A stretch of 64,000 nt of DNA from Candidatus Eiseniibacteriota bacterium (GTDB taxonomy: Bacteria; Eisenbacteria; RBG-16-71-46; CAVPCR01). Position numbers and translations under genes: made by a program. Positions 1 through 64,000 of this stretch are shown here, piece by piece (the stretch's first letter is position 1; each line of letters opens with the position of its first letter). The notes below the pieces were generated by a model. It saw only the letters and a program-made list of their open reading frames with translations, had not been told where the DNA came from and did not search any database. The stretch lies in NCBI GenBank assembly GCA_963823555.1, contig CAWGMA010000001.1, positions 416,001 to 480,000 of the forward strand, in the 5' to 3' direction.

Positions 1-1459
1 TCGTGAATTCCGGGTGAACGACCAGGGGCAAACCGACGAGGAGCGATTCTCGAGCCAGCTGCGTTCCAACGTGACCTTCGCCAAGAGCTGGTCCACCCAG
101 AGCGCGCGCGTGACCCTGGAGCGGACCCAGAATCTGCAGAACCTGAGCGGACAGACCCAGCCCGGCAAGGGCACGGTCACCGGCAGCCTCCCGTCGCTCT
201 CGTATTCCTTTCAGAGCCGTCCGATCGGCCGGCGGCCCGACGCCAAGGGGCGCGACGGCCGCTGGCCCGCGCTCGCCACCACCAACTACTCGTTCTCGGG
301 TGACTACCGCCGGGGATTCGATTCCCGGCGGGCTCCGAGCGCCTATCTGCAGACCGCCTCGGGCCGGGCCACCGTCTCCGACGGCCGCCGGGCCGGCGTG
401 CTCAACCTGACCCCATCGTTCTCGGTGAACACGAGCTGGGATGAATACCTGGAGCTGGCTCCCGACACCGCAGGGGTGATCCGCCGCGGGGACGAAGATG
501 TCTTCCGCGGGCAGTACAGCGCCGGCCTGACCACACGGACCGAGATCTACGGCATGCTGAGTCCGGCCCTCGGCCCCTTCAAGGGCTTCCGCCATATCGT
601 GACCCCGACCGCCTCGCTGTCCTTCGCCAAGCGGTTCGACTCGCGCTCCCTGGTCTCCACCGGACCGGCCAGCTCGTCCTTGAACTTCGGCGTGTCCAAT
701 CGCATCGAGACGCGGCTCCCGGGCGACAAGGGCAAGCTTCGCGTGGTGCGTGATTTCCTCACCTTCAACCTCGCCTCAACTTACGATCTTTCCAATCGTT
801 CCGCCCGCCGCTTAACCCCGATTCGACTCGATGCACGCCTCCGCCCCGGCGTCGGCCGCGACATCGAGGTGGCGTATGCGACCACCTATGACCCCTACGC
901 CATGCGTCCCACTCGCTACGACATCTCCGGCCGATTCACCTTCGTGCGGGCCGGCGGGACGGTGTCGACGGCGCGGCCGGGGGAGGTGCCGCCGGGTCAG
1001 CTGCGCGGAGATGACATGCTGGGCCTCGGCGACGACGGCCAGCCCGAGGGCGGCGCCGTCGTCGATTCGGGAGACGTCGGTGGCCGCTCGGACGCCGCGC
1101 TCGGTGCTGCGGTCTCGCCGGCCGAACTCTTCCCGCGCGCCTTCTCCGCCGGTGGCACCATCTCCTACGCCGGGGGGGGCGGGGGCGACAAGACCCTGCA
1201 GGCCAGCTTCGACACGACTTTCAGACCGACGCCCAAGTGGCGGCTCGAATATCGGCTACGCTACGACCTCATGGATCGCGATGTGATTGCCCAGAGCTAT
1301 GCCGTGGTGCGCGATCTCCACTGCTGGGAGGCCCAGTTCCGCCGTACCTACGACGTCGGGAACTGGGAGTACTACTTCCGGATCGCGATCAAGGATCTGC
1401 CGGAGATCTTCTACGAGAGAGGTCGCGAGCGCTCGAACCTGCCGAGCCTGATCCGGTAG
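1..1459 (+). CDS. lptD: LPS-assembly outer-membrane beta-barrel protein LptD, C-terminal part (5'-truncated by window edge)
   Basis: The frame is open from position 2. Amphipathic beta-strands lead to the C-terminal 'VVRDLHCWEAQF...YYFRIAIK' typical of FCB-type LptD. Confidence 0.75.
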   Translation, partial: REFRVNDQGQTDEERFSSQLRSNVTFAKSWSTQSARVTLERTQNLQNLSGQTQPGKGTVTGSLPSLSYSFQSRPIGRRPDAKGRDGRWPALATTNYSFSGDYRRGFDSRRAPSAYLQTASGRATVSDGRRAGVLNLTPSFSVNTSWDEYLELAPDTAGVIRRGDEDVFRGQYSAGLTTRTEIYGMLSPALGPFKGFRHIVTPTASLSFAKRFDSRSLVSTGPASSSLNFGVSNRIETRLPGDKGKLRVVRDFLTFNLASTYDLSNRSARRLTPIRLDARLRPGVGRDIEVAYATTYDPYAMRPTRYDISGRFTFVRAGGTVSTARPGEVPPGQLRGDDMLGLGDDGQPEGGAVVDSGDVGGRSDAALGAAVSPAELFPRAFSAGGTISYAGGGGGDKTLQASFDTTFRPTPKWRLEYRLRYDLMDRDVIAQSYAVVRDLHCWEAQFRRTYDVGNWEYYFRIAIKDLPEIFYERGRERSNLPSLIR

Positions 1460-1474
1460 CGCAGCCGATCTTGC

Positions 1475-1504
1475 CGATTGAGCGCGTCGCAACGCGCTCA
1501 ATCG
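1475..1504 (+). terminator. Perfect 13-bp hairpin after lptD
   Basis: CGATTGAGCGCGT-CGCA-ACGCGCTCAATCG; there is no clear U-tract. Confidence 0.5.
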
Positions 1505-1599
1505 AAGCTCGAATCCGCGAAATGCCGCAGCGGCGGCCGAGGATCGTGATCCCGAGGCGAAGAAAACTGCGCCCTGCTGAGAATTCTCGCGCTTTTCCG

Positions 1600-1629
1600 T
1601 TGACAGGGCGCGTAATCACTGCGTAGTTT
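1600..1629 (+). promoter_or_regulatory. Sigma70-type promoter for HU gene
   Basis: TTGACA (1600-1605), 18-nt spacer, TAGTTT (1624-1629). Confidence 0.6.
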
Positions 1630-1724
1630 GCCTCGCGAACGGAAGGACGTCCCGTGATCACGGCCTTTCCTCTCGCGGCTGTGTACGAGGACGTCGTACC
1701 GGATCCCGATGAAGGGGGTAGGTA

Positions 1725-2030
1725 GTGAATAAGACCGAGCTCACGGCTGCCGTGGCTGAGCGGGTTGGCCTCAGCCTCAAGGATGCTCGCGTCACCGTCG
1801 ATGCCATCTTCGCGACGGACCGGCGTGGCATCATCTCCTCCGAACTGGCGGCAGGTCGCAAGGTGCAGATCACCGGGTTCGGCTCCTTCGAGACCCGCAA
1901 GCGCAAGGCACGGACCGGGAGAAACCCGCAGACAGGCGAGTCGATCGAGATCGCTGCCAGTCGCTATCCGGCCTTCCATCCCGGCCGGGCCCTCAAGGAG
2001 CGCGTCCGGATCAAGGGGAAGAAGGGCTAG
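1725..2030 (+). CDS. hup: HU family DNA-binding protein
   Basis: MNKTEL...VQITGFGSF...RTGRNPQTGE signature. Confidence 0.95.
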   Translation: MNKTELTAAVAERVGLSLKDARVTVDAIFATDRRGIISSELAAGRKVQITGFGSFETRKRKARTGRNPQTGESIEIAASRYPAFHPGRALKERVRIKGKKG

Positions 2031-2060
2031 TCTCAGGTCCGATTTCCCCGTCCCTACCGA

Positions 2061-2098
2061 GCGAGAGCCGGGATCTCCACCGAGGTCCCGGCTCTCGC
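2061..2098 (+). terminator. Long hairpin after hup
   Basis: GCGAGAGCCGGGATCT-CCACCG-AGGTCCCGGCTCTCGC, 16 bp with one G-U. Confidence 0.55.
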
Positions 2099-2334
2099 GC
2101 GTTGCGGGGCCCCTTGCCCCGCTGGAGAGGAGGATCCCTCCGACCTTCCGGGCCCGGACTTTTACCCAGCTTTGACTAGGGGCCCGGGGAGGGGCTCCGT
2201 AGAATCAGGCAGGCGCTCTGCGCGCCGGGCTTTCGAGTTGCCCCTTGGCCCCCCGGCCGGTAGATTCTGCCGGTCCGAATTCCCCACCATCTGTGACAGG
2301 CGGCGCCGATGGCGCCGCGGAGGCTCTTGAGAAC

Positions 2335-3318
2335 GTGCATCGCATCCATGACCGTCTTGCCTTCGGTTCGCTCCTCCTGGCTCTCGCGGTAGCCGGCGCC
2401 GGCGTCTCGGCCGAAGCTGCCAAACGCATCAAGGACCTTGAGCTGACCATCCTCTCCACGACCTCCAATCGCGGCGAGGTCGATCCCTGCGGCTGACACA
2501 AGTCCCAGAAGGGAGGGCTGGCCCGGAGGGCTGCCCTAATCGACTCGCTACGCACCGAACGAGGCGCCGTGCTCCTCGTCGACGCCGGGGACTATGCGCA
2601 TCCGACCATGACCCACGAGGATCGCGAGAACTGGTTCATCCTGCGCTCCATGGGCGGGATGCGCTATGACGCCATGACTCTCGGCGAACTCGAGCTCTAT
2701 CGCGGCACCGACTACGTCCAGTCGATCCTCGATTCGACCCGGGTACCGGTCACCCTCGCCAATGCCCGCTTCACGGCCGGCAACAAGCCGATCGGCGAGC
2801 CCTACCTCATCCACCAGGCGGGCGATGTCACCTATGGCATCATCGGACTCATCGGGCAGGATTTCGGGGAGGGCAAGGAGAAGTTCTCCGAGCTCGGGTT
2901 CACCATCGACGAGCCGTTCGAGACGGCGGCCAAGCTCGTCCCCGAGGTGAAGAAGAAGGCGGATGTGGTGGTCGTTCTCGCCCACTTGGGCTCCGCCGAT
3001 GCCTTCCAGCTGCCCAAGGCGGTGAAGGGTATCGACGTCGTCGTTTTCGGGCACTATCCGGGCACGGTCGCTCCGACCCAGGTGGAGGGGGCGGTCACGG
3101 TGCGCCCGGGGCAAAGGGGGCAGTACATGGGCGAGACCAAGCTCGTCCTGAGCCCCGAGAACCAGATCGTGTCCTACTCGGGCGAGGCGGTGGCCCTCGA
3201 TGTGAAGAAGATCGGCGAGGAACCGAAGATCGCCGCCGGGCTTGCTGCCTTGAAGAAGGTCCTGGGCAAGTCGGCGACGTCGGTCGGGGAAGCAGACGCC
3301 AGCCACTCGCTCGAGTGA
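2335..3318 (+). CDS. Exported UshA/5'-nucleotidase-like selenoprotein (Sec at TGA 2494-2496)
   Basis: GTG start follows GGAGG, then a signal peptide. ORFs 2245-2496 and 2569-3318 share a frame and join as GEVDPCG-U-HKSQKGGLARRAALIDSLR...LLVDAGD. A SECIS-like hairpin lies at 2514-2537. Confidence 0.85.
2514..2537 (+). promoter_or_regulatory. Candidate bacterial SECIS element
   Basis: AGGGC-U(bulge)-GGCCC-GGA-GGGCU-GCCCU, with a G-first apical loop 28 nt after the UGA. Confidence 0.65.
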
Positions 3319-3439
3319 GCGCGGCCGGTTGCGGCCGGTGACAGCGAAGGGATGAGGTTGCGGTGCGGACCGGTCGGTGGCTGACCGGCGGCGAGCGCCG
3401 GCAGAACGAGGCCAGTCCCGGCTCCGGAGGAAACAGCTG

Positions 3440-4825
3440 ATGCGGCAAGAAGGGGACCGGGGAATCAACTACTACCAGAGCATCGTCCAGACGATCGGCC
3501 GCACCCCGCTCGTCCGGCTCAACAAGATCGTCAAGGGACTGAAGCCGCTCCTTCTGGCCAAGGTCGAGAGCTTCAACCCCGGCGGCAGCGTCAAGGACCG
3601 TATCGGGTGCGCCATCATCGACGCCGCCGAACGCGAGGGGTTGCTCAAGCCGGGCGGCACGATCGTCGAGTCCACTTCCGGCAACACCGGGATCGGCCTC
3701 GCCCTGGTGGCCGCCACCCGCGGCTACCGGCTCATCGCCACCATGCCCGACAAGATGAGCCGGGAGAAGATCAATCTCCTCAAGGCGTACGGGGCCGAGG
3801 TCGTGGTCACCCCGACCGCCGTTCCCCCCGAGCACCCGGAGAGCTACTACGAGGTGGCCAAGCGGCTGGCCCGGGAGATCCCGGGCGCTTTCTACGCCAA
3901 CCAGTACTTCAACCCGGAGAACCCGCTTGCGCACTACAAGACCACGGGCCCCGAGATCTGGGAGCAGACCGGCGGGCAGGTCGATGTCTTCGTCGGCGGT
4001 CTCGGCACCGGCGGCACCATCTCCGGTGTCGGGCGCTATCTGAAAGAGAAGAACCCGGCGGTGCAGATCGTGGGCGCCGATCCGGTCGGGTCGATCCTCT
4101 GCCAGTACTTCTATACGCGCGAGGTCGGTCATGCCCACACCTACATGATCGAGGGCATCGGCGAGGACATCATTCCCGGCACCTCGCACTGGGAGTTCAT
4201 CGACCGCATGATCACGGTCTCCGATCACGAGGCCTACAACTGGGCGCGCCGCGTGTCACGCGAGGAAGGGATCTTGATCGGCAGTTCGGGCGGCGCGGCC
4301 ATCACCGCCGCGCTCACCGTGGCCCGGGAGCTCGATGAGCGGCATGTGATCATCGTGCTCTTGCCTGACACCGGTGAGCGCTACCTGACCAAGGTCCACT
4401 CCGACGAGTGGATGCGGGACAATCGCCTGCTCGATACTCACTTCGTCAAGGTCGGCGAGGTCCTGCGACGGAAGTCCAAGGAGCTACCGGCCCTGGTTGC
4501 CGTCGAGCTTCAGGAGCCGATCCGGAAGGCGCTCGATCTCATCCGTCGCTACAACATCTCGCAGCTTCCGGTGCGCCGGGAAGGGGAGATCGTGGGTTGC
4601 ATCGAGGAAGCGGCCATCATGTCCACCGTGCTCGAGGATGCGCAAACGCTCGATTCGCCGGTCGAGAAGATCATGCACCCGCCGCTCCATCGCGTGAAGG
4701 CCGATGACTCGGTCGATCAGGCCATCAAGTTGCTCGCCGATCGCAACGCCGTCCTGGTCGAGGAGACGGGGGAGCCCTGTGGCATCCTCACTCGCTTCGA
4801 TCTCATCGAATACGTGGCCACCTAG
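3440..4825 (+). CDS. cbs: Cystathionine beta-synthase (PLP) with C-terminal CBS pair
   Basis: AKVESFNPGGSVKDR, STSGNTG and GLGTGGT motifs, plus two C-terminal CBS domains. RBS GGAGG precedes ATG 3440. Confidence 0.9.
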   Translation: MRQEGDRGINYYQSIVQTIGRTPLVRLNKIVKGLKPLLLAKVESFNPGGSVKDRIGCAIIDAAEREGLLKPGGTIVESTSGNTGIGLALVAATRGYRLIATMPDKMSREKINLLKAYGAEVVVTPTAVPPEHPESYYEVAKRLAREIPGAFYANQYFNPENPLAHYKTTGPEIWEQTGGQVDVFVGGLGTGGTISGVGRYLKEKNPAVQIVGADPVGSILCQYFYTREVGHAHTYMIEGIGEDIIPGTSHWEFIDRMITVSDHEAYNWARRVSREEGILIGSSGGAAITAALTVARELDERHVIIVLLPDTGERYLTKVHSDEWMRDNRLLDTHFVKVGEVLRRKSKELPALVAVELQEPIRKALDLIRRYNISQLPVRREGEIVGCIEEAAIMSTVLEDAQTLDSPVEKIMHPPLHRVKADDSVDQAIKLLADRNAVLVEETGEPCGILTRFDLIEYVAT

Positions 4826-4862
4826 GTCCATTCGCCAGGCTGATCCCCGGAGGAAACGCGCC

Positions 4863-6068
4863 GTGTCGACCCGAACCGAACCTCGCCGCCCCATCGAGCC
4901 CCGCTCCCTGCAGGAGGGGGAGAAGGCCTGGCGCTTTGCCACGCTCGCCATCCACGCCGGGCAGGCGCCCGATCCCCTGACCGGTGCCGTCACCGTTCCC
5001 ATCTACCAGACCTCGACCTACCACCAGCCTGAGCTGGGGAAGCACAAGGGCTACGAGTACTCGCGTACGCAGAACCCGACCCGCTCGGCGCTCGAGGCGA
5101 ACCTGGCCGCGCTCGAAGGCGGTCGCTACGGCTTCGCCTTCGGCTCGGGAATGGCGGCCATCGGGGCCATCGCCCATCTCCTCGAGTCCGGGGATCACAT
5201 CGTGGCCTCCGATGACATGTACGGCGGTACCTACCGGCTCTTCAGCATGATGCTCCAGCGCTACGGGCTCGAGTTCAGCTTCGTCGATAGCGCGAGCCTC
5301 GAGGCGATCGAGGGAGCGATCCGGCCCAACACCCGCTTGATCTACGTCGAGACCCCGACCAACCCCCTCATGAAGGTGAGCGACCTCGCGGCGGTGGCTC
5401 GGCTCGGCCAGGAGCGGAAACTGCTCACGGTCTGCGACAACACCTTCATGACGCCTTTCTTCCAGCGACCGCTCGGGTTCGGGATCGACCTCGTCGTGCA
5501 CTCGACCACCAAGTACCTGAACGGGCACTCGGACATGGTCGGGGGCGCGGTCGTCACCGATCGGCAGGACCTGGCCGAGCGGCTGGCCTTCATCCAGAAC
5601 GCGGCCGGCGGGGTGCCCGGACCCTTCGACTCCTGGCTCGTGCTCCGCGGCACCAAGACGCTCGCCCTGCGCATGGAGCGGCACAACCAGAACGCCATGG
5701 CCATCGCCCAGTGGCTCGAGCGGCAGCCGAAGGTGAAGAAGATCCACTACCCGGGGCTTCCGAGTCATCCCGGGCACGAGCTCACGCAGCGCCAGGCGAC
5801 CGGCTTTGGCGGCATGATCTCGTTCGATCTGGAGACCATCGATCGGGCGCGGCGCTTCGTCGGCGCCGTGCGCGTGTTCACGCTGGCCGAGAGCCTGGGC
5901 GGGGTCGAGAGCCTGGTCTGCCATCCGGCGTCCATGACTCATGCCTCGGTCCCCGCGGCGGAACGGGCGCGAATCGGGCTCGGCGACGGGCTCGTGCGCC
6001 TGTCGGTCGGGGTCGAGGATGCCGAGGATCTGATCGCGGACGTGGAGCAGGCGCTCGCTCACGCCTAG
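4863..6068 (+). CDS. Cystathionine gamma-lyase/synthase (Cys/Met metabolism PLP enzyme)
   Basis: YEYSRTQNPTR, ETPTNP, DNTF, HSTTKYLNGHSD and AESLGGVESL motifs. GTG start follows GGAGG. Confidence 0.92.
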   Translation: MSTRTEPRRPIEPRSLQEGEKAWRFATLAIHAGQAPDPLTGAVTVPIYQTSTYHQPELGKHKGYEYSRTQNPTRSALEANLAALEGGRYGFAFGSGMAAIGAIAHLLESGDHIVASDDMYGGTYRLFSMMLQRYGLEFSFVDSASLEAIEGAIRPNTRLIYVETPTNPLMKVSDLAAVARLGQERKLLTVCDNTFMTPFFQRPLGFGIDLVVHSTTKYLNGHSDMVGGAVVTDRQDLAERLAFIQNAAGGVPGPFDSWLVLRGTKTLALRMERHNQNAMAIAQWLERQPKVKKIHYPGLPSHPGHELTQRQATGFGGMISFDLETIDRARRFVGAVRVFTLAESLGGVESLVCHPASMTHASVPAAERARIGLGDGLVRLSVGVEDAEDLIADVEQALAHA

Positions 6069-6102
6069 CCCCCGCCGCCAAGGGAGCTGAACCGAGCCGC
6101 CC

Positions 6103-7617
6103 ATGGTGCGACGGCACGCCACCCTGCTCGCGCTGGTCGTCTTCACCGCGCTCGCGTTGCCCTTCGTCGAGTATCGGACCGACGATACGTTCATCTTTCT
6201 GCGCTACGCCCACAACCTCGCCACCGGCAACGGGCTCTCATTCAATCCCGGAGAGCCGGTCTACGGCTTCACCTCGATCCTCTGGGTGTTCCTGCTGGCG
6301 ATCCCCGCCGCCCTCGGTCTGCCGGCGTTCGCAGCGGCCAAGGTGATCGCCTACGCGGCGGGTCTCCTGGCGATTCTCGCCTTCGCGGCATGGGCGCGGC
6401 GGCGCCTTCCGGTGGCGCTCGCCGGTCCGGCGACCATCGTCTTCGCCGCCAACGCCTGGCTCGTGCGCTGGAGTGCGGCCGCCATGGAGAGCGCGCTCGC
6501 CACGGCGCTCATCGTGGCCGGGCTATGGCGCCACCTGGCAGAGGTGGAAGACGAGAGGCGGGCTCCGCTCTCGGCGCTTCTCCTCGCGCTGGCCGTCCTC
6601 GCTCGCCCCGAGGCCGCGCTCGTACTCGCCTTCGCGCTCGGGGTCGAACTGGTGGGGGGGCGGCGGGCGGCCGGGCGCGCGGTGGTCGGGGGTCTCATCG
6701 CCGCATTGGTGCTCCTGCCGTGGTTCGCCTATGCGGAGCGCACCTTCGGCACCATCGTCCCCGAGACAGCGGAGGCCAAGGGCCGCCTCGCCCTCGCCGC
6801 CATCGATCTCGACCCCCTGCGCGACGTCGTGCGCGCCGTCGGGACCACGAGCGGGATCGAGGCGATCCTGCTCGTGGTGGGCGCGGCCCTCGCGCTCCTC
6901 GGTGCGCGCGCCGTGAGCACGGGACGGGTGCCTGCCGCCCAGGCGATCCGGCGGGACGGACCCGCTCTCCTCTGGCTCATCGGTCTCCCGCTCCTCTACC
7001 TGGCCACCGGATTCGATGTCCTCTCGCGCTACGCCCTGCCCCTGATCCCCGTGGTCGTGCTCTATGGGTTCCTGGCGCTCACGCGCTTCGCGCGCGGGGA
7101 GCGCGGCCTCGCCCGCGCCGGCGCGCTTCTCGCCGTGCTCGTCCTCGTGCAGAACGCGGCGGTGCTGGCTCGTGTCGTCTACCCGCACACGCACCATTTC
7201 AGCCGCGGGGTCGAGGACTGCCTGGGCGGTCTCGGGCGCTGGTGTCGTGACAACACGCCTCCGGGCAGCGCCATCGCGATCGCCGACATCGGCGCCTTCG
7301 GCTACTATTCCGAGCGCCGGGTGATCGATCTCGCCGGTCTCGTCACGCCCGAGCTGATCCCGATCGTGAATGAGCATCCCATCGACGAGATCGCGGCCGG
7401 ACTCCTGTTCGCCGCTCGCTTCCGGCCGGCATACCTGGTCGACCGGCATCGGGAGCCGGAACGGCTGGCGGGCACCCGGGGCGGCGTCTTCGAGCCGGTC
7501 CAGTGGTGCCGCATCGAGGGGCTCGGGGTGCGCGCGCCCGAGACGATCGCCTACACGCTCTACCGCCTGCACTGGGATATCTACGACCAGGCGCAGCAAT
7601 CCACGAAGGGGCCCTGA
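6103..7617 (+). CDS. Polytopic membrane GT-C glycosyltransferase-like protein
   Basis: DDTFIFLRYA.N...G.G..FNPGE.V.GFTS motif, many TM helices, RPE motif and a C-terminal 'DIGAFGYYS...IDLAGL'. Confidence 0.75.
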   Translation: MVRRHATLLALVVFTALALPFVEYRTDDTFIFLRYAHNLATGNGLSFNPGEPVYGFTSILWVFLLAIPAALGLPAFAAAKVIAYAAGLLAILAFAAWARRRLPVALAGPATIVFAANAWLVRWSAAAMESALATALIVAGLWRHLAEVEDERRAPLSALLLALAVLARPEAALVLAFALGVELVGGRRAAGRAVVGGLIAALVLLPWFAYAERTFGTIVPETAEAKGRLALAAIDLDPLRDVVRAVGTTSGIEAILLVVGAALALLGARAVSTGRVPAAQAIRRDGPALLWLIGLPLLYLATGFDVLSRYALPLIPVVVLYGFLALTRFARGERGLARAGALLAVLVLVQNAAVLARVVYPHTHHFSRGVEDCLGGLGRWCRDNTPPGSAIAIADIGAFGYYSERRVIDLAGLVTPELIPIVNEHPIDEIAAGLLFAARFRPAYLVDRHREPERLAGTRGGVFEPVQWCRIEGLGVRAPETIAYTLYRLHWDIYDQAQQSTKGP

Positions 7618-7639
7618 GCCGGGCGCCGGAGGTCGCGCC

Positions 7640-8176
7640 ATGGACGCGATATGGAGCTTTCTCGGCTGGATCGGGTTCGGGACCGGACTCCTGGCCGGTC
7701 TCCTCATGATCCCGCTCGGCCTCGGCGGTACCTTCGTCATCCTCGCGCTCGGCCTCGGGCTCGGCCTCGTCACCGGCTTCGAGCGCGTCGAGTGGCAGGT
7801 CCTGGTGGTGCTCGCCTTCCTGGCGGTGATGGGGGAGGTCATCGAGTCGTTCCTCGGCATATTCACCGTGCGACGCTTCGGCGCCTCGAAGCACGCCATG
7901 CTCGGCACCTTCGTGGGCGGGATCGCCGGCGGTACTCTGGGCACCGGTTGGATCCCGGTCGTGGGGAGCCTCATCGGTGCCTTCGCGGGCGCCTTCGCCG
8001 GTGCCGTGATCGGCGAGGTGATCTATCGCCGGAAGTTCGCCGGCACCATGCAAGCGGGATGGGCGGCCTTCCTGGGGCGGGTGGCGGCAGCCGTGATCAA
8101 GTTCGAGATCGGTGTCGTCATGGTGATCCTCCTCGTCTGGCGTGTCCTCGAGAACCCGCCGCAGCCCGGAGGGTGA
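7640..8176 (+). CDS. DUF456 family membrane protein
   Basis: Gly-rich TM protein with RRFGASK, G.LIGAF.GA..GE motifs. RBS GGAGG. Confidence 0.8.
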   Translation: MDAIWSFLGWIGFGTGLLAGLLMIPLGLGGTFVILALGLGLGLVTGFERVEWQVLVVLAFLAVMGEVIESFLGIFTVRRFGASKHAMLGTFVGGIAGGTLGTGWIPVVGSLIGAFAGAFAGAVIGEVIYRRKFAGTMQAGWAAFLGRVAAAVIKFEIGVVMVILLVWRVLENPPQPGG

Positions 8177-8263
8177 CGGGGGAATGTGCTAGCATGCCGC
8201 CACGAGGCAAGGGCGCCTCGTGGTCGCAGCGGTGATCGTGCCCGGTCTGGTGGAGGAGGGTCG

Positions 8264-9040
8264 TTGGGCGCGCGGTGGCTCCAGAACCTCCGTCTCGAAC
8301 GGACCTTGATCGCATTCATCGCCGGATGCGCGCTCATTGCGGCCGCCGGATGCGGCGCCGCCGAGCAGGAGGCCGAGCCTGCAGCCGGGGGCGAGTCCAG
8401 TGGCGGCGAGACCGCGGCGCGGGCCCGCATGATCGAGGACACGATCGTTGCCCGCGGGGTGCGCGATTCCCTGGTGCTCGCCGCGATCATGGCCGTGCCC
8501 CGCCACCTCTTCGTGCCGGAATCGTTGCGATCTCTCGCCTATGCCGATCAGCCGCTTCCGATCGGTGAAGATCAAACCATCTCCCAGCCCTACATCGTTG
8601 CCTTGATGACCGAACTCCTCGATCTCAGCCCGGGGGAGAAGGTGCTCGAGATCGGCACCGGCTCCGGATATCAAGCTGCCGTCCTTGCCGAGATCACCGA
8701 TCACGTCTACTCGATCGAGATCGTCGAATCGCTGGCCCGGAGCGCCGCAGCGCGTCTTGCCGCCTTGGGCTACGAGCAGGTCGAGGTGCGTGCCGGCGAT
8801 GGCTACCGTGGCTGGCCGGAAGCGGCACCCTACGACGCGATCGTGGTCACGGCGGCACCCGATCATGTGCCGGCGCCACTCGTCGAGCAGCTCGCCCCCG
8901 GGGGGCGGCTCGTGATCCCGGTCGGGGACCATTTCCAGGAGCTCATGGTGGTGGCGCGAGCCCCGGACGGCACGATCGAGAAGCGGGCCGTGATTCCAGT
9001 CCGCTTCGTCCCGATGACGGGGGAGGCGGAGCGCCGATGA
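8264..9040 (+). CDS. pcm: Protein-L-isoaspartate O-methyltransferase with lipoprotein-like N-terminus (start uncertain)
   Basis: VPRHLFVP, QTISQPYIVA, VLEIGTGSGYQAA and VRFVPM motifs. Confidence 0.93.
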   Translation: MGARWLQNLRLERTLIAFIAGCALIAAAGCGAAEQEAEPAAGGESSGGETAARARMIEDTIVARGVRDSLVLAAIMAVPRHLFVPESLRSLAYADQPLPIGEDQTISQPYIVALMTELLDLSPGEKVLEIGTGSGYQAAVLAEITDHVYSIEIVESLARSAAARLAALGYEQVEVRAGDGYRGWPEAAPYDAIVVTAAPDHVPAPLVEQLAPGGRLVIPVGDHFQELMVVARAPDGTIEKRAVIPVRFVPMTGEAERR

Positions 9041-9345
9041 CGGAACGATCGCCAGCCAGGGACGGCGGTGGCGTTCGCCGGCGCGTCCGCCTCCTCATCT
9101 CCGGGCGCGTGCAGGGCGTCTTCTACCGGGCCACGACCGCCTCTCGCGGGCGGGAACTCGGGCTCAGCGGATTCGCCCGGAACCTGGCGGATGGGCGGGT
9201 CGAGGTGGTGGCGGAAGGATCTCCATCGGCGGTGGAGGCGCTCATCGTCTTCTGCCGCGAAGGGCCGCCGGCGGCCCGCGTGGCCGGAGTCGAGATCAAC
9301 GAGCTCGAGCCCACGGGCGAGGGCGGCAGGTTCGGTGTGACCTAG
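9037..9345 (+). CDS. acyP: Acylphosphatase
   Basis: GRVQGVFYR and G.ARNL.DGRVEV motifs. Confidence 0.93.
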   Translation: MTERSPARDGGGVRRRVRLLISGRVQGVFYRATTASRGRELGLSGFARNLADGRVEVVAEGSPSAVEALIVFCREGPPAARVAGVEINELEPTGEGGRFGVT

Positions 9346-9354
9346 GAGGAGAGC

Positions 9355-12592
<3,238 letters not shown>

Positions 12593-12622
12593 GGCTAGCG
12601 TGGGGCGTATGAAGGGCAGGTG

Positions 12623-13042
12623 ATGGAAGCGCGCTTCTGGCAGATCGAGCACACGGCGGACGTGGCCATCGCCGCGTCGGGGCCCGATCTCACATCGCTA
12701 TTCGACCGCTGTGCCGCCGGCATGTTCAGCCTCATCGTGGAGGGCGAGCCGATCGCGCCGCGAGAGGAGTTTCGGGTGGAGGCTGAAGGAGAGGACCAAG
12801 AGGAGCTCCTCGTCGATTTCCTGCGCGAGCTCCTGTGGCTCCATGCCAGGCACGACTTCCTCTATGCGGAAGCCGACTTCGAGGAGCTTGGTCCGCAGCG
12901 CCTCGTGGCGCGGGTGCGGGGGGAGCGCGTCGATCCCGAGCATCACCAGCTGGTCCGGGAGATCAAGGCGGTCACCTATCACGGGCTCGAGATGGTGTGT
13001 GGAGAGGGGATCTGTACGGCGCGAATCATCTTCGATGTATGA
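12623..13042 (+). CDS. Archease (RtcB activator family)
   Basis: EHTADV...EIKAVTYHGL...IFDV signature. Confidence 0.92.
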   Translation: MEARFWQIEHTADVAIAASGPDLTSLFDRCAAGMFSLIVEGEPIAPREEFRVEAEGEDQEELLVDFLRELLWLHARHDFLYAEADFEELGPQRLVARVRGERVDPEHHQLVREIKAVTYHGLEMVCGEGICTARIIFDV

Positions 13043-13271
13043 GGTGTGGGGAGTGGCGCCTTGGCGTGAATGGCGACATCCCGGTGGCGATGTGAGCATT
13101 GCAGGAGAGACCGGCAACGATGACGACAAGATCTCCGACATTGACCTGATACGGCGTGCGTGTTAACGTCCCCATCGCTCAATGATCATGCGTCGCGACC
13201 TGAGGTGCGATCGCCTGATCCATCCCTGACTCATGGACAGACTCTCTACATGCAGAGCAGAAGGGGGATCG

Positions 13272-14201
13272 ATGATGATCAAGATGGGCGTGATTGTTGC
13301 GGCGTTGCTGCTGGCCGTGGCCAGCGTCGGAAACGTGGCGGCCGACAATGGCGAGATCGCCCGTGTCGTCGCGGCCTTGAACGAACGCGCCGTTCCTCCG
13401 GTTGAGGACGGGCCGGCAGAAGACGGCTCGGCCATTCCGGACGAGCTCGGACTTGTGGCGTGGACCATCGAGACGCCCGGACCCGATCAGTGCTCGATCG
13501 ATGTTGCGGTCCTCGGCGCCTCGACATCGACGCAGCTGCAGGATGTGGTCAACAACCTCACCGGTGACTCACGCATTGCCTCGGTCACGGGCATCGTCAT
13601 CACCGCTGTGACGCCGACCCTGGCCGAACTCCAGGCGTTCGACGCGGTGCTGGTCTACACGAACTCCACCCCGCAGAGCTCGACTGTCCTCGGTGACAAC
13701 CTCGCGGGCTACGTGGATGGTGGGGGCGGCGTCGCTCTCACGATGTTCGCCATTCGCGCCTCCTCGGCGGCGCGCACGATCGAGGGACGGTTCCTCACCG
13801 ACAACTACTACTGCATCGAGCGCAGCGTCGGAACGAGCACGACCGGGAACGCGACGCTCGGGACGATCTACCTCCCGGCCAGCCCGCTGGTCGAGAATGT
13901 GAATACCTTCGATGGCGGGACGTCGAGCTTCCGCTCGCCCGCCCCGCTCCATCCGAACGCCGTCCGGGTCGCCGACTGGTCGACCGGGGAGATCCTGATC
14001 GCGGAGCGCACCGATCTCGGCGGTGGGCGCGTCGACCTCGGATTCTTCGCGGTCTCCCAGCTGGCATCGTCGTCGAGCTGGCTCATCACCACGGATGGCG
14101 CCACCATCCTCCGCAACGCGGTCGTGGTGGCCAGCCGCTGCGGCCAGACGACCGCGGTCGAGCCATCCACATGGGGAGCGATCAAGGCGCTGGGCCAGTA
14201 G
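13272..14201 (+). CDS. Secreted hypothetical protein with C-terminal 'AVEPSTWGAIKAL' tail
   Basis: Signal peptide and a short conserved-looking C-terminal motif. Confidence 0.75.
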   Translation: MMIKMGVIVAALLLAVASVGNVAADNGEIARVVAALNERAVPPVEDGPAEDGSAIPDELGLVAWTIETPGPDQCSIDVAVLGASTSTQLQDVVNNLTGDSRIASVTGIVITAVTPTLAELQAFDAVLVYTNSTPQSSTVLGDNLAGYVDGGGGVALTMFAIRASSAARTIEGRFLTDNYYCIERSVGTSTTGNATLGTIYLPASPLVENVNTFDGGTSSFRSPAPLHPNAVRVADWSTGEILIAERTDLGGGRVDLGFFAVSQLASSSSWLITTDGATILRNAVVVASRCGQTTAVEPSTWGAIKALGQ

Positions 14202-14232
14202 AAGAGCCCCCGCGAATTCAACGATCGGGCCT

Positions 14233-14276
14233 AACCCCCGAGGAAAGTGTGGAGTAGCACTCTTCTCGGGGGTTTG
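14233..14276 (+). terminator. Rho-independent terminator candidate
   Basis: AACCCCCGAGGAAAGTG...CACTCTTCTCGGGGGTT followed by TGTT. Confidence 0.5.
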
Positions 14277-14530
14277 TTCGTCTCGAGGTCGATGCCCATG
14301 TCTGGAGATGACAGCGAGCATATCTAAAATGCTGATTGTAGTTCTGGTGAAGACACGATCGTGCGCCATGGGTCCCCTGAAGGTTGATTCGGCAGCGATG
14401 GCAATGTAACGTTGTCGATGCGCACACATCGCACCCGGTCCGCCGCCAGGAATCGGATATCCTCTGGACTTCATGGGAACGACCGGGCAGGTAGTTCACC
14501 ACCTTCGCAGAGATGCTGGAAGGAGGGACG

Positions 14531-16432
14531 ATGCTTCACTTGGAACTGCAGCGCGCAGGTGGCGCCGGGAGAGTCGCAGTGGCAGTCGCTCTCCTGGTTG
14601 TTGCCGCATGGGCCGTACCTTGCCACTCGCAAGTTGCGTCTTCGCTGATCAATGAAGGCGATCCACTGCCGGATGCACCGGGGCAATCCGTCAGTGGAAT
14701 CAACAACACCGCGGTGAATCGTGTCGATGGCTACGCTGCAACCCTCAATTCGAGCGGTGCGGCGACCCTGAGCCATATCTGGGGCAATCCGACTGGTGGC
14801 GCCGGGATGATCCTTCGCACCGAGACCACCATCGGCTCGCTGGTCCAGACCTCGTTCGAGTCCTTCTACGGGATGGATGACTCCGGCGCGCTCTGCTATA
14901 GCGCCTCGGGAACGGGCGGACCGGACGGGGGTTTCGATGCTGTTTTCAAGGATGACACCCCGATCGCCGTCGAGGGGGATCCTCATCCGACGCTCCCCGG
15001 TCAGTTCTGGAGCTTCGCGAGCCGTCCCGGGATCACCGCTGACGGGATTCCCTATCTTGTCGGTGGCCTCAGGGAGACGGTAGGTGGAGCGACCTCCAAC
15101 CGGGGGATCTTCATCGGCATGAACGGAGATCCGGTCATCATCGGCGGGGACGTTCTGCCGAATCTGCCCGGGCCCCTGGACACGGGGACCACCGTCAGCT
15201 TCGACTACCGCTACTCGACGCTCGGCACCCATTACATCGTCGAGGTCCAGATCGATGGCCTGGGCACCGGCGAGGACAACGCCATGGTCGTCGACGGTGC
15301 CGGCCTTCTCCTCGATGGCGCGCTCGTGCGGGAAGGCACCCCGGTTCCAGCCGCGGTCGGCGGACTCCCGGGCGAGAACTGGGACAACTTCGACTTCGAT
15401 GGCTATACGGAGGCCGGTGAGTACTTCTTCACCGGCGACACGGACGGTGATATCGCCACCGACGAGTTCATCCTCGAGAACGGTATGATCGTCCTTCGCG
15501 AAGGCGACATGCTCGATGGCGAGACGCTCTCGGGTGCCATCGAGGGCGCCTTCATGAACGAGGATGGGGATCTCGCCTTCATCTGGGACATCCAGGGCGG
15601 TACTCTCGAGGCCCTCTACCTGAACGACATGCTCCTCCTCAAGGAGGGCGATGAGGTGGATCTGGATGGAGATGGGGTGCTCGACCCCGGAGTCGTCCTG
15701 ACCGATTTCACCGGCATCAGCTCTTTGACCCTGACCGACCGTGATCTCACTGGCCAGGTGAAGGTCTATTTCACCGCTGACGTCAACACGGGCTCTGCCG
15801 TGATCGAGGGGTTCTACTGCATGGCCATCGATCTCGGCGGGACGACACCGGTTCTGCTCTCGAGCTTCGACGCCGTGGCCGATCCCGAAGAGCACGCGGT
15901 CGAGCTCCGCTGGTCGACCTCCTTCGAGCAGGATCACCTCGGCTTCCATGTCTATCGGAGCTTCGCCGCCGACGGCGACTATGCGCGCCTGAATACCGAG
16001 CTGGTCGCCGGGGAGAGCCCGTACTCCTACGTCGACCGTGACGTCCAGCCGACCACCACCTACTACTACAGGATCGAGGCTGTGGATCGGGAAGGTGGCG
16101 TTGAGCTCCACGGACCGGCTCGGGTGACGACTCCGGCGTGGGGACTCCTGACCATGCTCCGCCCGAACAGCCCCAACCCGTTCATCGGCCAGACGGACAT
16201 TCCGTTCACGCTGAGCACCGAGGGTCGAGTCAGGCTCTCGATCTACGACGTGGGCGGACGTCTGGTGAGAACGGTCATCGACGGATCGCTCCCCGCGGGC
16301 GATCACTCGGTCACGTGGGACGGTTTCGTCGACCAGGGCGGCGTCTCGCCGCAGGGCGTCTACTTCTATCGACTCGAGGCCGGCGATCGGAGCCAGACCC
16401 GCAAGATGGTGAAGATGCCCGCTTCGAGGTAG
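14531..16432 (+). CDS. Secreted acidic beta-rich protein with Fn3-like and C-terminal FlgD-Ig/T9SS-like domain
   Basis: Signal peptide and PVLLSSF linker. C-terminus reads NSPNPF...IYDVGGRLVR...WDG...GVYFYRL...RKMV. Confidence 0.8.
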   Translation: MLHLELQRAGGAGRVAVAVALLVVAAWAVPCHSQVASSLINEGDPLPDAPGQSVSGINNTAVNRVDGYAATLNSSGAATLSHIWGNPTGGAGMILRTETTIGSLVQTSFESFYGMDDSGALCYSASGTGGPDGGFDAVFKDDTPIAVEGDPHPTLPGQFWSFASRPGITADGIPYLVGGLRETVGGATSNRGIFIGMNGDPVIIGGDVLPNLPGPLDTGTTVSFDYRYSTLGTHYIVEVQIDGLGTGEDNAMVVDGAGLLLDGALVREGTPVPAAVGGLPGENWDNFDFDGYTEAGEYFFTGDTDGDIATDEFILENGMIVLREGDMLDGETLSGAIEGAFMNEDGDLAFIWDIQGGTLEALYLNDMLLLKEGDEVDLDGDGVLDPGVVLTDFTGISSLTLTDRDLTGQVKVYFTADVNTGSAVIEGFYCMAIDLGGTTPVLLSSFDAVADPEEHAVELRWSTSFEQDHLGFHVYRSFAADGDYARLNTELVAGESPYSYVDRDVQPTTTYYYRIEAVDREGGVELHGPARVTTPAWGLLTMLRPNSPNPFIGQTDIPFTLSTEGRVRLSIYDVGGRLVRTVIDGSLPAGDHSVTWDGFVDQGGVSPQGVYFYRLEAGDRSQTRKMVKMPASR

Positions 16433-16545
16433 CCGACCTCGCGTTGCCGGCTGTCAAGAAGTCGCTCTAACGGAGGACGGGCGCGAACCAGGGAAGACCT
16501 GGATCGCGCCCGTTTCCTTGCTCGGGCAGCGGATCGGGAATCCAC

Positions 16546-17874
16546 CTACAGCGTGAAGGTGAACTCGTCGACGAGAGCGCCCGGGACGCGGCCGCTCTCC
16601 ATGGAGCGCCCGCCGTAGGTCTGGGAATCGATGATGAACTCGCGCTCGGCCGTGAGATCGGCGAGGTGGTCACCGAAGATCCGGTAGATGGTCTCGTCGA
16701 AGCGCATCACGTTGACCGGCGCCGTGATCTTGCCGTTCTCGACCCAGAAGGTCGCGAAGCGCGTCATCCCGGTCATCCGGCACGCCGGGCGGTCGGAGTA
16801 GTTGAGATAGTGCACGTTGTTGATGAGGAGCCCCTCGCCGAGTTCGGCGAGAACCCGGTCCTGAGGGAGGTTGCCGGGGGCCATCTCGATCGAGCTCGGG
16901 CGTCTCCCACGATGACGCGCCGTTGGTCGGTACCCCGTACTCCTTGGCCGAGCGCGGCGAGACGAGGCAGCTGGAGAAACAGCCGCCCTTGATGAGCTCG
17001 ACCCGGGGCGGCTTGATGAAGCCGGCGCTCTGGAAGTTGGGAGCCACCCCCTCGGCGGTGTTCTCGAGGATGGTCACTTCCGGCCTCGAGCCGCGCGCCG
17101 TCCTCCGCCATCTTGATGAGGGAGGTCTGCTTGGTGCGGTGGTCCTTGAGCCCGAAGCCGCCCCACGACAGCGTCCCGAGGATGTCGTAGACGGCGAGCG
17201 GCGAGAAGTAGACGCGATACTTGCCGGGATCGATGGTCTCGGCGCGGGCGGGCGAGGATCTTGAGCTGCTCGTCGGCCGGAGACCATCTTGCGCGAGAGC
17301 TCGCTCTCGTCCCAGGCGAAGCCGGCATAGTAGGACTTCACCGCCTTGTCCTGGTGGTGATAGAGGCTCCAGTCGATGTTGAAGGTGAAGCTCGAGAACC
17401 AGTTGCGCTGGCCGAGCGAGTTGGCGAATCCCGAGTGGATGCCGCCTCCGGCATAGATTCCCACCAGGTCCTTGCCGCTGCCCTTCTCGAGAACGGAGCC
17501 CACGGCATCGGTCCCCGCGGGCAGGCTGTTCTCTCCGTGCTTCTCGCTCGAGTGCACTTCCTCGGAATAGAGGAGGTGCGGGTCATCGGGCAGATGCGGG
17601 ATCGTGGCTGCGCAGGTCGCCGAGCAGGGTCGTGAGCCGTCCCTGGTCCGCTTCCCGATCGCCGGAGAGCGTGGCGGAGCCCCTGGCGTGCTTCCGGCCG
17701 CGGATCAGATCGATCTCGATCTCGCGCTGTACAACGTGGCCGGCCTGCCGGATCGCACTCTTCGATGAAACGCACGAACTCCGAGTCCTCGGCGCGGAAG
17801 GAAGACGTGGCGACCTCGCCTGCCATGAGCTTCGACTGAATGAAATCGGCCAGCTCGTAGAAGTAGCTCTGCAT
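16546..17874 (-). CDS. tldE: TldE/PmbA family protein, interrupted by about 5 frameshifts (probably sequencing indels)
   Basis: Consecutive fragments in different frames: MQSYFYELA..., GIYAGG...GFANSLGQRNWF, CLVSPRSAKEYG and HYLNYSDR...TGMTRFATFWVENG. Directly downstream of tldD. Confidence 0.75.
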
Positions 17875-17877
17875 CGC

Positions 17878-19311
17878 TCATGCCCCCCCGAAGACGTCGA
17901 CGTTCGCGAAGAGACAGGCCGGCGAGGCGTGCCCGACCCGGATGGCCTGATTGGGTTCCCCCTTGCCGCAGTAGGGAGTGCCCAGGATGTCGCGGGTTTC
18001 GACCGTTCCCACCATCTTGAGACTGCGCCAGAAAGTCGCCGAGATGCCGCGGTAGCTGGGTTTCTTGACCAGCGTGGTCAGCTTGCCGTTCTCGATGAGC
18101 TGGCCCCACTCGCAGCCGAACTGGAACTTGTTGCGCGAGTCATCGATGGACCAGCTGTTGTTGCTCTTCATGTAGATGCCGTGTTCCACGGCGGCGATCA
18201 TCTCCTCCAGCTTCGAAGTACCCGGCTCGAGGTTCAGGTTGGCCATGCGGTCGATCGGCGGCCGGTTCCAGCTCGAGGCGCGGGCATTGGCCACGCCTTC
18301 GATCCCCGCCCGCTTCTGGGAGACGACGCTCCCGAGCGGGCGCTCGAGGATGCCGCTGCGGATGATGTACTCCTTGCGGGCCGGCACCCCGTCATCGTCG
18401 AAGCCGAAGCTCGCGAACTCGCCCTGGAGCGTGGGGTCGTAGGTGATGTTCAGGAGATCCGAGCCGTAGCGATAGGAGCCGAACATGTCGAGCGTCACGA
18501 AGCTGGTGCCGGCGTAGTTCCGCTCGTCACCGAGGATGCGATCGAGCTCGAGCGGATGGCCGATCGACTCGTGGATCTGGAGGATCATCTGATCCGGAGC
18601 CAGGAGGAGGTCCATCTTGCCCGTCGGGCAGTTGGGGGCGGCGAGGAGCGCCAGCGCCTCGCTCGCGATGCGCGGTGCCGCATCGTAGAACCCGATCTGG
18701 TCGAGCACCTCGAGACCGCCCTGACGGCAGGTGCCGCGCGCGCCGAGCGATCGGGTCTGGGTTTCCGAGCCTTCGTTGGCGGTGGCGCTGAGCACCGGCA
18801 CCATGAAGGAGAAGTGCTGCTCGACATCGCCGCCTTGATTGGTGATGTACTGAGTGTGCGAGCGCGTGTGCCAGAGGGATGCTTCCCAGTCGACGATGCG
18901 CCGATCGATCTTGAGGCGCTCGCTCTCGCGCTTGAGGAGATCGATCTTGGCGGCCAGGGGGATTGAATCCCAGGGTTTGTCGACGTGTGTCGCGTACTCA
19001 CCCTGCGGGGACGGCATCGGGATCCGGGAGAAGTCGGTGACGCCGATACGCGCCGTCTTCTCGGCCCATGCCCGCGCCTGCGCCAGGGCATCGGCGATCC
19101 CGCGCTCGGTGAGATCGGAGGTGGCGGCATAGCCGAGGCCGCCGCCATCGATCACCGTCAACATGGCGCCGACGTCGTTCGCGTGCACGGTCGGCTGGAG
19201 GACGTTCTGCCGGACCTGGAGGATCTCGGAGCGCTCGTCAACGAGGCGGAGTGAGCAGAAATCGACTTTCGGAGCGATGCGGTGGAAAAGCTCCGCGATC
19301 GTTTTGGGCAT
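17878..19311 (-). CDS. tldD: TldD family metalloprotease
   Basis: IHESIGHPLELDRILGDE, PIDRMANLN and CGKGEPNQ..VGHASP motifs. ATG 19311 (MPKTIAELF). Confidence 0.9.
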   Translation of the reverse strand: MPKTIAELFHRIAPKVDFCSLRLVDERSEILQVRQNVLQPTVHANDVGAMLTVIDGGGLGYAATSDLTERGIADALAQARAWAEKTARIGVTDFSRIPMPSPQGEYATHVDKPWDSIPLAAKIDLLKRESERLKIDRRIVDWEASLWHTRSHTQYITNQGGDVEQHFSFMVPVLSATANEGSETQTRSLGARGTCRQGGLEVLDQIGFYDAAPRIASEALALLAAPNCPTGKMDLLLAPDQMILQIHESIGHPLELDRILGDERNYAGTSFVTLDMFGSYRYGSDLLNITYDPTLQGEFASFGFDDDGVPARKEYIIRSGILERPLGSVVSQKRAGIEGVANARASSWNRPPIDRMANLNLEPGTSKLEEMIAAVEHGIYMKSNNSWSIDDSRNKFQFGCEWGQLIENGKLTTLVKKPSYRGISATFWRSLKMVGTVETRDILGTPYCGKGEPNQAIRVGHASPACLFANVDVFGGA

Positions 19312-19450
19312 CGTCGGTCTCCTGTGTGTACTGGCGCTCGTGCGGGCGGCGGAGGCGAGAGCCGGCTCGCAGGGCTGGGGACGAAACGCGTGCATTCTAC
19401 GGGATCGAGGCCGGCGGCGCCACCGTTCGCGGCGCGCGGGGTCAGCGCGA

Positions 19451-20641
19451 TCAGCGTGCAGCGCGGAAGCCGTAGGTGGTTGATTGCAGATAGCTGGGCG
19501 GACGCCAGACCCGGCTTGCCGAGCGGCAGAATTTACCGAAGCTGCCCCAGTCCCCGCCGCGCGCCACCTTGTAGGCGCCGTTCTCGGGACCGGGCGGGTC
19601 GGCGAATGGGGATTCACCGTAGTAGCCGCTCCCATACCAGTCGTTCACCCACTCGAGCGCGTTCCCGCTCATGTCGTAGAGGCCGAAGGCGTTGGCTTCC
19701 TTCTCGCGCACCGGGTGCGGGGCCTCGTCCGAGTTGGAGCAGTACCAGGCGATGGCCGCCGTCGCCGGGTCGGCACCGCATTCCAGCTCGGTGATCGCAC
19801 CGTTGTATAGCGCTGTCGAGGTGCCGGCGCGACAGGCGTACTCCCACTCGGCCTCCGTCGGCAGTCGCCAGTCCTGATCCTGGCAGAAGGCACTCGCCCC
19901 GTACCAGGTGACGCGAAGCACGGGGAAGTTCTCGTGGCCTCCATCGACCGTGAAGCCGATGCCGGTGAAGGCGATGTGCGAATCACCGAGCTCGAGGTAT
20001 GTCGCTCCGGGATAGAGGCCGCCGGGGGAACCGACGACGAGAGTGTCCGTGACGGCGACGAGGCCGCGGGCGAAGGCGCGGTCGAGCCAGGTTGCATAGT
20101 GCGTGGTGGTGACCTCGGTCTGGGTGATCGAGAAGGCCGAGATCGACACCGTGTGCTCGGGGCCTTCGTCTTCGTCCCGTCCCGGTTCGTCGGGCGGCGA
20201 ACCCATGAGGAAGCTGCCGGCCGGGAGCGATATCCAGCGCAGCGGCAGGATCGGCGGCGGCACCAGGACCTGGATCCGCACGGTGTCGGCGCCGGTCGCG
20301 CCCTCCGAATCGGTGGCGGTGAGGATGATCGTGTGCTCGCCGGTGGCCAGGGTGTCGATGGTCACGGTCTGGCCGGTGCCGAGGAAGCCCGAGAGGCTCG
20401 AGCTCCAGCCGAGAGCGCCGCCCACGAGCGCGCCGTCCTCGGGATCGGTGCCTGTCCCCTGGAGCTGCACCAGCTCTCCGGGTTCGTAGATCGCGCCCGT
20501 GGCGGGGGAGAAGATGGTGGCGGCGGGCGAGCGATTGGAGGGCGGCGGCGGCTGAGACGGGTAGTCATCGCAGCCGGCGAGGCAGCCGACGGCGACGGCC
20601 AGCATGCCCAATGCGCCTCGCCACCTGGCCCGTTCCCGCAT
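19451..20641 (-). CDS. Lipoprotein with Ig/PKD-like domain and formylglycine-generating-enzyme (FGE-sulfatase) domain
   Basis: Lipobox LAGC, F.MGS...E.P.H.V, RLPTEAEWEYACR, NAFGLYDMSGN and RGG.W motifs. Confidence 0.88.
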   Translation of the reverse strand: MRERARWRGALGMLAVAVGCLAGCDDYPSQPPPPSNRSPAATIFSPATGAIYEPGELVQLQGTGTDPEDGALVGGALGWSSSLSGFLGTGQTVTIDTLATGEHTIILTATDSEGATGADTVRIQVLVPPPILPLRWISLPAGSFLMGSPPDEPGRDEDEGPEHTVSISAFSITQTEVTTTHYATWLDRAFARGLVAVTDTLVVGSPGGLYPGATYLELGDSHIAFTGIGFTVDGGHENFPVLRVTWYGASAFCQDQDWRLPTEAEWEYACRAGTSTALYNGAITELECGADPATAAIAWYCSNSDEAPHPVREKEANAFGLYDMSGNALEWVNDWYGSGYYGESPFADPPGPENGAYKVARGGDWGSFGKFCRSASRVWRPPSYLQSTTYGFRAAR

Positions 20642-23361
20642 CAGAAGGCCCAGCTCATTCCGAACCGGATCACCCGCCCCCGTTCCCACACCCGCGGATC
20701 GTCGAGGGGGATGAAGCGCGCGCCGCCGGACTCGTCGACGTCGATCGCCGCGCCTCCGGCCTGCCCGGTCTCGGTGTAGTAGATGACGTAATCGTCCTCG
20801 CTCACGAAGGCGTGCGGCGTGTTGTCGGGTGCGAGCTCACGGATGTTCTCCGAATCGAGCAGATTGTAGGCGCGCAGGAAGGCGACGAACCGTTGCCCCC
20901 AGGCGCCGAAGTGCTTCGAGAAGTCGGCATCGACCCGGAACGTCCCGGGGAGCCGCGCCGAGTTGATCTGGTCGGCGGTCCGCCGCGTGCGCTCCCCGAG
21001 CTGGATGGGGGTGTAGGGGAGCCCTGACCCATAGCTCGCGACGAAGGTGGCGATCCAGTCGCCGGGATAGCCGGCATGCAGCGTCGCGTTCACCGTGTGG
21101 CGCTGGTCCCAGTCGAGCGGTCGCTCCTCGGCCGCGCGCGAGGTCTCGACATCCTGGTTCTCGAACCGCTCCTCGGCGCTCGAGGCGACACCGGTGGCCC
21201 GGCTCAGGGTATAGGCGATCTCCCCCCAGAGCGGCGCGCCGGTGCGCTTGCGAAGCGCGACCTCGAGGCCGCGGATGCTCGCGAAATCCTGGTTGGTCCA
21301 GACATCCACGAGCTCGACGAAGCCGGGCACCTCGCGCCGCTCCGTCGTCAGCAGCCCGAAGATGTCCTTGAAGAAGATGGTGCCCGTGATGGCGACATCG
21401 CGCGTGATGAGATGCTGGACTCCGGCCTGGTAGGCCACCGTCACCTCGGGTTCGAGGTTCAGGTTGCCGCGGATCCGCACGTTGGAATCCCGCTCCTCGA
21501 AGATGAAGCGGCGATCGGGCACCTGGAAGTACCTCCCGTAGTGGAAGCTGAGCGCCTGGCGATCGCTGATCGGGAAGGCGATACCGAGCCGGGGGCTCCA
21601 CTGGTCGCGCACTTGCTCATCGGCGGCCGCGGCGTCGAACTGGTTACCGAGCGAGAAGAAGTCGTAGCGGAGTCCCGCGCTCAGCACCATGCCCTCGTGC
21701 TTCCATTGATCCTGGACATAGAAGGCGCCCTCGGGGTTGTCGATCGCCAGCTCCGAGCGGTAGCGTCCCTGCGTGCCGCCGGCGTTCACCTCGTTGGGGA
21801 AGTCGAGCTGGAGGAGGCTCAGATCGTTGAGCTGGAGCAGGTATCCGCCCTTCACGATGTGCTTGCTCGTCGGATGGGTGAGATCGCCGCGCAGGGTCCA
21901 CACCTCGCTCTGGCGCTCGGACCAGTAGGGGAAGTCGCCGTGGGTGACGTAGTAGAACCCCTCATCGAAGTTTCCCTCCCAGTAGTCCGGGAAGAAGGCT
22001 TCATAGTCCTCGGGGTCCTTGCCCAGGACGCTGGCGGTGGCGGTCGAGCGGAGGTAGGCGAGGCGGGTCTCGAGGTTGGTCCTGCCGAAGAGATGCCCCC
22101 AGGTGATCTTGGCGACCGAGATCCGCGTGTCGTAGTTGGGGGTGTGCTCGGGAGCATTGTAGGCGACATAGGTCGAGTCGAGCGGCGTCGATGACCAGGC
22201 GCCGTAGCGCACGATGGGATTGCCCTCGGCATCGACGTCGGGAATCACCTGCACGTATCCGGCGCGACTCCAGGGGTGGGTGTAGAAGTCCCCGAGATCG
22301 CGGTTCTGCAGCAGCTCGAAGCTCAAGCGATCGCCCTCGCGGGGTTGCTTGTAGGTGACCTTCCCGGTCCAGCGCACCTGGTTCGACTGGCGGCCGCCGA
22401 GGGAGATGAAGTCGAGAACGGTGCGGTGCGATCGCTCCTCGTTCGTCTCGAGATAGGTGTCGTCGAACGTGCCTTCATACGACACGAAGTAGGACAGGCG
22501 CTTCCAGCCGAGCGGGCCGCCGAAGCCCAGCGAGAGGCGGTCGAAGTTGGTGTACGTGCGGTCCGGCGCCCCGAAGTCGTCGGTCTCGTAGCGCACCTCA
22601 CCCGAGAACGTCTCGCCGCCGTCGCGGGTCTTGAGATCGACGATGCCTGACTGCGCGTTCCCGTACTCGGCGTCGAAGCCGCCGGTCAGGACCTCGCTCT
22701 CGGCAAGGGCCACGGTCGAGATCGAGAACGGTTCGGGCGCGAGCGGGTCGCGGGCCGGGATGCCGTCGATCTGATAGAGGACCTCCCCGGAGCGGCCGCC
22801 GCGGAAGTGGAGATCGCCCGAGGCGGAGACCACGCCCGGCATCAGCTTGATCGCCTCGAGGACATCGTCGACCGGGATCGAGCGCACATCGTCACCCAGG
22901 ATCAAGCGGCCGCTGGATGCGCTCTCGGGCTGGATGAGCGCGTCGCGGGCGCGCACGTCGATGGCTTCGAGCTCGATGTCCTCACCGGGACCGAGGCGGA
23001 AGTCCACGCGCACCTTGCCCCCGGGGAGGAGGACGACGTCCATCTGGCGCTCGGTCAGATAGCCGAGCGACTGCGCCTGAACGGTGTAGGTCCCGGCCGG
23101 CGCGACGAAGTGGTAGCGGCCGTCCATGTCGGCCATGGCGCCGTAGGATGTGTCGAGGAGCATCACGCTCGCCGCCGGCACCGGGAGGCCGGTCACCTTG
23201 GAGACGACCGTGCCCTCGATCGCCCCGTTCTCGGCCGCGGGTGCGGACTGACTCATCAGAATCGGCACGAGTACCAGCAAGGGGAGAAGGGGCGGAAGCG
23301 GGCGCCTGCGCGGCGCACGCCCGCCTCGCGCTGCGGGGTGCGGAGAGCCGTCGGCTCTCAT
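20641..23361 (-). CDS. TonB-dependent receptor with N-terminal carboxypeptidase-regulatory-like domain
   Basis: Plug 'PGVV...HFRGGR..E..Y.IDG', 'GGFDAEYGNAQSG', SPRLGIAFP, NL.PE.T and a terminal Phe. Confidence 0.9.
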   Translation of the reverse strand: MRADGSPHPAARGGRAPRRRPLPPLLPLLVLVPILMSQSAPAAENGAIEGTVVSKVTGLPVPAASVMLLDTSYGAMADMDGRYHFVAPAGTYTVQAQSLGYLTERQMDVVLLPGGKVRVDFRLGPGEDIELEAIDVRARDALIQPESASSGRLILGDDVRSIPVDDVLEAIKLMPGVVSASGDLHFRGGRSGEVLYQIDGIPARDPLAPEPFSISTVALAESEVLTGGFDAEYGNAQSGIVDLKTRDGGETFSGEVRYETDDFGAPDRTYTNFDRLSLGFGGPLGWKRLSYFVSYEGTFDDTYLETNEERSHRTVLDFISLGGRQSNQVRWTGKVTYKQPREGDRLSFELLQNRDLGDFYTHPWSRAGYVQVIPDVDAEGNPIVRYGAWSSTPLDSTYVAYNAPEHTPNYDTRISVAKITWGHLFGRTNLETRLAYLRSTATASVLGKDPEDYEAFFPDYWEGNFDEGFYYVTHGDFPYWSERQSEVWTLRGDLTHPTSKHIVKGGYLLQLNDLSLLQLDFPNEVNAGGTQGRYRSELAIDNPEGAFYVQDQWKHEGMVLSAGLRYDFFSLGNQFDAAAADEQVRDQWSPRLGIAFPISDRQALSFHYGRYFQVPDRRFIFEERDSNVRIRGNLNLEPEVTVAYQAGVQHLITRDVAITGTIFFKDIFGLLTTERREVPGFVELVDVWTNQDFASIRGLEVALRKRTGAPLWGEIAYTLSRATGVASSAEERFENQDVETSRAAEERPLDWDQRHTVNATLHAGYPGDWIATFVASYGSGLPYTPIQLGERTRRTADQINSARLPGTFRVDADFSKHFGAWGQRFVAFLRAYNLLDSENIRELAPDNTPHAFVSEDDYVIYYTETGQAGGAAIDVDESGGARFIPLDDPRVWERGRVIRFGMSWAF

Positions 23362-25391
23362 CGCCGTTCCTCCCGCCAGAACCACTCGATGGCGCGCGCC
23401 CCCAGGCTGTCGACGGCGCCGTCCGACCACCAGAAGACGGGGAACGTGAACACGAGCACCTTCCCCTGATCGCTCGTGCCCCCGAAGCGGAAGGCGCAGG
23501 GCGCGGCATCGAGGCGCGACGGGACAGGGATCGGCTCGATGCGGCTCCCGTTCGTGATGTAAGTGTAGAGCGTATCGATGTCGCCCGCCTGCTCGGGGGG
23601 CTGATCGTAGCCGATGGTCATGCCCTCGACCCGGGGGATTCCCATGAGCGGGCTCGTGTAGGGCTCCTTGGTGACGATGAGCGCGGGCCAGCCCTCGGTC
23701 ATGGCCTCCGGTGTCAGGACGGCCCCGTCCATGCCGTCGATGCGCTGGTCGGCCAGGTTCCCGCGCGGCCGGAGGAATCCTCCGGCCTCGATCTGGCTGC
23801 CGGAGCGCCGGGTCTGGATCTTCAGGAACTCGTAGCCGAAGTCCCCGGGGTCGAAGCCGAAGAACTCGGCCACGATCCCCGCCTTCGAACGGGTCAGCAC
23901 CTCCTGCCCGAAGAGCCAGACATTCCCGCCGAGCGCGACATAGGCCGCGAGCGGCAGGTTGCCCTCCGGGTCGGCGGCCCGCGTGAGCCCGGTGTTGTTG
24001 CCGGCCACGTTCCAGACAAGGAGCCGGTAGCGCCGGAGCATGGCCAGGTCCGGAGTGCCCTCGACCGGCCGGCCGTCGGGATCCGTGAACTCCACCTCAT
24101 CGATACGGAATCCGCGCCGCGCCGCTTCGGCCAGCAGGACCTCGCGGATGAAGCGGTCGTGCTCCTCATCCGGCGGCAACGACAGGCTGCCGGCCCGATC
24201 CCCGCCGATGTCATCGATGAAGAGGATCTCGCGGGCGAAATCCGGGGGGCCCACCCGGAGGTAGGCATCGACGACGAGGATCTGGCCGAGGGTGTCCCGG
24301 ATCCGGAGCAGGAAGACATGCTGCGTTTCCTCGACGCCCACCGGGTTGTCGAGCCGGATCGTGACCGCCGGGTTGGGCACGGGGATCCAGCCCGGATCGT
24401 CGGGCTCGACGCTCTCGAGATCGACGCCATAGGCATAGTCGCTGATCCGCCCGCCGTAGGACGAGGCATCCGCCGACCAGTTGAAGCTGGCGGCGCGCCC
24501 CGAGATGAGATCGAAGGTCTTGGCCTCCTCGTTCCCGGTGGGCAAGGTCACCGTCTTCCCTGGGCCGGAGAGCTCGACCACGGGGACGCCGGGCGCGGTG
24601 CGGGCGCGCAGGCGAAGGACGTTCCGCGTACCGACCAGAAGCGGCTCGACCGCGCCGGCTTCGTCCATCGCGCGCACACCGAACAGGTAGCTCCCCTCGT
24701 CGACCTCGAAGGATTCGAGCGTGCGCTGGGTGAACGCCGACCACGGCGGCCCGGCCTCCGGCGCGTCGAGCCGAGCGGCTTCGATCGTGAGCAGGCTGTC
24801 ATCGGGAACGCGCACCAGACGGGTCGAGTAGAGCTGCGGCGGGAAGCGGCCGTCCAGGTCCTCGCCCTCCCATGTCACCTCGAAGCGGAGACCGACGGTG
24901 GGGACGCCACCGGGGAAGGGGTTGAGGATTGCCGTCGTCGGGGCCACCGTCACGGCGAAGAACGAGGCGAAGGTGAACGGCGACCACGCGTCCTCGTTGT
25001 CCCTGGCCCGCACGAAGAAGGTGTGATGGCGGCCGAAGCGCTGGAGCTCGACCGGGCGGCCGTCATGGATCTCGATCACCGTGTCGTGGAAGTCATCGGC
25101 GGAGAAGACGAGCTGGGCTTCGGTCTCGGCGGTGGCCCGGATCGAGTCGGCCGCCGCGGTGTCGTCAACGGCATACTCGAAGCCGGCCACGCGACCGTCC
25201 GTGTCCTCGGCCGACCAGTAGAAGGTGACGCGGTGGATATGGAGCGAGTCGGCGGTCGGTCCCACCGTGATGTGGATGCGCGGGATCTGATTGGGTGTGC
25301 GGACGCCGGTCGTGTCCTCGGCGCAGCCGCCGGGAAGCAAGGCGGCGAGGATCGCGAGCGCGCTGCCGGCGAGGAGGGTGCGCGAGCTCAT
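23358..25391 (-). CDS. Hypothetical lipoprotein with Ig/Fn3-like repeats
   Basis: MSSRTLL...LPGGC lipobox and 'HTFFVRARDNE' / 'YLFGVRAMDEAG' Ig-type strands. ATGA overlaps on both sides. Confidence 0.75.
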   Translation of the reverse strand: MSSRTLLAGSALAILAALLPGGCAEDTTGVRTPNQIPRIHITVGPTADSLHIHRVTFYWSAEDTDGRVAGFEYAVDDTAAADSIRATAETEAQLVFSADDFHDTVIEIHDGRPVELQRFGRHHTFFVRARDNEDAWSPFTFASFFAVTVAPTTAILNPFPGGVPTVGLRFEVTWEGEDLDGRFPPQLYSTRLVRVPDDSLLTIEAARLDAPEAGPPWSAFTQRTLESFEVDEGSYLFGVRAMDEAGAVEPLLVGTRNVLRLRARTAPGVPVVELSGPGKTVTLPTGNEEAKTFDLISGRAASFNWSADASSYGGRISDYAYGVDLESVEPDDPGWIPVPNPAVTIRLDNPVGVEETQHVFLLRIRDTLGQILVVDAYLRVGPPDFAREILFIDDIGGDRAGSLSLPPDEEHDRFIREVLLAEAARRGFRIDEVEFTDPDGRPVEGTPDLAMLRRYRLLVWNVAGNNTGLTRAADPEGNLPLAAYVALGGNVWLFGQEVLTRSKAGIVAEFFGFDPGDFGYEFLKIQTRRSGSQIEAGGFLRPRGNLADQRIDGMDGAVLTPEAMTEGWPALIVTKEPYTSPLMGIPRVEGMTIGYDQPPEQAGDIDTLYTYITNGSRIEPIPVPSRLDAAPCAFRFGGTSDQGKVLVFTFPVFWWSDGAVDSLGARAIEWFWREERR

Positions 25392-26779
25392 GGCAGCACC
25401 TCGAGATCGAGCGCGTTGTTCTCCATGAGCGGCAGCGGCCGGTTGAGGCGCGAGAGCGTCTGCCAGCTCACGAGCACGACCGGGGTTTCCAGGTTCCGCC
25501 ACGAGAGGACGAGAAGATCGCCGGTGCGGGGGTTCTCGGCCAGGTCGCCGAGGACACGGAACAGGTTCTGCCCCGGTGACTCGGGGACGGGCGCCAGGTC
25601 GGAAGCCCTGACCGCGAGCACGTGGTTGTAGCGACCGATGAAGTAGACCCGGTCGCGCACCGGGGAGAGGATCATCGACCACAGGCGATCGCAGCTGCAG
25701 GCCGGCATCTGGAAGCTCACCGTGCGCTCGGGCGCGATCAGATCGACGACCGCGTAGCGCTGGGCCCCGCCGACCCAGGCCCGGCCCCGCGGCTCGTCGA
25801 CCAGGATGGAGTGCGCGTAGGGTGCGCTCTCGGCGGGAAAGCCCTGAACGACCTCGAGTCCCGGCAGCCGGAACCCGGCGAGCGCCGCGCCGCCGTCGAG
25901 GGCGACGAGGAGGATGCCCAGCGTGCGCGCCACCTCCACCCGGACCGGGTCGGCATCGGGGCGATCGAAGACGAGCGGCGGCGCGGCCACCGCGAGCGTC
26001 GTGGCATCGAGGATGTGCACCGCCGGCGCGCCCGGCGCGACCACGAACACGCGCTGGTGCTCCGGGCTCACCGCCAGGTCGGCCGCGTCCGAGGGCAAGA
26101 CGAGCCCGGAATCGCGGAGCACCATGAGCGATCGCCCGTCCACCACGAGCACCCCCGCGCCCTGCTGGAAGGGCCCGATGTAGAGGACGTAGACCACGCC
26201 CTCGCCACGCTCGGCGCGCAGCCGGCGTGGCGAACCCGCGAGCGGGACGGGGGATTCCTCGACCTCCTCGTAGGTGTTCACATCGAGCACGGTGAGGCTG
26301 TTGCTGCCGGCATTGGCGCAATAGAAGCGGCCGATCTCGTGGAGGGCGAGCGCGGTCGTGAAGCGGACGACGAGCGAGTCCGGGCGCGCGTTGCCGGCCT
26401 GGTCGGCGATGCCGGCGGCGAGCGTCGCGGTGAAGTCCGCGGGGATGGTGAAGGGCACGTATGGTGTGAAGGAGATCACGGTGGCTGTCGAGTCGAGGGC
26501 GACATCGCCGCCGACGAGGCCGAGCGGGCCGCGGACCGTGAGGGCCGCCGCCGTGTCGGCGAGGGCGATCGGTTCGTCGAAGGCGAACCAAACGGTGGAC
26601 GAGGCCGGGAACCCGACCGCGCCGTCGGCCGGGTTCGCGCTCACGACCTCGGGCGGGTCGAGATCCGGAGCGACCGGGGTGCCGCCGCCATCGTCCCCGC
26701 AGCCGGAGAGGAGCACGAGCGCGAGGAGCGCCGCTGCGAGTAGCCCGCGCCATCCCGGGTGGGCCGCGTTCGTCCTCAT
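25388..26779 (-). CDS. Lipoprotein with bacterial Ig-like (Big_5) domain and YVTN-like beta-propeller
   Basis: Lipobox LSGC, 'PPEVVSANPADGA...F.F.EPI' and 'YCANAGSNSLTVLD'. Confidence 0.8.
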   Translation of the reverse strand: MRTNAAHPGWRGLLAAALLALVLLSGCGDDGGGTPVAPDLDPPEVVSANPADGAVGFPASSTVWFAFDEPIALADTAAALTVRGPLGLVGGDVALDSTATVISFTPYVPFTIPADFTATLAAGIADQAGNARPDSLVVRFTTALALHEIGRFYCANAGSNSLTVLDVNTYEEVEESPVPLAGSPRRLRAERGEGVVYVLYIGPFQQGAGVLVVDGRSLMVLRDSGLVLPSDAADLAVSPEHQRVFVVAPGAPAVHILDATTLAVAAPPLVFDRPDADPVRVEVARTLGILLVALDGGAALAGFRLPGLEVVQGFPAESAPYAHSILVDEPRGRAWVGGAQRYAVVDLIAPERTVSFQMPACSCDRLWSMILSPVRDRVYFIGRYNHVLAVRASDLAPVPESPGQNLFRVLGDLAENPRTGDLLVLSWRNLETPVVLVSWQTLSRLNRPLPLMENNALDLEVLP

Positions 26780-29223
26780 TGCACGATCACCAGCTTGTCG
26801 CGCAGGCGCTGATAGGGCGTCTCGACGACATAGATGTAGATCCCGGGGGCGACGGGCTGGCCGTTCCGCGACAGCAGATCCCAGGCCACGACTCCGGTCT
26901 GCCCCTCGCCTTCGAGCGAGCGCACGAGATCCCCTCCCAGGCTGTAGATGCGCACGACGGAGCGCCCGGCCGGCAGCCCCATGAACTCGATCTTACGCCC
27001 CGAGGGATCGGTGCGGTTGGGGGCGAGATCCCATTCGGCGCGCGCCACATAGGGGTTCGGCACGGCGCGGATCGGCCCGCCGGCGCCCGGCGCCGGTCCT
27101 TCCTCCGGATAGAGGAGGCTCGTCGCGGCGGCCCGCGGCTCGAGGCTCCGGACGATGGTCGTCCCGCCCGGCTGGGGTTCCACTGAAAACGGCGTTACAT
27201 CGTAGAAAACGGCGAAGCCGTTGGTGACGCCGGTGTCCACGAAGCGGTAGCGCCCGACCGCATAATGGGCGATCAGGGAATCGTCGGGACCGGGAACCGC
27301 CGCGATGATCTCCGTGCCTTCCACCACGAACGGCACCGGCGCCGGCGGCAGCCCCGACCACGGGAGCGGCAGATCGACGACCACCTGCCACTCATCGCGT
27401 GTCGGCCCGCTCGAACCGGGTGGCCGGGTCCAGCCCTCGGCGCGCCACACCCGGTAGCCGGCGACGGGTGGCAGCACTTCCTTGGCTGTCGGCAGCTCGG
27501 CGGCGTTGTCCCATTCGATCATTACCTGCCGGTCGCCGGGCGTGAAGCGGCTGCCGATCGGCCGCGAGCTGACCTGCGTGGCCGTATCCGCCCAGCGCGT
27601 GAGCGACTCGCCGCCCACGGCATTCGGGGTGCAGCTGTCACAGTCGGCATCCACGAAGACGCATTGCAGGCCAAGCACGCGCACGCGATCGGTGCATCGG
27701 TTCTCCGGCAGTCCGGGACAGAAGGTCTGGATGTAGGAGTTGAGGCAGCCCGCATGGCGGCGATCCAGGGTCTGGCTCTCGTCGCAATCGTGGTCGACGC
27801 GCATCGGCGAGAAGTAGCAGAAGGGCGCGTCGGCGCTGGTGAGACAGGTCTCGAAGCCATTGCGGCCCGAGAAGCTCGAGCCGTCCAGATCGAGCCAGCG
27901 GCCGTGGAACTGCTCTTCGAGCGTGGTGAGATTGGCGGCCAGCTCGGCGCGGTCGGCGGCCACGATGAGGGCGGTCGTGAGCTCGATCCGCGCTCCCGGC
28001 AGGAGCTCCGAGTACGGGCCGGCGTTCATGATGAAGCGATGGTCGTCGACACGCAGGTCGCCCTGGTACCCGGTGCGGGCGAGGAGCGCGTACTTCTCGG
28101 CATCCGACAGCTCCTCCCGGGTGCGGTCGAAGGTGACGCGACCGGCCAGGTGGACGATACCCGACGGGCCCACCCGGTCGGGAGCGCGAAAACCGAAGAA
28201 CTGGGTCGTGTGATCGAGGAGGACGGCGGCGACGAGCCCCGGCGCATCGCCGCCCGCACCTTCTGTGCCATCGGGAACATCCTCGACGATGACCACCGGG
28301 CGCTCGAAGGGTACGGTCGCGCATCCCGGCGCCGGGAACTCGGCGCGGTTGGGAAAGGTGCCGCGGATCGTCTCGATCGAGTAGCGGTCGTCCCGCCAGT
28401 AGCCGTCGTGGGCCTTGGGGCCGACGTCCGGATCGACGTAGAAGCCGGCGCGCACATCGTAGAGCGTGGTTCCGGACACGTTCTCGATCGTGTACTGGAC
28501 GACGACGCAGCGATCGAGCCCGGCCACACCCTCGGCCCAGGTCCAGGATGACTGCTCGATCTTGAGTCCGAGCGGCCGGTGGGCGAGGAGCTGGGCCCGA
28601 GCCTCGGGCGTATCGTCGCGATACTCGCAGGCGAAGGTCTGGTTGCCGAGGGCGACGTAGTCCTCGTCGACGCGGCCGTCCCCGTCGTCGTCCTTGCCGT
28701 TCAGGAACTCCTCGTCGATCGCGCCGTCCCGATCATCGTCGGCTTCCTCCACCTCCCGCGTGCTGCCGAAGCGGCGTGTACCCTGATCGCCGTCGAAGCT
28801 CGTGTAGATCCGATCCACCTCAGCGAGCGAGGGCCGGAGCTCGCTCACCGGCGCCGCCGTGGAGACCCCGATGAGGGCGCCGCTGCGGTCGTTGGCGCCG
28901 ATCCAGAGCCCCGCCTCGAGCAGGAACTCGTTGGCGCTGCCGGCCGGCCACTCGAGGGAGGGATGGTCGGAAAAGGAGGGGTAGGTGGGGTTCCCGAGCA
29001 CGCCGAGGTTGGTGACGAAGAGACGCACCGCCCCGGCGTCATGGATATGCTCGCCCGCGCGCTCGAGGATGGCGCCGGCCGGCGGGGCGAGGGTGAAAGC
29101 CAGCACCATGGCGGTGAGGGGAACGAGCCAGGATGGCACGGAGGGGGAGGGAAGGGCCGCGCCCGCCTGGGAATCAAGCTCACGCCGGCGCCGATCGAGC
29201 CCAGCTCGATCGTCAGACTCCAT
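26776..29223 (-). CDS. Large secreted protein with Ca-binding DxDxDG motifs, Cys-rich insert and C-terminal FlgD/T9SS-like domain
   Basis: LEWPAGS..E.L...GLWIG, DDDRDGAIDEE / DDDGDGRVDED, and AVPNPY...WDL...PGIYIY. Confidence 0.78.
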   Translation of the reverse strand: MESDDRAGLDRRRRELDSQAGAALPSPSVPSWLVPLTAMVLAFTLAPPAGAILERAGEHIHDAGAVRLFVTNLGVLGNPTYPSFSDHPSLEWPAGSANEFLLEAGLWIGANDRSGALIGVSTAAPVSELRPSLAEVDRIYTSFDGDQGTRRFGSTREVEEADDDRDGAIDEEFLNGKDDDGDGRVDEDYVALGNQTFACEYRDDTPEARAQLLAHRPLGLKIEQSSWTWAEGVAGLDRCVVVQYTIENVSGTTLYDVRAGFYVDPDVGPKAHDGYWRDDRYSIETIRGTFPNRAEFPAPGCATVPFERPVVIVEDVPDGTEGAGGDAPGLVAAVLLDHTTQFFGFRAPDRVGPSGIVHLAGRVTFDRTREELSDAEKYALLARTGYQGDLRVDDHRFIMNAGPYSELLPGARIELTTALIVAADRAELAANLTTLEEQFHGRWLDLDGSSFSGRNGFETCLTSADAPFCYFSPMRVDHDCDESQTLDRRHAGCLNSYIQTFCPGLPENRCTDRVRVLGLQCVFVDADCDSCTPNAVGGESLTRWADTATQVSSRPIGSRFTPGDRQVMIEWDNAAELPTAKEVLPPVAGYRVWRAEGWTRPPGSSGPTRDEWQVVVDLPLPWSGLPPAPVPFVVEGTEIIAAVPGPDDSLIAHYAVGRYRFVDTGVTNGFAVFYDVTPFSVEPQPGGTTIVRSLEPRAAATSLLYPEEGPAPGAGGPIRAVPNPYVARAEWDLAPNRTDPSGRKIEFMGLPAGRSVVRIYSLGGDLVRSLEGEGQTGVVAWDLLSRNGQPVAPGIYIYVVETPYQRLRDKLVIVQ

Positions 29224-29389
29224 CGCAGCTCCTTCTGGAGTGGGTGAGTCGAGTCTAGTCCCTTGGGTTCCGGTGTGCAATGGCTGCCAGCACAAGCGCC
29301 TGGGTGCTCTATAATGATGCCGGCGGCCGAGCGTTGACGTTTGTCCGCCGGCGCCCCCCTGGACCCGGAGCGGGGAGACACGTGCGGCC

Positions 29390-31276
29390 ATGAAGAGGCT
29401 TCCCATCCTTGTGTTTGGACTCGTTGCGGCGCTTCTCTTCGCGGTTGCCGCGGCCTCCGGAAACGAGGACTGCTCGGACGCCATCGACCTCACCGGCATG
29501 CCCCTGCCCCTGACCGTGACCGGGACCACGGCGGGGAAGGCCAACGACTACGGGCCCTTCCCCGACCGCCCCGATTGCTGGCAGGGCGAGCGCTGGCGCT
29601 CGACCTCATGCATCGGAGGCGATGCCACCTACAAATGGACCGCGCCCGCCGCGGGCCTCTACACCTTCTCCACCTGTCACAGCGAGGCCTTCAACACCGA
29701 CATACTGCTCTACGACGACACCTGCCCGGACGAGCCGCGCTACCCCGAGGACTTCATCTGCGGCAACGATGCGCGCTGCCCCTTGAACGCGCTCCTCAAG
29801 GACATCCCGCTCGCCGCCGGCCAGGAAGTCCTCATCGTCGTCGATTCCGGACCGGGAGGGGAGGGCCCCTTCGAGCTCGATATCGCCGAGACCACCGTGC
29901 TCGAAACCGCGATCGAGGTGCTGATGGATGCCCACCGCATCCCCGGGACGGCGGCCACCGTCGTCGGTCCCGAAGGGGTCTCCTGGCGCGGCAACTTCGG
30001 TCTGGCCGACATGGCCACGGCTCGTGCCGTCGACGACTCGACCCTCTTCTACATTGCATCCGTCTCCAAGCCGGTCACCGGGGCGGCGCTCATGCAGCTC
30101 CACGACCGCGGGCTGTTCGCTCTCGACGACGACATCGACGACTACCTGCCCTTCGCGGTCCATCATCCGCTGTTCCCGGACTCGATCATGACCTTCCGCA
30201 TGCTGCTCTCCCACGTGAGCGGCATCGACGACAACTGGGACGTCATGGAATCGGTCATGGTCTGCGACATGGACTCGCCGGTGGCGCTCGGCGACTTCCT
30301 CGCGGAGTACTTCACACCGGGAGGGGCCTTCTACGATCCCGATCTCAACTTCACCGACAGCGCTCCGGGGACCGAGTATCGCTACTCGAACATCGGCGCC
30401 TGCCTGGCCGGGTACCTGGTCGAGTGCATCCTCTCCGCGATCGAGCCCGGGAGCACCCTCGAATCGGCCTGCCAGGAGCATCTCTTCGCGCCGCTGGGCA
30501 TGAACGGGACCTCCTGGTTCCTCTCCGGCGTGGACATGGAACATCTCGCCACGCCCTACCACTACGAGAATGGAGTCCAGAATCCCCTCTGCCAGCTCGG
30601 GATGCCCTGGTATCCCTCGACCACCCTGCACACGAGTGCCAGCGAACTATCGCGCTTCGTAGCCGCCTTCATCCGCGGTGGCGAGCTGGGCGGCGCCCGC
30701 ATTCTCGAGCCGGCGACGGTCGACACGATCCTCACCCTTCACTACCCCGACCTCTACGCCTATGGACTCCTGTGGAGCGGCGAGGACTGGATCGGGCTTC
30801 CGAGCTGGAACCACGGAGGTGTGTTCCTCGGAACCAGGACCTTGATGTGGCTCTTCCCGGAGGAGGATGTGGGTGGCATCGTCCTCACCAACGGCGAGTC
30901 GACCGGCGGCCTGTGGGACATCGCGGAGCGGATCATGACCTACAGCATCGATGCTTCGACCACTGTGGCGGAAGCAGCGATGCCGGATCACGCGGCGCCG
31001 GGTCTACGTCCCGGCTCGCCCAATCCCTCCCGCGGCGCCACCACCATCGGTTACGAGCTTCCCGCGCCCGCGGCGGCGACGATCAAGATCTACGATGCCC
31101 AGGGACGGCTGGTGCGCACGCTACGGGATGGCACCACCATGGAGCCCGCGGGCAGCCATCATGTGCGCTGGGACGGCCGTGACGACAGGGGATACGCAGC
31201 GTCTGCCGGCGTCTACTTCTGTCGTCTGAGCGCGGGTAACACAGACCGCGCCAACAAGATCGTGCTGATTCGCTGA
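29390..31276 (+). CDS. Secreted serine hydrolase (beta-lactamase/PBP class C fold) with C-terminal FlgD-Ig domain
   Basis: SVSK (SxxK), LLSHVSG, YSN and HGG motifs; C-terminal SPNP...IYDAQGRLVR...WDG...GVYF. Confidence 0.88.
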   Translation: MKRLPILVFGLVAALLFAVAAASGNEDCSDAIDLTGMPLPLTVTGTTAGKANDYGPFPDRPDCWQGERWRSTSCIGGDATYKWTAPAAGLYTFSTCHSEAFNTDILLYDDTCPDEPRYPEDFICGNDARCPLNALLKDIPLAAGQEVLIVVDSGPGGEGPFELDIAETTVLETAIEVLMDAHRIPGTAATVVGPEGVSWRGNFGLADMATARAVDDSTLFYIASVSKPVTGAALMQLHDRGLFALDDDIDDYLPFAVHHPLFPDSIMTFRMLLSHVSGIDDNWDVMESVMVCDMDSPVALGDFLAEYFTPGGAFYDPDLNFTDSAPGTEYRYSNIGACLAGYLVECILSAIEPGSTLESACQEHLFAPLGMNGTSWFLSGVDMEHLATPYHYENGVQNPLCQLGMPWYPSTTLHTSASELSRFVAAFIRGGELGGARILEPATVDTILTLHYPDLYAYGLLWSGEDWIGLPSWNHGGVFLGTRTLMWLFPEEDVGGIVLTNGESTGGLWDIAERIMTYSIDASTTVAEAAMPDHAAPGLRPGSPNPSRGATTIGYELPAPAAATIKIYDAQGRLVRTLRDGTTMEPAGSHHVRWDGRDDRGYAASAGVYFCRLSAGNTDRANKIVLIR

Positions 31277-31384
31277 TCTTCTTGACGGGGCAGCCGCGCT
31301 CAGGGATACTCCTTCGCCACGCAGCGCCATGTGCTGCGCGTCGCCCCTTCAACCATTGAATTCCAAGTCAATAGGAGTTGCCCC

Positions 31385-32032
31385 ATGACCCTCAGTGCAT
31401 CGACAAGCCGCCGGTTGCTTGCCCTCGCAGCCGTGATGCTCTTTGCCTCCGCGACCGTAGCCCTGGCCGCCGACGCCACGGGCTCCTCGACGGCGACCAG
31501 CCTCAAGGAATGGCTCAAGCTCTCCGACGACCAGGTCGAGAAGCTCAGGCCGATCATCAAGGATCGCGTGATCAAGGGGGATGCCGCCCTCGACAAGCTC
31601 GAGGCCGGCAACCCGCCGAACATCAACGCCTACCTCGAAGAGCGCAAGGAGATCAAGGACGAGTTCCAGGCGAAGGCGAAGGAGATCCTCACGCCGGAGC
31701 AGCAGAAGCAGATGCAGGAGCTCCGGGTCGAGATCGAGAAGGCCTTCGTCCAGGAGTCGGCCGCCAAGAGCCTCAGCGACATGCAGGTGGCGCTCAACCT
31801 CAGTGATGAGCAAGTGAAGAAGATCGAGCCCGCCGTGACCTCGTCGACCCAGGGCACGCTCGACCTGCTCCAGGAGCTCGGTGCCAAGGGCAAGCTCGAG
31901 AAGTCCGATATCGATGCCGCGACGGCGGCTCTCGACAAGATCGGTGTCGATCTCGACAAGGCGGTCACCGGCGTCCTGACGCCGGATCAGCTCGAGACCT
32001 ACAAGAAGCTCGTGGCCGGCGACGTTCAGTAG
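31385..32032 (+). CDS. Secreted helical protein with two Spy/CpxP-like LTxxQ repeats
   Basis: Signal peptide, LKLSDDQ / LNLSDEQ and ILTPEQ / VLTPDQ repeats. Promoter TTGACG-17-GATACT upstream. Confidence 0.7.
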   Translation: MTLSASTSRRLLALAAVMLFASATVALAADATGSSTATSLKEWLKLSDDQVEKLRPIIKDRVIKGDAALDKLEAGNPPNINAYLEERKEIKDEFQAKAKEILTPEQQKQMQELRVEIEKAFVQESAAKSLSDMQVALNLSDEQVKKIEPAVTSSTQGTLDLLQELGAKGKLEKSDIDAATAALDKIGVDLDKAVTGVLTPDQLETYKKLVAGDVQ

Positions 32033-32059
32033 TCGCGCACGGGCCGTTGTCGAACGAAC

Positions 32060-32090
32060 GGGGTCTGCGCCGGAAATCGGCGCAGACCCC
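32060..32090. terminator. Hairpin between convergent genes
   Basis: GGGGTCTGCGCCG-GAAAT-CGGCGCAGACCCC, 13 bp perfect, followed by CTTCTCTT. Confidence 0.7.
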
Positions 32091-32098
32091 CTTCTCTT

Positions 32099-34282
32099 CT
32101 AGGCTCCACGCACGATCTGCCACGCACGGTGGATCTTCCGGTTGCGAAAGTCGTCGGGAACGGTCTGGGCGCTGATCTCGCGGATCGTCGCCGCAGCGAT
32201 CGCATCGGCGTCGAGCTTGAAGCGGCGGAAGTTCGTCGAGAAGAAGATGAGGCCGCCGGGGGACATGAGCGCGAGCACGCGGTTCAAGAGCCCCACGTGA
32301 TCGCGCTGGATGTCCCAGATCGTCTCCATGCTCTTGCTGTTGGAGAAGGTCGGCGGATCCACCACGGCCAGGTCGTAGCTGGCGCGGTGGGGATGCTGAG
32401 CGAGAAACCCGATCGCATCCTCCCGGATCATGGCGTGCTCCTTGCCGGTGAACCCGTTGAGCGCCATGTTGCGCCGCGCCCACTCGAGGTACGTGTTCGA
32501 GAGATCGACCGTGGTCGTGGTCAACGCCCCGCCGGCGGCGGCGTACACGGTGAAGGTGCCGGTGTATCCGAAGAGGTTCAGGAATCGCTTGCCACGGGCC
32601 GCCTCGCGCACCATGGAGCGCGTGATGCGATGGTCGAGGAAGAGCCCGGTATCGATGTAATCCGAGAGGTTGACAAGGAACTTGAGTCCACCCTCGGTGA
32701 CCTCGATGGTGTGCCCCAGATCCGCCTGTCGCTCGTGCTGCCGGGAGCCGCGTTGTGGGGCGCGGTACTTGACGAAGACATGGGTTCGGGGGATCGCCAG
32801 CGTCTCGCTCGCCGTGTGCGCCATCAGGTCGAGCCAGTCGGCGTGCTCGCCCGGCGTGTGAGTGTGGGGGCGCTCGTACTCGGAGATGTGGAGCCGATCG
32901 GCGTAGCGGTCGACGACGAGCGGCACCTCCGGGATGTCGCGCTCGTAGAGCCGGTAGCAGGTGATATCGAGCTGCGCCGGCCAGCGGCGGAGGTGCCGCG
33001 CGCGCTTGGCGAGTCGATCCCCGAAGGCGCGGGCCTGCTCCCGCATCTTCGGTGTGATCCCGCCGAAGGCCGGTGCCGCGACCGCAATCTCGGCTGTCGG
33101 CTCCTGGCGGCGGGCCTCACGCGCGGTCCTCTCGGGTGTTTCGGGGCGGGGCCGGTCGGGCTTGGGTCCCTGGAACTGGTAGTACGTGCACTCGATGGGT
33201 CCGTTGTAGAGCTTCCGCCGGCGATCCGCCGGCTGGCCGATCAGCTGCTCGAAGCCGCGATAGGAGGTCAGGATGTAGTGGGACCAGGTGCGGAGATTGC
33301 GGAGCACGGCCGGCATCGAGGCATAGAGCTCTCGCACCTCAGGCCGATCGCTCAGGCGTTCGCCATAGGGTGGGTTACAGATCACGCAGCCGTAGAGCTT
33401 CCGGCTCGAGAGCTCGGCGAACGGCTGCTGCTGGAAGTGAATGTCGTTCGCCACGCCGGCGTTCGCGGCATTGTGACGCGCCAGGTCGAGCACCGCAGCG
33501 TCGATATCGGAACCCATGATGAAGCCGGAGATCCCCTCGGTGATGAGATCGCGAGCTTCGGATCGCGCCTCACGCCAGGCCTGGGCCGGGATGCGCGGCC
33601 ATGCTTCGGCTGCGAACTCGCGTTTGAGACCGGGTGCGATGCGGCGCCCGATGAGCGCCGCCTCGATGGGGATGGTGCCGGTGCCGCAAAAAGGGTCGAT
33701 GAGCGGCCGGTCGGGCCGCCAGTAACTCAAGAGCACGAGGGCCGCGGCCAGCGTCTCCTTGAGTGGCGCTTCACCGCCCCGCAGGCGATAGCCGCGCTTG
33801 TGGAGCCCGGAACCCGAGGCGTCGATGGTCAGGGTCACCGTGTCCGCGAGGATCGCCACCTCGACGGCGACGGGCGGACCGGTCTCGGGTAGTCGAGCCA
33901 CCCTGTGCGCCGCGAGCAAACGATCGACGATCGCCTTCTTCACGATCTTCTGGCAGGCAGGAACGCTCGATAGCTGCGACTTGACCGACCGTCCACCGAC
34001 CGGGAACGCGGCATCGGGTGGAATCCACTCCTCCCAGGCGAGGCTGTGCGTGCCGTCGAAGAGGGCGCCGAAGTCGGTAGCCTCGAAGGTGCCGATACGG
34101 ACCAGGACACGATCGGAACAGCGAAGCCAGAGATTGGCGCGAGCGATCGCCGACTCGTCGCCGCGGAACAGCGTGCGGCCATTCTGGATGGTCTCGGCCT
34201 CGTATCCGAGAGCGACGAGTTCGCGCTTGACGGGGGCTTCGAGCCCGAAGGTGGAGGTGGCGATCAGATCGAGCTGGGTCAA
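32099..34282 (-). CDS. rlmKL: Bifunctional 23S rRNA m2G2445/m7G2069 methyltransferase
   Basis: THUMP, LHKRGYR..APLKETLAA, NPPYGER, DTGLFLDHR and DPPTFSNSK motifs. Confidence 0.95.
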   Translation of the reverse strand: MTQLDLIATSTFGLEAPVKRELVALGYEAETIQNGRTLFRGDESAIARANLWLRCSDRVLVRIGTFEATDFGALFDGTHSLAWEEWIPPDAAFPVGGRSVKSQLSSVPACQKIVKKAIVDRLLAAHRVARLPETGPPVAVEVAILADTVTLTIDASGSGLHKRGYRLRGGEAPLKETLAAALVLLSYWRPDRPLIDPFCGTGTIPIEAALIGRRIAPGLKREFAAEAWPRIPAQAWREARSEARDLITEGISGFIMGSDIDAAVLDLARHNAANAGVANDIHFQQQPFAELSSRKLYGCVICNPPYGERLSDRPEVRELYASMPAVLRNLRTWSHYILTSYRGFEQLIGQPADRRRKLYNGPIECTYYQFQGPKPDRPRPETPERTAREARRQEPTAEIAVAAPAFGGITPKMREQARAFGDRLAKRARHLRRWPAQLDITCYRLYERDIPEVPLVVDRYADRLHISEYERPHTHTPGEHADWLDLMAHTASETLAIPRTHVFVKYRAPQRGSRQHERQADLGHTIEVTEGGLKFLVNLSDYIDTGLFLDHRITRSMVREAARGKRFLNLFGYTGTFTVYAAAGGALTTTTVDLSNTYLEWARRNMALNGFTGKEHAMIREDAIGFLAQHPHRASYDLAVVDPPTFSNSKSMETIWDIQRDHVGLLNRVLALMSPGGLIFFSTNFRRFKLDADAIAAATIREISAQTVPDDFRNRKIHRAWQIVRGA

Positions 34283-34478
34283 GACTCGCGGGATTCCTTT
34301 CTCGGCGTTTCCTTCTCCGCGCCGCGCTGGAAGACGGGCGGGGAGCGGCGGCGAACGACCGCCGGGATTATACGCCCGGCGCGCTTAGGAAATTCTTAGG
34401 ATCCTGGAAGCGATCACTTAGCAACCATGTTCGCTCGCTCCTGCGTATGCTCGGGACAACCTTGAAAGGAGGTGTCCC

Positions 34479-35066
34479 GTGGAACGCATGGATCTCTACA
34501 CGACAGTGCACAAGGGCCTCAGGGCGGCCATGTTCGAAGCCGCGCTCGAGGTCGCCCGGACCGACTTCCGCGACCCGGCGGCGACCGAGCAGACGGTGGC
34601 GGTTCTCCGCCGGCTTTCCGGCTTTCTCGACGAGCATGCCGAGCACGAGGATCGCGTGATCATGCCGGAGATCGCGCGGCTCGATCCCGGGCTGCACGTC
34701 GAGCTCGAGGCCGAACACACCCGGGTGGCTGGCCTCGGGCGGGAGCTCGTTCTGCATCTCGACCGTTTCGCATGTGCAAATGCGGAAGAGCGCGCCGCGC
34801 TCGGCAAGCGACTGCACCTGCGCATGGGTCGTCTGGTGGCCGAGCATCTCAGGCACATGGAGCGTGAAGAATCCATCGCCAACCGGGTATTATGGGCGCA
34901 TCACACCGACGCGGAGATCATCGAGCTTCACGAGAGGATCCTGGCCGCGATTCCACCGGTGCGGATGGTCGAGTGGATGGAGATCATCCTGCCGGCGATC
35001 GATCCCGGCGAGCGCGCCACCCTCGAAGCCGGCATGGAACTCGGGGAATCAAGGAAGGCATCATGA
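34479..35066 (+). CDS. Hemerythrin/HHE cation-binding domain protein
   Basis: VHKGLR, HAEHED, EAEH and HLRHMEREE motifs. Confidence 0.85.
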   Translation: MERMDLYTTVHKGLRAAMFEAALEVARTDFRDPAATEQTVAVLRRLSGFLDEHAEHEDRVIMPEIARLDPGLHVELEAEHTRVAGLGRELVLHLDRFACANAEERAALGKRLHLRMGRLVAEHLRHMEREESIANRVLWAHHTDAEIIELHERILAAIPPVRMVEWMEIILPAIDPGERATLEAGMELGESRKAS

Positions 35067-36226
35067 CATCGGAGGGTGTCGACACCCCGGCGCCGGGCGC
35101 CGTTGGCGGGCGGGGGCCGCGCAGCCGCATCGCGCTGCTGGCCGTCGTCGCCCTCGTGGTCGGGGTTGCGCTCGGCGCGACCTGGGTGCGGGGCCGGGCC
35201 GCCCCGGCTGGATCACGGATCCCCGAACGGCTCGCCGATACGGGTCTCTACGCCGACTTCGCCGCCGGGACCATCAGTCCCCGGAATCGATTCTACGAGC
35301 CCCAGTATCCGCTCTGGACCGATGGCGCCGCCAAGAGGCGATGGGTCCACCTGCCGCCCGGGAAGAGGATCGATGCTTCAGACCCCGACCACTGGCGCTT
35401 CCCGGTCGGCACCAAGTTCTGGAAGGAGTTCTCCTTCGGCCGCCCGGTCGAGACTCGCTACATGGAACTCACCGAGAGCGGCGAGTGGATCTTCGCCTCC
35501 TATGTCTGGAACGAGGGTGAATCCGACGCGGTTCTGGCTCCTGAAAAGGGCGTGAAGGGCGTCTGCGAGATCCGTCCCGGCGTGCGGCATGACATCCCCG
35601 GCCGCTACGATTGTCTCGCCTGTCACGAAGGGCAGCCCGGACGCGTGCTCGGCTTCAGCGCGCTCCAGCTCTCGGCGGATCGCGACCCGCTCGCACCGCA
35701 TGCCACGGCACCCGCACCTGGCGCCATCGATCTCGATGAACTCGAAGCACGCGGGTGGGTCGAGTCCTTCCCCTTGCGTGACGCCCAGCCTCCGCGAATC
35801 GACGTCCCCACCCCGCGTGCCCGCGCCGCGCTCGGCTACCTGCACGCCAACTGCGGCCATTGCCACAATCCGACGCGCCCCATAGCGGGTCTGGACCTGA
35901 CGCTCGAAGCCTGCCTCACCGGCGGCCGTGGAGCGAGCGGGCGTGAGATGCTGGCCACGAGCCTGGGCCGGCAGAGCCACTTCCACCTGCCGGCCGCGGG
36001 AGAGGGTGCGAATGACATCCGGATCGTTCCCGGCGATCCGGCTCACAGTGTCCTGCTCGAACGCATGGCTTCACGCGTTGCCGCCGTCCAGATGCCCCCG
36101 CTCGGGACGCACCTGGTGGACGACGAAGCCGTAGCGCTCCTGACTGCCTGGATCCGCGACGACCTGCCCGCGCAGGGAGTCGAAACCACGTCTCACAACC
36201 CAACCCAATCAGAGGAAAAGCCATGA
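35063..36226 (+). CDS. Membrane-anchored diheme c-type cytochrome (SO2930-like)
   Basis: TM helix, LWTDGA.K.RW, FPVGT, CLACH, CGHCH and QMPPLG. Confidence 0.8.
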
Positions 36227-36834
36227 CGGCCATCGTCCCCCATGCCACTGAACGGTCCCGGTCCCTTGTGTTCCTGTTGCTCCCGATCTTCGTCGCCCTG
36301 GGCGTGGTCATCGGTGTCATCGACTGGCCCGCGCCCACCGGGAAGGCGCTTGCTGCCGGGTCCAATCCCGATGTCGAGCGGGGCCAGTATCTCGTCAACG
36401 CGATGGGCTGCAATGACTGCCACACGCCCTGGAAGATGGGGCCTGAGGGCCCCGCGCCGGACATGACGCGCATGCTCTCGGGTCATCCCGAGGCCGACAA
36501 GATCTCCGGGGTCACGTCGCTGCCCGCACCGTGGGGTGTGGCGACATCCCCGACCTTCACGGCCTGGCAGGGTCCCTGGGGGGTGAGCTTCGCGGCGAAC
36601 TTGACGCCCGACAAGGACACCGGGCTCGGCAACTGGACCGAGGCCGATTTCAAGGCCGCAATCCAGTCCGGACGCCACCTGGGACGCGGGCGGCCGATCC
36701 TGCCGCCGATGCCCGTCCAGAACCTGGCCGGGCTCACCGACGCGGATCTCCATGCCGTCTTCGCCTACCTGCAGAGCATCCCCGCGCTGAAGAACCGGGT
36801 TCCCGAGCCGCTTCCGCCGGCCACCGGGAACTGA
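36223..36834 (+). CDS. c-type cytochrome (cytochrome c-553-like)
   Basis: ERGQYLV..MGCNDCHTP, NLTPD..TGLG.WT and PPMP. Confidence 0.85.
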   Translation: MTAIVPHATERSRSLVFLLLPIFVALGVVIGVIDWPAPTGKALAAGSNPDVERGQYLVNAMGCNDCHTPWKMGPEGPAPDMTRMLSGHPEADKISGVTSLPAPWGVATSPTFTAWQGPWGVSFAANLTPDKDTGLGNWTEADFKAAIQSGRHLGRGRPILPPMPVQNLAGLTDADLHAVFAYLQSIPALKNRVPEPLPPATGN

Positions 36835-36934
36835 TCCGGAACGAGCGCCCGTCGGCTCCTGGCGGCTCCGCCCTCGGCTCTCCTTGCGGGTCCGGGGGCG
36901 GAGCCGTACCATCGACCGTACGGAGTGCGCTCGA

Positions 36935-37414
36935 ATGATCCCCGCCGAACTCTGCGAATTCCTCCAGTCCGGACTCTCGATCCTGTGCGGAACGCGCAGC
37001 GATCGGCTGTTGCCCGAAGCCTGCCGCGCCGTGGGCGCGCGCGTCGACGCAGGCGGTTCCGAGCTCACCGTGTTCCTGCCGGTGGCGACCGCCGAGTGCA
37101 CGGTGGCCAACTTGCGGGACAACGGACGGCTCGCCGTTTGCTTCTCGCGGGCGATCGATCACCGATCGGTGCAAGTGAAGGGCCGGGTCCTCACGATCGC
37201 GGACGCGAGCGAGGAGGACCGCCGGGAGGTCCTGCGCTACCGGCGCGCGCTCGCCGGAGCCTGGGCCGAGATCGGTATCCCGCCTCGGATCACCCTGCGC
37301 ATGGCGCACTGGCCCTGCCACGCGGTCCGGCTGCGTGCGGAAGCGGTCTTCAATCAGACCCCGGGGCCGGGAGCGGGCAGTGTGCTCGGCCGAGGCCTCC
37401 CGGCGTCATCATGA
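36935..37414 (+). CDS. Pyridoxamine 5'-phosphate oxidase-like FMN-binding protein
   Basis: TVANLRDNG, SVQVKGR and FNQTPGPGAG motifs. Confidence 0.75.
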   Translation: MIPAELCEFLQSGLSILCGTRSDRLLPEACRAVGARVDAGGSELTVFLPVATAECTVANLRDNGRLAVCFSRAIDHRSVQVKGRVLTIADASEEDRREVLRYRRALAGAWAEIGIPPRITLRMAHWPCHAVRLRAEAVFNQTPGPGAGSVLGRGLPASS

Positions 37415-38826
37415 ACTGTCGACTCGCTGATCTCGCTCCCTGCTTCCAGGGGATCATCCCTTCGATCATCGCCACTTCGGGTCGCGACGGGGAGCCGAAC
37501 GTCACCTATCTCTCGCAGGTCTATCATGTCGATGATCGGCATGTCGCACTGTCTTGCCAGTTCTTCAACAAGACCAAGCGCAACATCGCGGAGAATCCCT
37601 TCGCGGCGGTGATCCTCCATCACCCGGTGAGTTTCGAGGCGTGGCGTCTCAAGCTGCGCTTCATGCGCTCCGAGCTCGAGGGACCGCTCTTCGAGAAGAT
37701 GGCCCTCAGGATCCAGGTGATCGCTTCGCACACCGGGATGGCCGGGGTGTTCCGGCTCCTCTCGGCCGATATCTACGAGGTGCTCTCGGTCGAGCCGGTG
37801 CCGGGGTTCCTGTTGCCTCCGGATCCCGTGCTCGACGCTGCATCCGGGGAGATGCCGTCCGGGCCGCTCACCGAGCTGCGCGGAGTGCAGATGATCTCCG
37901 AGCGCATCACGCGGGCCGACGATCTCGATAGCCTCCTCACCGGGACGATGGAAGCGCTCGACGAACTCCTTGGGTTCTCTCACGCGATGGTGTTCCTCCT
38001 CGAGCCGAGCGGCGATCGGCTGGTGGCGATCACCAACCGGGGCTACGGGACGAGGGGAATCGGCGGTGAAGTGCCGCTCGGCGAGGGACTGATCGGCACG
38101 GTCGCGGAGCACCGCCGCATGGTCCGGGTCGCGGGGGTGGGAAGCGAGATCCGGTACGGCCAGGCCATACGTGGTCGCGTTGTGGAGTGTGGGGAATCCG
38201 GCCGCCTGAGCGCCGAGATTCCTCTCCCCGGCCTGCCCGACGCGCAGGCGCAGCTGGGCCTGCCGCTTCTTGCTGGCGACCGCCTGCTCGGCGTTCTGGC
38301 GGTGGAGAGCCGGGATCCCCTCTGCTTCGACGACTGGGATGAAGCCTTCCTGCAGATCCTCGCCAACCAGATCGCCATGGGTATCGATCACATGCAGGCC
38401 ACCGGCGAGGAGTCCGAAGGTGGGCCGCACGAAGCAGGCGCGGCGGCCGCCGCGGAGCGGAAGACGAAGCGGTCGCGCACGCCGCCGGCGCCACGGCGGA
38501 CGCGGAACTTCCTCTACTACATCAACGACGATTGTATCTTCGTTGACGGCGAGTACCTGATCCGCAACGTCCCCGCGAAGATTCTCTGGAAGATCCTCGG
38601 GCTCAACCAGCGCGAGGGGCGCACCGAGTTCACCAACCGCGAGTTGCGCCTCGACCCAGCGCTCGGGCTGCCTCCGATCAAGGACAACCTCGAGAGCCGT
38701 TTGATCCTCCTGCGCAAGCGGCTCGCGGAGAAATGTCCTGACGTGCGCCTGGTGTCGCGGCGCCGGGGGTGCTTCGCGCTGGAGCTCGATACCGGGTTCG
38801 AGCTGGCGGAGAGAAAGACAGGTTAG
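37411..38826 (+). CDS. PNPOx-like + GAF + C-terminal DNA-binding domain sensor/regulator
   Basis: N-terminal GIIPS.IAT..DGEPN...QFFNKT, GAF ([18 protein letters not shown]) and C-terminal FTNRELRLD...[13 protein letters not shown]. Confidence 0.8.
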
Positions 38827-38828
38827 CC

Positions 38829-40429
38829 ATGGGCAAGCATCCATCAGGAAGGAAGGGGAGGGGGCGGGCGGATCGTCCAGATCATCGCTCCCGGCGGACG
38901 GACTCCGTGGCCGACAGGAAGGGGAAGGAGCCCGACTCCGGATCGGTGGCCGGAGGCGGACCGCCCGCGGGCCGCCGCGCTGCGGCGAAGCACGATCTCG
39001 AACGAATCGACGATTTCCGCTGGCGCATTCCTCGGCAGGGGGCGATGCGCGTCGAAGGGCTCGTCTTCGCTACCGAGAAGCTCGTGCGGTCGATGGCCGG
39101 CGACGAGGCGGTCTCGCAGGTGGCGAATGTGGCCACCCTCCCCGGCATCGTCGGGCGCTCGATCGGCATGCCCGACATCCACTGGGGCTACGGTTTCGCC
39201 ATCGGGGGTGTCGCCGCCTTCGATCCGGCGGCAGGGCGGTGTCGTCTCTCCCGGTGGGGTGGGCTTCGACATCAACTGCGGGGTCCGCCTCCTGCGCTCG
39301 AACGTACACCGGCGCGATGTGGAGCGCGTGATCGCTCCGCTCATGGACGAGATCCAGCGCTCGATCCCGGCCGGGGTCGGGCACGGTTATCGCGACAAGC
39401 TCGGTCCGCGCGAGGTGACCCAGGTGCTCACGCGCGGGGCCGAGTGGGCGGTCGAGCAGGGTCAGGGGCTCGCCGAGGATCTCGAACGCATCGAGGCCGG
39501 CGGCCGCCTCCCGGGCGCCGATCCGGGCGAGGTCTCCGAGCGGGCCATCGAGCGCGGGCGGGCTCAGCTCGGTACCGTCGGCTCGGGCAATCACTTCATC
39601 GAGGTCGGCTACGTGGCCGAGGTCTTCGACGACGATCTGGCCCGGACGTTCGGTCTCGAGCTCGATCAGATGACCATCTTCATTCACTCCGGGTCGCGCG
39701 GGCTCGGCTATCAGGTGTGCGACGATTTTCTCAAGATCATGTTGAGTGCCGCCCGCAAGTACGGGATCGAACTCCCGGATCGCCAGCTCGCGTGCGCGCC
39801 CCTCGGTTCCGCGGAGGCCCGGAGCTACATGGGGGCGATGAACGCCGCCGCCAACTACGCCTTTGCCAACCGCCAGATCATGGCCCATCGGGTGCGCGAA
39901 ACCGTGAGCCGGGTTCTGGGCCAGGGGCAGGCAGCGCTCGGGCTCCGTCTGGTCTACGACGTCGCGCACAACATCGCCAAGATCGAGGAGCACGAGGTGG
40001 AAGGCCGGGTGCGGAAGCTCTGCGTCCACAGGAAGGGAGCCACCCGCGCCTTTCCGCCGGGACACGCGGAGCTTCCTCCGGTGTATCGCTCTACGGGCCA
40101 GCCGGTGCTGATCCCGGGGGACATGGGGCGGTATTCCTACGTCCTGGCCGGGACCGAAGGGCGCATTTCGCGAGTCGTTCGGGTCCACCTGCCATGGCGC
40201 CGGCCGGCGGATGTCGCGAAACGCCGCTCGTCACGAGGCCCGCGGCCGCGAGCTCAAACGGGAGTTCCGCGAGCGGGGCATCGAGGTGCGAGGCGCGAGC
40301 TTCGCCACCATCGCGGAGGAGATCCCTGAAGCGTACAAGGATGTGGCGGATGTGGTGGACGCGGTCCACGGAGCGGGCATCGGGCGCAAGATCGCCCAGC
40401 TCCGGCCACTAGGAGTGCTGAAGGGCTAG
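38829..40429 (+). CDS. rtcB: RNA 2',3'-cyclic phosphate ligase RtcB, two apparent frameshifts (~39230, ~40170)
   Basis: [15 protein letters not shown] / [38 protein letters not shown] / [10 protein letters not shown]...PLGVLKG found in three successive frames. Confidence 0.9.
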
Positions 40430-40477
40430 CTTTGCGGCTGGCCGCGGTGGTCTCGGCCCCGGATCCGGCGAGATTCC

Positions 40478-40507
40478 TTGACCGGTGCCAGCGCGGCCGT
40501 GTAGCGT
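40478..40507 (+). promoter_or_regulatory. Sigma70-type promoter candidate for tol-pal operon
   Basis: TTGACC, 18-nt spacer, TAGCGT. An AT-rich tract at 40541-40580 includes the IHF-like GATCAGAGACTTA. Confidence 0.4.
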
Positions 40508-40684
40508 GCCAAGCAGATCCTTCGTGCCCCGAGTCCGGTCTTCTATTCTTGTAAATTGCATAAGATCAGAGACTTAGAAGGATCACAGCGGGCAGCCCCG
40601 GCCCGTTCTGGACCAGCAGTCACGATGCTCCAAGGTTCCCTCCGGCCCTGAACAGCCGGGATACCGCGCGAGAGGTTTCTCTCT

Positions 40685-41395
40685 ATGGACTGGACCGCAC
40701 AGGTCGCTTCGCTTGTGCTCGCGGCAGGCCCACTGGCCAAAGGCGTCCTTCTTATCCTGCTCTTCATCTCGATCGTCTCGTGGACGGTCATCTTCGACCG
40801 CTGGCGCTACTTCCGCATGGCCGCCGAGCACATGAAGCGCTTTCGCGGATTGTTCGCGACGACCGGTCTCGTCAACCTGACCGCGGTGGCCCAGAAGCTC
40901 GGGAGCGGTCCGCTCTCCCGCATCGCGGAGGCAGCGATGGACGAGTACGAGCTCTCGTTCCAGCGCAGCGCCAATCCAGGGCCGGCCATGGCGCCTGTGA
41001 CCCAGCCCGGCGAGGAGACGCGCCGCCGCGGGCTTCTCGAGAACGTCGAGCGCGCGCTCGTCACCGCCATCGAGGAGGAAGTCGCCCGGGCGGAGAGGCG
41101 GCTCCCGTTCCTGGCCACGACCGCCGCCGTGGGGCCGCTGCTCGGGCTCTTCGGTACCGTCTGGGGCATCATGAGCTCCTTCATGGCGATCGGCCTGCGT
41201 GGCTCGGCCAACATCCAGGCGGTGGCTCCGGGTATCGCCGAGGCGCTCATCGTCACGGCATGCGGTCTCGCCGCGGCCATCCCGGCCGCGATCGCCTTCA
41301 ACCACTACCTGGGGCGAGTCCGCATCCTCGAGGAGGAGCTCGGAGCCTTCTCGCGTGAGCTCCTGAGCGCCTTCGCGCGCGAGGCGTTGCGCTGA
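40685..41395 (+). CDS. tolQ: TolQ (MotA/TolQ/ExbB family)
   Basis: PLLGLFGTVWGIM and VAPGIAEAL motifs; tol operon context. Confidence 0.92.
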   Translation: MDWTAQVASLVLAAGPLAKGVLLILLFISIVSWTVIFDRWRYFRMAAEHMKRFRGLFATTGLVNLTAVAQKLGSGPLSRIAEAAMDEYELSFQRSANPGPAMAPVTQPGEETRRRGLLENVERALVTAIEEEVARAERRLPFLATTAAVGPLLGLFGTVWGIMSSFMAIGLRGSANIQAVAPGIAEALIVTACGLAAAIPAAIAFNHYLGRVRILEEELGAFSRELLSAFAREALR

Positions 41396-41462
41396 GCATC
41401 GGGCTCGAGCCCCGCGCTCGAGTCCGGCGCCGGCTCGAGCCCGGCGCAAGGAGGGGGAACCC

Positions 41463-41891
41463 GTGATCCGGATGACTCGCGAGCGCCCGAAGGCGATGGC
41501 CGAGATCAACATCATCAACTTGGTCGACGTCATCCTCGTGCTGCTCATCATCTTCATGCTCACAGCACCGTTCATTCAGGGTGGCATCGAGATCGATCTA
41601 CCCAGAACGCGCACGACGGGACGCGATACGCGCGAAGGCATGGTCGTGACCGTTACATCCCAGGGCACGATCTTCATCGAGGACGTCAAGCTCGACATGG
41701 AAGCTCTCGGTCCCGAGCTGGCCCGCCGCTATGAGGTCGAGCCGGGTGCGCCGGTCTACCTGCGTGCCGACAAGAGCGTCGACTACGGATTCGTGGTGGC
41801 GGTGATCAGCGCGATCAAGGCGGCGGGGTTCGTCAACCTCGGGCTCGTGACCGAGCCCGTATCGGAGGCCTGGCTCCGCAAGCGGAGCTAG
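41463..41891 (+). CDS. tolR: TolR (ExbD family)
   Basis: EINIINLVDVILVLLIIFM and LRADK.V.YG motifs. Confidence 0.9.
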   Translation: MIRMTRERPKAMAEINIINLVDVILVLLIIFMLTAPFIQGGIEIDLPRTRTTGRDTREGMVVTVTSQGTIFIEDVKLDMEALGPELARRYEVEPGAPVYLRADKSVDYGFVVAVISAIKAAGFVNLGLVTEPVSEAWLRKRS

Positions 41892-41901
41892 CAAACGAGC
41901 G

Positions 41902-42684
41902 ATGCGGCTGCCAGCGGTGATATCCCTCAGCATGCATGCCGCCTTCATCGTCGTCTTTCTCGTCGGTGGGCGTTATGAACGCACCATGACCCTCGGTGGC
42001 TTCGGGCCGGGCGATTTCACGCCGGTCACCATGGTCGGCCCCGAAGCCTTGCGGGGCCGGAGCCGGACGACAAGGGTGCCCGAGCCCAAGGCACCGCCCG
42101 CGCCGCGTCCCGAGCTCAAGCCTGTCGAATCGAAGCCCGAGCCGAAGCCGGAGTCGAAGCCGCCGACACCCCCGAAGCCGAAGGTCGTGGATGATGGCGT
42201 CAAGATCTCGGATCAGACCAAGGAAGCGGTGAAGACCAAACCCGACACCACCAAGGCCGCCGCAGCGGCACCCGCCCGGCCGATGGAGACCCCGGCCGAT
42301 GCCGCCCTGGCGGGAGTGGCCGAGGTTCCGGCCTCGGGCGGCGGCACGGTCGCCGCTGGGATCGAGGTTGGACTCGGTGATGGCGGCGGCGGCGGTGGCG
42401 GTGGCTTCGGCGATTTCGGTTACTACCGGCTCGCGATGCAGAACAAGATCGCCGCCAACTGGTCGCCCGGTTTCGTTTCCGGAGAGGCGGCCTGCATCAT
42501 CTACTTCCGGATCATCCGCTCTGGCGCCGTGGTCGGGGCGCGGGTCGAGGAATCCTCGGGGATTCCCTTCTATGACCAGACTGCGCTGCGCGCCGTGGTC
42601 GAATCGAGTCCATTCCCTCCGCTCCCAGCCCAGCTCCCGGACGATATGGTGGGAGTGCACTTCCGGTTCAGGTATCAGCCTTGA
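41902..42684 (+). CDS. tolA: TolA/TonB-like energy transducer
   Basis: N-terminal TM with S..H, Pro-rich linker and C-terminal ESSG...D..ALRAV...PFPPLP. Confidence 0.8.
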   Translation: MRLPAVISLSMHAAFIVVFLVGGRYERTMTLGGFGPGDFTPVTMVGPEALRGRSRTTRVPEPKAPPAPRPELKPVESKPEPKPESKPPTPPKPKVVDDGVKISDQTKEAVKTKPDTTKAAAAAPARPMETPADAALAGVAEVPASGGGTVAAGIEVGLGDGGGGGGGGFGDFGYYRLAMQNKIAANWSPGFVSGEAACIIYFRIIRSGAVVGARVEESSGIPFYDQTALRAVVESSPFPPLPAQLPDDMVGVHFRFRYQP

Positions 42685-44027
42685 TGGTGATGAACATGCC
42701 ACGCCCTCTTCACATCTTCGAGCTGCGGCGCACGCTACCGGCCGTGGCCTTCCTTGCCGCGTTCCTCCTCATGCCGGCGGCGTCCGCTCGAGCCATCATC
42801 GAATGGGAAGCGGGCATCGAGAAGGGAGGGATACGGCAGCCGATCTGGCTCGACCCCTTCACGACGGAAGGGGACGGCCAGAAGCTGGATCCCATGCGTA
42901 AGGACGGCGAGTCGGTGCTCCTCGATGATCTCATCCTCTCCGGGTACTTCCGGGTCGACGGCCCGGTGGCCGCCGATCTCGCGCCGCGGGGGTCCGTGGT
43001 GGCGCGCTCGAAGGGACCCGATCTGACGGCGATCGTCAGCGGCCGCCTGGTGATGGAAGGGGGCAAGACGCGCTTCATCGGCCGGGTGGTGAGCCATCCG
43101 GCCGAGAAGCTCATCTTCGAACGCACCTATCCGGTGAGCGGCGAGGTGCGGCCGGTGATGCACGCCTTCAGCGACGACATCGTCTTCCACCTGATCGGCG
43201 AGCAGGGCCTTGCGCAGACGCGCGTGGCGTGCATCTGCTCGGCCTCCCAGGCGCGGGAGGTCATGGTCTTCGACTACGACGGCTTCGGTGGACGACAGCT
43301 CACCCGCGACAACTCGTCGAACCTCGGTCCGGCATGGTCACCGGTGGATGCAGTCATCGCCTACACTTCGTTCAAGCGCGGCGAGGCGGATCTCTACGGA
43401 GTGAATGCCGATGACGGCAAGGCCTACACCATCAGCCAGTATCCGGGCATCGATACCGCGGCCTCCTGGTCCCCGGACGGTCGGTTCCTGGCCGTGACGC
43501 TGAGCATGAAGGAGCGCAACCCGGACATCTACATCATCCGTCGCAACGGCGAGATCGTCGAGCGCATCACGTTTCATCCGGGCATCGATACCTCACCCAG
43601 CTTCGCGCCCACCGGACGGCAGATCGCCTTCATCTCGGACCGGCTGGGATCGCCGCAGATCTTCATCACCGATTCCGAGGGCCTCGACGCCATGCGGCTC
43701 CCCGTGCCGCAGAGCTTCTGCGACTCACCGGCCTGGTCCCCGCGGGGCGATCGCATCGCGTATGCGGCCCGTTCGGGAGGCGGCAACTTCGACATCTTCG
43801 TGGCGACGCTCGACGGCAGCATCGTCGAGCAGCTCACTCTGGGCTGGGGGTCGAGCGAGAACCCGCGGTGGTCGCCGGACGGGCGCCAGATCGTGTTCAG
43901 CTCCACCCGGAGCGGCGAGCGCGCGATCTATGTCATGCTCGCCGACGGTTCGAATCAGCGCCGGCTGACGCCGAAGGACAAGATGTGCTTCTACCCCACC
44001 TGGTCTCCTCGGCCCGCGGCCAAGTAG
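42681..44027 (+). CDS. tolB: Tol-Pal beta-propeller protein TolB
   Basis: MHAFSDDIV followed by PD40 repeats (WSPDG). Confidence 0.9.
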   Translation: MMVMNMPRPLHIFELRRTLPAVAFLAAFLLMPAASARAIIEWEAGIEKGGIRQPIWLDPFTTEGDGQKLDPMRKDGESVLLDDLILSGYFRVDGPVAADLAPRGSVVARSKGPDLTAIVSGRLVMEGGKTRFIGRVVSHPAEKLIFERTYPVSGEVRPVMHAFSDDIVFHLIGEQGLAQTRVACICSASQAREVMVFDYDGFGGRQLTRDNSSNLGPAWSPVDAVIAYTSFKRGEADLYGVNADDGKAYTISQYPGIDTAASWSPDGRFLAVTLSMKERNPDIYIIRRNGEIVERITFHPGIDTSPSFAPTGRQIAFISDRLGSPQIFITDSEGLDAMRLPVPQSFCDSPAWSPRGDRIAYAARSGGGNFDIFVATLDGSIVEQLTLGWGSSENPRWSPDGRQIVFSSTRSGERAIYVMLADGSNQRRLTPKDKMCFYPTWSPRPAAK

Positions 44028-44295
44028 GGCGGGGCCGATAGGGATGGGGGCTCGAGGCCGAAGGGGCGACTGAAGGCCGAGATAGGAGGGGATGGCAGCG
44101 GCTCTCGGCCGCCGCTTGACAGGGTGCCTGATTCGTTCGATGCTGCGGCTGTCCGGGAGGTGTTGGGGGTGGTTACCGACCCGGAAGATCTGGACCCTGC
44201 CGCCAGGATGGCGGTGGGTCCTACTGGGATGGAGCGCGGGCTGGCAGTTGGCTTTCAACATGAGGCCCCGCCCCACATGAGGAGGGAGTGTGGTA

Positions 44296-44802
44296 ATGAG
44301 ATCGTGGAAGCTCGTCATCCTGTCGCTGACTTGCCTCGCGGTGCTGGTTGGCGGTTGTGGTGGCAAGAAGCCGCCGGAGGAGCCGGCCCAGCCACCCGCA
44401 GCCGAAGTCGTGACTCCTCCTCCGCCTCCGCCCGACAAACCGGAGCCGCCCAAGCCGGTCGAGAAGCCGGCGCTCAGCCTGCAGGCGATCTACTTCGACT
44501 TCGACATGTACGCGCTCAGGGATGATGCGCGCATGACGCTCGCCGCGAACGCCAAGGGGTTGCAGGACCACCCCGAGGCGCGAATCGCGATCGAGGGGCA
44601 TTGCGACGAGCGCGGCACCGTCGAGTACAACCTGGCGCTCGGCGAGAAGCGCGCCAAGGCGGCCTACGATTACCTCGTGAGTTACGGCATTCCGGCCGAC
44701 CGGATGTCCACGGTGAGCTTTGGCGAGGAGCGTCCTGCCGATCCGGGCCATGACGAAGCAGCCTGGGCTCGGAACCGGCGCGCCGAGTTCGTGACACGAT
44801 AG
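44296..44802 (+). CDS. pal: Peptidoglycan-associated lipoprotein
   Basis: Lipobox VGGC, IYFDFD, EGHCDERGT.EYNLALGE and NRRAEF. Confidence 0.95.
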   Translation: MRSWKLVILSLTCLAVLVGGCGGKKPPEEPAQPPAAEVVTPPPPPPDKPEPPKPVEKPALSLQAIYFDFDMYALRDDARMTLAANAKGLQDHPEARIAIEGHCDERGTVEYNLALGEKRAKAAYDYLVSYGIPADRMSTVSFGEERPADPGHDEAAWARNRRAEFVTR

Positions 44803-44884
44803 GCGAAGCGACTGCGGCCATGCCAGCGACATGGCGGGAATGCACTCCCGCCATGTCGCCAAGGAGCCTACGAGAAGGCACGTC

Positions 44885-45736
44885 ATGACACTACGCGGCT
44901 TGACGGCGCCCAGGCGGATGGTGATTTCGCCTGTGCGCCGTGGCACGCTCCCGAGTCATTGCGATCCCCGGTTGAGAGCCACCTCATCGGTTCTGCTCGG
45001 CGTCACGCTCGCGCTGGGCCTTTCCGGTTGCGGCGGCTTCTTCAGCATGCCCGATCGCTTGGCGGAAACCCAGGCGCAGGTCACGGACGTGCAGCGCCGG
45101 CAAGAGGCTCTGGCTCGCGAGGTGGAGGAGCTCAAGGCGATGATCACGGCGCAGGAGGAGGTCCTGCGCCAGATGCGCGCCGACCAGAGCTCGAACACGG
45201 CTGAGCTCCAGAGCGCGATCGAGCTCTTGCGTAACCAGCTCGACTACACCAGCCGCCAGCTGCGGCGGCCCGCGGTGCAACCCACCACACGAGCCGCGGC
45301 GACCGACACGGCTCAAGGGAGCGAGACACGCCCTGAGACCGCCGGGGGGCCGGCTCTCGAGGAGCAGGGACTCTACAACGCCGCGCTCCAGCATCTGCAG
45401 CAAGGTCGATATCCGCTTGCCATCAACGGCTTCCGCGAGTACCTGGGCAAATTCCCGGAGGGAGCACTCGGCGACGCGGCGCAGTATGGAATCGCCGAGG
45501 CCTACTACGCACAATCAGACTATCCCACGGCCGCTATCGAGTTCCGCACCGTCGTCGACCAGTATCCAGGCAGCGACCGGGTTCCGGCAGCCCTCCTCAA
45601 GGCTGGACTGTCCTACTTCGAGGCAGGCAAGGAGGATCTGGGTCGCGCCTATCTGGAGCGGGTGGTCAACGAGTACCCCTATTCGGACGAGGCACTTCGG
45701 GCCAAGGACCGCCTCGATCGCTGGAAGCAGGACTAG
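44885..45736 (+). CDS. cpoB: Cell division coordinator CpoB/YbgF (start uncertain)
   Basis: Lipobox LSGC, coiled coil and three TPRs; follows pal. Confidence 0.88.
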   Translation: MTLRGLTAPRRMVISPVRRGTLPSHCDPRLRATSSVLLGVTLALGLSGCGGFFSMPDRLAETQAQVTDVQRRQEALAREVEELKAMITAQEEVLRQMRADQSSNTAELQSAIELLRNQLDYTSRQLRRPAVQPTTRAAATDTAQGSETRPETAGGPALEEQGLYNAALQHLQQGRYPLAINGFREYLGKFPEGALGDAAQYGIAEAYYAQSDYPTAAIEFRTVVDQYPGSDRVPAALLKAGLSYFEAGKEDLGRAYLERVVNEYPYSDEALRAKDRLDRWKQD

Positions 45737-45993
45737 CCCGGCGTATCCTCCCTTCCCGCTCGGAGGCCCTGCCCGTTCGATTCGCCTTTGCCAGGCGTTG
45801 ATCCCCGCTCTTCCCGCGACGGGCATTGGCCCCGAGACTTCCCTGCCGTGGCCGCTTTGCACGATGCGACATTGCAGGGTCCGATGCCCCGTGCAATCCG
45901 CTCGCCGCCTCTTGCATCTCGCTTCGGGACACTAACGCCGTATGTCCGCTCTGCAACTCGCCTCGCGTGATGCAACCGATCATGCCGCCGCCT

Positions 45994-46008
45994 TGGCACA
46001 GGGTTTGC
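45994..46008 (+). promoter_or_regulatory. Sigma-54 (-24/-12) promoter
   Basis: TGGCAC-AGGGT-TTGC with exact GG-N10-GC spacing. Confidence 0.7.
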
Positions 46009-46115
46009 CGTTCCCCCCTCCGGTTTGATTCCTGAGTCGCCGTGCTTTCTTTTCGCGGCGCGAAACTCGAGGGCAAGCGGTGCGGCTCTCCGTGATCAAG
46101 GAGGGGAAATTGACC

Positions 46116-46553
46116 ATGTCGATTCGAAACATGTCGGGCAGTTACTTGGGCCTCTTCATCCTGGTCATCGCCTTCGGCGGTCTGATCGCTGGTTGCGGTG
46201 AGGATCAGGTGACTGCGACCGACACGACGGCGCCCGCAGCCCCGATCGGTCTGCGCGCCATGGCCGGAAACACGACCGTCTATCTGGAGTGGGATGCCAA
46301 CTCCGAGACCGACCTCGCCGGCTACAATGTCTACTCCGCTGTGGATGGGGCAGCCCTCGAGCTGGTCGCTGTGGTGCCGGCGACGAGCACGGGCTACAAC
46401 GAGGTGCGCGAGCGTGGTCACGAGTACACCTACGAGATCACAGCCTTCGATCAGAGCACGAACGAGAGCTCGGCCTCCAATCAGGCGTCGATCTTGCACC
46501 AATCGCTGCCCTCGGGCGGAGTGCGCGACAACATAGGTACGATCGAGCGCTAG
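46116..46553 (+). CDS. Small lipoprotein with single Fn3-like domain
   Basis: Lipobox IAGC and DTTAPAAP.GL...LEWDAN.E.DLAGYNVY...YEITAFD..NES. Confidence 0.85.
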   Translation: MSIRNMSGSYLGLFILVIAFGGLIAGCGEDQVTATDTTAPAAPIGLRAMAGNTTVYLEWDANSETDLAGYNVYSAVDGAALELVAVVPATSTGYNEVRERGHEYTYEITAFDQSTNESSASNQASILHQSLPSGGVRDNIGTIER

Positions 46554-46600
46554 CTCGCCGATGATCGGCGGCTGAAGCCGCACCCTCGTGCCGCGGTGAT

Positions 46601-46644
46601 GGAGCTGGGGCCCTCTGCGTGAGCAGGGGTTCCAGCTCCCTTTC
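46601..46644 (+). terminator. Rho-independent terminator after Fn3 lipoprotein
   Basis: GGAGCTGGGGCCCTCTGC-GTGA-GCAGGGGTTCCAGCTCC then CTTT. Confidence 0.7.
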
Positions 46645-46730
46645 GCTTGGGTCGGGTTGGGCAGCCGCTTGCGTTGGACGCGGCGGATAGCGTGCTGGAG
46701 AATGCAGGCGAGATGTGGTAGGCTGTCTTC

Positions 46731-46932
46731 ATTCGGGATCCGTACGCCGCGTGCGAACCGACCGACCTCGTGCCCCAGCGACCACGCCGTCCTGCCGAGG
46801 GACGGCCATCTGTTCCTGAAGGAGCGAGCGGCCGGAACTCAGATGGCGCGACGGAATGGGTTCCGTCACATCGCGCTACCGGGCATAACAGGGGCTCCCT
46901 GGCCTTCCAGGCAGGAGCCCCTTGCGCTTTTT
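46731..46932 (+). ncRNA. Candidate ~200-nt structured RNA (unassigned)
   Basis: Extended -10 TGgTAGGCT (46716-46724), a multibranch fold with plus-strand G-U pairs, and a terminator hairpin 46890-46922 followed by TGCGCTTTTT. Confidence 0.45.
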
Positions 46933-46965
46933 GGGGGAGTTGGCGGGGCGAGTGCCGGGGGGGAG

Positions 46966-47541
46966 GAAAGGGGCCGCCGCCGCCAGCGGGGAGGGCGGGG
47001 CGGCCCCTCGGAGGGGGCACCCCGCCCCCATGAGATGGAGGAGGCGGGGTGCGCTGGCCGAGACGCGGTGGGCTCGGAACACCGCGCACTCGGCGAAGAA
47101 TGCAGGCAGGGAACACCGACCACGTCGCCCACCATCGCGGTCAACTGAGTCACTCAGTCACCTGGTGCTCCCTGCCCAACCCGACTAGTTCCTGGGGCGA
47201 GCCGTTGCCGCCGCCGGTGAAACGGTCGGCGGTACGGCAGCTTACTGCGACATCTCGCAATAAGCCGTGGTGCCGTCCCGGTCGCTCCCTCGGGCGGTGG
47301 GCGAAGAGGCACAAGTCCTCCCGCAGCTCGAATGACACTCTGGTCACCGAGACACCCGCGCCGGAGCGCGACACGCGAAACTAGGTTGTCAAGGCGTCTT
47401 TAACGAAGCGGAATAGGCCTTCTCGGTATCGTGCGCGGCTCTGGGATTAGAGCTCGTGGCCGTTCAGCTTTAGCAAGGTGGGATTCTAGGATCCTCCGGC
47501 ATGCGGTGGATGGGGCTGGGAGCCCCGCTTCCAACTTCGTC
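46966..47541 (-). ncRNA. Candidate ~575-nt multi-domain structured RNA (unassigned)
   Basis: Minus-strand promoter TTGTCA-18-TATAAA with extended TG. Many stems whose plus-strand A-C mismatches become G-U on the minus strand. No credible ORF. Confidence 0.55.
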
Positions 47542-47547
47542 GCTGTA

Positions 47548-47577
47548 TTTATAGCACGCTATCCGGAGCCCTGACAA
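47548..47577 (-). promoter_or_regulatory. Sigma70-type promoter pointing into the non-coding region
   Basis: Minus strand reads TTGTCA-GGGCTCCGGATAGCGTGC-TATAAA (TGn extended -10). Confidence 0.6.
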
Positions 47578-47790
47578 GAGGAAAAATCCGCTTCTGGCCC
47601 GGTTCCTGCCACCTCGAGCCGGCAGTCCGGTGCGAGTCCGAGTCCCTGTCGCCAGTTGGTGCCGTGGGCTCCAGGGCGAATCGCGCACGCTGGTGACGCG
47701 CTGGACACCGGCGTTGTCGGTGTTGGTCCAGGAGGCCTGCGGCAAGGAGAGCCCCGGGGGAAGGCCTTCCTCATCACTGGAGAGACCGCC

Positions 47791-49338
47791 CTGCTGGCCA
47801 CTCTGATATCGGCGACCCTCCATGGAATCGATGGCTGTCTCGTGCGTGTCGAGGTCGATGCCGCGGACGGGCTCCCGAATTACCAGGTCGTCGGTCTTCC
47901 GGATGCCGCCGTGCGCGAGAGCAGGGAACGCATCTCGTCGGCGATTCGCCATCTTGGCTTCACCTACCCCACGCGGCGCATCACCATCAACCTGGCGCCG
48001 GCAGGACTCAAGAAGGAAGGCGCTGCCTTCGATCTCCCGATCGCCATCGGCATCCTCCTCGCTTCAGGACAGATCCCGCCGTCAGGCGAGGGTCCTTTTG
48101 CCGCGGCGGGCGAGCTCTCGCTCGATGGGTCGGTGAAACCGATTCGCGGGGCGCTTTGCATGGGCGCGGCGGTGCGGGCCGCAGGCATCCGGCGCTTGCT
48201 CGTGCCCGTCGCGAACGCTGCCGAGGCAGCCCATGTCACGGACCTGTGCGTGCACGGCGTGGAGCGGCTCGATGAGGCCGCACGGCTCCTCGCCGCATTC
48301 GGCACCCCGGACGAACCCCACCCGGCGCGCCCGCGTTCGCCGGATCCAGTCTCTCCCGCGGAGCTGGACCTGGACGACGTGCTCGGCCAGGAGCATGCCA
48401 AGCGCGCGGTCGAAGTGGCTGCGGCCGGCGGTCACAATCTCCTCCTCGTCGGTCCGCCCGGCGGCGGCAAGACCATGCTCGCGCGCCGGCTACCCGGCAT
48501 CCTGCCCCCGCTCGGCCACGAGGAAGCGGTCGAGACCACGAAGATCGCCTCGGTTGCCGGCCTGCTCCCTGCCGGTGCGGGGCTGATGGCCCATCGCCCG
48601 TTTCGTGCTCCGCACCACACCATCTCGACAGCGGGGCTCGTCGGCGGCGGGCAGCCGCTGAAGCCTGGAGAGGTGAGCCTCGCTCATCACGGGGTGCTCT
48701 TCCTCGATGAGCTACCCGAGTTCCGCCGCACGGCTCTCGAGGTCCTGCGCCAGCCACTCGAAGAGGGTTGGGTCACGATCGTGCGGGTTGCGGGTGCGGT
48801 CACCTTCCCGGCCCGCTTCACCCTCATCGCAGCCTCCAACCCCTGCGCGTGCGGGTATCTCGGCGATCCCCGGGTGGCCTGCCGGTGTAGCGAGGCGGCG
48901 GTGGCGAGCTACATGGGAAGGCTCTCCGGGCCGCTTCTCGATCGCATCGATCTTCGCGTGGACGTGGGGCGGGTGGAGCCCGGGGAGTTCCTCGCCGCGC
49001 AGCCCCGGTCGGGCGTGTGGGGGACGGCGGCGGTGCGCCAGCGCGTGGCCGAGGCACGCCGGCGCGCGGCGGTACGTCTGCGTGCGGAGCCCGGTGTCTT
49101 CGCCAATGCGCAACTCGGTCCGGCGCTCGTGCGCCGGCATTGCGTGGTGCGCGGAGCGACGTTCCGGCTCATGAGCGCCGCGGCGGAGAAGCTCGCTCTC
49201 ACCGCGCGCTCGCTCGACCGCACGCTCAAGGTGGCGCGAACGATCGCGGATCTCGAAGGCGCTCGCGATATCGGGGAGGACCACCTCGCTGAGGCACTCC
49301 AGTATCGCGGACTGGAGCGGAGAGAGACCCATCGCTGA
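47791..49338 (+). CDS. comM: YifB/ComM family Mg-chelatase-like AAA+ ATPase (probable CTG start)
   Basis: VVGLPDAAVRESRER, INLAPA..KKEG..FDLPIA, GPPGGGKT, PFRAPHHT, FLDELPEF and SGPLLDRID motifs. Confidence 0.93.
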   Translation: MLATLISATLHGIDGCLVRVEVDAADGLPNYQVVGLPDAAVRESRERISSAIRHLGFTYPTRRITINLAPAGLKKEGAAFDLPIAIGILLASGQIPPSGEGPFAAAGELSLDGSVKPIRGALCMGAAVRAAGIRRLLVPVANAAEAAHVTDLCVHGVERLDEAARLLAAFGTPDEPHPARPRSPDPVSPAELDLDDVLGQEHAKRAVEVAAAGGHNLLLVGPPGGGKTMLARRLPGILPPLGHEEAVETTKIASVAGLLPAGAGLMAHRPFRAPHHTISTAGLVGGGQPLKPGEVSLAHHGVLFLDELPEFRRTALEVLRQPLEEGWVTIVRVAGAVTFPARFTLIAASNPCACGYLGDPRVACRCSEAAVASYMGRLSGPLLDRIDLRVDVGRVEPGEFLAAQPRSGVWGTAAVRQRVAEARRRAAVRLRAEPGVFANAQLGPALVRRHCVVRGATFRLMSAAAEKLALTARSLDRTLKVARTIADLEGARDIGEDHLAEALQYRGLERRETHR

Positions 49339-49387
49339 TGCCGTGCCCCGGGAGGATGTGAGGCGTAGGGCGACATGGAGTGGAGTC

Positions 49388-50065
49388 ATGTCCGGCGATC
49401 CTGCCTTGATCGATGCTGTTTCCGCCCACGTGAGTCGACATGTCGGCCGTACCGCGTTCGTCTTCCACGAGCTCGAATCGGAACTCGTGCACATCGATGT
49501 TCACTACGTCCGTTCGACACGGGGCCGTCCGTTCGAGGTCCTGGTCACATCAGGGATGAGCGCGCGCCCGATGTCGACGCCGGCAGGAAGCCATGTGCCG
49601 CGCTATGCGGAGCTGGTCGCCCTCCTTCCCGCCGGCTGGCCGCTGCTGGGGCCGGCCGGCGATGACGAGCGAAACTCGTGGCCGCTCGAGCTTATCAGGG
49701 ATCTCGCTCGCTACCCCCACCGGCACAAGACCTGGCTCGGCTACGGTCACTCGCTCAGCGACGCCGATGGGCCGGGCGTTCCCTTCGCCTCCAACACCCG
49801 GCTCAGCGCGGTCATTCTCCTGCCGCCAGTGACGCTCGGAGGCCGCTTCTTCACGCTCAGGCGGCGGGGTGGATGCAACATCCACTTCTGGGCGGTGGTG
49901 CCGCTCTACAGGGAGGAGCTCGAGTTCAAGCTCCGGGAGGGCACGGAGGCACTTCTTGACGCCTTCGAGCGGCACGGGATCACCGACGTGATCGATCCGC
50001 AGCGGACGAACGTGGCGCGGGCAAAGCCAGGTCCTGAGGTCGGGATCGGGTTTCAGAGTTCGTGA
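49388..50065 (+). CDS. Suppressor-of-fused (SUFU) domain protein
   Basis: HE..S..VHIDV, LVTSGMS..PM, TWLG.GH and VVPLY.EELEFK..G...L motifs. Confidence 0.85.
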   Translation: MSGDPALIDAVSAHVSRHVGRTAFVFHELESELVHIDVHYVRSTRGRPFEVLVTSGMSARPMSTPAGSHVPRYAELVALLPAGWPLLGPAGDDERNSWPLELIRDLARYPHRHKTWLGYGHSLSDADGPGVPFASNTRLSAVILLPPVTLGGRFFTLRRRGGCNIHFWAVVPLYREELEFKLREGTEALLDAFERHGITDVIDPQRTNVARAKPGPEVGIGFQSS

Positions 50066-50074
50066 TTGTGTGAG

Positions 50075-50169
50075 TTTCGCGAACCCGGTCTGGCGAAGTG
50101 TTGTTTCGCGAACTCAGATTCGCGAAGTGGGTTCTTGCGAACCAGGTTTCGCGAAGTGTGATTGACGAA
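50075..50169. repeat. Array of seven TTCGCGAA-like palindromes at 14/15-nt spacing (three 29-nt units)
   Basis: Cores at 50076, 50090, 50105, 50119, 50134, 50148 and 50162. Confidence 0.8.
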
Positions 50170-50350
50170 GTGGATATGCTGCGAGTGGATGAGCGGCGAG
50201 GCGAGTAAGTGTTGGTGCGTGTGATCTGTCAGCCACAGAAATGTGCGCTCGAGTGAAGAAAGTGCTTGATCGGTAGTGGTTCCGTTCGTATCCTGATCCG
50301 GTATTCCCTCCCCGCGACAATTCAGCAAGACCCCCGGAAGGAGTATCGCC

Positions 50351-51866
50351 ATGTCGACCTCCGTTCCCGTGGTTGTGCCTGATCGAGTCGCGCCCACGCT
50401 TCCTCCCACCAATCTGACAGCGGAGACCCTGCACACGGAGTTCCTCCGCCAGGCCCGGGTCGCGAGCTGGAACACGTGGCGGCTCCTGGTCCTCATCCGG
50501 GAGATGGATGCCTGTGAGGGCTACGAGCACTTCGGGTGCACCACCCTCGCTCATTACCTCGAGCTCACGTGCGGCATCACCGGGGTCGCGGCCCGGGAGC
50601 GGATCCGGGTCGCGTTCGCCCTCGAGTCGTTGCCGGCGCTCGAGGCGGCCCTCAAGCGGGGCGAGCTCTCCTACTCCAAGGTGCGGGCGGTGACGCGGGT
50701 GGCGACGGCGGAGACCGAGGGGGAGTGGCTCCGTGCGGCGCGGGAGCGGACGGCGGAGGAGCTCGAGGTGATGGCGGCGCGGGCGACGCGGGGGGAGCCG
50801 GTGCGGAGGCGGCTCCTCACGAAGGCGGTCAACGCGCACACGACCCGGATGGTGGTGGATCTCCCGGCGGAGGAGATGATGGTGGTGATGCGGGCGCTGG
50901 AGCGGATCCGGCGTGAGGCTGGCGGGAGCCTCTCGGGGTCGGAGGCGCTCGTCTACCTGGCGGCGGACTCGCTCTCGGGGGAGGTGGGGGAGGTGAGGAC
51001 GGCGGAGCGCTACGAGGTCGTGGTGCACGTGGGCGAGGATGGTGGGAGCTGGGTCGAGACCGACGACGCGGCGGGGGAGGCGCCGTTACCGCGGGAGGTC
51101 GTCGAGCGGCTCCTCTGCGACTGCGCGCTTCGGGTGGTCAGGGAGGGGAAGGAGGGGCTCGCGGCGAGCCGTCGCACGCGCACGGTGCCCGAGGTGACGC
51201 GGCGCGCGGTGGCGCTCCGCGATGGGCATCGCTGCCGGGTCCCGGGCTGCCGGCGGCGGCTGTGGCTCGACCTCCATCATCTCGTGCCGGTGTGGGAGGG
51301 AGGGCGGCATGTGCGGTCGAACCTCGTCTACCTCTGCCGGTTCCACCATCAGCTGGTGCACGCGGGGCTCTTGCGCTGCGAGCGGCCAGGAGGGGGAACT
51401 CCGGTTCGTGGCGGTGCGCGGGGAGCGATGGGTGCTGGGAGAAGCCGGGGCGATGGGAGACGAGGAGTTCTGGGAGTGGCTCCGGGAGGCGGAGAGCGGG
51501 AGAGTGGCGCCGGAGGAGATGGAGACGATCGAGGCCGCCGCAGCCGCAGGCGGGGATCCGGAGGAGCTGCGCTCGACCTACTACCGCTCGCGCGACCGGC
51601 GGCCGTGGCAGGCGCACGAGCGGCGGGCGGCCTACCGTGTTTCCGCGGAGACTTCGGCCGGCCGCGCTCCAGCAGAAACACCTCAAGCATATGTTTCCGC
51701 GGAAACATCGCCGGCCCCGGAGCCGGAGTCCAGCTTCGACAGACCGGCGCGCACGTTTCATGCTACAATGTCCCTATCCCATTCCGCGTCTGTTGAAGGA
51801 GTCGACCTATGTTCTTGCACCGCACTGGACGCGCCCTGGCCGCACCTTCCGCAGCCGGCGGACTGA
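50351..51866 (+). CDS. DUF222-like + HNH endonuclease protein, apparent frameshift at ~51390
   Basis: ARERIRVA..L..LP.......GELSYSKVRAVTRVA, then RDG.RCRVPGC...LDLHH..W.EGG.H...NL..LC.FHH..VH. The C-terminal tail continues in the next frame. Confidence 0.8.
51639..51708. repeat. Three 27-nt-spaced GTTTCCGCGGAAAC-type palindromes
   Basis: GTTTCCGCGGAGAC (51639), degenerate GCTCCAGCAGAAAC (51666) and perfect ATGTTTCCGCGGAAACAT (51691-51708). Confidence 0.7.
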
Positions 51867-54800
51867 TCCTCCTCCTTGTTCTTCTGCACTCGCCGAGTGC
51901 CTTCGCGCAGCAGAACGCCATCGACTTCGATGGCGCCAATGACTACGTGACCTTCGGCAGCGCTCCCGGCCTGGGGGCTGCGACCTTCACCCTCGAATGC
52001 TGGTTCAAGCGGGAAGGCGCCGGGACGACGACCTCGACCGGAACCGGCGGCATCACGTCGGCCATCCCGCTTCTGACGAAGGGTCGCGGCGAGGCCGAGG
52101 GCTCCAACGTCGACATGAACTACTTCCTCGGACTCCGCTCGACAGACAACGTGCTGGCGGCGGACTTCGAGGAGGGAGCCGGCGGGGCGAGCCCTGGGCT
52201 CAACCACCCGGTGTTCGGTGTGACGACGATCCGGAACGACACGTGGTACCACGCTGCCGTGACCTATGACGGGACGACGTGGAACCTCTATCTCAACGGG
52301 CAGCTCGAGACGACGCTCGCTGTAGGACAGCCCCCACGCTCGGACTCGATCCAGCATGCGGGGCTCGCGACCGCGATGACGTCGACCGGAGCGGCGGCCG
52401 GCTTCTTCGCCGGCGTCATCGACGAGGCGCGGGTGTGGAACGTGGCGCGGACGCAGACCGAGATCCAGGCCGGCATGTTCTCGGAGGTGACCGCGGGGAC
52501 GGGCCTCATCGGACGCTGGGGTCTGAACGAGGGCAGCGGCACGACGGCCGGCAACTCGGTTCCGGGCGGTGTCAGCGGGACGCTCACCAACGGTCCGCTG
52601 TGGGTACCGGGGACGCCGTTCGCACTCGAGAACGCGCTGGCGCTGGGCTCGGGGAGCGCGTACGTGACATTCGGTAACCAACCCACGCTCGGGCTTTCCC
52701 AGTTCACGTTGGAATGCTGGTTGAAGCGGGACGGAGCCGGGGCCACCGTTTCGACCGGGACCGGTGGTGTGGTAGCGATCCCGCTCATCACCAAGGGGCG
52801 GGGCGAGGCGGACGGCGACAACCGGGATATGAACTATTTCTTCGGGATCGACGGCACGAGCGCCGTGCTGGTCGCGGATTTCGAGGAGGGGGCCGGGGGG
52901 GCGAGCCCGGGGCTCAACCATCCGATCTCGGGCGCGACGCCAATCCTCAACGGGCAGTGGTACCACGCGGCAGTGACGTATGACGGGACGACCTGGCGCC
53001 TCTATCTCAACGGGAGCCTCGATGGGTCACTGGCCGTGGGCCAGCCCCCGCGTTCGGACTCGATCCAGCACTCGGGACTCGGCACGGCGCTCAACTCGAC
53101 GGGTGTCGCCTCCGGACACCTCGACGGCACGCTCGACGAGGTGCGGATCTGGAACTTCGCGCGCAGCGAGAGCGAGATCCAGGCCGATATCAATGCCCAG
53201 ATCACGACGGCGCAAACGGGACTCGTGGCGCGCTGGGGGCTGGATGAGGGTGCGGGGACGGCGATCCACGGGTCAGCCGGGACGGCGGTGACGGGGACGA
53301 TCACGGGTAGCGGCTGGTCGTGGGCGGCGAGTGCGCCCTTCGACATCATCGTCAATCCGACGCCGCCGGATCCGCCGACCAATCTCACGGCGACCGCGCT
53401 GAGCTGGGCCCAGGTCGATCTCCAGTGGAGCGACAACTCGACGGACGAGCAGAGCTTCGAGATCGAGCGCTCGACGACGGGTGCGGGGGGCCCGTTCACG
53501 CTCCTGGCGACCGTGCCGGCGAACACGACGACATACAGCGACGCCGATCTGGATCCCGTGACCGAGTATTGCTACCAGGTGCGAGCGGTGAACAGCGGGG
53601 GGCCGTCCGCGTACACGAACGTGGACTGCGCGACGACGCCGGCGGAGGGGGATTTTGCGCTCGACTTCGGAGCCGGGACCGCCCACGTGGCGTTCGGGCC
53701 GGCGCTGCCCACCCTCGGGCTGTCGCAGTTCACGCTCGAGTGCTGGTTCCGCCGGGATGGGACCGGTTCGACGGCGAACACGGGCACGGGCGGGTTCCTC
53801 GGGGTGCCGCTGGTGACGAAGGGTGTGGGGGAGGCCGAGGCGTCCAACGTCGACATGAACTACTTCCTCGGCATCAAGTCGCCGGAGAACGTGCTGGCGG
53901 CCGACTTCGAGGAAGGTGCGAGCGGAACGAGTCCGGGGCACAACCATCCCGTGATCGGCATGACCGTGATCACCTCGGGCGTCTGGTACCACGCCGCGGC
54001 GACCTACGACGGCACGACGTGGCGGCTCTACGTGAACGGGAACCTGGATGCGGAGGTCGCGGTGGGCGAGCCGCCGCGCTCGGACACGATCCAGCACGCG
54101 GGGCTTGGAGTGGCACTCAACTCGACGGGGGTGCCCTCCGGCCACTTCGACGGAGTGCTCGATGAGGTGCGGATCTGGAACGAGGCGCGCACCGAGCCCG
54201 AGATCGAGGCCACGCGCCACGTCGAGATCACCACCCCACAGACCGGCCTCGTCGCCCGCTGGGGGCTGAACGAGGGCGCGGGCCTCCTCGTGCACGGCTC
54301 GGCCGGAACCACGGTCAACGGGTCGATCGTGGGCACGGGCTCGAGCTGGACCGACGGCGCGCCGATCGGCGTCACGACGCCGCCGGCGGCGCCGACCGAT
54401 CTCGTCGCGACGGCGGCCGGCGGGTTCCAGATCGATCTTGCCTGGGTCGACAACGCGACCGACGAGGGCAACTTCGAGATCGAGCGCTCGACCACCGGCG
54501 CCGGCGGGCCGTTCGCGCCGCTGGCGACGGTGCCGGCGAACACGACGACCTACATCGACACCGATCTCGATCCGGAGACCGAGTACTGCTACCGGGTGCG
54601 GGCGGTGAACGTCGCCGGGGCCTCGGACTACTCGAACGTGGATTGCGCGACGACCACCGGCGAGGGCGACTTCGCTCTCGACTTCGGGGGCACGGATGCC
54701 TATGTGACGTTCGGTCCGGCGCTGCCCGACCTCGGCCTCGCCACGTTCACGCTCGAGTGCTGGTTCCGGCGCGACGGTGCTGGCGTCTCCACGACGACCG

Positions 54801-56896
54801 GATCGGGCGGTGTCGATGCCGTGCCGCTCGTCACCAAGGGCCGCGGCGAACAGGATGGCTCGAACGTCGACATGAACTACTTCCTGGGCATCCGCGCCTC
54901 GGACGGGGTCCTCGCCGCCGACTTCGAGGACGCGGCCACGGGCGGCAACCACCCGATCGTGGGAGCGACGCCGGTCACCTCCGACGTCTGGCACCACGCA
55001 GCGGCCACCTATGACGGGACGACGTGGCGGCTCTACCTCGACGGCAGCCTCGATGCGGAGCTCGCGGTCGGCGAGACGCCGCGCTCCGACTCGATCCAGC
55101 ATGCGGCTCTCGCCAGTGCGCTCACCTCGACCGGGGTGGCGGCCGGGTACTTCGACGGCGTCCTCGACGAGGCGCGGATCTGGAACACGGCGCGAACGCT
55201 GACCGAGATCCAGGCCGACCCTCAACATCGAGATCACGACCGCCCAGCCCGGCCTCGTCGCCCGCTGGGGACTGAACGAGGGCATGGGCACGGTGGTTCA
55301 CGGCGGGGCCGGGACGACCGTGGATGGCGCGATCCTGGGCTCCACCTGGTCGTGGACCGCGGGTGCTCCGTTCGAGATCAACCTGCCTCCCGATCTCCCC
55401 GTGCTCGTGTCCCCGCTGGATGGTGGCACGGGTGTGCCGACCTCGCCCACGCTCGAGGTGACGGTCTCCGATCCGGAGACGGCGACGAACCTGACCGTCG
55501 AATTTCTACGGTCGTCCACGAACGACCAGCACGGCGCCCGACTTCACGCTCGTGCGGCTGCCCGACACGCAGTACTACACGTCGGAGCAGAACGGCGGGT
55601 CGACCGCCATGCTACCAGGCGCAGACCCAGTGGATCGTGGACAACCGGGAGTCCCGCAACATCGTTTATGTCGCACCAGCTCGGCGACTGCGTCGAGCGT
55701 GGCGACAATGACGGAGATCCGATCGAGTGGCAGCGGGCCGAATCGTCGCTGACCCTCCTCGAGAACCCGGTGACGACGCTGCTCGCCGAGGGCATTCCCT
55801 ATCGGCGATCGCGGTGGGCAACCACGACCAGTCGCCGAACGGCGATGCCGACGGGACGACGACCTTCTACAACCAGTACTTCGGCGATTCTCGCTTCGCG
55901 GGCCGCGCCTACTACGGCGGCCACTACGGAGCGAACAACGACAATCACTTCGATGCTCTTCAGCGCCAGCGGGATGGACTTCATCTGGTCATCCTGGAGT
56001 ACGACCGACGCCGGATGCAGGCCGGTGCTCGACTGGGCGGAGGGGCTGCTGGCCACCCATGCGACGCGCCACGGCGATCGTGGTCAGCCACTACCTCATG
56101 AACACCGGGACGCAGGCGTCCTTCGCCGCCAGGGACAGCGTGACTACGACGCGCTGCAAGGACCACCCGAACCTCTTCCTGATGTCTGCGGGCACGTGTC
56201 GGGCGAGGGTCGGCGCATCGACATCTTCGCGGGAGCACCGTGTACACGCTGCTTGCCGACTACCAGAGTCGGACGAACGGCGGAAACGGCTGGCTGCGGA
56301 TCCTCGAGTTCTCGCCGGCGAACAACGAGATGGCGGTCAAGACCTACTCGCCGACGCTCGACCAGTTCGAGACCGACGGCGACTCCCAGTTCATCCTTCC
56401 GGTCGACTTCACGCCGGCGGCGAACTGGGAGCTGATCGGGACCCAGGTCGTGGGCTCGGGGCAGAACGCATCCGTCGTCTGGCCCGATCGCGAGGTCCTC
56501 ACCGAGTACGAGTGGTACGTGACGGTCTCGGATGGCGTGCAGACGCGGACCGGACCGGTGTGGTCCTTCACGACCGGGGAGACGGCGGGGATCGACGTCG
56601 CTGGAGCTCCGCTTCCGACCCGGCTCGAGCTCCTGCCGGCGCGGCCCAATCCATTCAATCCCTCGACGACGATCCACTTCCGGCTGCCGGTAGCGGGAGA
56701 CGTCGAGGTCGGGGTCTACGACGTGAGCGGCCAGCTCGTGCGGAACCTCGTGGCGGAGCGGTTGCCTGCCGGGGAGCACGCGGTCGCGTGGGATGGACGG
56801 AGCGGGCGCGGCAAGGCGGTCGGCTCGGGCGTTTATCTCGTCCGGCTCCGAGTCGGCGCGCGCGAGCTCACGCAGAAGGTGCAGCTCATCAAGTAG
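51809..56896 (+). CDS. Giant secreted protein: 4 LamG + 2 Fn3 + metallophosphoesterase + FlgD-Ig CTD; several apparent frameshifts 55220-56240
   Basis: Signal peptide and repeats FTLECWF...WYHAAVTYDG..W.LY.NG...DEVRIWN. Then LPDTQYY, LGDCV, GNHD, SHYL and GHV motifs, ending ARPNPFNP...VYDVSGQLVR...GVYLVRL. Extended -10 TGcTACAAT at 51761-51769. Confidence 0.82.
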
Positions 56897-56919
56897 CGGT
56901 TTCGATAGGGATCGAAGGG

Positions 56920-56954
56920 AGGACCCGGCGGGGCGATGGCCCGCCGGGTCCTTT
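56920..56954 (+). terminator. Rho-independent terminator
   Basis: AGGACCCGGCGGG-GCGATGG-CCCGCCGGGTCCT then TT. Confidence 0.7.
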
Positions 56955-57048
56955 CGCATGGATCGGCGGCCCATCCACCGGCGCAACCCGCTGGGGCTGG
57001 GCTCCGTCCTCCAGAACAGCTTCTGCCCCTGCGGGAAGGGAGGAATCC

Positions 57049-58266
57049 ATGCGGTTGCCGACCCTCGTCGTCGCGGTGGGACTGGCCGCGGCATCCCTTC
57101 TGACGGCGCGGTCCGGCCGGTGCGGCGAACCGCTCGATTGCGCCATCTTCGGGGCTGTCAGGTCCCTGACGCTCGAGTCGGCGACGCTCGGCCAGACGCG
57201 GGAGGTGTGGGTCGGGCTCCCCGACGACTACGAGACCTCCGGCGGGCGCTATCCAGTCCTCTACGTGCTCGACGCCAAGTGGCACTTCCTGCCTGCTCTC
57301 GCTGCCGTGCGGGCTCTGGCGGAAACCTCCTACATCGGGAGTCACCGCATTCCTCGTCTCATCGTCGTCGGTGTCGTGTCCCGTGACCGCAACGAAGAAG
57401 ACACACCGACCCGGTGTCCATCCCAGCATGGCATGACCTTCCCGACCAGCGGCGGTGCCGATCGGTTCCTCGAATTCCTCGGTGATGAGCTCATTCCGCT
57501 CGTCGACGCGCGCTTCCGGACAGAGCCCCACCGGATGCTCGCCGGGTGGTCGCTGGGTGGATTGCTCACGATGCACGCGCTGTTCGAGCGACCCGAGCTC
57601 TTCGGCGGGCACCTGGCGATCAGTCCCTCCCTGTGGTGGGACCACCGGCTCCTGGTGGAGCGCGGCACGGAGCTGGCCACCGGTGAAGGAGCACGGGAGC
57701 GAGATCTCGTCCTCACCATTGGCACCGGGGAAGAGGGCGGGCTCTGCTATGAGGCGGTGCACGAGCTGGTGCGGCGGTGGGACCAGGAGCCAGTCGCCGG
57801 TCTCGAGTTTTCCTTCGTGGAGATTCCAGGGGAGGATCACAACCACGCGCCGTTCAAGGCCTACATCGATGGGCTACGTGCTCTCTTCGCCGACTGGTTC
57901 CTTCCGGAGGAGGCCTTCGGGGCGGGGCTCGGCGGGCTGCAGGCCCACTACGCTGCACTCTCCGCCCGGTGGGGCTACCGTATCGACGTGCCGGACCACA
58001 TCTATACCGCCCTCGCGCGAAGCCTCCTGGCCGAAGGCCGTGGTCCCGATGCCATTGCCGTGGTGCGAGCCCAGTGTGAGGCCCAACCCGACTCGCCCAT
58101 CCATCACTTCCAGCTCGGGGAGGTCTGCCGCCAGGCCGAGGACTCCGCAGGCGCCCGCCAGGCCTACGAGAAGGCGCTCGCGCTCGAGCATGCCAGGAGC
58201 GCCCCCGACACGGTGTTCATCAACTGGGTCGAAGGCGTCCTCTCTGAACTCGGGGATGATGGATGA
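57049..58266 (+). CDS. Secreted alpha/beta-hydrolase esterase (IroE-like) with C-terminal TPR
   Basis: LPDDY....RYPVLYVLD, GGADRFLEFL.DELIP, GWSLGG nucleophile, SPSLWW and EDH. Confidence 0.85.
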   Translation: MRLPTLVVAVGLAAASLLTARSGRCGEPLDCAIFGAVRSLTLESATLGQTREVWVGLPDDYETSGGRYPVLYVLDAKWHFLPALAAVRALAETSYIGSHRIPRLIVVGVVSRDRNEEDTPTRCPSQHGMTFPTSGGADRFLEFLGDELIPLVDARFRTEPHRMLAGWSLGGLLTMHALFERPELFGGHLAISPSLWWDHRLLVERGTELATGEGARERDLVLTIGTGEEGGLCYEAVHELVRRWDQEPVAGLEFSFVEIPGEDHNHAPFKAYIDGLRALFADWFLPEEAFGAGLGGLQAHYAALSARWGYRIDVPDHIYTALARSLLAEGRGPDAIAVVRAQCEAQPDSPIHHFQLGEVCRQAEDSAGARQAYEKALALEHARSAPDTVFINWVEGVLSELGDDG

Positions 58267-58339
58267 AACAGGGATGGCCCACCCATGCCGCCGTCGCCGT
58301 GTTCGTGTCGTGGCCGCACACCCCACGCACTGGCAGTTC

Positions 58340-58579
58340 TCCTTCACGCGCACCGTGCCTCCGCAAGGGAGATCGGATCTGTTCATCAGCTTCCGGCGGG
58401 GCGATGGGGGGTAAGGCGAGGCCATGCGCCTGGGAAACGGCATCAACTCCGAGCACAATGAGGTGAGCCCGGTGGTCACTGCCGATGGACGTTACTTGTT
58501 CTTCCTTCGGGCGAGCCAGGACATGAATGACGTGTGCTGGGTCAGTGCGGAGATCATCGAGCTGGTGCGGCAACGCTGA
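58340..58579 (+). pseudogene. Remnant of PD40/WD40-like beta-propeller gene (C-terminal fragment, TAA at a Trp position)
   Basis: GRSDLFISFRRGDGG*GEAMRLGNGINSEHNEVSPVVTADGRYLFF...DVCWVSAEIIE; stop at 58412-58414. Confidence 0.6.
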
Positions 58580-58692
58580 GACGCTGTCCTGGGGTCCGAT
58601 GGTGCGCTGAATGCTCCTTGTCGCACCGGGCGCTCTCGCCTAGACTTTGGCAATCTCCGTACCGCATACCCCCCATTCCCGGAGGAAGAGAC

Positions 58693-59070
58693 ATGGATAG
58701 CATCTCCTACAAGGGCGATCTCACCTGCTCGCTCAGCGTCAAGGACCTGGAGCGTGCGATCAAGTGGTACCACGAGCGTATGGGGTTCGAGGTCATCTAC
58801 AAGCTCGATGACATGGGGTGGTGCGAGCTCAGGACGCCGATCGAGACCGTGACCGTTGGCCTTTCCCAGACCGCTGAGCCCATCGTGCCCGGCGGCGCGA
58901 CCCTGGTCTGGGGCGTCAAGGACATCGCTGCGGCACGGTCCTTTCTCGAGGCGAAGGGCGTTCGCTTCCTGGGCGACACGGTGACGATCGAGGGCATGGT
59001 CAAGCTCGCCACGTTCCAGGATCCGGACGGGAACCGGATCATGTTCTCGCAGAACCTCCAGACCGGGTAG
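58693..59070 (+). CDS. VOC/glyoxalase family protein
   Basis: VKDLERAIKWY...GF, VKDI......L...GV and FQDPDGN motifs. RBS GGAGG. Confidence 0.9.
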   Translation: MDSISYKGDLTCSLSVKDLERAIKWYHERMGFEVIYKLDDMGWCELRTPIETVTVGLSQTAEPIVPGGATLVWGVKDIAAARSFLEAKGVRFLGDTVTIEGMVKLATFQDPDGNRIMFSQNLQTG

Positions 59071-59170
59071 GGCACGGGCGGCGGCGGCTCATGGCGGGGG
59101 CTTCTCCCGCGGGACTCCGGTGGGTTCCGTGGTGGTATAATCACCGGAGTCCCGTTGGAGGAACTCAACG

Positions 59171-62100
59171 ATGCAGTCGCCGCAGCTCGTCGTCCGCTCG
59201 GCTCATGACGGCCGCCTTTCCCACCGTTCTTCGTCGCTCCGCCACCGCTTCCCAGGACAAACACGATCCAGAGCCGGCGTTGCGCTCGCCGCGACGTTGC
59301 TGCTGGTCACGGCAGGACCAGCGCTGGCGCAGACGGGGTTGCAATTCAATGGGTCCAACCAGTACGTGACGTTCGGAGCGGCGCCGAGTCTCGGTGCGTC
59401 GACGTTCACGCTCGAGTGCTGGTTCTACCGGACCGGCGCGGGAGTGGTCGCCTCGACCGGGAGCGGGGGTGTCTCCGCTGTGCCGCTGCTCACCAAAGGT
59501 CGCGGCGAGGCGGATGGCGACAATCGCGACTGCAACTACTTCCTGGGAATTCGCGGATCGGACAACGTCTTGTGTGCCGATTTCGAGGACACGGCCACGG
59601 GTGGCAATCACCCGGTAGCCGGGATCACTGCGATCCAGAACAACACCTGGTATCACGCCGCGGTGACCTATGATGGAACGACATGGCAGGTGTTCCTGAA
59701 CGGCCAGCTCGAGACCATGCTGGCGGCCAACGCCACGCCACGTTTCGACTCGATCCAGCATGCGGGGATTGCGACCGCGATGACGTCGACCGGAGCCCCG
59801 GCCGGGTACTTTGCCGGCGTCATCGACGAGGCACGCATCTGGAATGTCGCACGCACACAGACCGCGATCCAGGCCGACATGTTCTCGGAGCTGATAGCCG
59901 GAACGGGGCTCACCGGTCGCTGGGGCCTGAACGAGGGCAGCGGGACCACGGCCGGCAACTCGGTTCCGGGTGGTGTCAGCGGGACGCTCACCAACGGGCC
60001 GCTGTGGGTCGCGGGCATCTTGCCGCCCAGCGCGCTGCAGCTCGGCGTCTCGAACGCCTATGTGACATTCGGCAACGCCGCCGCGCTCGGACTTCCCCAG
60101 TTCACGCTCGAGTGCTGGTTCAAGCGCAACGGGGCCGGCGTGACGACCACGACGGGCAGCGGTGGCATTGACTCAGCCATCCCGCTTGTGACCAAGGGCC
60201 GGGGCGAGGGCGATGGTTCGAATGTCGACATGAACTACTTCTTCGGCATCGACAACACGACGGGCACCCTCGCCGCCGATTTCGAGGAGGGGGCAGCCGG
60301 GTCGAGCCCGGGTCTCAACCATCCGATCCTCGGTGTGACGCCGGTCACGAGCGGGGTCTGGCACCATGCCGCTGCGACGTACGACGGGACGATGTGGCGC
60401 CTCTATCTCGACGGCATCCTGGACGCCGAGCTCGTGGTCGGGCAGCCCCCCCGTTCGGACTCCATCCAGCATTCCGCGCTCGGGAGCGCTCTGACCTCGA
60501 CCGGGGCGCCGGATGGCTACTTCAACGGTACCCTGGATGAGGTTCGGATCTGGAATTACGCGCGAACCGGGATTCAGATCCAGGCCGACATCAACGTGGA
60601 GATGACGACGCCAGAAAGCGGTCTCGTCGAGCGCTGGGGTCTCGATGAAGTGACCGGGTCGTCGGTTCCGGGTACGGTCGTTCCCATCGCCGGGACCATC
60701 ACCGGGTCCGGTTGGCGCTGGGCGGCGAGCGCGCCGTTCAACCTGAGCTTCACGCCTCCCGCTGCACCGACGAGCCTCACGGCGACGGCGCCGACCTGGG
60801 CGCAGGTGGATCTCCAGTGGACCGACAACTCGACCGACGAGGCGAACTTCGAGATCGAGCGCTCGACGACCGGCGCCGGAGGACCGTTCACGCTGCTGGC
60901 GACGGTGCCCGCGAACACGACCACCTACAGCGATCCCGCCGTCGACCCCGGGATCGAATACTGCTACCAGGTCCGGGCGGTCAGCGGGGCGGGGGCCTCG
61001 GCCTACACGAACGTGGACTGCGCGACCACACCGGCGGAGGGGGATTACGCACTCGATCTGGGAACGGGGTCCGCCTACGTAACGTTCGGGTCGGCGCTCC
61101 CAACGCTGGGACTGCCGCAGTTCACGATCGAGTGCTGGTTCCGTCAGGATGGCGCGGGAACGACGGCCAATACGGGCGGCGGCGGGTTCTCTGCGGTGCC
61201 GCTCGTGACGAAGGGTGTGGGGGAGGCCGAGGGATCCAACGTCGACATGAACTACTTCCTCGGCATTCACGGTACAACCGGCACGCTGGCGGCCGATTTC
61301 GAGGAGGGACCGGGAGGCGCAGGCCCCCTCGGGCAGAATCATCCGGTGATCGGGACCACCATGATCGCTACGGGGATGTGGTATCACGCGGCGGCGACCT
61401 ACGATGGCACGACCTGGCGGCTCTACCTGAACGGTCACCTGGATGCCGAGGTCGCGGTCGGCCAGCCCCCCCGCTCGGACTCGATCCAGCATGCGGCGCT
61501 GGGTGCGGCGCTCAACTCGACGGGAGCCGCCTCCGGCCACTTCGACGGCGTTCTCGATGAAGTGCGGATCTGGAACGCGGCGCGCACCGAGGCCGAGATC
61601 CAGGCCGACATCAATGCGCAGATCTCGACTGCGCAGGCCGGTCTTGTCGCCCGCTGGGGGTTGAACGAAGGCGCGGGCACGGTCGTTCATGCCAACGCCG
61701 GAACGACCGTCAACGGCACGATTCTCAGCTCGGGCTCATCCTGGCTCACTCCGGGCGCGCCCTTCGACATCTCCTTCGACCCCCCGGATGCCCCGCCCAG
61801 CAACCTCGTGGCCACAGCGGTTGCGCCGGATGAGATCGATCTCACCTGGACCGACGGCTCGACCAACGAGTCGGGCTTCGAGATCGAGCGCTCCACCGAC
61901 GGCGGCAGCACTTTCGCCCTCCTCACGTTGGTTCCTGCCAACACGGAGAGCTACGCCGATCCAGGCCTGAGTCCGCTTACCGAGTACTGCTACCAGGTGC
62001 GGGCGGTCAATGCCAACGGGGCCTCCTCCTACACGAACCAGGATTGCGCCACGACGCCCGATGCCGACTTCGCGCTCGATCTGGGGACGGGTTCCGCCTA

Positions 62101-64000
62101 CGTGACGTTCGGGCCGGCGCAACCGACGCTCGGGCTCGCCGCAGTTCACGCTCGAGTGCTGGTTCCGGCGGGATGGGGCCGGTGCGACCGCGTCGACCGG
62201 GACCGGTGGCGTGACGGCGATCCCGCTCGTCACCAAGGGGAGAGGAGAGGCGGACGGCGACAACCGGGACATGAACTACTTCTTCGGCATCGACGGCACG
62301 AGTGCGGCCCTGGTCGCCGATTTCGAGGAGGGAAGTGGAGGCGCGAGCCCAGGGCTCAACCACCCGGTCGCCGGGATGACACCGATCGTCACCGGTCAGT
62401 GGTACCACGCGGCCGTGACCTATGACGGCACGACCTGGCGGCTCTACCTGAACGGGAATCTCGATCGCAGCCTCGCGGTGGGCGAGCCTCCGCGCTCGGA
62501 CTCGATCCAGCATGCGGCGCTGGGTTCGGCGCTCACCTCGACAGGTGCAGCCTCCGGCCACTTCGACGGCGTCCTCGATGAGGTGCGGATCTGGAACTTC
62601 GCACGCACCGAGGCCGAGATCCAGGCCACGATCAATGGCGAGATACCCGGCTCCCAGACCGGTCTCGTGGGGCGCTGGGGGCTCAACGAGGGCGCCGGGT
62701 CGACGGTGAGCTCGAGTGCAGGGACCACGATCGACGGGAACATCCTGAACTCCGGCTATTCCTGGCTCAGCCCGGGTGCTCCGTTCGACATCACCTTCGA
62801 CCCGCCGGATGCGCCGCCCAGCGATCTCACCGCCACCGCGGTCGCCTTCAACGAGATCGATCTCACCTGGACCGACAACGCGACTAACGAGTCCGGGTTC
62901 GAGGTCGAGCGCTCGACGGACGGAGGAACGACTTTCGCTCTGCTCACCACGGTGGCTGCCAATGCCGAGAGCTATGCCGACTTCGCGGTGGATCCGCTCA
63001 CCGAGTACTGCTACCAGGTGCGAGCGGTCAACGGCAACGGGGCCTCGACCTACTCGAACCAGGCCTGCGCCACGACGCCGGACATCGGGAACATCGGCCT
63101 CCACCTCGGCGGCACCAACGCCTACGTGACGTTCGGGCCGACCTCGACCCTGGGACTCGGCGAGTTCACGCTCGAGTGCTGGTTCCGGCGGGATGGCGAC
63201 GGCGTGACCACGAACACCGGCACCGACGGGGTCCTCGCCGTTCCGCTCGTCACCAAGGGCCGGGGCGAGAACGAGAACTCGAACGTCGACATGAACTACT
63301 TCCTCGGCATCCGCGGGTCGGACGGCGTCCTCTGCGCCGACTTCGAGGAGGGCTCCGGCGGCGCGAGCCCAGGCCAGAACCACCCCATTGTCGGCGTGAC
63401 GCCGGTCACGAGCGGCGTCTGGCATCACGCCGCGGCGACGTACGATGGCTCGACCTGGCGCCTCTACCTCGACGGTGCCCAAGAGGCCGAGCTCGCGGTC
63501 GGCCAGCCCCCGCGCTCCGACTCGATCCAGCACGCCGCCCTCGGCGGCGCGCTCAACTCGACCGGCGTGCCGGAAGGGTACTTCGACGGCGTCCTCGACG
63601 AGGTGCGGATCTGGAACGTCGCACGCATCACGGGTGAGATCCAGAACACGATCAACATCGAGATCACGGGGCCGGTAGCCGGGCTCGTCGCCCGCTGGGG
63701 TCTCAACGAGGGCATGGGCACGACGGTGAGCTCGAGCGCCGGGACGCCGGTCGACGGCACCATTCTTGGTTCCAACTGGGTCTGGACGGCGGGAGCCCCG
63801 CTCGATGCGAACCTGCCACCGGCGATCCCGGTCCTCAACGCACCCCCGCACATGGCGACCGGTGTGCCGCTGAGCCCCACCCTCGATGTGACGGTGACAG
63901 ATCCGGAAGACGATCCGCTCACGGTCACCTTCTTCGGCCGCCCGCGGGTGACGACAGCAGCTCCCGACTTCACGGTCGTGTTCCTGCCCGATACCCAGAA
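59171..64000 (+). CDS. Second giant LamG/Fn3 secreted protein (5 LamG + 3 Fn3, metallophosphoesterase begins at window end); apparent frameshift ~62140; 3'-truncated
   Basis: Same repeat units as 51809-56896, ending at ...PDFTVVFLPDTQ. Extended -10 TGgTATAAT near 59135. Confidence 0.82.

Follow-up and report, generated by a model that had tools for sequence, protein, structure and literature searches.

To our knowledge, few classes of bacterial non-coding RNA exceed 500 nt, and the large RNA classes that have been solved serve basic processes or form unexpected assemblies. The raiA, OLE, GOLLD and ROOL families are all, we presume, represented in Rfam 15. The raiA motif RNA is ~200 nt long, is found in >2,500 species of Bacillota and Actinomycetota between comFC and raiA, and acts in trans (PMC10861870). 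CoRP, an RNA of 516 nt, comes from a host in which neither 6S nor Ms1 had been found (PMC11077062).

The RNA gene considered here is predicted at ~47542-46962 on the minus strand of the window (the whole 64,000-nt stretch of DNA that was analysed), and would specify an RNA of ~580 nt (46962..47542) whose ends are placed by a promoter and a terminal hairpin. On one side is a fibronectin-III-domain lipoprotein gene (46080..46553, plus strand), the convergent neighbour, which lies 3' of the tol-pal operon. On the other is the divergent neighbour comM, an intact gene for a YifB Mg-chelatase-like ATPase (47794..49338, plus strand; TIGR00368, E 1.6e-161). Gene annotation of the window agrees with the position upstream of comM and downstream of tol-pal given in a preliminary description of this DNA, which also found no credible ORF; four ORFs overlap the RNA region and a Pfam match was obtained for none of them. 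The comM start at 47794 is apparently CTG after a GGAG site in this genome (G000) and in G001, and GTG at that place in L011 and G003. Elsewhere in the window, an RtcB RNA-ligase gene (39127-40429, plus strand) is apparently split over two frames near 40200 by a frameshift or an assembly error, and the product of 50351-51796 (plus strand), an HNH-type protein unlinked to the RNA, has no Pfam family and matches IscB-like proteins only weakly (E 5e-5).

The RNA shares features with each of the described systems, and differs from each. Like the raiA motif RNA, it appears to be stand-alone, with many invariant bases, putative pseudoknots, a variable region and a competence-gene neighbour (PMC10861870). 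However, at 500-640 nt it is larger, it is restricted to one order, it diverges from comM, and it has no Rfam match. With GOLLD, ROOL and OLE it shares the size class, and with GOLLD also a conserved 3' and a variable 5' region and, as candidates, loop-loop contacts (PMC12286853). Unlike all three, it shows no covariance-model match, no phage or tRNA-island context and far fewer conserved helices. Like CoRP, it is a lineage-restricted intergenic RNA with conserved synteny (PMC11077062), but 6S is present in the genome here, and the likeness to CoRP is one of size, range and synteny. With 6S it has in common a loop (loop A) complementary to a conserved 6S segment, but it is not itself a rod with a central bubble.

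Direct searches agree with these differences. Against the 4227 families of Rfam, no match at gathering score was obtained over the window, and over the RNA region only chance matches appeared at E <=10; three homolog loci gave no match at E <=3. No Rfam family matches the region or these loci. Covariance models for raiA, OLE, GOLLD and ROOL did not match, and the setting does not suggest GOLLD or ROOL, as the window has no tRNA, the tol-pal/comM neighbourhood is chromosomal and there is no true phage or viral match. The view that this is not tmRNA, RNase P RNA or SRP RNA also holds. ARAGORN finds nothing in the window, the tmRNA of this genome being at C1:320554-320912; RNase P RNA (RF00010) and SRP RNA (RF00169) have no match here, and their true genes are at C1:891452-891825 (297 bits) and C1:2005671-2005770. 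Nor does the fold, which is branched, resemble the ~190-nt rod with central bubble of 6S RNA (RF00013), the true copy of which is at C1:1385085-1385273. Since normal tmRNA, RNase P, SRP and 6S RNAs are encoded elsewhere, the RNA does not stand in, as a diverged copy, for a housekeeping RNA that the genome lacks. A Y RNA is not indicated: Ro60/TROVE was not found in five genomes of the order and is present in 2 of 41 relatives searched. A riboswitch leader can be set aside, because no conserved gene that it could control follows on the same strand in six loci. No description of this RNA was found in the literature searched, though the supplementary alignments of motif screens could contain it.

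Homologs are present at the same site in three of the four other genomes of the order and on two metagenome contigs. Searching 61 genomes at the DNA level recovered the element from G001 (same genus), G002 (same family) and G003 (same order); the contigs L011 and L012 were picked up with an exact 30-nt pattern. Together with G000 these make six loci, of which four (G000, G001, L011 and G003) are full length, at 504-635 nt. In all five homologs the RNA is antisense and directly follows the tol-pal operon or its lipoprotein gene; comM follows divergently wherever the contig reaches that far (G001, G003 and L011). The lipoprotein gene is beside the RNA in G001, G003 and L012, and is missing in G002 and L011. 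In G004, the fifth genome of the order (81% complete), the RNA was not found; this is not counted as a loss, because comM and pal were not found in that assembly either.

Outside the order the searches were negative. The phylum is probably Ca. Eisenbacteria, to which most of the Atlas cluster nearest to the neighbouring protein is assigned, on the strength of 2 named members among 61. Allowing <=3 mismatches, the 30-nt pattern matched four of the 206 genomes of this phylum, each of them a member of the order, while the 202 genomes from its other orders yielded no homolog (the unpublished genome G053 is counted only in the tallies of relatives and of the phylum). Model R1, run on 151 genomes, gave five weak matches outside the order (E 3e-4 to 0.09), none of them credible: three were rejected as lying in coding sequence, and the partial matches L146 and L148, seen as alignments, are without an intact core. 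In the same 151 genomes model R3 gave two weak matches, both coding, and model R2, which represents the 5' domain, found only G000, with G001 added in a search of five genomes. R1 did no better than E 0.52 at 34 comM-upstream loci and E 0.97 at 40 pal-downstream loci, all of other families. A gapped pattern applied to collection-wide contigs gave at least 120 loci, those listed being chance matches without the full 7-bp flanking stem, so that carriers in other phyla may exist. Viral contigs gave four and three matches, all at chance level, the three lying in a phage coding gene; phage records gave no match and plasmids only three short cobN matches. The RNA family thus appears, so far, to be confined to one order among the genomes searched. 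As a separate observation, L147 1501-1540 (G120) belongs to a probable beta-propeller protein gene with an early in-frame TGA.

The strand and the 5' end are indicated by a promoter. The minus-strand promoter claimed in the preliminary description has both its boxes in place, and both are conserved in the four full-length homologs: a -35 box TTGTCA (47572..47577), which is TTG(T/C)C(A/C) across these copies, and an extended -10 box TGnTATAAA (47548..47556). The spacer, 18 nt in this genome, varies in sequence among the four loci while the boxes are kept. TGnTATAA occurs 18 times in the 4.6-Mb genome but with a near-consensus -35 box only at the RNA locus, the pattern TTG[ACT]C[AC]-N14/15-TGnTATAA having this single site in 4.6 Mb; its uniqueness suggests strong transcription. 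A consensus promoter scan of the locus called no promoter, because the last base of the -10 box is A. These features suggest that a sigma-70-type promoter drives the RNA gene and would do so strongly. This one conserved promoter precedes all domains of the RNA. Neither a further conserved promoter nor a conserved terminator was seen inside the gene, and downstream no conserved minus-strand gene was seen, only convergent plus-strand genes following in the six loci. Transcription over the full length, its strand and both transcript ends are inferred.

The folding of the region points to the same strand. The minus strand has a folding z of -5.25, as against -3.52 for the plus strand, and none of 100 shuffles was equally stable on either. 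In the four full-length copies (579, 635, 590 and 504 nt; 15 shuffles each) the minus strand always folds better, with z of -5.8, -2.9, -5.1 and -7.1, versus -3.8, -1.2, -4.2 and -2.6 on the plus strand. An excess of minus-strand G-U wobbles, also proposed earlier, was recovered in the core: among pairs that are Watson-Crick in at least three of the six homologs, the deviating cells comprise 28 G-U and 7 A-C. The individual stems proposed from this one sequence could be located, namely those closing domain 1 (47541-47529 with 47413-47402) and domain 2 (47384-47377 with 47192-47185), the junction stem (47175-47164 with 47117-47106) and the three 3' hairpins. Stability is not spread evenly, however. 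Most of it resides in the 3' core (z -5.7 to -7.2), compared with -0.1 to -2.2 for the 5' domain and -1.6 to -2.5 for the middle domain. The proposal of a large structured minus-strand RNA thus stands, with the amendment that the conserved part is the 3' core of 205 nt and not the whole ornate fold.

The core (~205 nt; 203-217 nt) is 61-79% identical among copies and consists of a three-way junction, a hairpin bearing an invariant loop B, a variable hairpin and a terminal hairpin. Over the six sequences, 94.9% of 409 cells are paired, against 43-54% in slid controls. Compensatory changes were sought among the collected homologs, and 17 of the 69 core pairs were found to change on both sides, a level reached in 0 of 500 shuffles; as all six loci are kin, these are to be read as counts and the shuffle figure not as a probability. 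The three-way junction (47104..47177, minus strand) comprises a 14-bp basal helix, with three pairs changed on both sides and 94% of cells paired, a small hairpin (47158-47144) and an invariant hairpin. The loop B hairpin (47057..47094, minus strand; loop CCGAGCCC) has three stem pairs that change on both sides. In the next hairpin (47017..47052, minus strand), which varies in length and sequence, this applies to 6 of 12 pairs, and in the terminal GC hairpin (46962..47008, minus strand), which has a C-rich loop and a short pyrimidine tail, to 5 of 16. The terminal hairpin is probably the 3' end of the RNA. Its existence, with a short U run, had been proposed and was confirmed, but the terminator scan called no minus-strand terminator there, since the run is only 3 U in G000 (it is 5 U in G003). 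An HDV-like ribozyme reading of this hairpin was rejected because the helix order is wrong.

The invariant hairpin lies in a stretch of strict identity. A run of 32 nt (47118..47149, minus strand), which includes loop A (47135-47125), is identical in all six homologs, and in a variant from RNA run X3 30 nt of it are unchanged, the small hairpin being altered but still pairable. Because its sequence never varies, this hairpin draws no support from covariation. At four-fold sites of comM, identity to G000 is 52% in G001 and 43% in G003, so that neutral sites are saturated; the ComM proteins of the genomes at 43% are themselves only 53% identical, yet the run is unchanged. This indicates constraint beyond the demands of pairing alone. 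No genomic match to the run exceeds 15 nt, which is chance level.

Upstream of the core, conservation falls off. The 5' multibranch domain (47402..47541, minus strand) is 155-165 nt long in all four full-length copies, G003 included. Its identity is 62-72% among G000, G001 and L011, compared with ~48% after shuffling, and 51-55% to G003, where model R2 did not detect it; 8 of 26 pairs change on both sides (three sequences). Sequence conservation of this domain, as judged from these copies, is at the family level only. The middle domain (47185..47388, minus strand; 144-269 nt) lies behind a conserved AACC(U)AG linker and is variable, its identity being at shuffle level in six of six pairwise comparisons. 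Of domain 2 as drawn originally, the closing stem is present, but the inner stems are specific to the G000 genome. Taken together, the conserved promoter, position and orientation, the covarying helices and the lack of an Rfam match uphold the original view of a large non-coding RNA of no assignable class. We conclude that the family is real: a previously uncatalogued, large structured RNA with an unusually invariant core and a narrow range.

Pieces of the RNA are found in three RNA libraries from two studies, the soil libraries X2 and X3 (one study) and the sediment library X1. Mapped on 46000-48400, the contigs from X2 and X3 cover the core at 47041-47183 with 2-5 differences (0-5 over all core pieces) and continue for 60-111 nt into unlike middle-domain sequence. 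X1 has two identical pieces, 47272-47360 (89 nt, middle domain) and 46748-46883. All of these contigs have a depth of 2-4 and carry neither strand nor end information, the runs were selected using the RNA stretch itself, and the libraries may contain DNA; the flanking genes have short contigs of 31-45 nt, partly unlike and probably from other organisms. None of the X1-X3 contigs joins the 5' domain to the core. The metatranscriptome pieces are thus a weak indication that the RNA gene is expressed. The second X1 piece belongs to a convergent small-RNA candidate on the plus strand (46716..46932), with its own TGnTAnnnT box as -10 element (46716-46724), an RNA at ~46731-46884 and a terminator hairpin at 46891-46932. 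That contig is flanked by adapter at either end and stops at the conserved 3' stem. The ends and terminator of the candidate are conserved in five loci around a variable insert of ~60-155 nt, and an H-type pseudoknot is possible; it was not seen in G003, its folding z is unremarkable and it has no Rfam match.

Screening the four full-length copies for helices that all of them could form gave a single non-local candidate. Loop A (47134-47127) can pair over 8 bp with 47073-47066, that is, with loop B and the adjoining stem strand. The pairing is possible in 48 of 48 cells in the six homologs, and in all six the duplex is slightly more stable than the inner stem that it overlaps. Changes are seen at three positions, always one-sided and never on both sides, so the contact has no covariation support; it serves only as a lead, because the pattern also fits ordinary transition bias in that stem. 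The pairing could amount to a kiss of 4 bp or a pseudoknot of 8 bp, and it could act as a switch or join two molecules.

For the function of the RNA we favor, at what we regard as an even chance, a stand-alone, strongly transcribed, trans-acting non-coding RNA of a new family whose pseudoknotted invariant core binds a putative conserved partner. In this scheme a single transcript of 500-640 nt would be made from its own sigma-70-type promoter, and the RNA would work in trans through its shape rather than by coding or by long antisense pairing. In the three-way junction of the core, the invariant loop A would dock on the loop B hairpin, either as a 4-bp kiss or as an 8-bp pseudoknot that opens the inner stem of the hairpin, giving two states. 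The invariant surface so formed would bind a conserved partner in the cell, a protein or protein machine being the likeliest, and the 5' and middle domains would be a scaffold that tolerates turnover. RNA polymerase would be the first candidate partner, by analogy with Ms1 and CoRP only; as a normal 6S RNA is present, it is not obvious why a second polymerase-binding RNA should be required.

A variation, to which we give a minor but distinct chance, is a two-state switch of an undescribed kind, in which loop A would alternate between its internal partner and an outside one, the latter being a second copy of the RNA or the 6S segment that is mimicked internally. Were this true, a large RNA would self-assemble or would control an RNA-polymerase sponge by direct pairing. 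Assembly from RNA only, with loop A of one molecule pairing with loop B of another to form an oligomer or a cage like those of GOLLD and ROOL, and with the middle domain as cargo, is in accord with the retention of the A-B complement in all six homologs, but only one candidate contact exists among the helices common to the four full-length copies, and the missing tRNA, phage or viral homolog and Rfam match also speak against it; we think it unlikely. We are doubtful to a similar degree that the locus makes two or three smaller co-transcribed RNAs that are cut apart, in which case the 205-nt core would be the RNA proper and the 5' domain a distinct element of younger age. The domains do fold separately and evolve at very different rates, and the soil RNA contigs cover the core with only some unlike upstream sequence. 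However, those same contigs (X2 and X3) extend 60-111 nt from the core into the middle domain, one conserved promoter stands before all domains with no conserved internal promoter or terminator seen, and the length of the 5' domain, 155-165 nt, is kept even in G003.

The preferred reading, a partner-binding RNA acting in trans, has also to be weighed against a ribozyme or a ligand-binding RNA, in which the junction and loops would form a pocket and the A-B pairing a switch. In its favor are invariance far beyond what pairing needs and two nearly equal alternative helices in six of six homologs. Yet no Rfam ribozyme or riboswitch matches even at E <=10, a riboswitch would have no gene to control downstream, and we hold this reading to be quite improbable.

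Very improbable, in our estimate, is that the RNA is an antisense regulator of 6S RNA, with loop A pairing to the CGCCCACC segment beside the 6S central bubble. The pairing extends over 8 bp with that segment in the 6S of G002 and G003, the best loop A duplex beats >=95% of shuffles in three of four carriers, and the chance of finding the 8-mer per 190 nt of genome is 0.011. However, 11 of 20 genomes that lack the RNA reach this score too, which indicates a single 6S motif passed on by descent rather than two partners that co-evolve. In addition, the homologous site gives only 6 bp in G000 and G001, the predicted 6S fold has half of the site in paired positions, loop A already has an internal partner, and the pairing is one of 42 motif-by-RNA comparisons. 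Among those 42, pairings of the linker with 16S rRNA and of the core with tmRNA also scored well, but within multiple-testing chance, and were rejected.

We give still less credence to a role as a CsrA sponge or as a small RNA that acts on mRNAs by base pairing. Such roles would suit the presence of csrA in all five genomes of the order, a C-rich terminal loop, and the fact that the ORFs beside csrA in G000 (C1:192979-193128) included no recognised flagellar gene. For a sponge of the CsrB/Rsm type, however, GGA should be enriched, and its count is at or near chance in all four copies (9, 10, 6 and 10, against 9.1, 12.1, 10.3 and 8.7 expected); csrA occurs in 179 of 206 phylum genomes, most of which are without this RNA. 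Hfq was found in 0 of 5 genomes of the order, and genomic matches to the invariant run are no longer than the chance-level 15 nt. That there is no functional RNA here, but rather DNA-level signals, terminators or a small peptide from an AUG in loop A, would fit the good folding of the plus strand (z -3.5) and the AUG inside the invariant run, but is barely credible given the compensatory changes in four helices, the strand-specific wobble bias, the lack of a ribosome-binding site before the AUG, and a frame that shifts or stops at different places among homologs.

The narrow range, one order so far, limits the general reach of the finding. The source lineage is uncultured, and no RNA annotation was found for it. 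The invariant core is nevertheless compact (~130-205 nt), so that it can be made and probed in vitro without culture of the host. It offers a test of whether a long invariant run serves catalysis, protein binding or RNA-RNA switching. A core stretch that has stayed unchanged across distant relatives, as judged from the six copies, points to an important job for this RNA in the order that carries it.
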